Notes under the pieces: generated by a model | The model's input: only the letters and a program-made list of their open reading frames with translations | Told to the model about the DNA's origin: nothing | The model's database searches: none | Assembly (NCBI RefSeq): GCF_963921235.1 | Contig: NC_086097.1 | Span: forward strand, 71,116,001 to 71,180,000 | Direction of reading: 5' to 3' | DNA: 64,000 nucleotides | Source: Mobula hypostoma | Lineage: Eukaryota | Made by a program: the position numbers and the translations under genes | In this document: piece by piece, positions 1 through 64,000 of the stretch | How positions within the stretch are numbered: position 1 is the stretch's first letter | Layout: each line of letters starts with the position of its first letter

Positions 1-2890
1 ATTACATTACTTATATTAAAAGCCAGTCTCTGTCATTGCTGGGATGGAAGTGAATGTTAAAGGAGCCATTGGTAAACACTTAGAGTACAATTTGTCATCT
101 TAGAAAAAGAAAGAAATTGAATTTAACAAAGACAAAGCTAGCTAGTGAAACTTCTTTAAGCAGCTTATGGTAACTGAAAAGCAAGTGCTTCCAGCTGATG
201 GGAATGTCATCGTGTCAGAGTAAGGAGACCACGCAACCTGAAACAGCAAATTTAAGCTTCTGTTCATAATATAGCTGCAGGGATTGGCTTTTGTTTGGGA
301 AGCTGAGAACCAACTTTGGAAAGGAAGAGGGGTCATAGGGCAGTAATTAAACAAAATGTTAATTAAGGTTTCTCATACCTGCTAAATGCCTCAGGTTTAA
401 ATGAACACCTGTAGTAGCTGACACATTATCTATTCATTTAAGACCTGCAGCTAAAATGCAGGAGCACTGCCAGTACAGGGAGAAAGATGATAGTTAGGCC
501 AATATAACAATTCCTTGAATTTATCTCTTCAACCCATCTAACATTGCTTACAAAATATGAATATTAAAGTATCTTTATATGATAGATTATGTTTATGTTT
601 GTGGTTTTAATAAGATATCATTACAGATTTAAACCTCATCAGGGAAAAATTTTTAAAAATAAATTTTGAGTTCTTCGAAGTATTGTGTTTACATTTGAAA
701 TCTAAAAAATAGATCTAAGGGCAGATATGTTATTCTTGAATAACATCACAACCACAACACATTCATCCCATCACAAACTTGATATTGTATTGCCATAAAA
801 AACATTCAATCACCATTATACAGATTCAACTGACACTTAAGAGATGTAGCAGTGGCAGATATTAAATAATTTTGAAGCTGATAATGGAGCAATTTCAAAC
901 TGCAGAACTGAACAATGACTAGGAAGTCTACCAATTTTGTTTAAAAGCCAGCTCCACATTTCTTAGTCCAAAATGGATGTGGTAATTACCACAGCAGTGA
1001 TATAATGCCATTATTTACTGCATCTGCATTTTGGAAGGAACTGTGGATCATTTCCACCTTCTGGTGAACGTTTTTGCAGTTTTGAATCATGCTTCAGTCT
1101 CAGACTTGCTAGTTTTCAGTAAAACACTGACAACCGAACAATCTGCAGTGCTCATAACCTACGCTGATGTATTCATGAGCTTATCATACCCCTGAGCTAA
1201 ACTCGCCTGAAAACATCCCAATGCTATTTTGAAATATTCAGCTAGATGTTTTTTAGACAGTCTCCCCAATTCCAATAATCTCAACTAAAAATATAATTTA
1301 GCAAAAAGCGTCATTGAGTGGTTGGAATAGATGGTCTGTAGTCTCATTTGAGAAGAAGACCTCCTAACCTACTCAAAACTAATACTGACTTCCTCTCTGC
1401 AGGTATTTTGACCTTGTAACAGCCAGGTCAATTTATAGAGCACCGACTGAATAGTGGATTAAATTCAAATCGGAGCAAGAAAATCACATCATGCCAGTAG
1501 ACACAAAGATATCTGAAGGTTTTAAACCTCATTAGGGAGCAAAGTTTAGTAAATACAGTAATTAGCATATCAGAGGTTATTGCTCATGTGCACAGGCAAT
1601 GGCTGTCTTGGGTTGTTGTTTGGGAAGGAGCACCTGTCAAAACAAGTGCTGAATTTCACACCTCCCAATTCTAAGCCTCAGGTAGGAAACTCTGTGTACT
1701 GCATCGGCAAAGAGGGAGAGCTGCAATATGAACTGACTATACCAAGAGTAAAGTAAATGAGATCCTCCTGGGTACCAATAGCCCTTTGTTTAACATGATT
1801 AAATCCTCTTTGTTTCATTACGTAGACCAATGCAAAAACAAACAGAGACACCAAGATAAAGACTGGCAATACTTATCTGTTTCTCTTCCTTATCACACTT
1901 GCGATCTTCTGGCAGACAAACTGAAAGGAAACTACTTTGCTCAAATGAAATTGATGAGGTGACCGAGCAGGTGTACATGGAAGCTGTTGGTTAAAAAAGG
2001 TGTGAACCACTCATGTCAAAAAAGTGATAAAATGATAAGGAAATGAGCTCTCTTGGTTGTCCAATTTCTTTCTCCAGGGCAACATACTATATTAAGCTTT
2101 TGTAGGCAGCTTCTTAAATTCACAATGGCTAATTTAACTCCAACCAGTGGGATGTCCTAAACTGCAATCATAAATCTAATCAAGTTGAGTACAAAGTTAT
2201 GTTACAAAGGAAAACTTGTTGAAATAAAACTGATTCAAGGTTAAAACGCCTTGAAGAATGTGGAATTAAACATGCAGCATTTTTGCTAATCCCGTTGTCA
2301 CATTACAGTGATGAATTCCTCCAGTTTAAGATCACAGCAGATCCCACTGGATTAACGTTTAAACAAAGTGCTGAGAACCTGTATTAACAAATTTACCAAA
2401 AATGTTTTTGCCCAAAGCCAGACAAAGAGTTAACCCTGGCAACGGATTAGAACTTGTTTTTTTAATGTCTGCAAATTATCCCTCTTATTCCTCAATCAAT
2501 ACACAAATCTGAATTGCTATCCTTTGGTACCTTTTTATTTCTAAATAGATTTAAGAGCTACATCATTGAGATTAACTATGCGGATTCAGTTTGAGGACTT
2601 TAGTACAGTTTCTACACCCAAAGAAAAGTGAACACAGCAATGCTTTTCAGACAAAGGGCCTTCTCACTGGAACATTTCAGATTGATTTAGATCATTGTAA
2701 AAGCCAGCTTTCTGGTTATGTTGCCTGTGCTTTCAACCAGAAAAACCATACTCTAATAAACATATTTTGGCCTCGGCATTTTTTGCAATTTCACCCCACT
2801 TTATAGTGGAAGACATGACTTAAATAATACAATTACTATGGATTTTTGAAAATCTCATAAACCTAATCCTGAAATTTTCTGTAGTTTACA

Positions 2891-3183
2891 TTGGGTGGGA
2901 CTACAACCAGAGGTCATGGGATATGGGTGAAAGGGGGACATGAGGGGAAACTTCTTTGCTCAGAGTGTTGTGAGAGTGTGAAATGTGCTGGCAGTACAAG
3001 TGGTGTATGCAAGCTTAATTTGAAGATTTGGATAGGTATTTGGATAGTAGGGGGTATGGAGGGCTATGGTCCCAGTTCAGGTTGATGGGAGTAGGTAGCT
3101 TAAATGGTTTCAGCATGGACTAGAAGGGCTGAAGAGCCTGTTTCTGTATTGTAACTTCACTATAACTCTATGTCTCTATGTTT
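2891..3183 (+). mobile_element. CR1 LINE 3' fragment
   Basis: Degenerate TTRGH..RGNFF.QRV.RVW ORF2 C-terminus, then the CR1-type 3'UTR (GGGCTGAAGAGCCTGTTTCTG) and a CTCTATG tandem tail. Confidence 0.75.
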
Positions 3184-3724
3184 CTAATGTAATAGCATCA
3201 AACTGCAGATGAATAATTAATTAAAGATCCAACATTGATATATTAATCCATAGCTTATGCTTGGTATTTATGTTGACTGTGTGTATTATTTATGCACCTT
3301 GTTGTTAAGCTACTTGAATAATAAAAATTTGCACAGAATGTCTAAAAGCCGTACAGTTTATAAACAGTTGTGATTCAGGACACAAGTGATGCTGCAATAT
3401 GAGATTTTCAGTTGTTACATTGGAGCCCTTTCTGTTTCTTTTTAAATAGGAACTTTACTGTGATGGTTATTGGAATCATGAGATGATAACAAATACTGTG
3501 GATTATATTACATTTTTGACACTAAAGTGTTTGTGTGTGGTATTGTGAAACAGTTTTCTTTGTTTCAGAAATACTTTTAACTTAATCACTAAGATATTAA
3601 GCTGCCAAGTTTGGTGTGATCTTCATGAAATAAGAATAAGAATACTCTATTAGCTTGTGGATTCCAATAGATGTACCATAACAAAATGAAAATGAGAGGT
3701 ATGAAAATGTCCTGCTTCATAAAA

Positions 3725-4160
3725 AGTTGCAGGACAGCAGTATCTACTTTCAGGAGCCCCCATCACCCAGGTCATGCTCCCTTCTCACTGCTCCTCAGGA
3801 CTCACACCACCAGATTCAGCAAGTTAGTACCCTTTAACTATCAGGCTCTTGAACCAGTGTGATAACTTCACTCATCTTCACTTGCCCTATCATTGAAGTG
3901 TTCCCACAACCTATGGACTCCCTTTCAAAGACTCTTCAGCTCATGCACTCAATATTTATTGTTTATTATTATTGTTTCTTTTTTTCTTCTGTATTCACAC
4001 AGTTTGTTGTCTTTTGCACTTTGGTGGTTTGTCCACTCTGTTGGGTGTGGTCTTTCACTGAGTCTATTATGGTTCATTACTGAGTACGCCCGCAAATAAA
4101 ACAAATCTCAGGGTTGTATATGGTGACATATACGTACTTTGATAAGAAATTTACTTTGAG
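3725..4160 (+). mobile_element. Rex1/Babar LINE 3' end
   Basis: HHPGHAPFSLL...RTHTTRF motif of the Rex1 ORF C-terminus, AT-rich 3'UTR and TACTTTGA tail. Confidence 0.7.
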
Positions 4161-4294
4161 CACAACATCCAATCAACTTGATGAAGTTGCGCTAACTGCA
4201 AACCAGATGGCAAATAATTATAATTTTAAATTTTTATCGGTTGTATAAGAATTATAATAAAAACGAATACCTTGACAAAGTTTTGTGCAGTGCA

Positions 4295-5395
4295 TGTCAT
4301 ACCTTACAAACTTAATTGTTTTTTTTTGAGGAGATAGCAAATGATAAGGGTAAGGCAGTGAACATTATCTACATGGACTTCAGTAAGGCATTTGATAAGG
4401 TACCCACTAGTAGATTGATTCAGATGATAAAGATGCAAGGGAGCCAGGGTGAATTGCAAGTTTGAATTCAAACTGGTTTATGCATAGAAAACAGAAGGGG
4501 TAGAAGGGTGTTATCTTTGGCAGGAAGTCTGTGATTAGTGGTGTTCTGCAAGGGTCTGTGCTGGGACCTATATTATTTGTGATATATAATCTGGCTTTTG
4601 GATGGAAATATAGATGGGTGGAACATCAAATCTGTGGTTGACAGAAAGATTGGTGAAGTTGTGGATAGCATAAAGTGCTATCAAGGAATACAGCAGGATA
4701 TAGATCAGTTACAGATAGGGCAGAGAAGTGGCAGCGGGTTTTAATCCGGGCAGGTCTGCAGCTTGGCACTTTGGGAGGTCAAATAAAAGGAGAAAGAATG
4801 CAGTTAATAATAAACACCTTAATAGCATTGGGTCCAGGTTCACAGTTCAATAAAAGTGGTTATGAAAGTGGATAAGATGGTAAAGAGCAAATGGCATGCT
4901 TGCCTTCATTGGTAGGGTTGTTGACTATAAGAGGAGCAAAGTCATGCCTCCATTATCTAAAGCTTTAGTCAGGCTGCACTTGGAATATTGCACGCAGTTC
5001 TGATCAGCACATTATTGGAAGGATATGAAAACTGTGGAGAAGCTGCAGAAAAGGTTCACCAGGATGATGTCTGGATCAGAGAGTCTGAGCTACAGTATAT
5101 AGAAAGGCTGGACAAACTCATGTTCTCCCTAGAGTGTCAGAAGTTAAGGTAAGATCCCACAGAGGATTTTAAACTTATGAGAAACATAGATAGGGCAGGC
5201 AGTCAGAATTTTTTTCCCAGGGTAGAAATGTCAAACACAAGGAGACATGCTTTTAAAGTTAGAGGGGGAAGTTTAAAGGCAATGTGAGGGGCAGTTTATT
5301 TTAAACAGAGTGGCAGGTGCCTGGGATACGTTACCAGGGGTACGAGTGGAATTAGATGGTTTGATAGAATTTAGATAGAAACATTATTATGGTGG
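4295..5395 (+). mobile_element. CR1 LINE RT remnant (5' part, interrupted)
   Basis: Decayed LTNLI.FFEE..D.GKAV.IIYMDFSKAFDKVP, SGV.QGSVLGP.LF and VQKRFTRM-like motifs, with many stops and frameshifts. Confidence 0.85.
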
Positions 5396-5399
5396 GAAT

Positions 5400-8300
5400 G
5401 CTATACCACCATCAAGAACGCTTACCATATCATCCCATGCCCATATTTTGGAAAGTCTGATAACCTGGCTGAACTTCTACTCCCAGTGTATAGGCAGTGG
5501 TGATGACCAAGAAGATATGGTCACGAGAGGCAGAGGAGCACTTACAGGACTGCTCTGAGTTGGTGAAATGGATGATATTCAGGGATTCATCTTTGAATCT
5601 GAATGAATATGCCATAGTTCTCACCAGCCTCATCAAGAACAGTATGGATCATTGTGTGCCTTCAGGAATATTCCAGACATACCCAAACCAAAAATCTGTG
5701 GATGAACCAGGTGGTTCATAGTCTGCTGAGGGCTAAATCTGTGGCATTTGAGACCGGTGATTCAGAACTATACAAGAGGTCCAGGTACATCCAAGAGATG
5801 GCTATTTTAAGGGCAAGATAACTATTCTGATTGAAATTAGATGGAATCAGATGCATCTCAGCTCTGGCAGGGTTTGTAGGCCATTACTTCCTACAAGACA
5901 AAACCTGACATCATGAATGACTGTGATGCTTCACCACCAGATGAGCTCAAGGGCTTTGAAAGGGAGAATAAAACTACATCGGTGCAAACCCTGCAGCAGC
6001 TGATGACCTTGTGATTCCTGTCTTGGAGGCTGACGTCAGGACATCTTTCAAGATGGTGAACCCTCACAAGGTGTCAGGCCCTGATGAAGTATCTGGTAGG
6101 GCACTGAAAGCCTGTGCCAACCAATGACCGGAGTATAAACTCGTTCTGGGCTTCCAGTTAGATACAGATATTGATTATAACTGACGTTTCAATGACAAAC
6201 TCCGACATCTTAATCAAGGATGATACCTTGGCATGTCTAATCCAGTGGTATTTATACCCCTGTATTCCGTCCCTCCTGATTGGCTAGTCATCATCCAATC
6301 AGGTTTCCGCTCTCCCACCTTGTTTACAATAGAATTCCAGTTCTTAGAGCAAGTCCTTCGACTTTGTTAAAATTCTTTTCTTCTAGATTTATTTCAATGG
6401 CTTCCCTCAAGGCAGCCCCAAAAGCCATTGGAGCAGCACAGTAGTTTTGTACTGTCGAAGTCGATCCCATGGCCATTGCGAATGTTCTGCTACCGCTGAT
6501 TTCTCCGGGCAACCCAAACGGATACACTTCCTGTGCTCCTTGATGCAGGTTTTCACTGTGCGTCCCGTCTGGCTGATATACACTGCTCCACATTCACAGA
6601 GGACCCTGTTAATACCAGCCATCCTGAGTCCCAGGTCATCTTTGACCTGCATAAGCTGTGATCTGAGCATCCTTGCAGGTTTGTGGGTGGTATTAATCTG
6701 GTATTTCTTCAGGATCCTGGTGAAATAAAACCTACAGGAAAGAATTTTAACAATGAGGAAGGTCTTGCTCTAAGTAAGAACTGGAATTTGATTGTAAACA
6801 AGATGGGAGAGCAGAAACCTGGTTGGATGAGGTCTAACCAATTAGGAGGGATGGACTACAGAGGTATAAATATCACCGGTCTAGACATGCCTGTTGAATA
6901 TGGCGGAGTTTGTCATCAAAACATTGATTATAATTGATATCTATACCTGGCTGAAATTTCGAGAAGAATTTATTTGTCATGTACGCCGGGAAAGCACTCG
7001 ATACTTTTTCAATGACAGGAGTGTTCGAGAACATCTTCAGTCTCTCACTGCTACAGCTGGAGGTTCCCACCTGCTTCAACAGGACGACAATAATCCAGTG
7101 CGCTAGAAAAGCAGGGTGAGTGGGCTCAACGACCATGACCTGGTGCATTCACATCAACTGTGACGAAATGCTTTGAGAAGTTGGTCAGGGCCAGAATCAA
7201 CTGATGCTTAAGCAAGGACCTGGAATCACTGCAATTTTCCCCTGATACAATAGGTCTACAGCAAGTGCAATCTGACTGGCTCTCCACTCGGTCGTGGATC
7301 ACCTGGATGATAGCAATACCTACGTCAGGTTACTGTTTATTGATTACAGCTCAACATAAAGCACCAGCATACCCTCAGTTCTTATCAACAAGCTCCAAAA
7401 CTTGGGTCTCTGTACCTCCCTCTGCAACTGGATCCTTGACTTCCTCACTGGTAGACCAGTCAGTGCGGATTGGAGATAACATCTCCTCCTCGCTGACAAT
7501 CAACACTAGTACATCTCAAGGATGTGTGCTTAATCCAATGCTCTACTCTCTCTGCACCCACAACATGTGGCTAAGCACAGCTCAAACACCATCTATAAAT
7601 TTGCGATGACACAATTATTGTTGGCAGAATTTTAGATGATGACGAGGAGGCATACAGTATGAGCTAGATCAGCTGGTTAGTGTTGTAACCACAGCCTTGC
7701 ACACAACGTCAGTAAGACCAAGGAATTGATTTTGGACTTCAGAAAGAGGAAAGCGAGGAAACACACACCAGTCCTCATCGAGGGATCAGCAGTGGAAAGG
7801 GTGAGCTGTTTCAAGCTCCTGGGTGTCAACATCTCTGAAGATCTCTCAACATCTCTTGGGACCAACATATTGATGCAGTTATAAAGAAGAAACTACAGTG
7901 GCTATATTTCATTAGGAGTTTGAGGAGATTTACTTTGTCACTAAAGACTCTTGAAGATTTCTACAGTTACGCCATGCAGAATATTCTAACTGATTGCCTC
8001 ACTCTCTGGTATGGAGGGGCCCACTGCACAGGATCAAAAAAAGCTGCAGAAATTTGTAAACTCAGCCAGCTCCATCATAGTGCTAGACTCCCCAGTATCG
8101 AGGACACCTTCATATTGTGATGCCTAAAAAAGGTGGCATCCAATATTAAGAAATGCCATCACCCAGGACATGTCATCTTCTCATTGCTCCATCATGGAGG
8201 AAGTACAGGAGCCTGAAGGCACACACTCAACATTTCAGGAACAGTTTCTTCCCCTCGGCCATCAGATTTCTGAAAGGACAATCAAACTATGTAGGCTACC

Positions 8301-8430
8301 AAGTTTTGTATTACTTTCAAAATTTAATATTTATATGTATACCTCATTGTAATTTATAGTATCTTATTATGTGTTGCAATGTGCCACTGCTGCAAAACAA
8401 CTAATTTTATGACAGATGCTAGAGATTGTG
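5400..8430 (+). mobile_element. Rex1/Babar LINE, decayed, inserted in the CR1
   Basis: WSREAEEHLQDC, YPNQK, K..GPD, LFIDYSS, SQGCVL.P.LYSL and YRSLKAHT.HFRNSFFP motifs spread across frames; split by a Penelope insertion at 6135-7009. Confidence 0.85.
6135..7009. mobile_element. Penelope-like element remnant with inverted pseudo-LTR
   Basis: Minus-strand GIY-YIG remnant (CECGAVYISQTGRTVKTCIKEH); ~6735-6980 is an inverted copy of ~6140-6380; flanked by CAATGAC(C/A)GGAGT at 6122-6134 and 7010-7022. Confidence 0.85.
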
Positions 8431-8536
8431 AAATGGATGATGTAGAGCAGGAGCATATTGAATATAAATTGCCATCAAGACCATCACTACATGGGCCGAA
8501 TGGCCTATCCAGTGCAGTTCTGTCCTGTGTCATGTT
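8431..8536 (+). mobile_element. CR1 3' tail, probably continuing the 4295-5395 element
   Basis: ATGGGCCGAATGGCCT...CTGTGTCATGTT, a CR1-type terminus directly after the Rex1 tail. Confidence 0.55.
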
Positions 8537-9967
8537 AAGATAGAATCAAAAACACCATAAGTGAATTTATGAACGTGGATTTTATTTTAAGTTTCAGAAT
8601 CAGGGAGGTGTTCAACAGCAAGCCTAAAATGGTTATAATTGCCATTTAAAACTCTCGTGCCTCATTCAATAAGGCAATAGATTTCCATTGCCTTTTCTAG
8701 ATAGAATATTACATCAGAATTTATGTACACGATGGTTTACTCCAGATGGTGAATGCTTCAGTGAAAGTTGCAATGTAGTAGCTCACATATGCATGGGATG
8801 GTCTGTAACTTTTGAATTTCTGCTCAATACATAATCCAGTCAGATTTCATCTTTTATGAAGGTAAATACTGATAACTTCTTTTTCTCTCCCATCATAAAT
8901 TTCAGACCAATATTTCAGAGTTTATCATTATGCATTCTGGTTAAAGAAGTAAAAGTACCAATGCATAAACCTTCAAGAGCATTATAGATAGATTTTTAGT
9001 GTCCCATTATAATAATTACCATGTCAAAATGAAGAATATGTCATTCATTGGGACTGAATTTTGTTTGAATAATTACTGAGAATGGTGTCAACACAAATCA
9101 CATTACCATTGTTTTAGTGTCACGAGGAAGCCATGACATGATAACATGGCTTGATATCCATTTACCATCCTGAAAAAATATATTAAGTATCATTATTTCA
9201 TTGAACAGGTATGAAGAGAATATTTCATTGAAGCGTGAATTACAGGATTGTTATTTTCTTCCCCGAAGCTGATAACTGTGAGATATAGTTACCAGACTGA
9301 TGTTAATAAAAGGCACAAAGCACCATAGCTCTATGATGTCAACTCTATGATTTCAAATATGACACTGTATTGTCCCATTGTATTTGTCTCTATACCTACA
9401 TCATTAGATGTTATCAGGCCACACTTGTTCAATAGACTTTGCACAGCTTCCCTTTCGGGCAGAAACCTTGATTTATAGTACATATGTCAGCATATATAAT
9501 TTACATTCTTTCACCACATACCTGCTTGACTTAACATGGAATATGAATCATCAGTGATGTGGTTAAGTGAGATATTTGAGTTCCATTGTGCAAACCCCAG
9601 GGCACCAGTTAGATTGCCATATATTTCATAGGTGCATGTCTGTGATAGAATGATGTTTAACTGGAACCTTTATATTTTCAAATATTCATCACATCCATTG
9701 TACCCGAACATTTGAGGGCATAGTGGTAGCTTCATGTTGATTTGGTCATTTAGAAAGTGGCTCCCGTTGATGACGATGCCCCAAGCTTAGCTTCCCTTTC
9801 CAAAATGAGGGTTGAAGCATGAAAATTATTGTTAGCAATGAAATCATCAACACATGAACCAAATATCTCTTTCTATTATAAATTAAGATGTTAATCTACA
9901 GTAAACAGGCTAACAGTTCCATTATGAAATGTGGAGAGAGGCTTCATATATACTTGTTTATACAATA

Positions 9968-10155
9968 AGCAACTTCCGCTCTAAGGTTGGACCAACCAAC
10001 CATTGCCCTGAGCAGGAGATTTTTACATGGCTTGAAAACTATATGGCACTCTCATAAAACATTATATAAAATAAAATTCCAGCTACGTGGTAACAAAGGC
10101 TACGTGCGTGGGAGCATTTCAGTTACTGTGCAACCGCGCAGCTGAAAGGGATAAT
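9968..10155. mobile_element. Possible decayed non-autonomous DNA element
   Basis: Ends CAACTTCCGCTCTAAG and GCGCAGCTGAAAGGGA resemble a degenerate terminal inverted repeat; locally CpG-rich. Confidence 0.3.
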
Positions 10156-11859
10156 AAGACTGATACAAAGATTTACAACCTTTAGAATATTCAGAATATA
10201 TAATGGATTACAGTTTCAACAGTTACTCTAGTAGCAGATTGATACTATGAATTGCCTTTTAATGGCCATTGGATATGAGAATCTCAGAGACACATGGTAA
10301 CAAGTGGAGGAGGTATGTCTCTCAGCCCACACCATGCCAATTTAGCTGGGCAGGGAAGATGGGGTGCAAATATGCAAAAGATTATTATAGATGAAATGCT
10401 GCAGTAAGTGTGACATTTTAACTGAAACTAGAAATGTAATTTCAAAGTATAAACATAAATTCTAGCCAAACAGACACAGATTTACAGTCTAACTTTCATT
10501 TTACTTCATCAAAGTATTCTATTCTATAAAACGTGTACCCAAAACATGTGCCAATATTAAGAGGAAAAAGATTCAGAATACCGAAAATGGCAATTTTAAT
10601 AATCCATGTAGAATTAATGAGACACCGTCATTAGGAAAAGTTTGCCAGAAGCTTTTGCCCATACATCACCTTAAAAAAAAGTGGTACAATGGTGAAAGAT
10701 GCACTTTTATTGTTTTATGTGTGGTACATCTGCAAAGCAAAAAACGATACAATCAAATCTTTTCTGGCCATCACAACTTTAAAACAGTCAGGTTTTATCA
10801 AGGTATTAATGTGAATAAAATTCAAGGTCCTCATTCAAAAGCGCGATGAAAGAGCAAAGTGTTTTTCTAGAGAATAGGAAAGTTCCTGTTACTGGAACCA
10901 ACACCTGCAGTGGTATCACTTCTACTCTCCCTCAGGGCATTCCACACCTGCGAACAGTGGGCTCTTCACAACAAACATTTTACATTTGTGATACACACTA
11001 TCATCCCCAAAGTGTACAAAAATGACATTCCAACCATCTCTTTATTGTTAAATTACAAGCATCAAGCCAATAGGAGCAGTGACCCTTCCCTTGTGATTTT
11101 AATGTGTTTGTGAAACCTTTAAGTGCTTGTCAGTTTGTGTGCATTCCAATGAAAATTGAATACACATAATTGACCTACCTTCACAATTACAAAACAGACT
11201 GCAATTAATCTATTGAACAGAATGAAAAAATAACATTGCAGCAACTATGAATACCCTCATATGTTATAGTAAAATGCACTTACGGTATTATTTTATATTC
11301 TCTCTCATACAGTGCAGCAAACTGATTCCAGTCACAGAAATTCTTTTTACTGGTGATTAATTTTTACTTTCTACATTTATGGCTTTTATTTTTCAAAAAA
11401 AACCCACTGAATTCAAATGCAGAAAATGCTTATTTCCAATCAAAAGAGACTTTTCACAAATACAGATTTTGTATGTAGTTGGACCGCTGTATTCTGCGTA
11501 AAGATGTTAAATGGGACCAGAAATCAAGTCGCAGCTTTGAAGATGTACCATCTTAGCCCAGCAATTGATTGTAAGTAGTCAGCCAAAATCTATTTTCAAA
11601 ATCCAAAAGATGATAATCTACCCTCTTCCAAATCATTTTCAATCTATTTTTTTTCTGGGAGATTACTCTTTCAGCTCTCTGAAATAAGCACAAAAGAGAG
11701 GAATAGTACACTACTGAATAACACCCTTCAAATACTGCAGCACCATCATTTAATTTTTGTTAACAGAATTTCTTTGTCTAATGTCCAGTGAATGATCTTT
11801 GCTATTTTAATTAACATTAAAATATAATGTGTACATTAACAAAGGTTGGTGGACAAACT

Positions 11860-14363
11860 CATCTGTCCCTGCAGTCACTGTTCTGGGGAAATTAAACATT
11901 TTACATTTAAGTGCCAGCCACATTACCTGCTCAGAGAGTTCACTGTTGAGTTAATCACCACGGTCTACATCACCCGAGTGTGAACACCAAGGATGCACTG
12001 GGAGAACTTTATAATATCATCAGTTCTCACCAAAACAAGCATCCGGACGTTTGCTCATCATTACAGGAGACTTCAATCATGTTAACCTGCAGGAGATTTT
12101 ACCCAAATTCTACCAACACTTCACCATGGCCACTAGAGGAACAAACAGACTGGACCATGTTTATATAGACACGATACTTACTGAACCGTCCCTTGCCCAT
12201 ATTTTGGCCTTTCTGACCACATCTCCATAACATTAATCCCAGCATACTGACCACTGCTGAAAAATGGAGAAAGAAACCAGTCAAGGGGACCATCACTATA
12301 TGGCCTAATGAGGTAATCTCTATGCTTCAGGACTGTTTTGAATGGACCAATTGGAGGTTCATGGAGGCCATCAGAAACGTAGAAAATACAGACCTCAAGG
12401 AATACGCCTCATTTGTCATTGGCTACATCAGTAAGTGTGTAGCCGCCATAGTACCTCAAGAACAGTCATGTCACGGCTCAAGCTGAAGCCCTGGCTGAAC
12501 GCAGAGGTGTGCTCCCCACAAACAGCCCGGACACTGCCTTCAAGAACAGCTCTCAGAGCAGCCAAGAGAAGTCTCATCATAGTCATCAAGAGGGCAAAGG
12601 CCATCAATGCACAAAACCTTCAGGAACACCTGTCCAAAAACTATCCCTGGCATATGAGTCTGGGCATTAAGGGCAATTCAGACTACACAAGGAAAATCCA
12701 TGTTGACTGCACCAGTGACACATCCCTCCCTGATGCCCTAAACAAGGTCTATGTGTGCTTCGAGGCATGCTACACAATGCCAACCATGAAAGCTGTTCCG
12801 CACCTCCCGCCAGGTGAGCAGACACTGTCTGTAAAAGAGGCAGACATGAGTAGGACTCTACAGAGAGCCTACCCCCATAAGGCAGCTTGGCCAGACAACA
12901 AACCTGGCCGAGTACTCTGGGAATGGGCACGCCAGCTCATTGACGTCTTCATGGACATCTTCAGCACATCACTCATTCAGGCTGCTGTCTCTACATTGTT
13001 CAAACTAGCCACCATCATTCCTGTACTAAAGACCTCTACACCTTCTGATTTAAACAACCACCGCCCAGTGGCACTGACACCGATCATCATGAAGTGCTTT
13101 GAAAGGCTGGTGATGGCACATATCAGAAACTCCATTCCTGCCACATTAGGCACTCACTAATATGCTTAACACCTTTAGCATCTGTCCTGCACAAAGCCCT
13201 GGCACACCTAGAAAACAAGGTTACTTATGTCAGAATACTGTTGCTAGATTTCAGTCCAACATTCAACATTATTGCCCCATTGATCTTGGTGAACAAACTC
13301 CTACTCCTACACCACTGTGCTGGACTTCCTAACCAACAGATCTCAGAGACAGGGTCACAGCCGCTCCTCCCTGCCCATCATTCTCAATGTGGCATCCCCG
13401 CAGGTCTGTGTGCTGTACACTCTCCTCACACATGACTGCACAGCCAAACGCCCAGGCAGTGATGACACAATGACGTGACAGCGGTGGGGCTCATCACCAA
13501 CAATGATGAGATGGACTACAGAGAGGAGGTGGAAGAGCTCGAGGCCTGGTGCCAGGTAAATAATCTTTTCCTTAATGTCAACAAGCCAAAGGAGGTGGTT
13601 ATCAATTTCAGGAGAACTTCCACTCCTCACAGCTCCTGCCCGTCTTTTCATTGGCGGCACAGGTGTGGAAACTGCAGGCACTTGCAAACTCCCAGGAAGG
13701 CACATCACACACAACCTCTCTGGTCCCAGAACACATCCTACACCATCAAGAAATTCCAGCAATACCTCTACCTTTTGAGCAAGCTGAAGAGAACTAGACT
13801 TTGCACATCCATACTCACACCGTTCTACAGAAGTGCAGTGGAGAGCATCCTAACAAGCTGCATTCCTGCATGGAATGAAGTTGCCCTGTGGTGGACAGGA
13901 AGTCTCCACAACAGTAGTCAAAACTGCTCAAAGCATCACTGGCACCAGCCTACCTGATGTCAAAGACATATATACAAAAAGGTGCTAGAAAAGGGCCAGG
14001 AACATCATGAAGGATCCCACTCACCCTGCTCATGGACTGTTTGTCCCACCCCCATCAGAGAGGAGGCTACGCAACATCTTTGCCAGGAGCACCAGACACA
14101 AAAATAGTTACTTCTGCCAAGCAATAAAGCTGATCAACATCTTCACCCACTAATTCCACCACCACTTTATTATTTCCTTTCAGTCTAGTATCACTTCATG
14201 AACATTCCATCAATTTATGTTTATAAGCTATCTTATGTATTTATATTTATTGTGTTATTTTTATTATTATTGTGTTCTTTATCTTTTGTGGGTTTTTTTG
14301 TGTCTCATCAGACCCGGTGCTGTCCTTTACAGAAAATGACATTAAACAGTCTTGAGTCTTGAA
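11860..14363 (+). mobile_element. Rex1/Babar LINE, decayed (endonuclease C-terminus, RT, 3'UTR)
   Basis: IITGDFNH, LDHVY and FGLSDH (APE endonuclease); ORF 12435-13160 has ATIIPVLK...LNNHRPVALTPIIMKCFERLV; LLDFS.TFN; TCTTGA tandem tail at ~14350. Confidence 0.9.
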
Positions 14364-16889
14364 TATCAGTAGGGAAGTGATTCAGGTTCGGAGAAAAAGA
14401 GATGGTGAGTACAGATTACATACTCAAAATGTACACTGAACACATTGTTATAGCTGTTATTAACAACTTACATCATATAATCTTCTGCATTGCAGAAGCA
14501 GTTGAACCAAATATGGATAATAAATGCCTTAAAAATAGAATGGCAGTATTGGAGAGCAGATTTCTAGCATTTGTACTTTCCAGTGTAGTCACCAGGGGGC
14601 AGGCACTGACCAATGCAGCAACACCACAAAGAATCAATGATCATGAAGCAACAATCAAATGCTTAGCATTTTGAAGTATCCTTTTGAAAGCTAAACAATC
14701 TCCATCACAAAATTAACATGGAGATTTCAAATACCTAAGCTAAGAAACAAACTGTTACCACAAGAATAAGTAAATATTTTTCATTGTAGTACAACACAAG
14801 TCCTAATTCCTAAATGGGCTGAAATGAGATGGCTGGCCAGCTGTTGAGAAGGAAACAGCTGGTGTTCATCTGCTCCCATTGCAAGTCTTGGTTCTGCTGA
14901 AAGACTAGCCCCATCTTACTTGTTTCTCATCCCCATTGCTGGGGTCGACATGCAATCCAAAGGCAGAGCCCAAATATTCTGCACTTCCCCAACATCATGC
15001 TGGACAATCCTACTCTCCTCTCCAATGCCATCCAGGCTTGGGGTAGGAGCACCAACCCAGTTTATCTGACCGGGGAATCCATTAGATAGGAAAAGAGAAA
15101 TATGACTGAGTTCAATTATTCATTTTATTTGTTTTATATTATTATATTTTAATGAATGTTTAATTAATTATAATATGAAACAATAATTTTTAAATAAATA
15201 TTTACAGCAACCTCAATAGCTCTTAAATGTCTTAATGAAAAATATTTAAACTCTTATAAAACCTCCTAGTTTTGATAGAAAGGCAGACTCAGTCCAATCA
15301 TCAAAGACTGTCGGGATATTTGAGGGATGGAGCTTTCGAACTACAACACATTATGGTAAACTCCACTGAACCTCAGTATGCCTCATTGGATGTCCCCCAG
15401 CTGTAAAGGGAGAGGTAGGGAAAATCAAATGTGACCCAGTCAATGGCTCATGATGGGCTCCGAAATCTGAGAATAGGTCCAATCCATCTTGATTCAACCC
15501 AGTTGTGCAAAAGGGAGCAATGGCTTCGAACACTTGTAAATGTCTGTGTATATCAATTTAACTCCCCATTGTACTAACCTTCTAAATTACCACAGGCAAC
15601 CTATTGCCAAGAATAATCATACAAAGAAACTATGAATTTCTTCATACTTACAATGCTTGCAGCTTTCACAAATGTACCACTGGTTAAAGTAACATATGAA
15701 ATTCTAAATTCTGTAATGACAAATATCCTAATGTTATAGAGAATCCAATTATTTTTCCTTGATTTGTAATATTTCTAATCAGTCAATTCTATAATGTATT
15801 ACACATCTGGTTTCTGGTACTAAAATTATATAGTTTTATGCAATATCAATGATGTATATAGTAAAAATAATTGATATTAAATTGAAACTTAAAGAGCACT
15901 GTAACAAATATTTTCCTTGGATGTCAGGGAATATATTTCTTAATGTGTTCCTTGTAAAAGTTTAGCTAAATCAGTTATTCATAGAATAAATAGATGAGGC
16001 TGAATTAATTCAATATAGAATAAAATACAAGTCACATAAACGATTAAAAAAAACAGAACTACCTCAAGATCAAGGAAATTTTATTCAATACGTTTCTCAT
16101 CTATGAGATAATGAATATTTGAAGTGTTAAACATCCAATATCAGCATTTATATTATTTATTAATTTACCTTAATACAATATTCAAAGAAAGATAAGCTTA
16201 AATTAAAGTCATGATACTCATTAAATGTGATGCTAAGATGGCCATCTCAATGTGTTCCAAACAGAACAACTTGAAGCTTTCTCTTTATTATGATTATAAG
16301 TTTTGACTGTTCCAGTGAAGAGTGATGAATTGTGGGTATTTTCACAGGTAAAGTCAAACCTTTCTATCACATTTGAAGAGAAGCAGCAGGAGTTCTTCTA
16401 CTTTATCACGTTCGTATATTTTCATACTGACAAGTACGCCCATTAATACTATCATGAGCAAAAAGTGCATTGTCGAGAACTCTAAAGCACGGCACTTTTG
16501 GTTGTCACCATGCTGATTTTGAAGGGGGTAATGATTGGCTTGGATAGCATTATAAACTTTTGTTTTATATGAAGCCAATCAGTCTCAGAATATATAAATA
16601 GTTGAGGAGACTTTTACAGCATTCCTATTTGACTTCTGAAGAAGAATATCATGTATATTTAAACAAATTGCTGAGTAATGTAGTTAGAACTTTGACACCA
16701 TTTCGAACGGCATCTTTTATTGTAATTCTAAATGAATCTTTAGAAATAAGGCATAGGATACCCTAGTTACCATGTAATGTCCTCCAATCACTTCCACTAT
16801 GTTCCCAATACATAGGCAGTATGTCTTTATCAGAATAACCACACTTGGCCTCAACTTGAAAAGGTTTAAAAGAATGAGGGGTGACTCCT

Positions 16890-17252
16890 GGAGGCCTCCA
16901 AACTTCTGAAGGGGTTTGATACAGAGTTTGCACTTGCTGGGATATCGATGCCCAGGCGTCACGGCATCAAAATAAAGGGCCAGCCATTTGGCATAGAGAA
17001 ATTTCTTCACCCAGAGGCATGAATCTTTGGAATTCTCTGCCCAGAGAAATTCTTTGCTGTGACAGCTCAATCAGTGAGTGTATTCATGCCAAGATCAATA
17101 GACGTTTCGATATTAAGGGAATGAATGGAAATGAGTTTAGTACAGGAATGTAACATTGATGTAAATGATCAGCTTTGATCTGACTGAATGGTGGCACAGG
17201 TGTGAGGGACCAAATGGCCTTCTATTGCTCCTATTTCGAAGGTTCTTATGTT
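16890..17252 (+). mobile_element. CR1 LINE 3' fragment
   Basis: RNFFTQR..NLWNSLP motif; 3'UTR AATGGCCT...TGCTCCTATTTC. Confidence 0.75.
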
Positions 17253-20200
17253 ATTGTCATCGTAGAAAATGTTAGCAGCATATAATATTCCATCCACTCT
17301 CTAAACGTAAGATTAAGTTTCTAAACAATTTTGCTTAAACTTTGTTCCACAGCTGGTTGACCTCTTTCAGCTAGTGACTAAATGCTACTCTTAAACAATT
17401 ATAGAGGTCAGAAATATTTAATCTAAATTATTTAGTCTCCGGGTGATTTCTGAGACATCATTGATAGCCAGAAGAGTTCCAGCTGTTGGTTGTACCTGGA
17501 ATTGAACTCTTTTGAGTTGTTTTTTTTTGCCATGGTGATAGAATTCAGTCAGTTTTGTAATTACTGATTCCTGCCACTTTACTTGACCGTGACATGATAC
17601 ATTTGCTGTTGACATCATTACAATTCAAGCAATCTCTAAGGAACCCAATATGCTGAAAATGATGACCATGTCAACAAAGTCACTTCAAGTTCCTTTTTAG
17701 TTAAAGTGTTTCAAAAACTAACAGTCAGCTTGAAAGCACGGAGTCCCAAAACAAACTTCAAAATGCAGTTGCTACTCATCTCCCACAGGGAGCTGCTCAA
17801 CTCTGCCAAATGGACTAGCAAAATATTATGATAACCTTTTCCATCCTAATTTGTACTGCAGGCTGCGTGTGTGCTAGGATCAACATTAATTACTGTATAA
17901 TGTTTCAGGCGTGTAGTTCATGGAAATGTCAGAGAGTTAGCTAAAGGGGATCTAGGATCTCAAGTCATCGGGAGGTACTTGGGTCTGAAAGCTCTTTATA
18001 TACAGTGACTGGAAGAATTTCTGGGACACTGGGATAAGAACATCAATTTAAGTTGTAGAACATGAGATTTAAAGTAATTATGTGTTGTATTGTGAACACA
18101 AATACTGGATGAACATAACTCAACTTCGTTAATTTTTTTGCCTTTAATTGTTACGGACCTTCACCGTAACAATTACGCTTTTACTGACATCTTATTCTAC
18201 AAGAAAGAATCATCAGTACAAAATAATCTTGCTAAATCTGGCTTATTCCAGTTGTGCCCTTAGAATTCAGAAATTAATTTTGACTGCATGGGTCGTTACA
18301 GAGCCCTGCTGGGGAAGAGAAGAATACAACCCTTTTGTTGAGAGGGGAACATACATCCAGGCCTGACATCACAGGAGGGCTTGCCTCAGGAAGTGGATGT
18401 TGAGGCAAATTACCAGTCAAGTAAAGGCGAGCCTTTGGAAATGTGCAGCGCAGGGTGAGGAGGCTAGTTTCCTTGTGTCACAGGTGAGAGGAGGATGTCT
18501 CAAACAGCAATGCCTGCACTGTACTGCTGCAAATCATGATGCTGCACAGTTTGCAGCTCCGTAAGTGGACAGCAGGGGTCACCTTAACATAGTCCTCCTC
18601 CACTGCACCACCTCCTGCATGCAGCTCCTGGATAATAAAGGAAGGCAAACTAACTGTCATTCATAGTTCACTTCTTTTCATGCAATCTTTCTAATTTTAA
18701 TGAAGAATCTTGTGTATCAACAATTTTGATGTTTAACAGCAGCATGACGAACTAGAGCAAAATTATTCTTCATATTTAATGCAGTTTCTCTCCTGACCAA
18801 CTGAGGTTTTCAGAATAATTATTTCTCAAACTTAACTCTGGCTTATGTTCTCCTTTTCTGTGCGTATCTCACAGCGTTTTATGCTTCATAGTTCTGTTTA
18901 GATTGGAGCAAATATATTTCAAAGCCTCAAGAATTTTTATTTATATATCAGATATTGGGAGTGATAATCTGTCAAGCATCACAATCGGGCTCCAATTTAA
19001 TATTCTATTAAGATGGAAAAAACTAATTTCTTTTTGCAGGTGGCAAATAAATCACACTTATTATGAGTAGTATGAACAACAACAGATTCAGAAAATTATG
19101 GCTGCAAGAGATTGCAACAAAAATGTGGGCATTTAATGAGAAATATTAGCAGTAATGGCATGTAAATTTGAGTGGCTTGGTGCACTTTAATCTTCTTTAT
19201 TCATTTTCATGACACCAATTTTATATAGGTACAATGTGCTCAACATCACCTTGGAAACCACAATCACAAAAGACCCTATTAGGCATATAAACTCTGAGGG
19301 AAATAAACTGCTGTCTCTCTTTAATAAATTGCTTTAAAGGTAAACCACTCCTCAATAAAATACTACCGAATTAAATGATTATGAAGACATCCTTTTTTTA
19401 TTAGAAGTAGAGATCTTAAACAGCAGTCTGCTTATCACATTCAATTCTACAAGTTGTCAATTTATAAAAATTAGGCAGGTTTTGGCATGCAAGGGTTGGT
19501 GCAAGTTATTAAATAACAAGAGAAGCAAAAGATTGTATAACACCTCATCAGAATGCAGAGATCTGCTTAAAGAAGAGCAAGTGTTCTTCTATTGAGCAAA
19601 ACATGTTGAATTCTTCTATTTATATATTCCAAAAACACTGATTAGAAATAATGCTTGAACCTCCAGAAATGTTTCTTTTGGCTTGCAACATCTTATATCA
19701 GGCTCTAGTCAAACATTACAGTTCTTTCATTTTTAAGTTTCTGGTTGGCTAACTTTTATAAAAAAAAACATCCAGTGAGTGTACATTGTTTACTTTTGAT
19801 AACAAAGTTGTGTTGGAGACGAAATGTGTTTGAAAGTAGCTTACAGTTGAAGGCAGGTTTAATAACAGGTGAACACTGAAAAATATGCAAACAAAAATGC
19901 AGACATGAATGACTTCATTTAAAACATAATTGCTTCTCATCAACTCAAGAAATCATGCAGAAACACCCTGTATTTCACTCAGGCGGCAAGAGACTGCAGA
20001 AATCACTCGGGCTTAGAGTCTAAATCTAAAGTCCACTCCTGGGTCTCTGCCAGACAACAGCTCTACACACAGCTCCAGGGTCAATGATAGCTCTCAGAAT
20101 CAGAATGCATCATAACAGGTAATCATATGTCAGCTAAGGCAATACATTTTTGGGGGCGATGTATAGACTAATTGCAGAATTTGGAGATATGCCTTGGAGG

Positions 20201-20509
20201 AATGCAGCATTACAAACCATGTCTCTTTATTGTCGTCTGGTCTGGTGTAATTTTGCAGAGAGTAGTTTTAGTATCTGATGTGGCCCATATGCAATTTATT
20301 GTTGGCTTGAAGTCAAGCAGGTAGAGTTATGCAAGCAGGAACTATTTGAAGTTTAGTTAATTGGCCTTTCTGATTTCATCCCCCATTGAAATACTCAGAT
20401 GTTATTGTATTCTTATTTTTCTAATCAGGAAAGGGTTAAAAAAAGATATTATTTATTCCAAAACAGCATGGAAAAGATAATATAAACTTATGATACAATC
20501 ATTGAGAAA

Positions 20510-20640
20510 ATATACTTTATACTTTTTATACTTTATACTTTATTGTCACCAAACAATTGATACTAGAACATACAGTCATCATAGTGATATTTGATTCTGC
20601 ACTTCCCGCTCCCTGGATTACAAATCGATAGTAAATATTA
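20510..20640 (-). mobile_element. LINE 3' end with (TACTTTA)n tail
   Basis: Short tandem TACTTTA run followed by TTTATTG (AATAAA on the minus strand). Confidence 0.45.
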
Positions 20641-20747
20641 AATATTGACTTAGAAATAGAATAGCGGTTTTATTTCACCCAAAAACCCACCCAATCAATC
20701 TGTGACACAAAACCAGAATATCTGTGGGCGTGGGAAGTCAAAATTGG

Positions 20748-20835
20748 AAAATGCTGGAAACACTCAACAGTACAGGCAGCATCTATGGAGAGAGAAAAAA
20801 CAGAGCTCATGCTTTTGGTTGATGACCTTTCATTA
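20748..20835 (-). mobile_element. Decayed Penelope pseudo-LTR tail
   Basis: AATGCTGGAAACACTCAACAG...GGCAGCATCTATGGA matches the tail of the 57862-62926 family. Confidence 0.55.
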
Positions 20836-21827
20836 ATTCATCCCCTGATCCATAAGATATTTCAGATGTGGTGGTCCTACTGCAATATTAATGCTATTCA
20901 TTTGTTATGCTTCTCCTGACAGGTCCACTTTAAACTCTATATTAAGCAATTTCCACATTGCTTGGTGTCTGACCAGCTGAAGAGAAGACACTCGGTTATT
21001 CAGAGGTCTTGAGGTGCCTGCAACCACCGGTATCTAAGTCATGATGGGAGTTACGATTAACTCTCAATTATCATGGGCAGTAAAAAATGACATAAGTTGT
21101 TGCAAGTTTTGGACAGTAACAGTAAGTAATAGATATAATATTAAATATTAAAGTTGATGGCACCTTATACTTTTATTTTCAAGTAGTACTAAATTCAACT
21201 GTATTTTTAGACCCACTGCCAGGTTTATATTTAACTTTTGTTCCAAAATTTTCAAAACACCTCAACAATTGTGGCTCATTAAGCAGCATTAAAAGTAGTA
21301 GCAACCTATTTGTATTACAGGTGAGAAACTCACTTGCTACATATGCTGAAAATATCATACACTTAATTAAAAAAAACACACATTAGCTTGTAACGACAAA
21401 CATTTGTTTGAAAAAGAAAGTCAGTTTGGCTAGAAAATTGATTCAACTGAGTTCTGGTGTGCTAAGCTAATGCTGTCTTTGGAGTTCCTGCAAAGCACAT
21501 GTGAAATTGGCCAAGAAGACATCTGAAGCAGCACTAGGGTGGTTTACAACCAGATACATGTGCCAACATGAGACTTGCACAGTTCCTGATGGGACCATAC
21601 TCATTAAACACAGAATGTGACACACGCTGCACACCAATCTGAGAAGCCCATCGGTCTTAATGATACATTAGGCACCCAGGAACCAACACCATGTTCCATG
21701 GAGGAGAGAGGAAAGTGATCCTGGCTACAGTTCAGTCCTCAACACCAGAATTTTCCATCAGTAAGATGCCAAGACAGCTCAGGCCATGTATACAGTAATA
21801 TTTTTCAAGACCACATGAATGAATCCA

Positions 21828-21913
21828 GACCTGCTGAAGGGACTCAGCCTGAAACGTCAACTGCACTCTTTTCCATAGATGCTGAATTCCTCCAGTGTTT
21901 TGTGTGTGTTGCT
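21828..21913 (+). mobile_element. 86-bp Penelope-derived insertion (hammerhead core plus tail)
   Basis: CTGCTGA-AGGGACTCAGCCT-GAAAC-GTC; perfect 12-bp direct repeat TGAATGAATCCA at 21816-21827 and 21914-21925. Confidence 0.8.
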
Positions 21914-22836
21914 TGAATGAATCCATGATCTGTTTACTGAAGTAGCTCACTAGAAGCGTTTTCAGTGGCTTCCTTCCACCATGACATACCTTGCTAAAGA
22001 TCATTGACTTGAAGACGTGAGGATTGTCATAGCTAGACGAGACAAAAGGAGCCATTTCCTGCCAAGTTCCTCCTGTGTTGTTTCCACTGGTTCTCTTGCC
22101 TCCCCAATAACCTAAAGAAAATCTGACTGTCCTCATGGCATGGATCTTAATGATGCAAATGCCCAAGTCTTATTCATTAAATCTGAGACCACATTCTTCA
22201 GCCTCACAGAGCTTAGTCTGGATTGGGCACTATGAAAAGTCAGCAAGTCCATGATGACCTGTGCAGCCAGTGCTTCCTGGCATAACATCCACAGCCCCAC
22301 TTGAATTGGCTGTTGTGGCCATAATGCAGCTTCCAGCAAGGGAGTACTGCCTGTAGTATCACCACTGAGGAATCCAGTGAAGGAGGGTACTAGTGGATAA
22401 TTACTATTCTATGTTAGTTGTAGTGCAGTCTACTGACTTTGGAAGGTGCATCAGCAATCTGAAGACAGTTGTAAAACTGCCATGCGGCTCTCCCAGTATC
22501 AGCAGCGTGCTTGTTTAAATATTGAGAAAGCAATAAACTCACACAATGTTCTGATATTTTTCCTGGCACCATTGCATAACAAGTATAGTTTCCATCTTTG
22601 AACTCTAATTTATGTCTGCATTAATGCAAATGGACGCTATGCAAAAAGTGAAATCATTAGGTGCATGCCTGACAGATAAAGCAGCAAATTAGCTCGTATC
22701 AATAGTGTCAAAATACCTGTTTCATTGTCCCGAAGATCACTACTTTGTCAGCAATGGTGATCTTCCTGTGGGATAGCCCAATTCATGGAAAATATGCACG
22801 TAAACAGTAGGTACTATGCAATCTAGTTCCTAGGTA

Positions 22837-23779
22837 CAGTGGCTTCCGGCTAATTGTCCAATAGGCTAATTGGGGAATCCACTTATTTGGAACAACACTT
22901 AAAGAACAAAAACTAAATGAGAAAATAGCCGGGAATCCCTTTGTTTATTTGGGACACTACGCCGCTTAATTGATACAGGAGACCGTTGCCAAACAGTTTT
23001 TAACTAGAGTCGCTTGTATATTTGTGGCCATTAGACACTATATTATACTTAGTGTCTACATTATACTTAGAGCATTTTTCAATAGTGTCAGTTGTGTGTG
23101 CTTGAGGTCCAAAAACAGTAATTTTTGTCGCTGTTGTTGGTGAGAAATAAGCAGTAACACAGTTCAGAACTGTTTTTCTCACTGCAGTTTCAAGCATTCA
23201 GGCTTGGAGATGCCAGAAATGGCCGGGAGTGAAAATAAAATGATTTCACTACTTCAACAAGTTAAGAATTACGAAGAATTTGAAGGTATGGACAATCATC
23301 CCTGATGAATGTGGAGGAGTTTGTCATTGAAACGTCAGTCATAATCGATACCTGTACCCAGCTGGAAGCCTGAGAAGAGCTTCTTTGTCATCTACACTGG
23401 GAAAGCAGTCCATCCTTTTATCTTTTTGAACGTTACGATGAAAATGAAAATTTGGATGATGTAATTATCAAAAACAGTGTATGAAGGCAGTCTATTATCT
23501 GTACTAGCTGTCTGTGCTAATTTTGTTCATTTACGGTCAATCAAAATAACAGCAGAGTACTCTGGATGTATTTCTCTGTCAATAAATATTGGGAACCAAT
23601 ACATAGTTTTATAGTACTGTAGCAGTATTGGTAGTGTTCTAATTTGTTCTGTTTTTCATTTAAATACATAATTTGCTATTCAGTTGGATAATAGTTAGTC
23701 TTTTTCTATACCATTTTAACTATTTCGATGAAACTTCGGCTAATTGGGGCAAAGTGTCTGATTTAACCGGAATCTATTG
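22837..23779. mobile_element. Tigger/pogo-like non-autonomous DNA transposon
   Basis: TA-flanked imperfect inverted ends TA|CAGTGGCTTCCGGCTAA ... TTAACCGGAATCTATTG|TA; repeated internal GCTAATTGGG motifs. Confidence 0.7.
23300..23425 (+). mobile_element. Penelope pseudo-LTR fragment with hammerhead core, nested in the Tigger-like element
   Basis: CTGATGA (23302-23308) ... GAAAC GTC (23329-23336); sequence matches the ends of the 6135-7009 element. Confidence 0.75.
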
Positions 23780-23977
23780 TATTTACTAATCATCATTTAC
23801 TATTTCTTATTTAATTTAAAACTAAGACTCATTCTTGCATCATTCAATTGTAAACTAAACTGGATCCTGATATACCTGTTTTGATACATGATACGTAGAT
23901 TACCTGACCCCCCAGAATTTTTTTTGGAGCTTCCTGGTTATTATATCATTTTGATTATGTTATTATTGTGAAAACTG

Positions 23978-24210
23978 TATAACCATATAACAATTACAGC
24001 ACGGAAGCAGGCCATCTCGGCCTTTCTAGTCTGTGCCGATCTCCTACTCTCACCTAGTCCCACCGATCTGCACTCGGTCCATAACCCTCCATTCCTTTCC
24101 TGTCCATATATCTATCCAATTTAACTTTAAATGACAACATCGAACCTGCCTCAACCACTTCTGCTGGAAGCTCGTTCCACTCTCTGAATAAAGAAGTTCC
24201 CCCTCATGTA
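23978..24210 (-). mobile_element. CR1 LINE 3' fragment
   Basis: AACCATATAAC tail, CAGGCCAT hairpin region and GAAGTTCCCCCTCATG (MRGNF on the minus strand). Confidence 0.8.
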
Positions 24211-24747
24211 AAAACTAACTTGCAGCCAAAATTTCTGAATCAGAATTTAAACAGCCATTGATGTAGCAAAAAAATTAAAATCTGCAAGTAATTCTTTCCT
24301 TCCACATTTTGCCATTTTGAAAAATGATTTTCTTTGTCAACGGCCCACATGACAAGCCACAACCTCAGTGAGGTAGGTGATAGTACGGTTGAAAAAAACA
24401 ACATTGAATTGTATATATTTGATGATTAAAATGCCAAAGATGAACAATGAACAAAAAAAAAATACAAATATTGAGCATCTGAAAAAAACTTTAAGAAAAT
24501 TGGAAACATTTAGCAGGTCGGACTGCATCTATAGAACCAGGAAAAGGAGGGGTTCCAAATGAACTGAAACAAACAATATTAAGTGAATCCAGCAAAAGGA
24601 CAGGGAATTCCACATTTGATTCAAAGAAAATAAGGGGAGCGGAAAGAGAAGTTGTGCAATGTGAGAATTAATTCAGCCAGTCAAATAAGAACATTGTTGG
24701 TGAGAAACTGGTTGGACCTCTGTCAAGAAAGATGCAAAAGCTTTCAG

Positions 24748-27700
24748 AGTCATGGTCCAGTCCATGACGTCTGTATTCCGGTTCACGGTCCGGTCCATAG
24801 CCCCTTGCTCCAGGTTTTCCTATCTACCCTGTTTCTGTCCTTGTTGAGCTAATTGAGTCAGCTGATGCTCGTTGGGGCTGGCTGCATAAATACCTCCAGA
24901 GGCCAGGGCGTGGTTGTTGGATTGTTCTTGTCCTTACTCCTTGTATCCCTTCTTCTGCTTCTGTTTCCTCGCCTGAAGCCCTGCCTTGTCTTGCCAGTAA
25001 CTGTTGCCTCACCTGAAGTTCTCGTCTTGCCTTGCTTTGCCAGTAGCCTTGCCTTGTCTTGCTGTCTGGTCCTGGATCCACCCTGTACCTAGCTCCTTTC
25101 CTGTCCCTTGCCTCCGCCCAGGTAAGCCAGGCCGTCTTGCCGTTACCTGGGGTTGGTTCTGTCCCTTCCTGTCCCTTCCTGTCCCTTGCCTCTGTTGGGT
25201 AGTGATCCGCACCCTGCCCAGGTGATCCGCGCCCTGCCCAGGAGGAGCCTGCCAAGCCTCGCCTCAAGCCTCCAGCCTCGCCTCAAGTCTCCAGCCTCCA
25301 GTCTCCAGCCTCGCCTCAAGTCTCCAGCCTCGCCTCGCCTCAAGTCTCCAGCCCCCAGCCTCGCCTCGCCTCAAGTCTCCAGCTTCCAGCCTCGCCTCGC
25401 CTCAAGTCTCCAGCCTCCAGCCTCGCCTCGCCTCGTCTCCAGCCTCCAGCCTCGCCTCGCCTCGTCTCCAGCCTCCAGCCTCGCCTCGTCTCCAGCCTCC
25501 AGCCTCGCCTCGCCTCGTCTCCAGCCCCCAGCCTCGCCTCGCCTCAAGTCTCCAGCCTCCATCCTCGCCTTGCCTCAAGTCTCCAGCCTCCAGCCTCCAT
25601 CCTCGCCTCAAGCCTCCAGCCTCCATCCTCGCCTCAAGCCTCCAGCCTCCAGCCTCGCCTCGCCTCAAGTCTCCAGCCTCCAGCCTCGCCTCGCCTCAAG
25701 TCTCCAGCCTCCAGCCTCGCCTCACCTCAAGTCTCCAGCCTCCAGCCTCGCCTCACCTCAAGTCTCCAGCCTCCAGCCTCGCCTCGCCTCAAGTCTCCAG
25801 CCTCCAGCCTCGCCTCGCCTCGTCTCCAGCCTCCAGCCTTGCCTCGCCTCAAGTCTCCAGCCTCCATCCTCGCCTCGCCTCAAGTCTCCAGCCTCCATCC
25901 TCGCCTTGCCTCAAGTCTCCAGCCTCCATCCTCGCCTCAAGCCTCCAGCCTCCAGCCTCGCCTCAAGCCTCCAGCCTCCAGCCTCGCCTCGCCTCAAGCC
26001 TCCAGCCTCCAGCCTCGCCTCGCCTCAAGTCTCCAGCCTCCAGCCTCGCCTCGCCTCAAGTCTCCAGCCTCCAGCCTCGCCTCGCCTCAAGTCTCCAGCC
26101 TCCAGCCTCGCCTCGCCTCAAGTCTCCAGCCTCCAGCCTCGCCTCGCCTCAAGTCTCCAGCCTCCAGCCTCGCCTCGCCACAAGTCTCCAGCCTCCAGCC
26201 TCGCCTCGCCTCAAGTCTCCAGCCTCCAGCCTCGCCTCGCCTCAAGTCTCCAGCCTCCAGCCTCGCCTCGCCTCAAGTCTCCAGCCTCCAGCCTCGCCTC
26301 GCCTCAAGTCTCCAGCCTCCAGCCTCGCCTCGCCTCAAGTCTCCAGCCTCCAGCCTCGCCTCGCCTCAAGTCTCCAGCCTCCAGCCTCGCCTCGCCTCAA
26401 GTCTCCAGCCTCCATCCTCGCCTCGCCTCAAGTCTCCAGCCTCCATCCTCGCCTCGCCTCAAGTCTCCAGCCTCCATCCTCGCCTCAAGCCTCCAGCCTC
26501 CAGCCTCGCCTCAAGCCTCCAGCCTCCAGCCTCGCCTCGCCTCCAGCCTCCAGCCTCGCCTCGCCTCAAGCCTCCAGCCTCCAGCCTCGCCTCGCCTCAA
26601 GTCTCCAGCCTCCAGCCTCGCCTCGCCTCAAGTCTCCAGCCTCCAGCCTCGCCTCGCCTCAAGTCTCCAGCCTCCAGCCTCCAGCCTCGCCTCGCCTCAA
26701 GTCTCCAGCCTCCAGCCTCGCCTCAAGTCTCCAGCCTCCATCCTCGCCTTGCCTCAAGTCTCCAGCCTCCATCCTCGCCTTGCCTCAAGTCTCCAGCCTC
26801 CAGCCTCCAGCCTCGCCTCAAGCCTCAAGCCTCCAGCCTCGCCTCAAGCCTCCAGCCTCCAGCCTCGCCTCAAGCCTCCAGCCTCGCCTCGCCTCAAGAC
26901 TCCAGCCTCCAGCCTCGCCTCGCCTCAAGCCTCCAGCCTCCAGCCTCGCCTCGCCTCAAGCCTCCAGCCTCCAGCCTCGCCTCGCCTCAAGCCTCCAGCC
27001 TCCAGCCTCGCCTCGCCTCAAGTCTCCAGCCTCCAGCCTCGCCTCGCCTCAAGTCTCCAGCCTCCAGCCTCGCCTCGCCTCAAGTCTCCAGCCAGCCTCG
27101 CCTCGCCTCAAGTCTCCAGCCTCCAGCCTCGCCTCAAGTCTCCAGCCTCCAGCCTCGCCTCGCCTCAAGTCTCCAGCCTCCAGCCTCGCCTCGCCTCAAG
27201 TCTCCAGCCTCCAGCCTCGCCTCGCCTCAAGTCTCCAGCCTCCAGCCTCGCCTCGCCTCAAGTCTCCAGCCTCCAGCCTCGCCTCGCCTCAAGTCTCCAG
27301 CCTCCAGCCTCGCCTCGCCTCAAGTCTCCAGCCTCCAGCCTCGCCTCGCCTCAAGTCTCCAGCCTCCAGCCTCGCCTCGCCTCAAGTCTCCAGCCTCCAG
27401 CCTTGCCTCCAGCCTCCAGCCTCGCCTCAAGCCTCCAGCCTCCAGCCTCGCCTCGCCTCCAGCCTCCAGCCTCGCCTCGCCTCAAGCCTCCAGCCTCGCC
27501 TCGCCTCAAGCCTCCAGCCTCGCCTCGCCTCAAGCCTCCAGCCTCCAGCCTCGCCCCGCCTCAAGTCTCCAGCCTCCAGCCTCGCCTCGCCTCAAGTCTC
27601 CAGCCTCCAGCTTCGTCTCGCCTCAAGTCTCCAGCCTCCAGCCTCGCCTCGCCTCAAGTCTCCAGCCTCCAGCCTCGCCTCGCCTCAAGTCTCCAGCCTC

Positions 27701-28812
27701 CAGCCTCGCCTCGCCTCAAGTCTCCAGCCTCCAGCCTCGCCTCAAGTCTCCAGCCTCCAGCCTCGCTTCGCCTCGTCTCCAGCCTCCATCCTCGCCTCGC
27801 CTCAAGTCTCCAGCCTCCATCCTCGCCTCGCCTCAAGTCTCCAGCCTCCATCCTCGCCTTGCCTCAAGTCTCCAGCCTCCAGCCTCGCCTCAAGCCTCAA
27901 GCCTCCAGCCTCGCCTCAAGCCTCCAGCCTCCAGCCTCGCCTCAAGCCTCCAGCCTCCAGCCTCGCCTCGCCTCAAGACTCCAGCCTCCAGCCTCGCCTC
28001 GCCTCAAGACTCCAGCCTCCAGCCTCGCCTCGCCTCAAGCCTCCAGCCTCCAGCCTCGCCTCGCCTCAAGCCTCCAGCCTCCAGCCTCGCCTCGCCTCAA
28101 GTCTCCAGCCTCCAGCCTCGCCTCGCCTCAAGTCTCCAGCCTCCAGCCTCGCCTCGCCTCAAGTCTCCAGCCTCCAGCCTCGCCTCGCCTCAAGTCTCCA
28201 GCCTCCAGCCTCGCCTCGCCTCAAGTCTCCAGCCTCCAGCCTCGCCTCGCCTCAAGTCTCCAGCCTCGCCTCGCCTCAAGTCTCCAGCCTCCAGCCTCCA
28301 GCCTCGCCTCAAGTCTCCAGCCTCCAGCCTCGCCTCGCCTCAAGTCTCCAGCCTCCAGCCTCAAGCCTCCAGCCTCCAGCCTTGCCTCCAGCCTCCAGCC
28401 TTGCCTCAAGCCTCCAGCCTCCAGCCTTGCCTCAAGCCTCCAGCCTCCAGCCTCGCCTCAAGCCTCCAGCCTCCAGCCTCCAGCCTCCAGCCTCTTGCCT
28501 AGCCAAGCCAAGTCTCTAGCCTCTAGCTTCTAGCCTGAAGACTCCTGCCTTGTCCTGCTTGCCTGCCTGCCAAGCCTCGTCCTTGCCTAGTTCTGGGGTC
28601 CGACCCAGAGGTAAGATCCAGGTACTGGGTCCTTGTCCAGTCTCTGGCTCGGAGTCCAAGCCCGGGCTCCTAGCTTTCTTGTTCAGTCCTGTTCCAGGTT
28701 CCTGGTTTTCCTGTCCATGTCCTTGCCATCACCCTGTATCCTAGTCCTGTCCCTAGTACTTCAGTGTCTAGTCTTGCACTTGGGTCCGTTCCCAGCCACC
28801 GCCCTTATGACA
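24748..28812 (+). mobile_element. Solo LTR-like element expanded by an internal satellite
   Basis: Ends (A)GTCAT...ATGACA (inverted termini, first base mutated); 5-bp duplication TTCAG at 24743-24747 and 28813-28817; ATAAATA TATA-like motif near 24887; TGCACTTGGGTCC near the right end. Confidence 0.75.
25253..28530. repeat. ~3.3-kb compound tandem repeat; dominant 31-bp unit GCCTCCA-GCCTC-GCCTC-GCCTCAA-GTCTCCA
   Basis: Read directly; built from 5- and 7-nt GCCTC-core modules. Confidence 0.97.
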
Positions 28813-29532
28813 TTCAGACTATCCTGGTGTGAGACAAAGTGTAGCGGGATGATGAGTCTGTGGCAGGAGATAGAAGAGGGCTCTGTGAGATTGGAGCATT
28901 TAAGGTTGGACTCTGTGGAGGGAAGGCCCAAAGAAATGAGTCCATGAATGTCTGTCCGACCGTGGTCCAGAAAGAGGCAGGAGGATTTGTCACTGAGCAG
29001 ATACTTGACCTCTGAGATGGAAGTCAGTTTGCCAGGCCACAGCAACACCTTCCTTATCAGAAGATTTGATGACACCACAGCTGGTTCTTAGTGAACAGAG
29101 TGATGCAAGTTCAAAAGAGGGCAAATTAAAGTGAGCAGGTGTAACGGCATAGTCAAGATGGTTAATGTTGAGGTGGTTAGCAATAAATAGATGTAAAGAG
29201 AATAAGAGTGCAAGGGAGGAAGGAAGGTAGGTTGGCAATTCTGGAGATTGGAGAAGGGGTCCACTTTTGGAAAGAGGAGTTAATACAAAGCCAGAGACAA
29301 CGGAAGAATTCAATAACATATCACAATTGGTATTCATTGTGATGGGGAGGTATGGTGATGATGCCTCTGCTGAAGACTGATAGTTAGGGATCAGAGTGAG
29401 GAAGATTGGAAATGATGGTCAAAACATTGTAAGGTGGGGGTGGTAAAAGAGATAGTTAGATGAAAAAAAGTGGAGGAAGGGTAGATGGAGTTTGAAGTTT
29501 GGATCTGTTGAAGATTATAATCTTTGACATTT

Positions 29533-29722
29533 AGAACATAAGACATAGGAGCAGAATTAGGTCATTTGTCCCAGTAAGACTACCTTGCCATTCAATCATG
29601 GTTGATTTACATTTCCTCTCAACCCCATTCCCCTGCCTTCACCCCCGTAACCTTTGATGCCCTTACTAACCAAGAACCTACAACCTCCACCGTTGTCCAT
29701 GGCAATGATTCCACAGATTCTC
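29533..29722 (-). mobile_element. CR1 LINE 3' fragment
   Basis: AGAACATAAGACATAGGAGCAGAATTAGG tail; same family as 39862-40115. Confidence 0.75.
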
Positions 29723-30916
29723 GAGTTTGACTTCTGCAAGGAATTTCCTAATTTTAGTCCTTTCACTAATTTGGAACTCTGCTTTAGTATCTTGCTTTCA
29801 TAGTTCAGTCTTTCAAATCTTTATGTACTACAAGGCTTATAATCTCTCATGCTTCTCTTTAGGGTGATAACATTAGATACATCTTCTTAGTGTTCAAACT
29901 GTCAGTCATTCCTCACACATCAGACCTCCAATGCTCCATAAATGGTCTGCTAGCCTCAATGACCCTTTCCTGTATTCCCTGTATTTTAACTCATAAAGGA
30001 GAAAAATGTTATTCTTTTAAGAGCTAGCATTAAAACAGTGGAGTGATGGAGAAAGAGTGTAAAGTAAGCTGAAAATGAATAAGCAGTATTAAAGACAATA
30101 GGGAATATGAGACATTTACAAGGAAAGAACAGAATATCACAAGTTGTACTGATAGACAGTACTCCAAATGGCATTAACACTTTCACATTGGTGTCTAGGG
30201 CATTTGTTATCACCAGCACCTAGGCCATCATGTACGTTGCTATGATACAACATGTCTACATATGAAAAGGCACTGCTGTACTATAAATGTATGAATTTTG
30301 CATTACAGATGATTGTGCATTCAAGGTCAGAATATCACTGTTGGGACAAATGGTTTCTACAATGCTGACAATCAGCACCATACCTGTTATTACTATTACA
30401 TGCATGAATGTAATTAATTTTATTGTTTAAAATTAAATACAAATATTTGCACTCAGCAATTAATCATCCACGCCAATTTTTGTAAATTAAGACTCTAAAG
30501 ATTCGGACTTGGTTTTTCAATCTGCAATCTATAGCAGTAATAAAATAAACAGGAAGCAAGTTTGCCATGAATTTACCTAAAACATAAAAAACTAATGAAT
30601 AACAACTTATCTGTACCTCCAAAGATGAGCACTTTAATATACTTTTTCAATTTCTGTTAATTTACAAACCTTCTGTGTCTACAACTAATATGAATATCTG
30701 TGCATCAGACAACTGATAAAATTTAGATCAATTCATTGTCAATTTAAAGCAATAATTATCCCCAGTCTGCTTCTGGTGTAAAACTAGCTACAAAAAATCT
30801 GTTATTTCCCTGTGATAAAAAGTAATATTACCCATGACTTTGAGAACAACTACAACAATACACTCAGTGGCCACTTTATTAGGTACACCCATATACAGGC
30901 TCACTAAGACAAATTG

Positions 30917-31115
30917 TGTGGTGATATCAGGTGCAATGATGTGCCAGTACCTGATTGGACAGCACTGAGCGTGCGCGGCGTTTGCCAGAGTGTAGCAGCA
31001 TGTGGCGGGGTTAAGATGTGTTTGTTTATTTCTGTAAGTAAAAGTTCTCTAATTCTTCCAGAATATGATTCTTTGTTGTTAACCCACGGAATGTTTAAAT
31101 AGAAGTAAAATAACA
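30917..31115 (+). repeat. 5' LTR
   Basis: TGTGG...TAACA; ungapped match to 32828-33026 with about 15 mismatches by hand count. Confidence 0.95.
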
Positions 31116-31129
31116 TGGTGTCAGAGGTG
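31116..31129 (+). promoter_or_regulatory. Primer-binding site, tRNA-Leu-like
   Basis: TGGTGTCAGAGGTG directly after the 5' LTR; resembles the TGGTGTCAGAAGTG PBS of fish Gypsy elements. Confidence 0.8.
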
Positions 31130-31211
31130 CTTTTGGAAGAATAATACAGGAGAATCGAAAATCGAAGATAATCGGAAAAAAAAGAAAAAAGTTCGAACAA
31201 TAATTGGTGAA

Positions 31212-31977
31212 ATGGAAGGTTTACAAGCCCCACAAAAATTGCATCTGACTGGGAATGTAGCTGAGAATTGGAGGATATTCAAGCAACAGTTTGAGATATA
31301 TTTATTGGCCCTTGGAGCTGATAGAAAAACAGACAAAGTCAAAGCGGCAATCCTGCTCCATGTAATCGTGACTGATGCAGTAGAGGTATACAATAATTTT
31401 GTCTTTGAAGATGGAGATAATTTCAATTTAAGGTTGATAACGGACAGATTTGAAGTATTTTGTATGCCGAGGCGTAACTTAACGTATGAGCGATACAAAT
31501 TATTCACGTGGGCGCAGAAGGCTGCTGAAACAATTAATCAGTATGTTACGAAGTTAAGAAAGCGTAGTAGAATGTGCGAGTTCGGATTGCTCACGGAATC
31601 GCTTATTAAAGATAGACTGGTTTGTGGCATTTGAGATAATGCTCTGAGAGAGGCTTTTGCGTGAGCAAGATTTAAATTTTGAACAAGCTTTCGCGCTCTG
31701 CAAAGCTACTGAGACTGTAAAGTGACAAACTGAAGAGCTTTTTGTTGATAACTACAATGTAAATGCTATAAAAAAAAGCACAAATATATCAAGAAATATA
31801 ATAATACGTCGACAAAACCAATAGAAAGCAAGAGGGCATTTGAAAAAAAAGTAATGTGATCGCTGTGCGCGGGAACATAGTCCAAATCAGTGTTTTGTAA
31901 ATGGCAAACTTTGCTATAACTGTGGTAAGATTACTCATTTTTCGTGCTGATGTAGAAGTAGAAAGAAGGAAAATGAA
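31212..31977 (+). pseudogene. Gypsy gag, disrupted
   Basis: GNVAENWRIFKQQFEIYL, YERYKLF, ETINQYVTKLR, CEFG..LIKDRLVCGI; frameshift at ~31650, then RLLREQDL and zinc knuckles CDRCAREHSPNQC and CYNCGKITHFSC*C; five in-frame stops. Confidence 0.9.
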
Positions 31978-32637
31978 ATGAAACAAGTAAATGCAGTGAT
32001 TGAAGATGAATGTGAGGAAGTTTATATAGATGTGCTTTATGATAATGCTGACATGGAGAATATAAAAGCAGTAGCTGCAGTGTCTGAGACGACCAAACAG
32101 GAGGCAATTAATGATGTGAAAAAGCAATGGCAGGAAGAGGTTGCTTCAATGCAAACAATAATGAAAGAGACACTGAGAGATTATGAGATTCAGTCTAATC
32201 ACCGACTAGAGCAAGAACGCTCACAGTGGGCACAGTATAAGCAAGAAGTGAAAGCTCAAGTAACGGAATTGAGAAGTTTTATTGAAATGAAGTCTCAGCA
32301 TAAAAAAGAGATTACACAGTTAATGAGTGAATTAGATGAAGAAAAGAAGATTCATATTTCATTACAAATGGAAATGGACGGAATTAGGAAAGATACAGTC
32401 CAAACAGAAGCAGGGAAGCAGATTACTGAGGGGGATAGCGTGAAGTGCTTACCTGAAATTCCAGATTCTAACCCGGAGGCATGTGAGAGTATACCAAAAA
32501 GTTTAGTTGAGATACATGAAAAGCTTAAAGCAGCAAAGAAGAAGGAAGAGAAGAAGTACAAGAAGAGTCATGGCCCAGATAGCGAAGAGCCAACTTCAGA
32601 GTTTCAGTTAGCTGATATAGATTTGTTTATTGATTAA
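31978..32637 (+). CDS. 219-aa open frame continuous with the gag zinc-knuckle frame; chimeric coiled-coil cargo
   Basis: Gag linker ([17 protein letters not shown]), then RABEP1-like, SH3KBP1-like and unidentified segments; no stops; expression unknown. Confidence 0.7.
32047..32241 (+). pseudogene. RABEP1: Captured Rabaptin-5 N-terminal coiled-coil fragment
   Basis: [65 protein letters not shown] aligns without gaps to recalled human AEMENIKAIATVSENTKQEAIDEVKRQWREEVASLQAVMKETVRDYEHQFHLRLEQERTQWAQYR. Confidence 0.92.
32245..32391 (+). pseudogene. SH3KBP1: Captured CIN85 C-terminal coiled-coil fragment
   Basis: [49 protein letters not shown] aligns to recalled human [50 protein letters not shown]; closer than to CD2AP. 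Confidence 0.88.
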
Positions 32638-32814
32638 TGCTGTTACTTATTTTTTCTTTTTAAGGAAAAGAGGATGTGATTCTTCAGAGATTCAGTTAAA
32701 GGATGCAGACGAGACAAAACATGTAAGTAATAACAAGTAAGTCCACAGAGAGACTGATTGAGACTTGTTGAATTATGTTTTTGCTTTGATTAATGTTCTT
32801 TATTTTTTCTTTTT

Positions 32815-32827
32815 AAGGAAGGGAAGA
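32815..32827 (+). promoter_or_regulatory. Polypurine tract
   Basis: AAGGAAGGGAAGA abutting the 3' LTR. Confidence 0.85.
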
Positions 32828-33026
32828 TGTGGTGTTATCAGGTGCAATGATGTGCCAGTTCCTGATTGGACAGCACTGAGCAGGCGCAGGGTTTGCCAGA
32901 GTGTAGCAGCATGTGGCGGGGTTAAGATGTGTTTGTTTATTTCTGTAAATAAAAGTTCTCTTATTCTTCCACAGTATGATTCTTTGTTGTTAACCCATGG
33001 AATGATTAAATAGAAGTAACATAATG
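32828..33026 (+). repeat. 3' LTR
   Basis: Direct repeat of 30917-31115 containing AATAAA; terminal CA reads TG. Confidence 0.95.
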
Positions 33027-34329
33027 AATTGTAAAGCAGCCAATCATGTTGCAGCAACTCAATGTATAAACGCATTCAAACATGTTCAAAAGGTTCAGTT
33101 ATTATTCAGCCCAAACAGCAGAATGGAGTCCAAATGTGATCTAAGTGACTTTGATCGTTGGCATGATTGTTGGTGCCAGACAGGGTGATTTGAGTATCTC
33201 AGAAACTGCTGACCTCCTGGGATTTTCATACACAACAGTCTCTAGAGTTTACAGAGAATGGTAGAAAAAACAAAACAAAAAAATAAGAAACATACAGTGC
33301 ATGGCAGTTCTGTGGGTGAAAAAGCCTTGTTAATGAGAGAGGTCAGAGGAGAATGGCCAGTTTGGTTCAAGCTGACAGTAACTCAAATACCCACATGGTT
33401 GGTGTGCTGAAGAGCATCTCTGAATGCACAACATGTGGAACCTTGAAGTGGATGGGCTACAGCAGCAGACACCCATGAACATGCAGTCAGCGAACACTTC
33501 ATTAGCTACAGAAGGTGGCCACTGAGTGTACAGATGGAAACAGGATATGAATACCGTGTACAGATAGGAAGACCAATATTAGATTAAGTCTGCAGACTGT
33601 AATTCTCCTTACTTTGCTTCAATACACTTTATCAAGCCCTTGCCCAGTGGCTCAGTAGATTTATATTGTGATCAGATGGATAAACTGCGGTTCAGAAAGA
33701 TTCCTGCAGCTAAATTGGATAGCCTGTGAGAATGAACATTATGTGCAATTAAACCTCGTTGGTTGATTCTGATGAATATACCATAGCAAGCTCTGCTAGC
33801 CATGCTGTTATCAGCTCAGCAGTGGGCATAATTTTGTGGATAACTAGCATAAGATACAAACTGGTCTGGACTATTTGAGGTAAACCAATACATGGGAAGT
33901 ACACTGTGTCTGCTGCAGGTGCTGGCAGACAATCTATAACGCAGTCCACATTGAGAGAGAGAGAGAGGGGACCCCCTATTTTCAATCATTGCACTGGAGG
34001 ACCTATGGAGGACCAGAGTGTGAGAGATTTCTTACTTCCATAGTGCCATCTAAGGGCCTCCTGACACATACAGTAGAAGTGTTGAAAAATGTTGATTTTT
34101 GGTTCTGCATACCAAAATCTTCCATGGGAATGGCCCTCAAAAGTGGCTTTGATTTTAAACTTGGAGCTCCCTAAAAAAGGATGTTGTATACAGCTTGCCA
34201 ATTCAGTCATGTACAAGTCATAAAGCAAAGTGACATACAGGTAGATATCTCCTCAACATTTTGCTCCTGCCTGCCTCTTACCTGCGCTATAAACAGAGCC
34301 CTAAATGATATGTGCACTGAGTGCCAGAG

Positions 34330-34560
34330 CTACTAAAGTCACATGGGTTTCCTCCAGGTGCTGCAGTATCCACCCACATCCCAAGGATGACTCAGTTTAT
34401 TGGTTAACTGGCCACTGTAAATTGCTCCAAGTATGTAGGTGGGTGGTAGAATGCATGGGAAGTGGAGGATGTGGGGGAAATAAAACATGGGATTAACGTA
34501 GGATTAAAAAATGGGATTAATGTAGGATTAGTACAAGTGGGTGGAGAGTGGGCTGTATCT
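34330..34560 (+). mobile_element. V-SINE-like fragment
   Basis: GGGTTTCCTCCAGGTGCT...CCCACATCCCAA and TGGCCACTGTAAATTG, typical of the V-domain. Confidence 0.65.
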
Positions 34561-36299
34561 CTACAGTTATATCAACATTGAAACAACATGGCATACAAAT
34601 TGGTGCCATGATCTACCTACCTTGTAGATTTCAGGTGAGGGGTAACATTGCTGTTGCTAGCATATTCTTCTCAATATGCTGGCCAAGAAGATTAGGGTTA
34701 TAAATACGCACAAGGATGCCATATTGTACTCAATATGACATGTATGGTGTTCAAAATTCAGACACAATGCAAGTTTGCAGCCTATGCTAATTAATAATTC
34801 AGGAATATAAGTAACTATTTTAGTCATCGTGTATAGATTAATTACAAACAGCAAATACATAATTCAAAGTTTGTAAAGATTTTACAACCATTCGATACTA
34901 ATTAAAAACAATTGGGTTGCATAATGGAACTTTGCACTAGTCACGAGGACAGTGGGAAATATTATTTAAACCTTAATAGAATTAAGTGAAACCCACAGTC
35001 TATTACAGGACTGTGATTTGACAGACTCTCTGCAGGGAATCTTACATTAACAGGCGCACTGGTAATTAAATCATTTGTTACTTTATAATGTTCTAATGTT
35101 TCACATGTACTCTGTCAGTGCTCTCTGCCGAGATCAAAGCTAATCAAACGTAATCAATTTTCAGCATTTTGAAATCTGTGAATGATTATACATTCATCAG
35201 AGCATTTAGTGGAGTGCAGAAAAAGTGAAATGCATTTCATCTTCCAACATGTTGAAGAATTATCGCTACAGATTTCAATAGTTATAATTAATTTCACCAT
35301 CTCGCTGTGAATTTTGAGCACTTCTCTTGTAAGTTATCAACAATGATTTAATGTAAGTATTTACAAAGCAAACACTACAGTGAACTGCATAAATGAAAGC
35401 AGATGTGCAACAACAGTTATCAGAGTTCTCATTTACTTTATAATTGTTTTTTAATTTACCTGCAGTTAATTGACTGCAGTTAAATATAAAGCTTTCCCAC
35501 TGATACATGATTGTAGCTTTAATTGGGAGTGGAATGTGAGAAATAACTTCATGAAAATAATTTTGACATTTTTATAATTGTCAAAGGGCAGTGAAATTGG
35601 ATAATTTTCATAACAATCATTTTTGATATGTAAAGATACTTAAGAGTACCTCCTACATGATGTTACAAAGATACAGATGTTTTGCTTAAAAAAGTTAAAT
35701 TTAATTTCCAAACTTCATAGCAATTTTACATATTACAGGGAAACAAGTGTGAAGCTCCCCCATTAAAGGTGTTAAATCTCCAAGTGGATAATTGGATATA
35801 CATTTGAAGGAAAACAATTTGCAGGGCCCTATGGAAAGTATGAAGAGCTGGGTGTCATTGATAGTTCTTTCCAAAACCTTACAGATAGACTGAACAGGCT
35901 CCTTATGATGCAAGGAAATCAAGATGACTGGAATACTCTTTTATATAGGGGATGGAAAGCACACCACTAGAGATGTTTTCTAATCTAGTCTTCATAGCTT
36001 TGAGTACTCATTGCTTCTTTGGTTTGCGGACCACAGGATGTTAAGCCAATAAGCAGAGTAGAGCGTGGAACACTGTCTGCTCTGAACAAGTAATAAGTGG
36101 AGGCATTTTTGTTCAAATGGACAGCATATTATATAATATGGAAGATATATTTTTATAATAAAATTATAGGAGTGAGGGTAGAAAATGGAGTAAGAACATA
36201 GCCAGGAAGCAAGGGAGGTTAAGATTAAGTGTAAACATTTTTAGAACAGCGAGAAAGAGAGAGCCAAGAAAGTTTTGAAACTGCAGAATACATTAAACA

Positions 36300-36960
36300 A
36301 GTTAATGCTAAAGCTCTCATCCATGCCTTTGTCATATAACGCACTTTTGACTGGACTCTCCTATCTACATTCCCCAACACTGAAGCCTTCAGTATAGTAG
36401 TTAGATCCACATTACTTGAATGTGTAACATCAGACTCCTGAAATAGGCTCTAATCCAAGTTCTGTAACTGCAAGAGATTTCTAGGTGTTTGAGAGAATTG
36501 CTTTAAGAACATTTTCAAAATCTACTTGAAAAAGTACACCTTCTCCAACTTATGGCTACTGAAAATGGAGAAAAAGCACTTGGAGTGGTATTGCCTCTGC
36601 TTTGGGATCACCCAGAAATGCAGCATGAAATGGAGATGCAGAGCACCACCTCTCAAACCTGCCAGTTCTGTCAAGCACCTTCTGCTCCATCTGTGGCTGA
36701 ATCTCTAGGCCCTACATCAACCATAGAGCTGGAGTAGAACAAATTCATCCTCAATCACAAGCAATTGCCTGAGAAGATCTCTGTTAACAGGTACATCCAA
36801 AACCTCGCAACCTGTGCACTCACTCTCACTAAGTCATGTTCACCCGTTACTCCTGAGCTGGCTGACCTAGTTTGATTTCTAGTTAAGCAATGGGGCTGTT
36901 TCAAATTTCTCATTCTGGTTTATAAATCCTTCTTTAGTTTCATCCTTCTCTAGCTCAGTA
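36300..36960 (+). mobile_element. Old L2-like LINE remnants
   Basis: LIHAFV-like and KSCSPVTP.LADL-like traces of the L2 ORF2 C-terminus. Confidence 0.4.
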
Positions 36961-37469
36961 ATAACTCCCTGCTCTGTGGCAGTCCAAGATAAGAAAATAA
37001 CAACATATTAAATAAAAGTAAGAATAAGACACATGGCCCCTCATGCCTTCTCCATGGCCTTTTGCCTAAGTGACATTTTCAAGGGCCAACTCTATACCCT
37101 TTGATTTCCTTCATGTCCACAAATCTACTGATCATACAAGCCATCCCAGTTGATGAACAGGTTCTGTTTTCAGTCACCTTTCAGGTGATTCTGTCCATAA
37201 ACTGGAAAACACACACAAAAATCACTCAACACAGTACCCATACCATCAAAATATTTTAATGAATGGCACCAAAATGCATTAGGCTGTTAAGACAGAATCA
37301 TCAGTAAAATTTGAGAGAAGAAACCGGTTCTGCAGGCTTTTGGAAGGAATGGAAAAAGAAGAACGTCACAGTTTTGAATTTAATAATATGTGAGTTTTGT
37401 AGGTAGGGTTGTCTATAAATTAGTCATTCATAGCCTGGGTATAATTTGCACTCAGCAATGAGCCTCCAC

Positions 37470-37920
37470 TGTCCTCTTTGGAGTGGCAAATGTAGTAATC
37501 CAAAGATTACTACTTATGGAATGAAGTCTCTTCTCATCCCAGTCTTGAATGGTGGACTGTTTGTTTTGATTCTATGATCTCTGGTTCTAGACACTCCATC
37601 AAGGAGAAACATTATCCCTGCCTCTACCCTATTAAGCCTCATAAGAATTGTACATTCAAGCAGTGCTTGGAGGAGATTCTCCCAATGCAGGAACCATCAC
37701 TGTACTTCCTTTCACTGAAAATGTATTCTTCTTTACATAGAGAGAGCAGACCTGAAAAAATATTCCAGAAGCAGTCTCATCATTGAACTGTATAAATGCA
37801 GTAAAACATCTTTACACCTCTTCTCAAACCCTGTTGCAGTAATGGTCATCATGCTACTTCCCTTTCCAATTGTTTGCTGTACCTGTACATTAACTTTCAG
37901 AGATTTGTGCACAAGAACAT
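37470..37920 (-). mobile_element. Old CR1 remnant
   Basis: Minus-strand VQQ.I.K...M...I..GFE.R.KDVLLHLY (ORF 37733-38017). Confidence 0.65.
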
Positions 37921-38149
37921 TGAAGCTCTTCTGAAATTGATATTTAAAACACTGGAGAGTACAGTAGATCTCCCCCTTCTCTCCCCTGGTAGTTATAACC
38001 TCAATAATCTGACACATCGGTCATACATAATTTCCCTTTCATTAATCCATGTGCCAATCCTATTACTATTTTCCAAATGTCCTATTGCAGATTCTAAAAT
38101 GATATGTTATGGCATTTGCCTATTACCAATGTCAGGCTAACTTGTCACA

Positions 38150-38600
38150 AAGTCATTCAGCATGGAAACTCAGCTATTCAACCCAACATCCTATGCTGAT
38201 CAGCGGGCCCCATCTAATTTAATCCTATCTCTGTCTCCATTGCCTTCAGTAGTGTTCGATGTCCTGGTGACTGAAACACTTATCTAGATATCTCTTGAGT
38301 GCTGTTAGCAACTTTTATTCTACAAGCATTCTGCCAATACATTCTAGTTACTTGTCACTGTCTGGGTGAAGAAACACCCCCTTAGATTCCCCCTAAATTT
38401 CTTACCACTAACTCTGAGCTATGTTCTCAGTTTATTGTCCCTCTTTCTTTAAACAGTAGAGGGATAATTGCCACCTTCCAGTCATGGAAACAGGTCAATG
38501 ATGTTTTGGGAGATGATAACCAGCATATCCATTATCTCCAAAGCCATCTTTTTCAAAACTATAGGGTACAGGTCACTAGGGTCTGGTGCTTTATTGGGCT
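38150..38600 (-). mobile_element. Old CR1 3' remnant
   Basis: CTGGGTGAAGAAACACCCCTTAGATTCCCCTAAA (FRG.LRG.FFTQ on the minus strand). Confidence 0.55.
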
Positions 38601-39861
38601 CATTTTCATGATCATTTCCAGTAGTAGGGTTTAATTACAGCTGATTTTTTGCAGCTCATTTTTCTATATATACCAGTTAATGTCCCAGAACGACTGTGTG
38701 TTCTATGAACGTCTACATGAGATCAATATTAATTTTTTTGCTAATCTTTCCATTTTGCATATACTGATTATGGAGATTGTATAGCCTGTTTTTGTGTTTC
38801 ACATTAGTTTACACCTGTATTCAGTTTTCTCTTCCCTTATCCAAGTTTTCGATTCCGTTTGCTAAATTTGGACTTCCTTAGCTGAGATATGTGCACTACT
38901 CAAACACCTTGAGCATCTTTATGTTTATCTATGTTTATCTGCCTTCCACAGCACTAAACTAAGGATTTTACTCCCTACGTTCTACACTTACAGTAGGTTT
39001 TAAGATGCATCTTCATGGTGGAAACCTAATTCTTTGAACAAGCTTTTGGTCATCTGACCTCATACAGGTCCTCCCAGGTTACTACAGGGTCCTATTCCTG
39101 ATAATTGTCTGTAACCTCAAACAATTCACAAGTCAGAAATGTTGCCGTACTCCAAAGCAAAAACAAGAGCCACATGTGGCTAAAGCAAAGCTTTCAGCTC
39201 AACCATTCAGGTATTGTCGAGTGCCAGCGGAGGATGACTGCAGCCCCACAGAACCCAGAAAAACCAATCCACTCCTTCCCAAACACTTGCTCATATGTAC
39301 GGCCTGTACATTAGATGGGCCGTGGTCAATCAAAATAGAATTATTTAACTGACAGCATGCTCTCCAGGGGAATTGCACTATAATCACATCACCTGGTGGA
39401 ATTAGTAAGGAAAAGAAAAAATAAGTCTCTCTTTCCTCAAAACCTCCTCCAGGTAAGCAGCCAGCAGCTATGATGAATTGAGAAAATGGAGTCATTCAGT
39501 ACTATCTGCTGACTTTGATTTTCACTTCATTTCATCAAACTAGGCTGCATTTCATAAAGAGATGTTGACAATAATTTTGGTACTGAGCCTCCTAAGGTAA
39601 ACAGAGAAATTGCAAACAATATGTATCAAGGTACAAAAAAGAGTCAGACAAGTGGATGATGTAATGAGGAGGAGGAAGAGATCCTAAAATAAGTCTGACA
39701 CGTATTATTGCAATTGCAGGCCATGTACATGCCAAATGAAAACTGTTGGGATGAAAAGCCCATGCATTTCCATTCATGATTGCCCCCATGTAAAAGCGCT
39801 GGGAGACAACATTATTCATTGTACACCTACAGTGCTCCAAAAGTAGCAGTGCACTAGGAAT

Positions 39862-40115
39862 TAGACCATAAAGCATAGGAGCAGAATTAGGCCACTTGGC
39901 CCTTCGAGTCTGCTCCACCATTCTTTCATGTCCAATTTATTGTCCATCTCAATGCCGTTCTCCTGCCGTCCCCCTGTAACTTTTGATGCCCTGACTAATC
40001 AGCAACCTATCAATCCCTCGCTTTAAATATACCCAATGACTTGGCCTCCACAGCTGTCTGTGGCATTGAAGTCCACAGATTCACCACCTTCTGGCTAAAG
40101 CAATTCCTCCTCATT
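39862..40115 (-). mobile_element. CR1 LINE 3' fragment
   Basis: CATAGGAGCAGAATTAGGCCA tail; MRRNCFSQKVVNLW on the minus strand. Confidence 0.8.
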
Positions 40116-40302
40116 GAATAATGCCATATTGTGGAACCATGATGCAAATGTTATAAATTACTAATCAGAATATCTCACACAGGAAGCACACAGTTGAATG
40201 TCACAACTGGCACAATTGAACAAAAATGGCTCCAAATGCAAATTACTCTGGTTAAATAAACATTCGAGCATACAATTTCTTGCCATTTATTATCTGTTCA
40301 TG

Positions 40303-40513
40303 CTGGCTGGTGGCGTAATGGCATCAGCGCCGGACTTCGGAGCGAAGGCTCCCAAGTTTGAATCCAGCTGGCTCCCTTGCACACTTTCCATCCGTGCTGG
40401 GTTGAGCATCGAGCTAGCAACTCGGCCTCGTAAAAATTAGGAAGCCTGCTAAAAAAAGGACGTCATGACGGCGTCTCGATGACTCCACTTGGTTAAGGGC
40501 TTTCTTCTTCTTC
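40303..40513 (+). mobile_element. tRNA-derived SINE with RTE-like body and (TTC)n tail
   Basis: A box TGGCGTAATGG, B box GTTTGAATCC; perfect 15-bp duplication TATTATCTGTTCATG at 40288-40302 and 40514-40528. Confidence 0.9.
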
Positions 40514-41101
40514 TATTATCTGTTCATGTCCTAAGAAACTTACATTTTCTCAATTCGTTGAAATGTTTCTAACAATTTGTAAACATTAAAGAACAATTAA
40601 AAATCTTGCATAAAAGCTGTTTCAATTTTATTGCAGAATCCATGTTAAATGAAGCAGGGATCGATTCAGAATTCAAGGAATGCACAGGAAGCCTGTCTAG
40701 ACAGTGGACTTGAATCATACAGGTACAATTCCGAGACCTGAGCACCTATCATGAGCAGTGGGGTAAATTAATATTTTGCACACCAGTAATCACAATGATG
40801 GTAACAGTATAATTAGGTTCAACAGCTCTCTGTGATAGTCATCTCTCCATCATGTTAATGGCAAACATCTACTCAGTGTTTCAGGTGAACCATATCAACA
40901 TCCGCAGCACACTTCTTCCTCCTCCTCTTCCTACACTGCCCTCCCCCCGACTCCCCCGTACTTGCCATCCCCCTCACTCCTCCTCCATTGTTGCATCACA
41001 GTTGACCTCTATCTCCATTGTTAAATTTGTGGTACTGGGAAGCTGGGTGGCTGTAAATAACATGCACAAGAGACAGAGAGGTGAGAAACAAACATGCAGC
41101 T

Positions 41102-42345
41102 TGTAATTTGATTATCCGGAATGCCCTATCATATTACGTTCCATACGTAACACACAGGGAAGCTTGACAGCAATTTGTAAGGGTCGAAATATACATGAAT
41201 ACATAACATATCCCTCTCCCCTCATTTTAAATGTTTCTCCCATCTTCCCATACACAGACCAGCTGCTGAACTATTAACATTCAATATTAATCAGCAAATT
41301 CAACCAACAACTAGGGAAACTAGGGAAAGAGGGTAGACTGCCTCTATTCCCAGACATACCCAGGGGATTATTCTGCCCCATGTGCTGATGGTTAGTCACT
41401 AAACTGGAGATTCAATCTGTCCGGCTTGTTCCTGTTAGGATACTGAACTGGGGATGACACAAAAGACATTTTATCTCTTGGTGGTGTTCTTATAGATCTT
41501 GGCTTGGCTACCTCATTGCCAGTAGGGGGTGCTTCAGAGAGCACAGGTGATGGGGGAGCACCGGCTGTGTCATGTGACCTTCATGGAGCTTCTGCAGTCG
41601 TTGCCACAGAATCCTGTTCCATTTCTACAACTGGATCTGCATTGGACTGTTTGTGTTGGTTTTCAGTAGCCTCAGAAGTGGGCAACAATGGATCAACATG
41701 CCTTCTCCAGATATTGTGGTTATTGGTTCCTACTGCGTACAACACAGGACTAGTTTGTGTCTCCACCAGTGCAGGGATCCACTTTGCATGTCCTTGGAAC
41801 ATTAGAGGAAATTTCACCACTCACCCATGTGGACATGGAAGCTCAATATATACAGCACCAGAGTCAGGACTGAAGCTAGGTTGCTTGAGGTATGATTCAG
41901 CAGCTCTATTAGCTGTCCCAACGAAGACAAGATCCCTCTCGTGTATAAGCTTGCCTTTTCAACACAATTCAACATCTGAGATGTTCCAAGAACATCATCT
42001 CCAAAATGCTTCCTGTCCACATTGGTTTGGGCTTAGGATCAGTTGTGTTACTCTTCGTGATCCCTCGCCATTATTATCTTCGACATGTGTAACTAGAAGT
42101 AAATTTATGATTCAATTCAATAATCCAAATACAACCTTATCAGCTCACTGTTAAATTCAACATGACCTCTGAAAGCCCGAATGATGCACTCACTGTCCCA
42201 CTTCACAGAATTCCATGAACTTTTATTTAAATGCTCCAACTTGTTGTTTAGTTGCTTCCGCCAACAGAAATTTATCATTTTGCTACATGTGTAGATTGTA
42301 ATTTTTGAAGAATGAGACATGGGGAAAAGTATGTAAGAAATCATT
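41102..42345 (-). mobile_element. Decayed Gypsy 3' portion (pol remnants, PPT, short LTR)
   Basis: Integrase C-terminal KWIP..V....SPVLYAV....IWRRHVDPL (ORF 41581-41820), YPNRNKPDRL; PPT GAGGGGAGAGGGA followed by TGTTATG at ~41208 on the minus strand. Confidence 0.65.
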
Positions 42346-42507
42346 TGTGAGTCAAGTTCAAGTCTTGGGACTAACCACTAAATCTATTGCTAGCTTGTAC
42401 AGATTTCCATAATGTCACAGTACATGCTGATACCAAAGAAATGGCATACATGCTTATGGTTGAAATTGTCCTGCTGGAATAATACATCAAATGGCTCTGT
42501 ATTTGCA

Positions 42508-42805
42508 ACACGGTTAGTGCAATCCCTTTGGAGTGCCTGGGACCACTGATTGGGGTTCGATTCCTGCCGTTGTCTGTAAGGAGTTTGTACCTTCTCTCCG
42601 TGACCCTGTGGGCTTCCGGCGGGTGCTGCTTTCCTCTCACAATCCAAACACACACAAATAGGGGTGAGTTGTCGCTACGTTAGCGCCAGATCTGTGGTGA
42701 CACTTTTGGGCTGCCCCCAGCACAGTACTCACTGATTTGATTTGACACAAAACAATGAATTTCACTTTATGTTTTGATGGACATGTGACAAATTAAGCTA
42801 ATCTT
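42508..42805 (+). mobile_element. V-SINE-like element
   Basis: B box GGTTCGATTCC, V-domain GGAGTTTGTAC.TTCTC.CCGTGACC, LINE-like tail ATGTGACAAATTAAGCTAATCTT. Confidence 0.75.
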
Positions 42806-43459
42806 GTGCTACAGACTACAGAACCTGGGAATAGGTACAAACTTGGAGGGGAGAAGGTACGCTATAACTGTAGATATAAATTGGAGATACAGGTAGTAAT
42901 TCTTTTATGCAATATTCTACTCAACAAGACAAACGAAAACAGATATTCTTTGAGAAGTGAGCAGATATGCAAAGGAAAGGAACCATGACTAGCCACATGC
43001 AGGGCAGAGTCTTTGTCTTCTCTTAAACTATCCCAAACATAGTTTATCCACAATACATGTTTACCACAATCCTTTAACTTTTGCTGTTAAGCAGCTTATT
43101 GGTTGGTGAAAGTAGTAGTAATTTACTCATAACACCTGGAAGGTTGACAAGCCAACTCCAAACAATGGATAGATATAGCTGTAAACAAATCTTACAATAA
43201 TTAAACTTTTTTTCAATTCAAGAACGCATTGTGAATCAAGTACCAGCAACAGCTTGGCATAACTTCAGACACAGCACTGGATATTGTAGCATGTATACAG
43301 TGTGGTTGTTTTAAAGAGTTTGGCGAGATTACACAATACCAACACCAGGAGACAAAGGACCAAGCTGAGAGGAGGGAAGGGGAACAGAATAGTTTAGGTT
43401 CAACTGCCTGATCTTGCTGGATTTCATAAAACACAAGCGTTCTCGAAGAATATTGCATC

Positions 43460-43605
43460 TTTTTTTTCTCCAGTCCTGCAGAAGGGTCTCAGCCTGAAAC
43501 GTCGACTCTATTCTTTTCTATAGATGCTGCTTGGCCTGCAGAGTTCCTTCAGCATTTTGTGTGTGTTGCTTGGATTTCCAGCATCTGCAGATTTTCTCTT
43601 GTTTG
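43460..43605 (+). mobile_element. Penelope pseudo-LTR tail with variant hammerhead core
   Basis: AGTC-CTGCAGA-AGGGTCTCAGCCT-GAAAC-GTC-GACT (43472-43507) plus the family tail. Confidence 0.85.
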
Positions 43606-44679
43606 TTCATGGATTTCATGCTCATTTTAAAGGTCCCAAACCATTTATATATCGCTCTAGTTTTTAAATCACACCTTCTTTTGCACTAAAATACACACTA
43701 ACATTCTCGAAAATAAGAGAAACTGATGCAACTGGGACAATAAGATTGAAACAATGTTGACAGGAAAGACACAGCAGCACCAGCCTGCTAGCAAACTGCT
43801 TATCCACATAAGTTTGCTGCAACTACCAACTCTGTGGTTTCTTTGCCAGCTCAAGTTCCAAACTTGAGTGCGGATTTTTCCAAGTGGACCTGTTGCCACA
43901 CTCCCCAATCTGCCTTCTCTGGAAATAGAACATGGATACCCTGACCAGAAGCAGGTCCTCTGACAACAAGGCAGGCTGATGTCACTAGCCTTTTTAAAAT
44001 ATTTAAAAATATTCAAAGGGAAACTTTTTAAAAAAATGATCATTGTTTTAAAAGTATTTCGGAGTCTGCTTTCCTGCGGGGAGTCCTGAAATATATTGGC
44101 CCTTCCACTGAAAGGTGCCAGATCCACGCAAAATGGTTTGGGTTTTATCACCCACAGTATCAGTGACTGTGTTTACCTGCAACTAACAGTTTAAATTTCT
44201 CCCACCCTCAGGGCAGTTTTCTTCTTCCCTGGACAACATCTGGCTCTAGTCAGAAGTCCTGACTGAAGTGTAACTCATTGGCCACTCTTACATTTTATTT
44301 GAAATTCTCCCACCCAAATCGTATTTATCTTCTCAACATTCTCTACAGAACGTTCCTCAGCACAGCTTATGCCTCTTCTGTAGAGAATGAATGTTTCTGC
44401 TGTATAAATCTTTCCCCAACCAATGTTGTTGTTTGACTTTCAGCTTTCCTTTCCAAAAGAATCTTAACCTGAGTTAGTGAGGATTGCCTTTTCACTGAAT
44501 CTTTCAATGTCACATTGTGGTCACTGCCAACAAGTGATCAGGAAAGATTAGAAGATGACACCTCATCCAATATTCTACCACTCAGTGCTTGCTCCCCACC
44601 ACCACTGTTCCAGCTCACCTGCACCCTACCTCTCTAACGTACAGTAGACAGCTCATTCTGTCAGTCCACATTTGTGGGG

Positions 44680-45390
44680 CAGAATGGTTACAACATGGCT
44701 GAAGGCCATTGAGTCCACAAAGCTCTAATTAACAATAATCCTGCTAGCCTCACACCAGCCCTTACTCCATAGCTTTGCAAATTCTTTACTTTCAGACATT
44801 TATCCAGCTTGCTTTTGAATGCTACAAATTGAATTGTCCTCCAATATTATTCATGACAGTCCATTCTAGCCACAAGCTACCCACTGCATACACATTTTTT
44901 CCCCAATTGCTTTTTGGGTTCTTTTGCTAATAATCTTCAGTCTACGTGCTCTGTTATCCAATTCCTCCACCAATGGAAATACTTTACGTCTAGTAAGTCT
45001 TTCATGCACTTTTCAATTTAATTACATTTTTAGATCTCTTTACAGCCTCCTATGTTGAAAGAACACTGTCATATTCACAGAACAAAAGACCAGAGCTCTG
45101 AAATGATTTGCTAAATTTCTTATAAACTGTCTCCAAATCCTTCAAGTCTTTTCCAGGGCATCATACCTAAAACTGGTCACAATACATTAGGAATGCATGA
45201 ACTAGTGATAAGCATTTGTCATAACTTCCTTGGTCTTACACTCTATCTCTGTACTTAAAAGCTTCTTTTAAACTTGTCTGTCCACTATCAACAAACTATA
45301 CACAAATTCTCCTTAATCACATTGTTTTTATTTCCCCTTTAAAATCAGGCCCTCTAGTTTATAATTGCCTCTTCTCATTTTTCCTGCCAA
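44680..45390 (-). mobile_element. Old CR1 remnant
   Basis: Degenerate CR1-type 3'UTR and RT traces on the minus strand. Confidence 0.45.
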
Positions 45391-48300
45391 ATACTTTATA
45401 TTTCTTAGTATTAAAGAATAAGATTCATTATACACAGTAAAATTCTTTGGAATAAATACAAGCAATTCTCAGACACTATGATGGAATAAGATTGCAATGC
45501 ACAAGAAAGTCTTCCTTTGGTCAATGTTAACAACACACTAAAATGAGTGCATGACAGCTTCGTTGCAGAGATTTGGAAAGAATTTTCTCTTTTGTTAATA
45601 ACAAAACTCCATATAGTCAATTGTGTGCTATTGTATTCTATCAAAGAATGTACCCTTTTCAAACCTCATGCCTTAATCAAACCATCTTATTATTAACAGA
45701 ATAATTGCAGTCTAAGTTTTGCTCAAAGATAAAGGAAGCAAAATATGTGATTGGTTTTGAAACAAAATATTATTTTTCCTATTCTTAGTACCAAGATTAG
45801 ACAATTCTTACAAAAAAAGTCATAAATAAATCAGTACATTTTAATGAGAAGATAGTGCCCCTTCCTTCATTAAAGGTATCAAACGGAAATCATCAAAATT
45901 TCTTATATATCACACGAACTGTGGGACTCCAGTAACCCATTCACAACAAGTGTTGTTTGTACTTGTTCAACATTGGTTTTAGAAGTGACATATCAATGAC
46001 CTAATGTAAACTGCAGAGCAGGAAGTTTCTGCTTAAGGTTGCCATTTGGGCTTAATCTTCCTATTCTTTGCGAAACAGCTGGAGGAGACTTGGTACCCAA
46101 AAGAGGGATGTGGACTCGGCTGGAAATCTCAGGATCAATTAACTGTGGGGTAGCCATTCAATGTCCACTCAGTAAGCTGAAAGGACAAGAATATGTTCAA
46201 GAAGTGTGTGCGGTACAAAGAAGATTAAGTAATAAGAACTGAATTTCATGGAATTATTGTATAATTAAACCTAAATAAAACACAGGATTGGATGCATTAG
46301 GATTAAGTACATGAATTGCATCTAATATTTTAAGTGGAAATGTTTGACAATGAGAAATGGAGCAACATAAGTGGAATCTGGGTACTATAAATCGATACAC
46401 ATGATGAAATGTATTTTCAGTTTCTACCCTTCATTTTTCACGGTTGATTAAGTTCTTTTTCTGGGTACATGTATTTGGCGCTCTGCACTCTACTTACTAT
46501 GTGTGTGGCAGAAGTTTATCTGCTGTCCCTGGATATTAAACTTCCACTATTATTTGGCCTTCTATCATGCTCATCGCATAAATCTGGCTTGAAGCCCATG
46601 TAAAAACGTTTGTACTTAAGAGTGGCCTTTCAAGTACAAAGTTGAAAAATCTGCTGTGGTTTCTAGTTACATTTAAACTCCTATTTGACCACTGTGGTAA
46701 TTTGAATGCAGCATCAACAGGTTCAGGAGCCTTATAGAATTAAGAGGCTATCACTTCCCTGAGGAAAATGAATGCACTTGCATCAGCATTGAGTGTCAAA
46801 CTTAAAAGCCAGACTCTACTTAGTGACTAAATCTGTTCTGAGCATAAGGTGTTAAATTGAAGGTAGGCAGCATTGCTTGAAAGATTATAATCAAAGACTC
46901 ACATTTACTAGTTTGCATTAAAAACAGATAACTAAAAACACAAAGATTTTTGAAGTGTAAGGTGTTCATCCACTGACATATATATTTCAGCAAATTGGCT
47001 GAATTTAATGTGCTGAAGAGCAGGCTTCAGCCTAATTACATGCATTATAGCTGCAGAAGTGACCACAGCTCTCGGAGTCTTTGTAAAGACCACAGAAATA
47101 AAGTGAATAGTAGAAAAGCTTGATGGCATCTGTGGATAGGAAACTTATTAAAAACCTCAACCCTTTTTTTATATCCAACCACATTTTCCCTGTGGGTTTT
47201 CAATGTCTCACAGAATAAAGACAGCAGGGCTCATTACCCGGAGTGGGGTGTTCAGAGCTCTGATGGTGCTGGAATGTCTCTGTTAGTCAGGTAAAAACCT
47301 ATCCACCTCGGCACAATGGCTGACCACTTCAGAGGGTGTTTGGAAATGTTAGGCTTTTGAATGTAACTGCAGGTGTTGTTTCCCAAAGGCTCTAAAGGCA
47401 GCCCACAAATGAAGAAACTAAAAAGCACTCTGGAATGTGTGCAAGGCTTGGGAGGAAATCTAGTGATGGAAATACAATTTATTTCTGCTAATTATACCTC
47501 CCTACCATGATTAACGCAATGTTAAAGATGAGGAAAATCTGCGTGAAATAATAAATTCAATGTCTTTCAGACTCCTGCTGTGATGATGTCTCTCTGCCAG
47601 TGTAGGAACAAACTGAATGATCACACGCAGCTGGTGTTTGAAACAACAGGCAACTTATTAAAAACTGGCGCGCACCAGGAGACCAGTCAAAACTGACCTA
47701 CCTGGACACGAATTTGGTACAGCTTTTACATTCTCAGTTGATGAGATTACCAGCAAAAATGCATTTTAATAATAGAATGGTGGCTACAGGAGATTTTAAT
47801 TAAGTAATGGACTAGGTCCTGATTACAGAATAAAATGATTGTCCACAGGTCTAACAGTAAATCCAATTTTTGTCTTACAACAATGGGTGCATAATTAATG
47901 AAATGCCTGAACCTTGGACGTCATCACAGCTACATTCCATATCTCTACTCCTCGGCTTTGTTTGTGCTTCCCTGTTACCATATTAGCACAATCCACCTCC
48001 CTATTTACTAGTTATTAGTTTCTAGGCCTCACTGTTCCTTCCACTACAACAGCCAGAAATTTGTTTCCTCACTTCGGAATGCACTTAAATGTGTTGAGAA
48101 TTTATGGTAATTTATAAGAAAGAAAACTGTTATTCTACTCCAATGTTTTCTTCCTGCAGTAGGATTTAACATGGCCGTACCAGAAGAAAGCCACAGTGTT
48201 TGCTAATTCAAGTTCAACAGGATGAAAACTGGTTAAACTGCTACCATTAAGAGAGTGGAGCAAGTGGGACTTTTGTTTTGCTTTCTACAATTGTTTATTT

Positions 48301-49084
48301 TCTCTTGTCCATTGCTTTCCAGAAATATTGATGTGAATATTATGAGCAACTCTTCAATAAAGCTAACCATATGCTTTACAATATTTCACTGACTTCAAAA
48401 TGGAGAGGACACTGGCACTAACTTTAATCATTTGTGAGGGCACATTGACCCACTTCTACAAACTGCTGGACATTGTCTTAGTTTGGACCGATATTGTTTC
48501 CCTTGTTTTGTTGCATCTGGAAGGATCTTTCAAATGTTCTTCTCAAGTTCAAGCTCTGGACAAAATTATCCTATTTGCAATGCTTAAAATATTTGGTAGT
48601 TTTAGTACTGCTTCCAAAACTGCAAAGATTTCAACGTTGCATATTCCAAACTATTTTACTGCTGTAGTGTCCCAGAACTTTAGGTTTATCTGTTACAGTA
48701 ATCATACCCAGTTATCAGCCTGGTTTTACCTATGTGCAGGGAATATACCCAATACAGATATTCTGACAAGCAGATTCCAACTAAAATGGATGTGCTGTTG
48801 AAAGATAAGTGACTTCATTTGAGTCACTTATGCAGTTTATCAAGTTTCAAATTAACTTCAGGTATTTGACTGGGTCAGTCATGGTTAGAATGGGAGAAAA
48901 TGAGAAAGGAAACCAAAACTGGATTCAAACTGTGGGAAGGAGGAGTGACACGTGTATTCCTGAGCTTGATGGATGATTGTACTGTATGAAGTTGGTGAGG
49001 GATGGGTACTCAGTTTGGACCGATCTCAAAAGATTGCAGCCTCTGCTAGAGGACATCCAGTAGGCTGAGATGAGGCAAGTCTAA

Positions 49085-49340
49085 AGGTGGTAGATTTTTT
49101 AGACAGAGTGGTAAGTGCATGAAGTGCGTTGCTGGGGGTAGTGGTAGAGACTGATCTGTTAGGGATATTTAAGAGGCTCTTAGACAGGCACATGGATGAA
49201 AGAAAAATGGGGGATTATAATGGGGGTTATAGGTTGTATAGGAAGGAAGGTTTAGATTGGCCGTGGTGTAGATTAAAAAGTTAGCACAACTTCATTGGCT
49301 GAAAGGCCTGTACAGGGCTGCCCTGTTCGATGTTCTACAT
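49085..49340 (+). mobile_element. CR1 LINE 3' fragment
   Basis: FF.QRVVSA.NAL-like motif; GGCTGAAAGGCCTGTAC...TGTTCGATGTTCTA tail. Confidence 0.75.
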
Positions 49341-49549
49341 CTCCTGGTAGTAACTCATAAACAGGCCAAGTGCTTGGTGATATAGCTGGGAACAGGTGGA
49401 GAAGAAAATAGTAGGCTTCAAATCTGGGAAAGGAAGCCCTTTCAACAGTAACATACTGTATATTGTAAAATAACATATATTGCGCATGAGCCAATACTTA
49501 TTTCTGGAGAGTCACCTACAGCGCATTGGAAATGTTTTTCCAAACATTT

Positions 49550-51400
49550 ATCTGCTGAACCAGAGTGCAGAGGGCCCAGAATGAATTCCGTTCACGGCAA
49601 CCACCTATCAGGGTATTCATGGATGACCTCACAGTCACCACAGAATCAGTCCCAGGCTGCCGGAGGATTCTGCAAGGGCTCGAAAAGCTGGTGGAGTGGG
49701 CCCGGATGTGTTTCAAACCCGCCAAATCAAGATTGATGGTGCTGAGGAAAGGGAAGGTGGAGAACAAGTTCCGGTTCAGCATCGCAGGCACAGCCATCCC
49801 AACCATCACAGAAAAGCCAGTCAAGAGCTTAGGCAAAGTTTTTGACAGCTCTTTAAGGGACACAACATCCATTCAGGCAACCTGCACTGAGTCGGATGGC
49901 TGGCTGAAATCTGTGGACAAGTCTGGCCTACCTGGGAAGTTTAAAGCCTAGGTGAATCAGCATGGCATTCTTCCCAGAATCCTGTGGCCCCTCCTCGTCT
50001 ATGCAGTTCCGATCTCGACAGTCGAAACCTTAGAGAGGAGGGTTAGCAACCACCTCAGGAGATGGCTGGGGCTGCCAAAGAGCCTGAGCAGCATCGCACT
50101 CTATGGACACCACAACAAACTGCAACTGCCCTTCAAATCCTTGGAGGAAGAATTCAAGGTAACAAGAGCCAGAGAAGTGCTACAGTAGAGGGACTCAAGT
50201 GACCCGAAGGTGGCTAGAGCAGGGATCCAAGTAAGTACTAGCAGGAAGTGAAGGGCAGAGGAAGCTGTTCAGGAGGTAGAAGCGAGGCTACGTCACAGGA
50301 GGCTGGTGGGAGTGGTCACACGAGGCCAAGCTGGGCTAGGATCCTTTCCAACTCCCCAAATGGACACCAGAGGGAAGGAAAGGCATCGTCTAGTTCAGGA
50401 GGAGGTGAGAGCAGTAGTGGAGGAGATGAGTGCCTGCAAGGCGGTGGGAATGAAGCAACAGGGAGCTTGGACAAGATGGGAGAATGCGGTTGAGAGGAAA
50501 GTGACCTGGGCTGATCTTTGGAAAGCCGAACCACAATGCATCCAATTTCTCATCCAGGCAGTGTACGATGTGCCTCCAAGCCCATCAAACCTGCACACAT
50601 GGGGCAAGGCAGAGTCATCTGCGTGCCCACTGTGCTCCAAGCGAGGAACTCTGGAGCACATCCGCAGCGGCTGTGCAAGGGCACTTGGTGAGGGACAGTA
50701 CAGGTGGAGGCATGATCAGGTCCTGAAGACCATCGCTGAAGCCATCAGCGCAGGAGTTGAGTGGGCGAAGCGGTCCCGACCCTCCAAGCATACCATTGCC
50801 TTTGTCAGAGCTGGGGAGCAGCCAATACCTGCCAGAAGAACATCTGCAGGCATTCTGACCTCTGCAAGGGACTGGCAGCTGAAGTTCCCCAACCATATCA
50901 CAGCCACCACCCTGTGACCAGACATTGTCCTAGTGTCTGAGTCTACTAAGCAATTGGTGCTGCTGGAGCTGACAGTCCCATGGGAAGATAGCTTGGAGGA
51001 GGCCTTTGAAAGGAAGATCTCCAAGTACGCAGGACTGGTCAGCAACTGTCAGCAGGCTGGATGGAGAGCGAGTTGTCTCCCAGTGGAGGTTGGTTGTAGG
51101 GGATTCGTAGCCCGTTCTTTAGTTTGAGCCTTCAGCATTTTGGGCATCGAGGGAGAGAGGAAGAGGAGACCCATCCGCAGTACCACCGATGCAGCAGTGA
51201 GGGCCTCAAGATGGCTGTGGCTCAAGAGAGGGGAGCCATGGAGTAATAAGTAGCTAGCCATCTGGACACAAGCTGGGGTCTGATCAGCCCTGGCTGGGTC
51301 ACCTGGACGAGGTTGTATGATGTTGAAAGACCCGAAACACCCGATGATTCCAGGAAAATCACTGAAGATGTGTCCAGGAGCATCAATAGATGTATGTACA
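49550..51400 (+). mobile_element. 5'-truncated HERO/NeSL-type non-LTR element (RT C-half, CCHC, restriction-like endonuclease)
   Basis: PPIRVFMDDL, WARMCFKPAKSR, LPGKFKA, CPLCSKRGTLEHIRSGC, WRHDQVL, PDIVL..LELTVPWE..ERK..KY; several stops. Confidence 0.9.
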
Positions 51401-52245
51401 CAGCAGAAGGAGGACTGTTCTGGATAGTTCAACACTTTTTGGTTATCCCCAACTGCCTTTGAGAATGCGCTGGTGAGCTGCCATTTTGGAGATTGAAGTT
51501 CTTCTGGTGAAGGCACCTCCACTATTCTGTTTGATATGGAGTTTCAGAATTTAGGTTCTATGACAACTGAGCGAAGGTGATGCATTTCTGAGTCAGGATG
51601 GTGCATGACTAGGAAATGCATGCTGGACCCTTGCAAACTTTTCCAGATCACACCTTTATTTTGAAGACAGTTTCTCAGCTGGCAATATAGATGTCAATTA
51701 AAGGACTAAACTCCAGCCATTCCCATCTCCAGTCTACTGACACTTCTGGAATCCTTGAACCTTCCCTCACGAGTAAAGGTGGACTGGTACCACTCACCTT
51801 GGGTGCAGAGTTCCCTCTGCTGGATCCCCAGTTTCCAGCTTCAAAAGGTCAGATCCTCACTTTTGGGGATTGTTAAACCTTACAGTGGAAGAAAGATACA
51901 CTACAGTGGTTCAGTGGATGTTTCAGAAATTGCTATAGACATTTCAGAACAAATTTTGGGTTTGACATTCCATTACTGCATTGTGGAAGACTGCACCTTC
52001 AGAGATGTTGTCTTTTGGATAAGACATTAAACCAAGGCTTCAAAGATGGCAGTATGTGAGAACTGTGAGATGTGGGCATTAGTTCTTCCTCTCTGAAAGC
52101 TCGCTGGACCTGTGAATGTTAGCAGCAAGTCCCATTTGCTAGAGAGTGTTGGCAGATGACTGATAAGGCTGTGATGATTGACTGTGCCTGAGGCTGGTGG
52201 TGCAAATTATAAAGATTGACACTTGAAGGTCCAATCATTGACCTT

Positions 52246-52839
52246 GCAACACACACAAAATATTGGAGGAACTCAGCAGGCCAGGCAGCATCTACGGAAA
52301 AGAGTATAGTTGATGTTTTGTGCCGAGACTCTTCGGCAGGACTAGAGAAAAAAAGGTGAAGAGTAGATTTAAAAGGTGGGGCAGGGAAGAGGGAATTACA
52401 AAAGGTGATAGGTGAAACTGGGTTGGGAGGTATGAAGTAAAGAGCTGGGAGGTTGATTTGTGAAAGAGATTCAGGGCTGGGGAAGGGGGAGTCTGGCAGG
52501 AGAGAACAGAAGGCCATGGAAGAAAGAAAGGTGGGGGGGGGGTGGTGGAGGAAGAGCACCAGAGAGAGGTGATGGGCAGGCAAGGAGATAAAGTAAAAGA
52601 GGGAAAAGGGGATGGGAATGGTGAAAGAGGGGAGGGGGCGTTACCAGAAGTCCAAAAAAAATCGATGTCCATGCCATCAGGTTGGAGGCTACCCAGACGG
52701 AATATAAGGTGTTGTTCCTTCAACCTGAATGTGGCCTCATCATGACAGTGGAGGAGAGGTTGCCCGGCCTGCTGAGTTCCTCCAGCATTTTGCTTGTGTT
52801 GCTTGGATTTCCTGCATCTGCAGATTTTCTCTTGTTTTT
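52246..52839 (-). mobile_element. Penelope 3' fragment with short inverted tail
   Basis: EQHLIFRLGSLQPDGM.IDF on the minus strand; 52760-52835 is the tail in inverted orientation; flanks AATCATTGAC(C/T)TT at 52233-52245 and 52840-52852. Confidence 0.9.
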
Positions 52840-53983
52840 AATCATTGACTTTAACAGGTTTGTGAGGTCAATGAGCATACCACAGGTTCTTGAAACTTAG
52901 TTCTGGCATTAGCCTCCCAAGATTTCTGCATTCCCTGCCTTTAAGGAGTACATTCAGAATGTTCACCGGTTATTTGAGGATAGATCTTGGCTGGTGAAAG
53001 CCTTGGTGCCAATTTCCTTGGCACTAGAAAAGATAGAGGCATCTGCATAATAGTGCTTTAAAAATATTATTATATTTCACAGTCTGACATAAAACAACAT
53101 TGCTAGACATTCTCATATCTTTGTATTCTTCTTCAATGGCTCCTTTGGGTTGAGGATAAATTACTTCCACTTCCGTCCAATGGCTTTTGAGGTGACTGAT
53201 GAGGCCAATGTTGAGTGAGTGAACAGTGAGGTTAGTACTGTCTGTATGTAGGGGTCCATGTTAATGAACATCTAGCACAGTGTTGGCAAGCAGCCTGCAA
53301 CATGAGCACAAGGCATGTCTGATTCACTCAACACAACCTCGCACCTGTTTCAAGATGATAGAATTTAGCTACCATATACCTTTCCTCAAAATAGTAGAAG
53401 TTGTCTTTAAGGGCAACACTTTTGTGAGGACGTTGATTCAAAAGTACTTACGTAATGTTTCCTATTAAATTCAAACTATTAACATTAAGCTCAGTAATGA
53501 CAGAATTACTTAACTTACACTTGTTCATCTGGAATGAGCCACAATCACAGATCCATTGCATCCTATTAGTATGTGTGTCTACCTAATGAAACTGTTTCAT
53601 TCATGTTTTTGGACTTCTCATGATTACTTCAGCTTTCATGCTACTCCCTTCTAGATGAGAAAATGGGGGATATAGTAAAAGTGTGCATTAAAAGGGGTTT
53701 AATATCATCAATATTTGCATTATAGCAAGAAAATATGGAATATACACAAAATATACTGTCTGATACTGGAGGTGATACAGAGTTTAAGATGGCAAAAATT
53801 GGCCTGTGATATTTTGATTCCCAGGCAAAATGCAACATGATCATCGTTCAGAATTAATCATATTTTAATCTTTCCATATCATAAGAAACAATAATTTTGG
53901 CACATACTTATATCCAGAAGTAGATGACCATATCATAAAATGGAATTAAAATATAGACTAAAGAAAGAGCTTGTCCATATCAA

Positions 53984-54153
53984 ACACGAGGAAATCTGCA
54001 GATGCTGGAATTTCAAGCAACACACGCAAAAATTGCTGGGGAACGCAGCAGGTCAGGCAGCATGAAGGGCCTCGGCCCGAAACATCGACTGTACCTCTTC
54101 CTATAGATGCTGCCTGGCCTGCTGAGTTCACCAGCATTTTTTGTGTGTGTGTT
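53984..54153. mobile_element. 170-bp palindromic Penelope derivative
   Basis: Left arm is the reverse-complement tail; right arm is hammerhead stem II/GAAAC plus tail; perfect 15-bp duplication GCTTGTCCATATCAA at 53969-53983 and 54154-54168. Confidence 0.9.
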
Positions 54154-55379
54154 GCTTGTCCATATCAAGACTCTTTGATGGAGTTTCTAAAGCATCTGAA
54201 GTATTTGACCCAGTCAAATCTTGTACAGACAAAGAAACTAACTTCTATCAGATAAATTTCAAATAGAAAGACTGAATACTAAGAATTTGTAAATCCAAGT
54301 GTATCAAAAAGGAAAACTTTGCTGTGAATGATACGATAGTCCATATGAGATTACCACTGAATTATATGAATCATATGTTTTCTGAGAGCTAATCCAGAAT
54401 GGATATTAACAGTTCCATATTGATGAAGAAAGCATTCTATTAAAAGGTTTGTAGTATACATTACTCTGAAATGATACAAAGGATTAATTTTTCAATATAT
54501 CTGCAGCAGCAAAAATATTTTGACAGCTAAGCTGTTGAGGGAATTCAAGCATCTTGAATTTAAGCAGATATTCAAATACATGCAGCCGACCAAGCAGAAA
54601 ATGGTGTTCAACCTTCTCAGTGTTCTTCACAGGGTACAAGAAAATAACCTCTGGTCACATCCAGGAATTTGAAGAGCAACATAAATATTTCAGTTTTGTC
54701 TTCACAAAAGGGAACTGTAACTAGATGCAATGCCAGGTCTACAATCTTCTAGGTTAGGTTGTTCACTGTTTGAATTGTGTATTTGTATTTCTCAGAGACT
54801 TTGTGCAATAGAAATGAATTTGTGAAGCATATCTGGAGTGTAAAGAGAGCAAACCAGCATGCGGAATAGAATCAAACACCCTCTTTGATGTGATGGCAGT
54901 TTTGAAAGGAAGCAGTTCATTGCATGTGGAGGGAGGGGGTTCCATTAACAGACTCCGTCAGTAAAGGAAGTTGGATAGTGAGATTCTTTTTTCCTGAGAT
55001 TGAAAGAGTAGAAATAGGAATGAATATGCAGGGAACGTGGAGAGAAAATGGAGGGAGGTAGGGAATAAAGTGATCAGTTGTAGGAGGAAATTAGGCAGAA
55101 GGCCTCCATTTAATGATAAACATGCAGGTTCAACACACTTCTTCTTGCTCCTCTTTGCCGTTTGATATTTTACCAAGAACAGTGGTGTCAGCTGCAAAGT
55201 TATAAATGGTGTTTGAGCTGTGCTTAGCCACACAATTATGAGAGTAGAGCAGTGGGCTAAGCACACACCTTTGAGGTGCACCTGTGTTTATTGTCAGTGA
55301 GGAGGAGATATTATCACTGATTCACACTGACTGTGGTTTCTCAATGAGGAAGGTGAGAAAGCTGAAGATCCAGTTGCCT

Positions 55380-56225
55380 GTCTCTTAAATATAGTAATAG
55401 TATCTGGTTCCGCCATCTCCTCTGGCAGTGGGTTCTAGGTATCAAACTCACTCTGTGTAAAAAATATACCCCTCAAATCCCATTTATAACTCCATTCTCA
55501 CCTTAATCCTAGGCTTTTTTTTGTTTTGGATGGGAAAATGATTTGGCTATCTACCCATCTATGCCTCTCATAATCACATATACTTCCATTAGCCTCCTTC
55601 ACTCTGGAGAAAACAAGACCAGTCTATCTATTTTCTCTCCTTAACTAATATCTCCCAATCTAGGCAGCAATCCATGCAACCACAACCTGCCTACAGTGTG
55701 GTGACCAAAACTGCAGGTAATACCTCATGTGTGGCCTAAGCATTGTTTTGTAAAGTTGAGAAGGAACTTAACATCTCTGATATTATGTGCCTGAACTTAT
55801 AAAGGCAAGGATGCCTTCTCCATCCTAGCAACCTCTTTCAGGGAACAACAGACTTGGACTCTTAGATTTCTCTGTTCATCAACTTTCCTTAGTGCCCTGC
55901 CATTTACCATGTTTGCCCTCCCTATATCTGCCATGCAAAATGCATCACCTCACTTACACAAGATATTCAGCAGATGCTGGAAATCCAAAGCAACAGACAC
56001 ACAATGCTGGAGGAACTCAGGAGGTCAGGCAGCATCTGTGTAAATGAACAAACAGGCAACATTTTGGGCCTGGAACTTTGGGACTGGAAAGGAAGAGGGA
56101 AGATGCCAGAATAAAAAGGTGGGGTGGGTGGGGGGAGAGGAAAGAATGATAGCTAGAAGGTCACCTCACTTGTCAGGGTTAAATTTCATCTACCTAACTT
56201 TCCATCTGATCAAATTACAACTTCC
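55380..56225 (-). mobile_element. Old CR1 remnant interrupted by a Penelope tail
   Basis: Minus-strand FNP.KCEVMHF-like motif split at 55955/56161; FFTQ.V-like 3' motif at ~55460. Confidence 0.65.
55956..56160 (-). mobile_element. Penelope pseudo-LTR fragment
   Basis: GCAGATGCTGGAAATCC...GCTGGAGGAACTCAG tail; 11-bp duplication TCACCTCACTT at 55945-55955 and 56161-56171. Confidence 0.8.
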
Positions 56226-57449
56226 CAGTTACCTAAGAGCCAACAGAACTGGCATGGAAGAAAGCTGCCTTAGATCTCGAGGGAATTCCTCCTTCCATTC
56301 TCCCACTCTAGTTATCATGTGTGAGTGAATGGATTGTTTACTGAGAGGTCTAGATAGGTCTAGGTTGTTTACTGACAAGTCTAGACATTTGTTTAAAAAC
56401 ATGATATATGACCAGTCTACTTTGAAGGAAGGAAAATCATATTGTTTTCATCCAGAATGAAGGGAATGAGGTATTTTCAGTATGGAAACAAGCGACATGC
56501 GAATTGTATCCCTTGTAGCAACCAAACAATTCTTGTGCCAATTACAACTAATGCTGTGCTGGCAAAGTACTAAAATGCAGGCAAAACGGCAAATAAGAAA
56601 CCTCCTTGTCGGGTTTGGTGACCTGGTGACAATTTGCAAGTCTAGGCACCAGGTCATCAAGGAATTCACCTTTCCTGACTCTCTTTGTTTTGTTTGTGAC
56701 CATCATTCCTGGAGATAGAGCATGCGGTATCGCCTTTCATATTTGCGGTCTATACTGGCCCGCAGGCACCACAGAAACTGGAGGGTGACCTTGATGCTTA
56801 AGTCAATGCACTCAGATTTCATTCATTTTATGAAATAAAGTCATTTTGAAAAAAGGGGGAAATAATGATATTAAATATTTGCATAAAGTATTACGCATTC
56901 TCAAATCCATTGTACGTCAGGTTTGACACTGTACTGATTTATATTCCAATGTAAAACCAAAATGATGCAAGATTAAACCCTTCAGGAGGTCTTCGTCTGA
57001 TTCACTTCTAAATCAAGTTAAATCTTGCCTTTGGGTTTATGCTTCAAGTTTAGTATTGATGAGCAGTAAAGATTTTGCAGGTGTAGAGTATAGTTCTCAC
57101 TGGGTTAACTGCATTCCACCTGATGCACTCAAGAGGATTTAAATTACACAGATCAGTAGAAATCAGAAATAATCACAGCTGTGCAAAGACCAAACCTTGG
57201 CCCATTATATAGTCACATTATCACAGAAGGCAATCAGAAAATGGCACATCAAACCAAAAGCTCCTGGAAACAATTGCTTTACCAATCAGGAGGCAAGGAT
57301 AAGACTGCAGGAATAAATGGCCCAGGATGCAGCTCGCTTTGGCAAAGGAGAGATCTAAGAGTGTGTTCAATGCAGTCTTCAGTAGAGTAGTCCAGTTGGA
57401 TAGGATAAGTTCCCTCTTCCTAGCTGACTGTAAGAGTCTTATTTACATG

Positions 57450-57861
57450 GTGTCAGTTGTGGCACAGTGGGCTGCATCCTTGTCTTTAAGTCAAAAAGGC
57501 TGTGAATTCAAGCTCTACTTCAAACATTTGCACCCAAATATCTCGACCAAATCCACTCAAGTACTGAGGCAGTACAACACTGCTGGTAGGGACTTTAAAC
57601 TGAGGACGTGTTTGTCCTCCGAGTTTGCTGTAAAAGTTCCTGCTAAAGTATTTTGACAAAGAGGAGGAGACGTTATCATTGGAATGCTGTCCCTTGTATA
57701 GCCTTCAACCAACACCTGGATATTATCAGAGTGAGGCAGTTCATTGTATACAAATTAGGTGCTAGGTTTCTTATGTTCACACAAGATACTAGATTACAGA
57801 AGCATTATTTTTGTAACATGATTTGAGATAACTCAAGGCACTGAAGGCATTGTATAAATAT
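57450..57861 (+). mobile_element. Ancient tRNA/Deu-domain SINE-like remnant
   Basis: Degenerate tRNA head (GTGGCACAGTGG..TTCAAGC), AGTACTGAGG, TAAACTGAGG, ATTTTGA.AAAGAG and an L2-like tail AAGGCATTGTATAAAT. Confidence 0.55.
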
Positions 57862-57926
57862 CAGCAACACACATAAAAGTTGCCGGTGAACGCAGCAGGC
57901 CAAGCAGCATCTGTAGGAAGAGGTGC

Positions 57927-57962
57927 AGTCGACGTTTCAGGCCAAGACCCTTCGTCAGGACT
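57927..57962 (-). ncRNA. Minimal type I hammerhead ribozyme
   Basis: Minus strand AGUC-CUGACGA-AGGGUCUUGGCCU-GAAAC-GUC-GACU; stem I AGUC/GACU, palindromic ACGU stem III. Confidence 0.8.
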
Positions 57963-58256
57963 AACTGAAGGAAGAGTGAGTAAGGGATTTGAAAGTTGGA
58001 GGGGGAGGGGGAGATCCAAAATGATAGGAGAAGACAGGAGGGGGAGGGATAGAGCCGAGAGCTGGACAGGTGATAGGCAAAAGGGGATACGAGAGGATCA
58101 TGGGACAGGAGGTCCGGGAAGAAAGATGGAGGGGGGGTGACCCAGAGGATGGGCAAGAGGTATATTCAGAGGGACAGAGGGAGAAAAAGGAGAGTGAGAG
58201 AAAGAATGTGTGTATAAAAATAAGCAACAGATGGGGTACGAGGGGGAGGTGGGGCA

Positions 58257-61200
58257 TTAGTGTAAGTTAGAGAAGTTGATGTTCATGCCATCAGGTTGGA
58301 GGCTACCCAGACGGAATATAAGGTATTGTTCCTCCAACCTGAGTGTGGCTTCATCTTTACAGTAGAGGAGGCCGTGGATAGACATGTCAGAATGGGAATG
58401 GGATGTGGAATTAAAATGTGTGGCCACTGGGAGATCCTGCTTTCTCTGGCGGACAGAGCGTAGATGTTCAGCAAAGCGGTCTCCCAGTCTGCGTCGGGTC
58501 TCACCAATATATAAAAGGCCACATCGGGAGCACCAGACGCAGTATATCACCCCAGCCGACTCACAGGTGAAGTGTTGCCTCACCTGGAAGGACTGTTTGG
58601 GGCCCTGAATGGTGGTAAGGGAGGAAGTGTAAGGGCATGTGTAGCACTTGTTCTGCTTACACGAATAAGTGCCAGGAAGGAAATCAGTGGGAAGGGATGG
58701 GGGGGGGGACGAATAGACAAGGGAGTTGCGAAAGGAGCGATCCCTGCGGAATGCAGAGAGAGGGGGGGAGGGAAAGATGTGCTTAGTGGTGGGATCCCGT
58801 AGGAGGTGGCAGAAGTTACGGAGAATAATATGTTGGACCTGGAGGCTGGTGGGGTGGTAGGTGAGGACCAGTGGAAGCCTATTCCTAGTGGGGTGGTGGG
58901 AGGATGGAGTGAGAGCAGATGTACGTGAAATGGGGGAGATGCGTTTAAGAGCAGAGTTGATAGTGGAGGAAGGGAAGCCCCTTTCTTTAAAAAAGGAAGA
59001 CATCTCTCTCATCCTAGAATGAAAAGCCTCATCCTGAGAGCAGATGCGGCGGAGATGGAGGAATTGTGAGAAGGGGATGGCGTTTTTGCAAGAGACAGGG
59101 TGAGAAGAGGAATAGTCCAGATAGCTGTGAGAGTCAGTAGGCTTATAGTAGACATCAGTGGATAAGCTGTCTCCAGAGACAGAGACAGAAAGATCTAGAA
59201 AGGGGAGGGAGGTGTCGGAAATGGACCAGGTAAACTTGAGGGCAGGGTGAAAGTTGGAGGCAAAGTTAATAAAGTCAACGAGTTCTGCATGCGTGCAGGA
59301 AGCAGCGCCAATGCAGTCGTCGATGTAGCGAAGGAAAAGTGGGGGACAGATACCAGAATAGGCACGGAACATAGATTGTTTCACAAACCCAACAAAAAGG
59401 CAGGCATAGCTAGGACCCATACGGGTGCCCATAGCTACACCTTTAATTTGGAGGAAGTGGGAGGAGCCAAAGGAGAAATTATTAAGAGTAAGGACTAATT
59501 CTGCTAGACGGAGCAGAGTGGTGGTAGAGGGGAACTGATTAGGTCTGGAATCCAAAAAGAAGCGTAGAGCTTTGAGACCTTCCTGATGGGGGATGGAAGT
59601 ATATAAGGACTGGACACCCATGGTGAAAATAAAGTGGTGGGGGCCAGGGAACTTAAAATCATCGAAAAGTTTAAGAGCGTGAGAAGTGTCACGAACATAG
59701 GTCGGAAGGGATTGAACAAGGGGTGATAAAACAGTGTCGAGGTATGCAGAAATGAGTTCGGTGGGGCAGGAGCAAGCTGAGACAATAGGTCGGCCAGGAC
59801 AGGCAGGTTTGTGGATCTTGGGTAGGAGGTAGAAACAGGAAGTGCGAGGTGTGGGAACTATAAGGTTGGTAGCAGTGGATGGGAGATTCCCTGAGCGGAT
59901 AAAGTCGTTGATGGTGTGGGAGACAATGGCCTGGTGCTCCTTAGTGGGGTCACGATCGAGGGGTAAATAAGAGGAGGTATCTGCGAGTTGTCGCTGTGCC
60001 TTGGCAAGGTAGAGGTCAGTATGCCAGACTACAACAGCACCCCCCTTATCGGCGGGTTTAATAATAAGGTTAGGATTAGTGCGGAGGAAGTGAAGAGCAG
60101 AGCGTTCCGAAGGACTGAGGTTGGAATGGGGACAAGGTGCGGTGAAGTCGAGACGGTTGATGCCCCGTCGGCAGTTAGCGATAAAGAGATCCAGAGCAGG
60201 CAGAAGACCAGAGCGGGGTGTCCATGAAGAAGAGGAGGGTTGAAGACAGGAGAAGGGGTCATCGGTGGGGTTGGAAGAGTCCTTGCCGAAGAAGTAGGCT
60301 CGGAGACGGAGACGGCGGAAGAAAAGTTCCGCATCGTGGCGAACACGGAACTCGCTGAGGTGTGGGCGAAGGGGGACAAAGGTGAGGCCCTTACTGAGAA
60401 CAGAGCGTTCTGCCTCCGACAGTTGAAGGTCAGAGGGGATGGTAAAGACCCGGCACGGATGAGAGCTGGGATCAGAGGGGGGAGGGGGGAGGCTGGGGGT
60501 GTCAATGGAGAGGGGAGGGTTGGGGTGAGAGGAAGATGGAGCCTCTGAGTACCCAGGAGCTGACGATGGGATCTGAAGGAGACGGGATTGCAGAGTATTG
60601 GTGGGAGAAGGGGAGACGGGAGTCACAACAGCAGCACATAAAGACCCGGCCTGGAGTTCAAGGCTGGAGTCGCAGTTGGTGGTTGTGCAATCGCTGTGAA
60701 GGTGTCCATGGTCGTTGCTGGAGTCCGGGTTTTGAATATGTCCTGAGGTGTTGGAGCCGGCGAGATCAATGGTAGGGGCCGCAATCTGAAGTTCATTCCT
60801 GCTAGCGTTGGGGCCGGCAGGCTCTGGAGTCCGTAGATGTAGGATCTTGCGATCTTTGCCTAACATGACAAAGTCAAAAAAACGGCGATTGCAGGCGTGA
60901 ATCCGACGGAGGATGAAATAACGGGTAGGACCATTACAGACGGCGAAGAAAGTGTCCCGAAGGTGTGGAAGGGTCTGGGATAGGGACACCAAGTACCTCC
61001 TCATGGCGGAGAGAGTCGCCTTCAGAGCTTGACGGGAGAAGCGGCGAGAGGCAGAGTCAATAAAATGTGACTACCTGGGATCCTCAGAAGGTCCAAATTG
61101 AGAGGCTTGGAAACGAATCCTAAAGCCAACTGGAGTAAGTTGGCGATGGAGGCACATTCCAAGAAAGGATATATGGCTGTGATAGCGAGTTTGAGTCAAA

Positions 61201-61310
61201 GTGTGGTCGAAAAGTTGAAGAGCCGAAGAAATTACAGATGGGGAGCAGTGAGAGATGGTTTCACTGAACTCCCGTCGAAGAGAGGATCTAAACTTCTTCG
61301 GTGTAGGCAT
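58257..61310 (-). pseudogene. Penelope RT plus GIY-YIG endonuclease ORF (~1017 codons, one internal stop)
   Basis: PADKGG, FYLLPKIHK, GRPIVS, GVAMG, RYIDD, Cys linker CKQNKCYTC, VIY-CSRC-YIGET; ORFs 61071-61388 and 58257-61004 share a frame and are separated by TAG at 61071-61073; motif-A Asp is Gly. Confidence 0.92.
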
Positions 61311-61444
61311 CACCGGAAGAGGCTTCGCAGTAGTGAATTTAAATGCAAACAACAGGAATTCTGCAGATGCTGGAAATTCAAGCAACACACATCAAAGTTG
61401 CTGGTGAACGCAGCAGGCCAAGCAGCACCTGTAGGAAGAGGTGC

Positions 61445-61480
61445 AGTCGACGTTTCAGGCCAAGAACCTTCGTCAGGACT
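61445..61480 (-). ncRNA. Minimal type I hammerhead ribozyme
   Basis: Minus strand AGUC-CUGACGA-AGGUUCUUGGCCU-GAAAC-GUC-GACU. Confidence 0.8.
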
Positions 61481-62792
61481 AACTGAAGGAAGAGTGAGTA
61501 AGGGATTTGAAAGTTGGAGGGGGAGGGGGAGATCCAAAATGATAGGAGAAGACAGGAGGGGGAGGGATAGAGCCGAGAGCTGGACAGGTGATAGGCAAAA
61601 GGGGATACGAGAGGATCATGGGACAGGAGGTCCGGGAAGAAAGACGGCGGGGGGGGGGTGGACCCAGAGGATGGACAAGAGGTATATTCAGAGGGACAGA
61701 GGGAGAAAAAGGAGAGGGAGAGAAAGAATGTGTGCATAAAGATAAGTAACAGATGGGGTACGAGGGGGAGGTGGGGCCTAGCGGAAGTTAGAGAAGTCGA
61801 TGTTCATGCCATCAGGTTGGAGGCTACCCAGACGGAATATAAGGTGTTGTTCCTCCAACCTGAGTGTGGCTTCATCTTTACAGTAGAGGAGGCCGTGGAT
61901 AGACATGTCAGAATGGGAATGGGATGTGGAATTAAAATGAATTAAAACGCCACCTCCAACAGGATCCCACCACTAAGCACATCTTTCCCTCCCCCCCCCT
62001 CTGCATTCCGCAGGGATCGCTCCCTACACAACTCCCTTGTCCATTCGTCCCCCCCACCCCTCCCCACTGATCTCCCTCCTGGCACTTATCCGTGTAAGCG
62101 GAACAAGTGCTACACATGCCCTTACACTTTCTCCCTTACCACCATTCAGGGCCCCAAACAGTCCTTCCAGGTGAGGCAACACTTCACCTGTGAATCGACT
62201 GGGGTGATATACTGCGTCCGGTGCTCCCGATGTGGCCTTCTATATATTGGCGAGACCCGACGCAGACTGGGAGACCGTTTTGCTGAACATCTACGCTCTG
62301 TCCGCCAGAGAAAGCAGGATCTCTCAGTGGCCACACATTTTAATTCCACATCCCATTCCCATTCTGACATGTCTATCCACGGCCTCCTCTACTGTAAAGA
62401 TGAAGCCACACTCAGGTTGGAGGAGCAACACCTTATATTCCGTCTGGGTAGCCTCCAACCTGATGGCATGAACATCGACTTCGCTAACTTCCGCTAGGCC
62501 CCACCTCCCCCTCATACCCCATCTGTTACTTATTTTTATACCCACATTCTTTCTCTCACTCTCCTTTTTCTCCCTCTGTCCCTCTGAATATACCTCTTGT
62601 CCATCCTCTGGGTCCCCCCCCCCGCCCGTCTTTCTTCCCGGACCTCCTGTCCCATGAGGCTCTCGTATCCCCTTTTGCCTATCACCTGTCCAGCTCTTGG
62701 CTCTATCCCTCCCCCTCCTGTCTTCTCCTATCATTTTGGATCTCCCTCTCCCCTTCCAACTTTCAAATCCCTTACTCACTCTTCCTTCAGTT

Positions 62793-62828
62793 AGTCCTGA
62801 TGAAGGGTCTTGGCCTGAAACGTCGACT
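62793..62828 (+). ncRNA. Minimal type I hammerhead ribozyme
   Basis: AGUC-CUGAUGA-AGGGUCUUGGCCU-GAAAC-GUC-GACU. Confidence 0.82.
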
Positions 62829-64000
62829 GCACCTCTTCCTACAGATGCTGCTTGGCCTGCTGCATTCACCAGCAACTTTGATGTATGTTGCTTGAATTTC
62901 CAGCATCTGCAGAATTCCTGTTGTTTGCTCTTAAATATGCCTGTTGTATTAACCTCCACCACCAACAGAGAGTTCCAGGTGTGTGTGTATATATATTTAT
63001 CTATATTGTAATTTCTTTACATTAATGTTTTGTATTTTTGACAGATTTATTTCTAATTGTTTTTAGGTTTTTGTTTATATACATGCAAGAATTGCTACAC
63101 AAATTAATTTCTCATTCCCAGTCAGTGAGAATGCTTGAATGTGATTGGTTGCCCACCCAGTGTGATGCCATGTTCTATCAGATATCAGCATCTTCTTGAC
63201 CTGATTCCTGACACCATCAGCAGTCAGAAATAATGACTGAAACATACCTTAGAGCTTGCAAGCTTGAATGGTGTCGTGCTGCCAAAGGCAGCAGCCTACA
63301 GGAGATCATTAGCTCTTGGATAGACTTTGCTGCAAACACAGATGACCAAGCTTTTTAAATTTCATGCTAGGCAGTTCAATGTGGCCTCACCTGCAATCTT
63401 ACAAAGGACCAACAGCATAAATGTAGAACTGGGTGGAGGAGGGGTACTGCTCTAGGCTCCACTTTAAAATCATGGCAAGTCACTGCAACATTACTGCAGA
63501 ATTCAGATGTGGCAGTGACCCTCCTCGACTCTGCCTGCTGTTTGCCTAGCGTCATTGGCCTAAACCCCAGTTGATCCTGTCTGAGGTGATTGTTTTTCAG
63601 GCAGAGTATCTCAGTGGTGCCCCAGCTCCTTTCCAGAACTCATCTGTTTTTTGTGATCTGTTTCAGTCACGTCTGGTGCTGGTGTCTGCCTAGGTTAGCC
63701 TAGTTGGTGAGCACTAGTATGGACCCTAATACCTTGTGCAAGGACAGATGGTACTGCTTTGCAAGATGCCAGATATTAGACTGAGTGACCTGACTGCAAC
63801 TAGATTAAATCTGCAGGTGTTCACTTGAGAAATGTGAATTATTACTGGCAAGCCAACATTAATTTCTCATTCTTAAATAACCCTCAGAAGTGGTTTGTGC
63901 CACATATTTGTCACTGTTTGTGTGGAAGAAACTCCCTAATGTGCTGTAGTTGTGGAGATTGGATGGATGGGGCAGATCTTTTAATTAGACTCGGTGAAAG

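Follow-up and report, generated by a model that had tools for sequence, protein, structure and literature searches.

LTR-mediated retroposition in animals puts part of a spliced mRNA in place of part of an internal ORF, so that the captured sequence is flanked by LTRs (Tan et al. 2016, Genome Res 26:1663, PMC5131818). The chimeras described in that survey are young, occur in one or few copies and have a median of 6 bp of microsimilarity at the switch points, and cartilaginous fish lie outside its scope (PMC5131818). The maize element Bs1 is an LTR retrotransposon that contains parts of the exons of three host genes, which are unlinked (PMC5131818, PMC7264820); it is described as having 1-5 copies, with one of the three pieces out of frame (PMC5131818). 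In the pairs MaLR/MERVL and ETn/MusD, as the same account gives them, enzyme-less LTR elements that have their LTRs in common with an autonomous partner are copied in trans, and the non-autonomous members can out-multiply the partner (PMC5131818).

Here we analyze an element from the ray Mobula hypostoma that is closest to the chimeras of Tan et al. and to maize Bs1. We put the probability at about 0.8 that it is a non-autonomous element of Ty3/gypsy type that arose by LTR-mediated retroposition: a trans-mobilized, in-frame mosaic of Gag and host-derived cargo, in which the cargo is unconstrained.

Structure of the element and its host-derived pieces

The element lies at 30917-33026 of the window, the 64,000-nucleotide stretch of DNA that was analyzed. 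The initial annotation, made from the letters alone, had described a 2.1-kb LTR element with 199-bp LTRs, a target-site duplication (TSD), a primer-binding site (PBS) and a polypurine tract (PPT), and this description is confirmed (LTRs identical at 184/199 positions, TSD AATTG). The features of the window copy are as follows; C-type, R-type, V2 and V3 are forms of the family set out in the next section.

30912..30916, + strand: TSD AATTG, 5' copy, read from the sequence; same as 33027-33031
30917..31115, + strand: 5' LTR (TG...CA), 199 bp, 184/199 identical to the 3' LTR
31116..31130, + strand: primer-binding site TGGTGTCAGAGGTGC
31212..31854, + strand: Gag capsid-like part, broken by 2 stops and 3 frameshifting indels in the window copy
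31855..31950, + strand: nucleocapsid (NC), two CX2CX4HX4C zinc knuckles, 2 stops (one inside knuckle 2)
31951..32046, + strand: the element's acidic linker following NC, ending at a deletion junction (V2 and V3 junctions compared)
32047..32241, + strand: piece of RABEP1 (aa 88-152 of P0003), two host exons joined by splicing
32242..32394, + strand: coiled coil from the C-terminus of SH3KBP1/CIN85, about aa 616-667 of P0023
32395..32409, + strand: integrase C-terminus remnant, five codons (TVQTE), by comparison with C-type, R-type and L053 translations
32410..32589, + strand: spliced piece of SLU7, about aa 455-517 of P0049
32590..32637, + strand: integrase C-terminal remnant and stop codon TAA, resembling EPASEIQLTDA in L053
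32641..32678, + strand: extra PPT-like copy ending in the first LTR bases, a direct repeat of 32794-32831 (87%)
32681..32790, + strand: another remnant of the 3' end of pol (SSEIQLKDADETKHV...), missing from V2 copies
32813..32827, + strand: polypurine tract AAGGAAGGGAAGA, conserved across copies and shared with L053
32828..33026, + strand: 3' LTR, last two bases mutated from CA to TG
33027..33031, + strand: TSD AATTG, 3' copy

The LTR pair aligns without gaps over 197 nt at 93% identity. A PBS-like site, TGGTGTCAGAGGTG, adjoins the CA end of the 5' LTR, and the PPT lies immediately upstream of the 3' LTR, so that the locus has the hallmarks of an LTR retrotransposon: direct LTRs of the form TG...CA with a short TSD, and a PBS and PPT beside them. 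In most copies, and in an autonomous relative, L053, the PBS reads TGGTGTCAG(A/G)AGTGG, which we take to pair with tRNA-Leu. The gag frame starts at 31212 (MEGLQ...), and of the two CX2CX4HX4C knuckles the first is at 31855-31893 and the second runs from 31912; Pfam returned no family for gag when searched with the 183-aa gag frame 31083-31634. The earlier reading of a gag with two zinc knuckles and no protease, reverse transcriptase or integrase stands. The window element contains none of these three enzymes, only gag and short remnants of the integrase tail, and so does not have the enzymes of its own that would make it an autonomous retrotransposon.

The initial annotation had also followed one frame from the knuckles through an acidic linker into a long stop-free segment. 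The downstream part of this frame is indeed open, over 228 codons (31951-32637), and the linker is real; the upstream part is broken, with 4 in-frame stops and 3 frameshifting indels in the gag of the window copy, one of the stops falling in knuckle 2 just before 31951. Two constituents of the stop-free segment had gone unrecognized, the SLU7 fragment and the remnants of the integrase C-terminus.

The direct join of RABEP1 to the SH3KBP1 coil was placed correctly: counted from 31978, the two pieces occupy aa 24-88 and 89-139, where about 24-88 and about 90-138 had been predicted. The RABEP1 piece matches the Pfam family Rabaptin (PF03528, E 5.9e-33; 114.8 bits against a cut-off of 26.7), in a match spanning ORF aa 6-163 that extends into the CIN85 coil. 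Compared with the host exons on C71, it is 96% identical in nucleotide sequence to exon A and 92% identical to exon B, and the two exons are joined without an intron, precisely at the host exon boundary. The SH3KBP1 piece matches the coiled coils 2n64 and 5abs in the PDB (E 2e-11), and its counterpart in a C-type element is 94% identical to ray SH3KBP1. The matches listed in a whole-protein genome search for host SH3KBP1 exons were all intronless and C-terminal, with none to SH3-domain exons. SLU7 is the third in-frame host piece (32410-32589; E 6.5e-18, with BLASTP in agreement): the host exon ends in ...CAGATTGTT, followed directly by gtaagt, while the element runs on into sequence of the downstream exon. 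This exon comparison shows that the RABEP1 and SLU7 pieces, both intronless, were spliced and derive from mRNA.

Only parts of the host proteins were captured. The element has 65 residues of RABEP1, not the full Rabaptin architecture with its C-terminal Rab5-binding coiled coil, and it has the coil alone of the full SH3KBP1/CIN85 architecture, which comprises three SH3 domains and the C-terminal coiled coil. AlphaFold2 predicts one continuous helix over ORF aa 46-155, spanning the RABEP1/CIN85 join, with pLDDT 91-97. Homology matches, exon comparison and structure prediction bear out the earlier claim of two sense, in-frame captures, joined within a single predicted helix. The CIN85 coiled coil is a trimerizing, lipid-binding domain.

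Junctions, precursors and proposed origin

Microhomology of 4-12 nt was found at all ten junctions compared as DNA. Nine of these have 4-12 nt and are in frame; at the tenth, the join of integrase and SLU7, the shared sequence is GAAG. With three more junctions added to the nine, 12/12 are in frame. Since only 39-42% of the k-mers shared by element and host pieces are in the same codon phase, this would occur by chance with a probability of about 3e-5, a figure to be read with the possible bias that the junctions were found by reading translations and that the events are not fully independent. In a loose six-frame motif check, five junctions were present in 16-27 of 30 loci; these patterns are short and degenerate, and the evidence for the junctions in the copies comes from end-to-end DNA alignments, not from the motif check.

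The continuity of the frame supports the conclusion that the active lineage kept gag and cargo open together, and we infer that amplification required a Gag fusion that could be translated without interruption. The argument from continuity does not itself supply the reason; possible ones are a need for Gag in cis, RNA stability, or a helical stand-in for Pol.

Nothing specific favors a route in which processed host retrocopies landed in LTR elements and were then duplicated at the DNA level, beyond the general tendency of LINE-made retrocopies to land in repeats. The host pieces have neither a poly(A) tail nor TSDs of their own, there is microhomology at both ends of each piece, pol is replaced rather than interrupted, and the copies have distinct 5-bp TSDs at their LTR ends. 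These features largely refute nested insertion, which we regard as extremely improbable.

Protease-bearing precursor variants are present in the same genome, and protein annotations from two stingray genera have the same architectures (P0001, P0002, P0020). The pol-less form is a deletion derivative of protease-bearing precursors: the linker at 31951-32046 ends where the deletion took the protease along with the beginning of the RABEP1 piece, with AAAT as the microhomology.

We propose that reverse transcriptase switched templates, at microhomologies of 4-12 nt, from the RNA of the element to spliced host mRNAs packaged with it and back, the switching presumably taking place inside particles. 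In this scheme pol would have been replaced first by the SH3KBP1 C-terminal piece (C-type) and, separately, by the RABEP1 piece (R-type). Recombination between elements like C-type and R-type, together with deletions, would then have produced gag-protease-RABEP1-coil forms (V2). A protease-less form that also holds the SLU7 piece (V3) is the type found in the window. The ancestral V3 would have had one frame of ~477 codons, encoding Gag, NC, the RABEP1 helix, the CIN85 coiled coil, the SLU7 piece and the integrase tail, and amplification would have been limited to lineages whose rearrangements kept the frame open.

Because V3 has no enzymes, it must have been copied in trans, by autonomous relatives like L053 with the same LTR, PBS, PPT and gag. 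The search for an autonomous partner sharing LTR and PBS, which the initial annotation had called for, yielded L053 as a candidate (four autonomous loci were sampled). It is 5.28 kb long, with 200-bp LTRs that are 94% alike and a gag-PR-RT-RH-IN layout; Pfam matches are to RVT_1, RT_RNaseH_2 and Integrase_H2C2, preceded by a DTG protease. The order PR-RT-RNase H-IN is that of Ty3/gypsy (Metaviridae), an assignment made from domain order. Bases 1-1130 of the window element are 82% identical to L053 and the LTR 86%, the PBS is the same, and the gag of the family, queried with another copy's gag, is about 75% identical in amino acids to that of L053, which is itself defective. The shared ends, 82-86% identical, suggest mobilization in trans by L053-like elements.

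Copy number, decay and selection

The family has at least 22 near-full copies with two full LTRs among the 30 loci fetched, from a search that scored 40 of its 1336 first-look candidates and returned 57 matches. The 5-bp TSDs of 18 of these 22 copies match or nearly match (10 exact, 8 with one mismatch; the other 4 are unclear), and their sequences differ from copy to copy. These observations support the conclusion that the chimera itself transposed many times, as had been suggested from the intact ends of the single copy in the window. Duplication of the assembly or of a genomic segment was rejected as the source of the copies, which have distinct 5-bp TSDs at their LTR ends. The individual pieces are also numerous: the RABEP1 piece has at least 148 matches outside the host gene (best 150 of 306 candidates scored), the coil occurs in at least 150 places (150/150 scored, among 497 candidates), and the SLU7 piece in about 65 places (65 of 74 matches). 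The coil is found with two diverged gag lineages: gag identity is about 55-68%, and identity of the coil to the query 85-100%.

The family died out long ago, and every copy is old and damaged. The two LTRs of a copy are 87.4-95.5% identical, the whole frame is intact in 0/19 aligned copies, and cargo and tail are free of stops and frameshifts in 5/19, which is the expectation of neutral decay. To test for selection, we grouped each difference from the host RABEP1 exons by the number of the 19 copies in which it occurs. Rare differences have a nonsynonymous to synonymous ratio (N:S) of 96:22, compared with 158:37 sites; the ratio is 11:3 for variants of intermediate frequency and 74:14 for singletons, where neutrality predicts about 4.3:1. 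The cargo therefore decays neutrally, and its amino-acid sequence is without measurable constraint. Stops per 100 codons are highest in the RABEP1 piece (1.05, against 0.60 in gag), and frameshifts per 100 codons are 0.98 in gag and 0.24-0.32 in the cargo. We read these regional differences as noise, possibly from alignment effects in A-runs, and not as conservation; stops no rarer in the RABEP1 piece than in gag fit neutral decay and lend no support to a retained function.

Changes shared by the copies relative to the host RABEP1 exons number four (2 N, 2 S), too few for the test to reach the active lineage: the interval from capture to burst is too short to give it power. The proposal that the fusion was selected in a mobile parent holds in part. 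The frame was kept open, at 12/12 junctions, and selection at the protein level is not supported, the N:S ratio being neutral. That ratio comes from the comparison of cargo with host genes that had been proposed alongside it, and the endosomal role suggested for the cargo finds no support in the ratio or in the four shared changes.

It is conceivable, although we think it unlikely, that the cargo is adaptive as a protein, with the RABEP1-CIN85 helix acting as a Gag oligomerization or membrane module that could aid co-assembly or competition with helper Gag, or tie particles to endocytic adaptors. The persistence of the coil through every rearrangement and with two diverged gag lineages, its presence at 150 or more places, the continuous helix predicted by AlphaFold2 across the RABEP1/CIN85 join and the in-frame state of every junction would all fit such a role; the neutral N:S, with no constraint at the amino-acid level, and a SLU7 piece that is not a coiled coil do not, and the open frame is explicable without any function of the cargo. 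A wider form of the idea, which we hold to be similarly doubtful, is that Ty3/gypsy parasites of rays repeatedly built and kept Gag-coiled-coil fusions because the captured helices, a trimeric, lipid-binding CIN85 coil extended by one from Rabaptin-5, serve in assembly or at membranes and so allow an enzyme-less element to out-compete its helper for particles. Domains of host endocytic adaptors would in that case have been turned into weapons of the retrotransposon. If that were true, the spread of the coil into two gag lineages and about 500 candidate loci would reflect selection rather than hitch-hiking.

The 228-codon cargo frame that is open in the window, and the similar proteins predicted by NCBI pipelines in two stingrays, might suggest that this or a sister copy has become a domesticated host gene for a Gag-coiled-coil protein. 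The stingray gene models are automatic predictions, however, and an intact frame under purifying selection was not found: the upstream gag is interrupted by 4 stops and 3 frameshifts, cargo and tail are open in only 5/19 copies and the whole frame in 0/19, and N:S is neutral. We reject domestication on the broken gag, the 0/19 intact frames and the neutral ratio, and consider it very improbable.

Comparison with described elements and significance

A trans-mobilized mosaic with unconstrained cargo resembles the chimeras of Tan et al. in several respects, as far as these are set out there: spliced partial mRNA, microsimilarity (here 4-12 nt), several parental genes, sense orientation and non-autonomous retroposition. 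The ORF has been replaced and not interrupted, with 4-12 nt at nine junctions and GAAG at the integrase/SLU7 join, and secondary retroposition is evident in a multi-copy family with distinct TSDs. In contrast to the chimeras in that account, the ray family is old and reached tens to hundreds of copies, its cargo continues the Gag reading frame, and its recombinant variants form a network. It differs from Bs1, as described, in that three of three pieces are in frame, the copies number tens to hundreds and an animal rather than a plant is the host. The MaLR/MERVL and ETn/MusD pairs, as they are presented in that literature, are also not characterized by a coding mosaic of host origin attached to gag.

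Defective transducing retroviruses offer a further parallel. In these helper-dependent viruses pol is replaced by spliced host sequence in an in-frame Gag-X fusion, the capture occurs by recombination in reverse transcription, and the viruses are exogenous and under somatic selection for oncogene activity. The replacement of pol, the in-frame Gag fusion and probably also the need for a helper and the mode of capture are shared with the ray element, which differs in being germline, in having no env, and in having cargo with no known growth role and no detected selection on it.

The initial annotation knew of no description of such an element. Its kind is already in print, as LTR-mediated retroposition and as maize Bs1 (PMC5131818); in the literature searched we found no account of the element itself, nor of any capture of SH3KBP1, RABEP1 or SLU7.

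LTR-mediated retroposition, so far known from flies, some vertebrates and maize Bs1, is extended by these results to a cartilaginous fish. The outcome was unusually successful here: a Gag fusion with pieces of three genes, all in frame, multiplied to tens or hundreds of copies. In stingray genomes such copies are entering the annotation as genes that are 'RABEP1-like' or uncharacterized (P0001, P0002, P0020). The preserved intermediates record each template switch, and the series is a natural data set on exon shuffling by reverse transcriptase and on the features that a non-autonomous element cannot lose, in this case an open frame. If the cargo was useful to the element, this would be a rare case in which a retrotransposon of the germline armed itself with protein domains of its host.

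Structure of the window element

The initial annotation described a complete LTR element with gag and without PR, RT or IN, and this description holds: LTRs, target-site duplication (TSD), PBS-like site and purine tract are all present, while translations and Pfam searches of 30917-33026 show PR, RT and IN all to be absent.

Features of the element (window coordinates)
30917-33026, +, complete LTR element: paired LTRs, flanking AATTG, PBS-like site, purine tract
30917-31115 and 32828-33026, +, LTRs; ungapped match 93% over 197 nt, 184/199 over 199 nt
30912-30916 and 33027-33031, +, TSD AATTG, the same pentamer at both element ends
directly after the 5' LTR, +, PBS-like site TGGTGTCAGAGGTG, read from the sequence
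just before the 3' LTR, +, purine tract AAGGAAGGGAAGA, read from the sequence
from 31212, +, gag, by translation
31855-31950, +, two CX2CX4HX4C zinc knuckles, by translation
31951-32637, +, open frame of 228 codons, same frame as the knuckles

The description of gag stands in part: both knuckles are found, and their frame runs on into the cargo (the host-derived RABEP1, SH3KBP1 and SLU7 pieces), but the window copy of gag is itself broken by four stops, one of them within the second knuckle, and three frameshifting indels.

The PPT region with the first LTR bases occurs twice (32641-32678 and 32794-32831), and between these copies lies another remnant from the 3' end of pol (32681-32790) that is missing from copies of the V2 variant; the arrangement looks like the outcome of a further 3'-end template switch. 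The element is nested in what we take, by eye, to be a decayed Tc1/mariner-like transposon (30860-30916 and 33027-33480); these flanks contain ...CAGTGGCCACTTTATTAGGTACACC... as well as a disrupted frame resembling a transposase (MESKCDLSDFDR...).

Captured host pieces and their junctions

A RABEP1 piece followed by the SH3KBP1/CIN85 C-terminal coiled coil (the coil) had been predicted, and both lie in the expected positions (aa 24-88 and aa 89-139, numbered as in that annotation). The open frame matches Pfam Rabaptin (E 5.9e-33) and the CIN85 coiled-coil structures 2n64 and 5abs (E 2e-11). The segment after the coil is not a mere linker: ORF aa 154-213 (32410-32589) derives from a third captured gene, SLU7, a pre-mRNA-splicing factor, with matches in cartilaginous fishes (E 6.5e-18; by BLASTP 49% over 69 aa in the window copy, 78% over 37 aa in a sister copy). 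Short remnants of the element's integrase C-terminus flank this piece on both sides. The best protein matches of the element pieces are ray proteins. In single-sequence AlphaFold2 predictions, one helix (ORF aa 46-155, pLDDT 91-97) crosses the RABEP1/CIN85 join, and the SLU7 piece is disordered in its first part, followed by a Lys-rich helix.

Copies and host genes were sought in the 3.48-Gb genome. The splice sites of host RABEP1 (contig C71) are canonical; the element is 96% identical to its exon A and 92% to exon B, joins them exactly at the exon boundary, and lacks the 9-kb intron. Host SLU7 (contig C21; nine exon matches) has an exon ending ...CAGATTGTT followed by intronic gtaagt, where the element instead runs on into downstream-exon sequence. 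When host exon A (L057) is compared with L043 and L044, the RABEP1 capture has its 5' switch point, with microhomology AGAGCT, within the first 8 bases of exon A, directly after the splice acceptor, which may be chance or a hint of a truncated or splice-related RNA template.

Element variants, all from this genome
C-type: gag-PR-75 aa of RT-SH3KBP1 (about aa 538-667)-integrase tail; L031-L042
R-type: gag-PR-RT stub-RABEP1 (aa 62-172)-integrase tail; L043, L044
V2: gag-PR-RABEP1 with a 43-aa CIN85 coil patch; L045, L047-L052, L059, L060
L046: single recombinant, join at TDL
V3: the window's type, SLU7 added and protease deleted; L001-L030

The C-type SH3KBP1 piece is 94% identical to ray SH3KBP1 over about 113 aa. 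All nine junctions aligned at the DNA level have 4-12 nt common to both parents and keep the frame, and three further junctions are also in frame. Because only 39-42% of the k-mers that element and host pieces share agree in codon phase, 12/12 in-frame junctions would arise by chance with a probability of ~3e-5, a figure to be read with the junctions being partly non-independent and found through reading translations. The predicted captures are real and fused in frame. C-type and R-type copies share only about 55-68% identity with V3 in gag but match the query at 85-100% over the coil, so recombination has carried cargo from one element lineage to another.

Proteins with these architectures are also predicted in two stingray genera (P0001, P0002, P0020). 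Labelled 'rab GTPase-binding effector protein 1-like' or 'uncharacterized', the models are chimeras of this element group that combine gag/PR/RT stub with RABEP1 and/or CIN85, and they are likely repeat-derived mis-annotations.

Transposition and an autonomous relative

A whole-element search gave 57 matches (best 40 of 1336 candidates scored), with copies aligned end to end at 82-90% identity. The RABEP1 piece has at least 148 matches besides the host gene (150 scored of 306 candidates), the 52-aa coil at least 150 (150/150 scored; 497 candidates), and the SLU7 piece at least 65/74; all these counts are lower bounds. Two full LTR matches (87.4-95.5% identical within pairs) were present in 22/30 fetched loci, where 5-bp TSDs were exact in 10, had one mismatch in 8 and were unclear in 4. 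The TSDs all differ from copy to copy. These 22 loci, 18 with exact or one-mismatch TSDs, bear out the proposal that the chimera itself transposed. Capture, in-frame fusion and transposition are established.

At L027, a PBS (TGGTGTCAGA) stands directly 3' of the 3' LTR in place of a TSD, suggesting a tandem LTR-internal-LTR-internal array; the L025 3' flank is likewise PBS-like. Three SH3KBP1-piece matches within 45 kb (C1:168384914-168430208), two of equal score and the third on the opposite strand, suggest a local segmental duplication or inversion containing C-type copies.

The helper candidate, L053, is a 5.28-kb autonomous relative with 200-bp LTRs (94% alike), the same PBS core and PPT as the window element, and a gag-PR-RT-RH-IN layout (Pfam RVT_1, RT_RNaseH_2, Integrase_H2C2). 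Its alignment to the window element shows 82% identity over element bases 1-1130 and 86-93% at the 3' end; it is itself defective. Its RNase H and integrase parts are separated by unrelated open frames (4045-5013), probably from another retroelement inserted there. A further three autonomous loci, L054-L056, are less closely related and are similar to the C-type lineage.

Decay and selection

Nineteen copies were aligned (3/22 two-LTR loci, with large insertions, were omitted). The whole frame is intact in none of them, and cargo plus tail is free of stops and frameshifts in 5/19, including the window copy; the window's open cargo frame is thus an expected result of neutral decay. The open parts vary from copy to copy, which shows that a single frame of about 477 codons once ran through gag, NC and the whole cargo.

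Divergence of the V3 RABEP1 piece from the host exons averages 6.3%, and only 4/195 sites (2 synonymous, 2 non-synonymous) differ in at least half of the copies. Rare differences have an N:S of 96:22, against 158:37 sites; by frequency class, N:S is 74:14, 11:4, 11:3 and 2:2. This pattern, with so few shared changes, indicates neutral decay and capture shortly before the burst; with such timing, a test for selection in the active lineage has no power. For the suggestion that the Gag-coiled-coil fusion was selected in a mobile parent, the N:S data give no protein-level support.

A functional analogue is provided by the Gag-X fusions found in defective transducing retroviruses. Our literature searches found no description of the window element. 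Its mechanism and kind of product match those of LTR-mediated retroposition (Tan et al. 2016, PMC5131818) and of maize Bs1, an element present in 1-5 copies that drew on three parental genes and carries one of the pieces out of frame (PMC5131818, PMC7264820). A protein-level role of the coiled coils is a minority reading that we consider unlikely; selection for an open frame in the element family is well supported.
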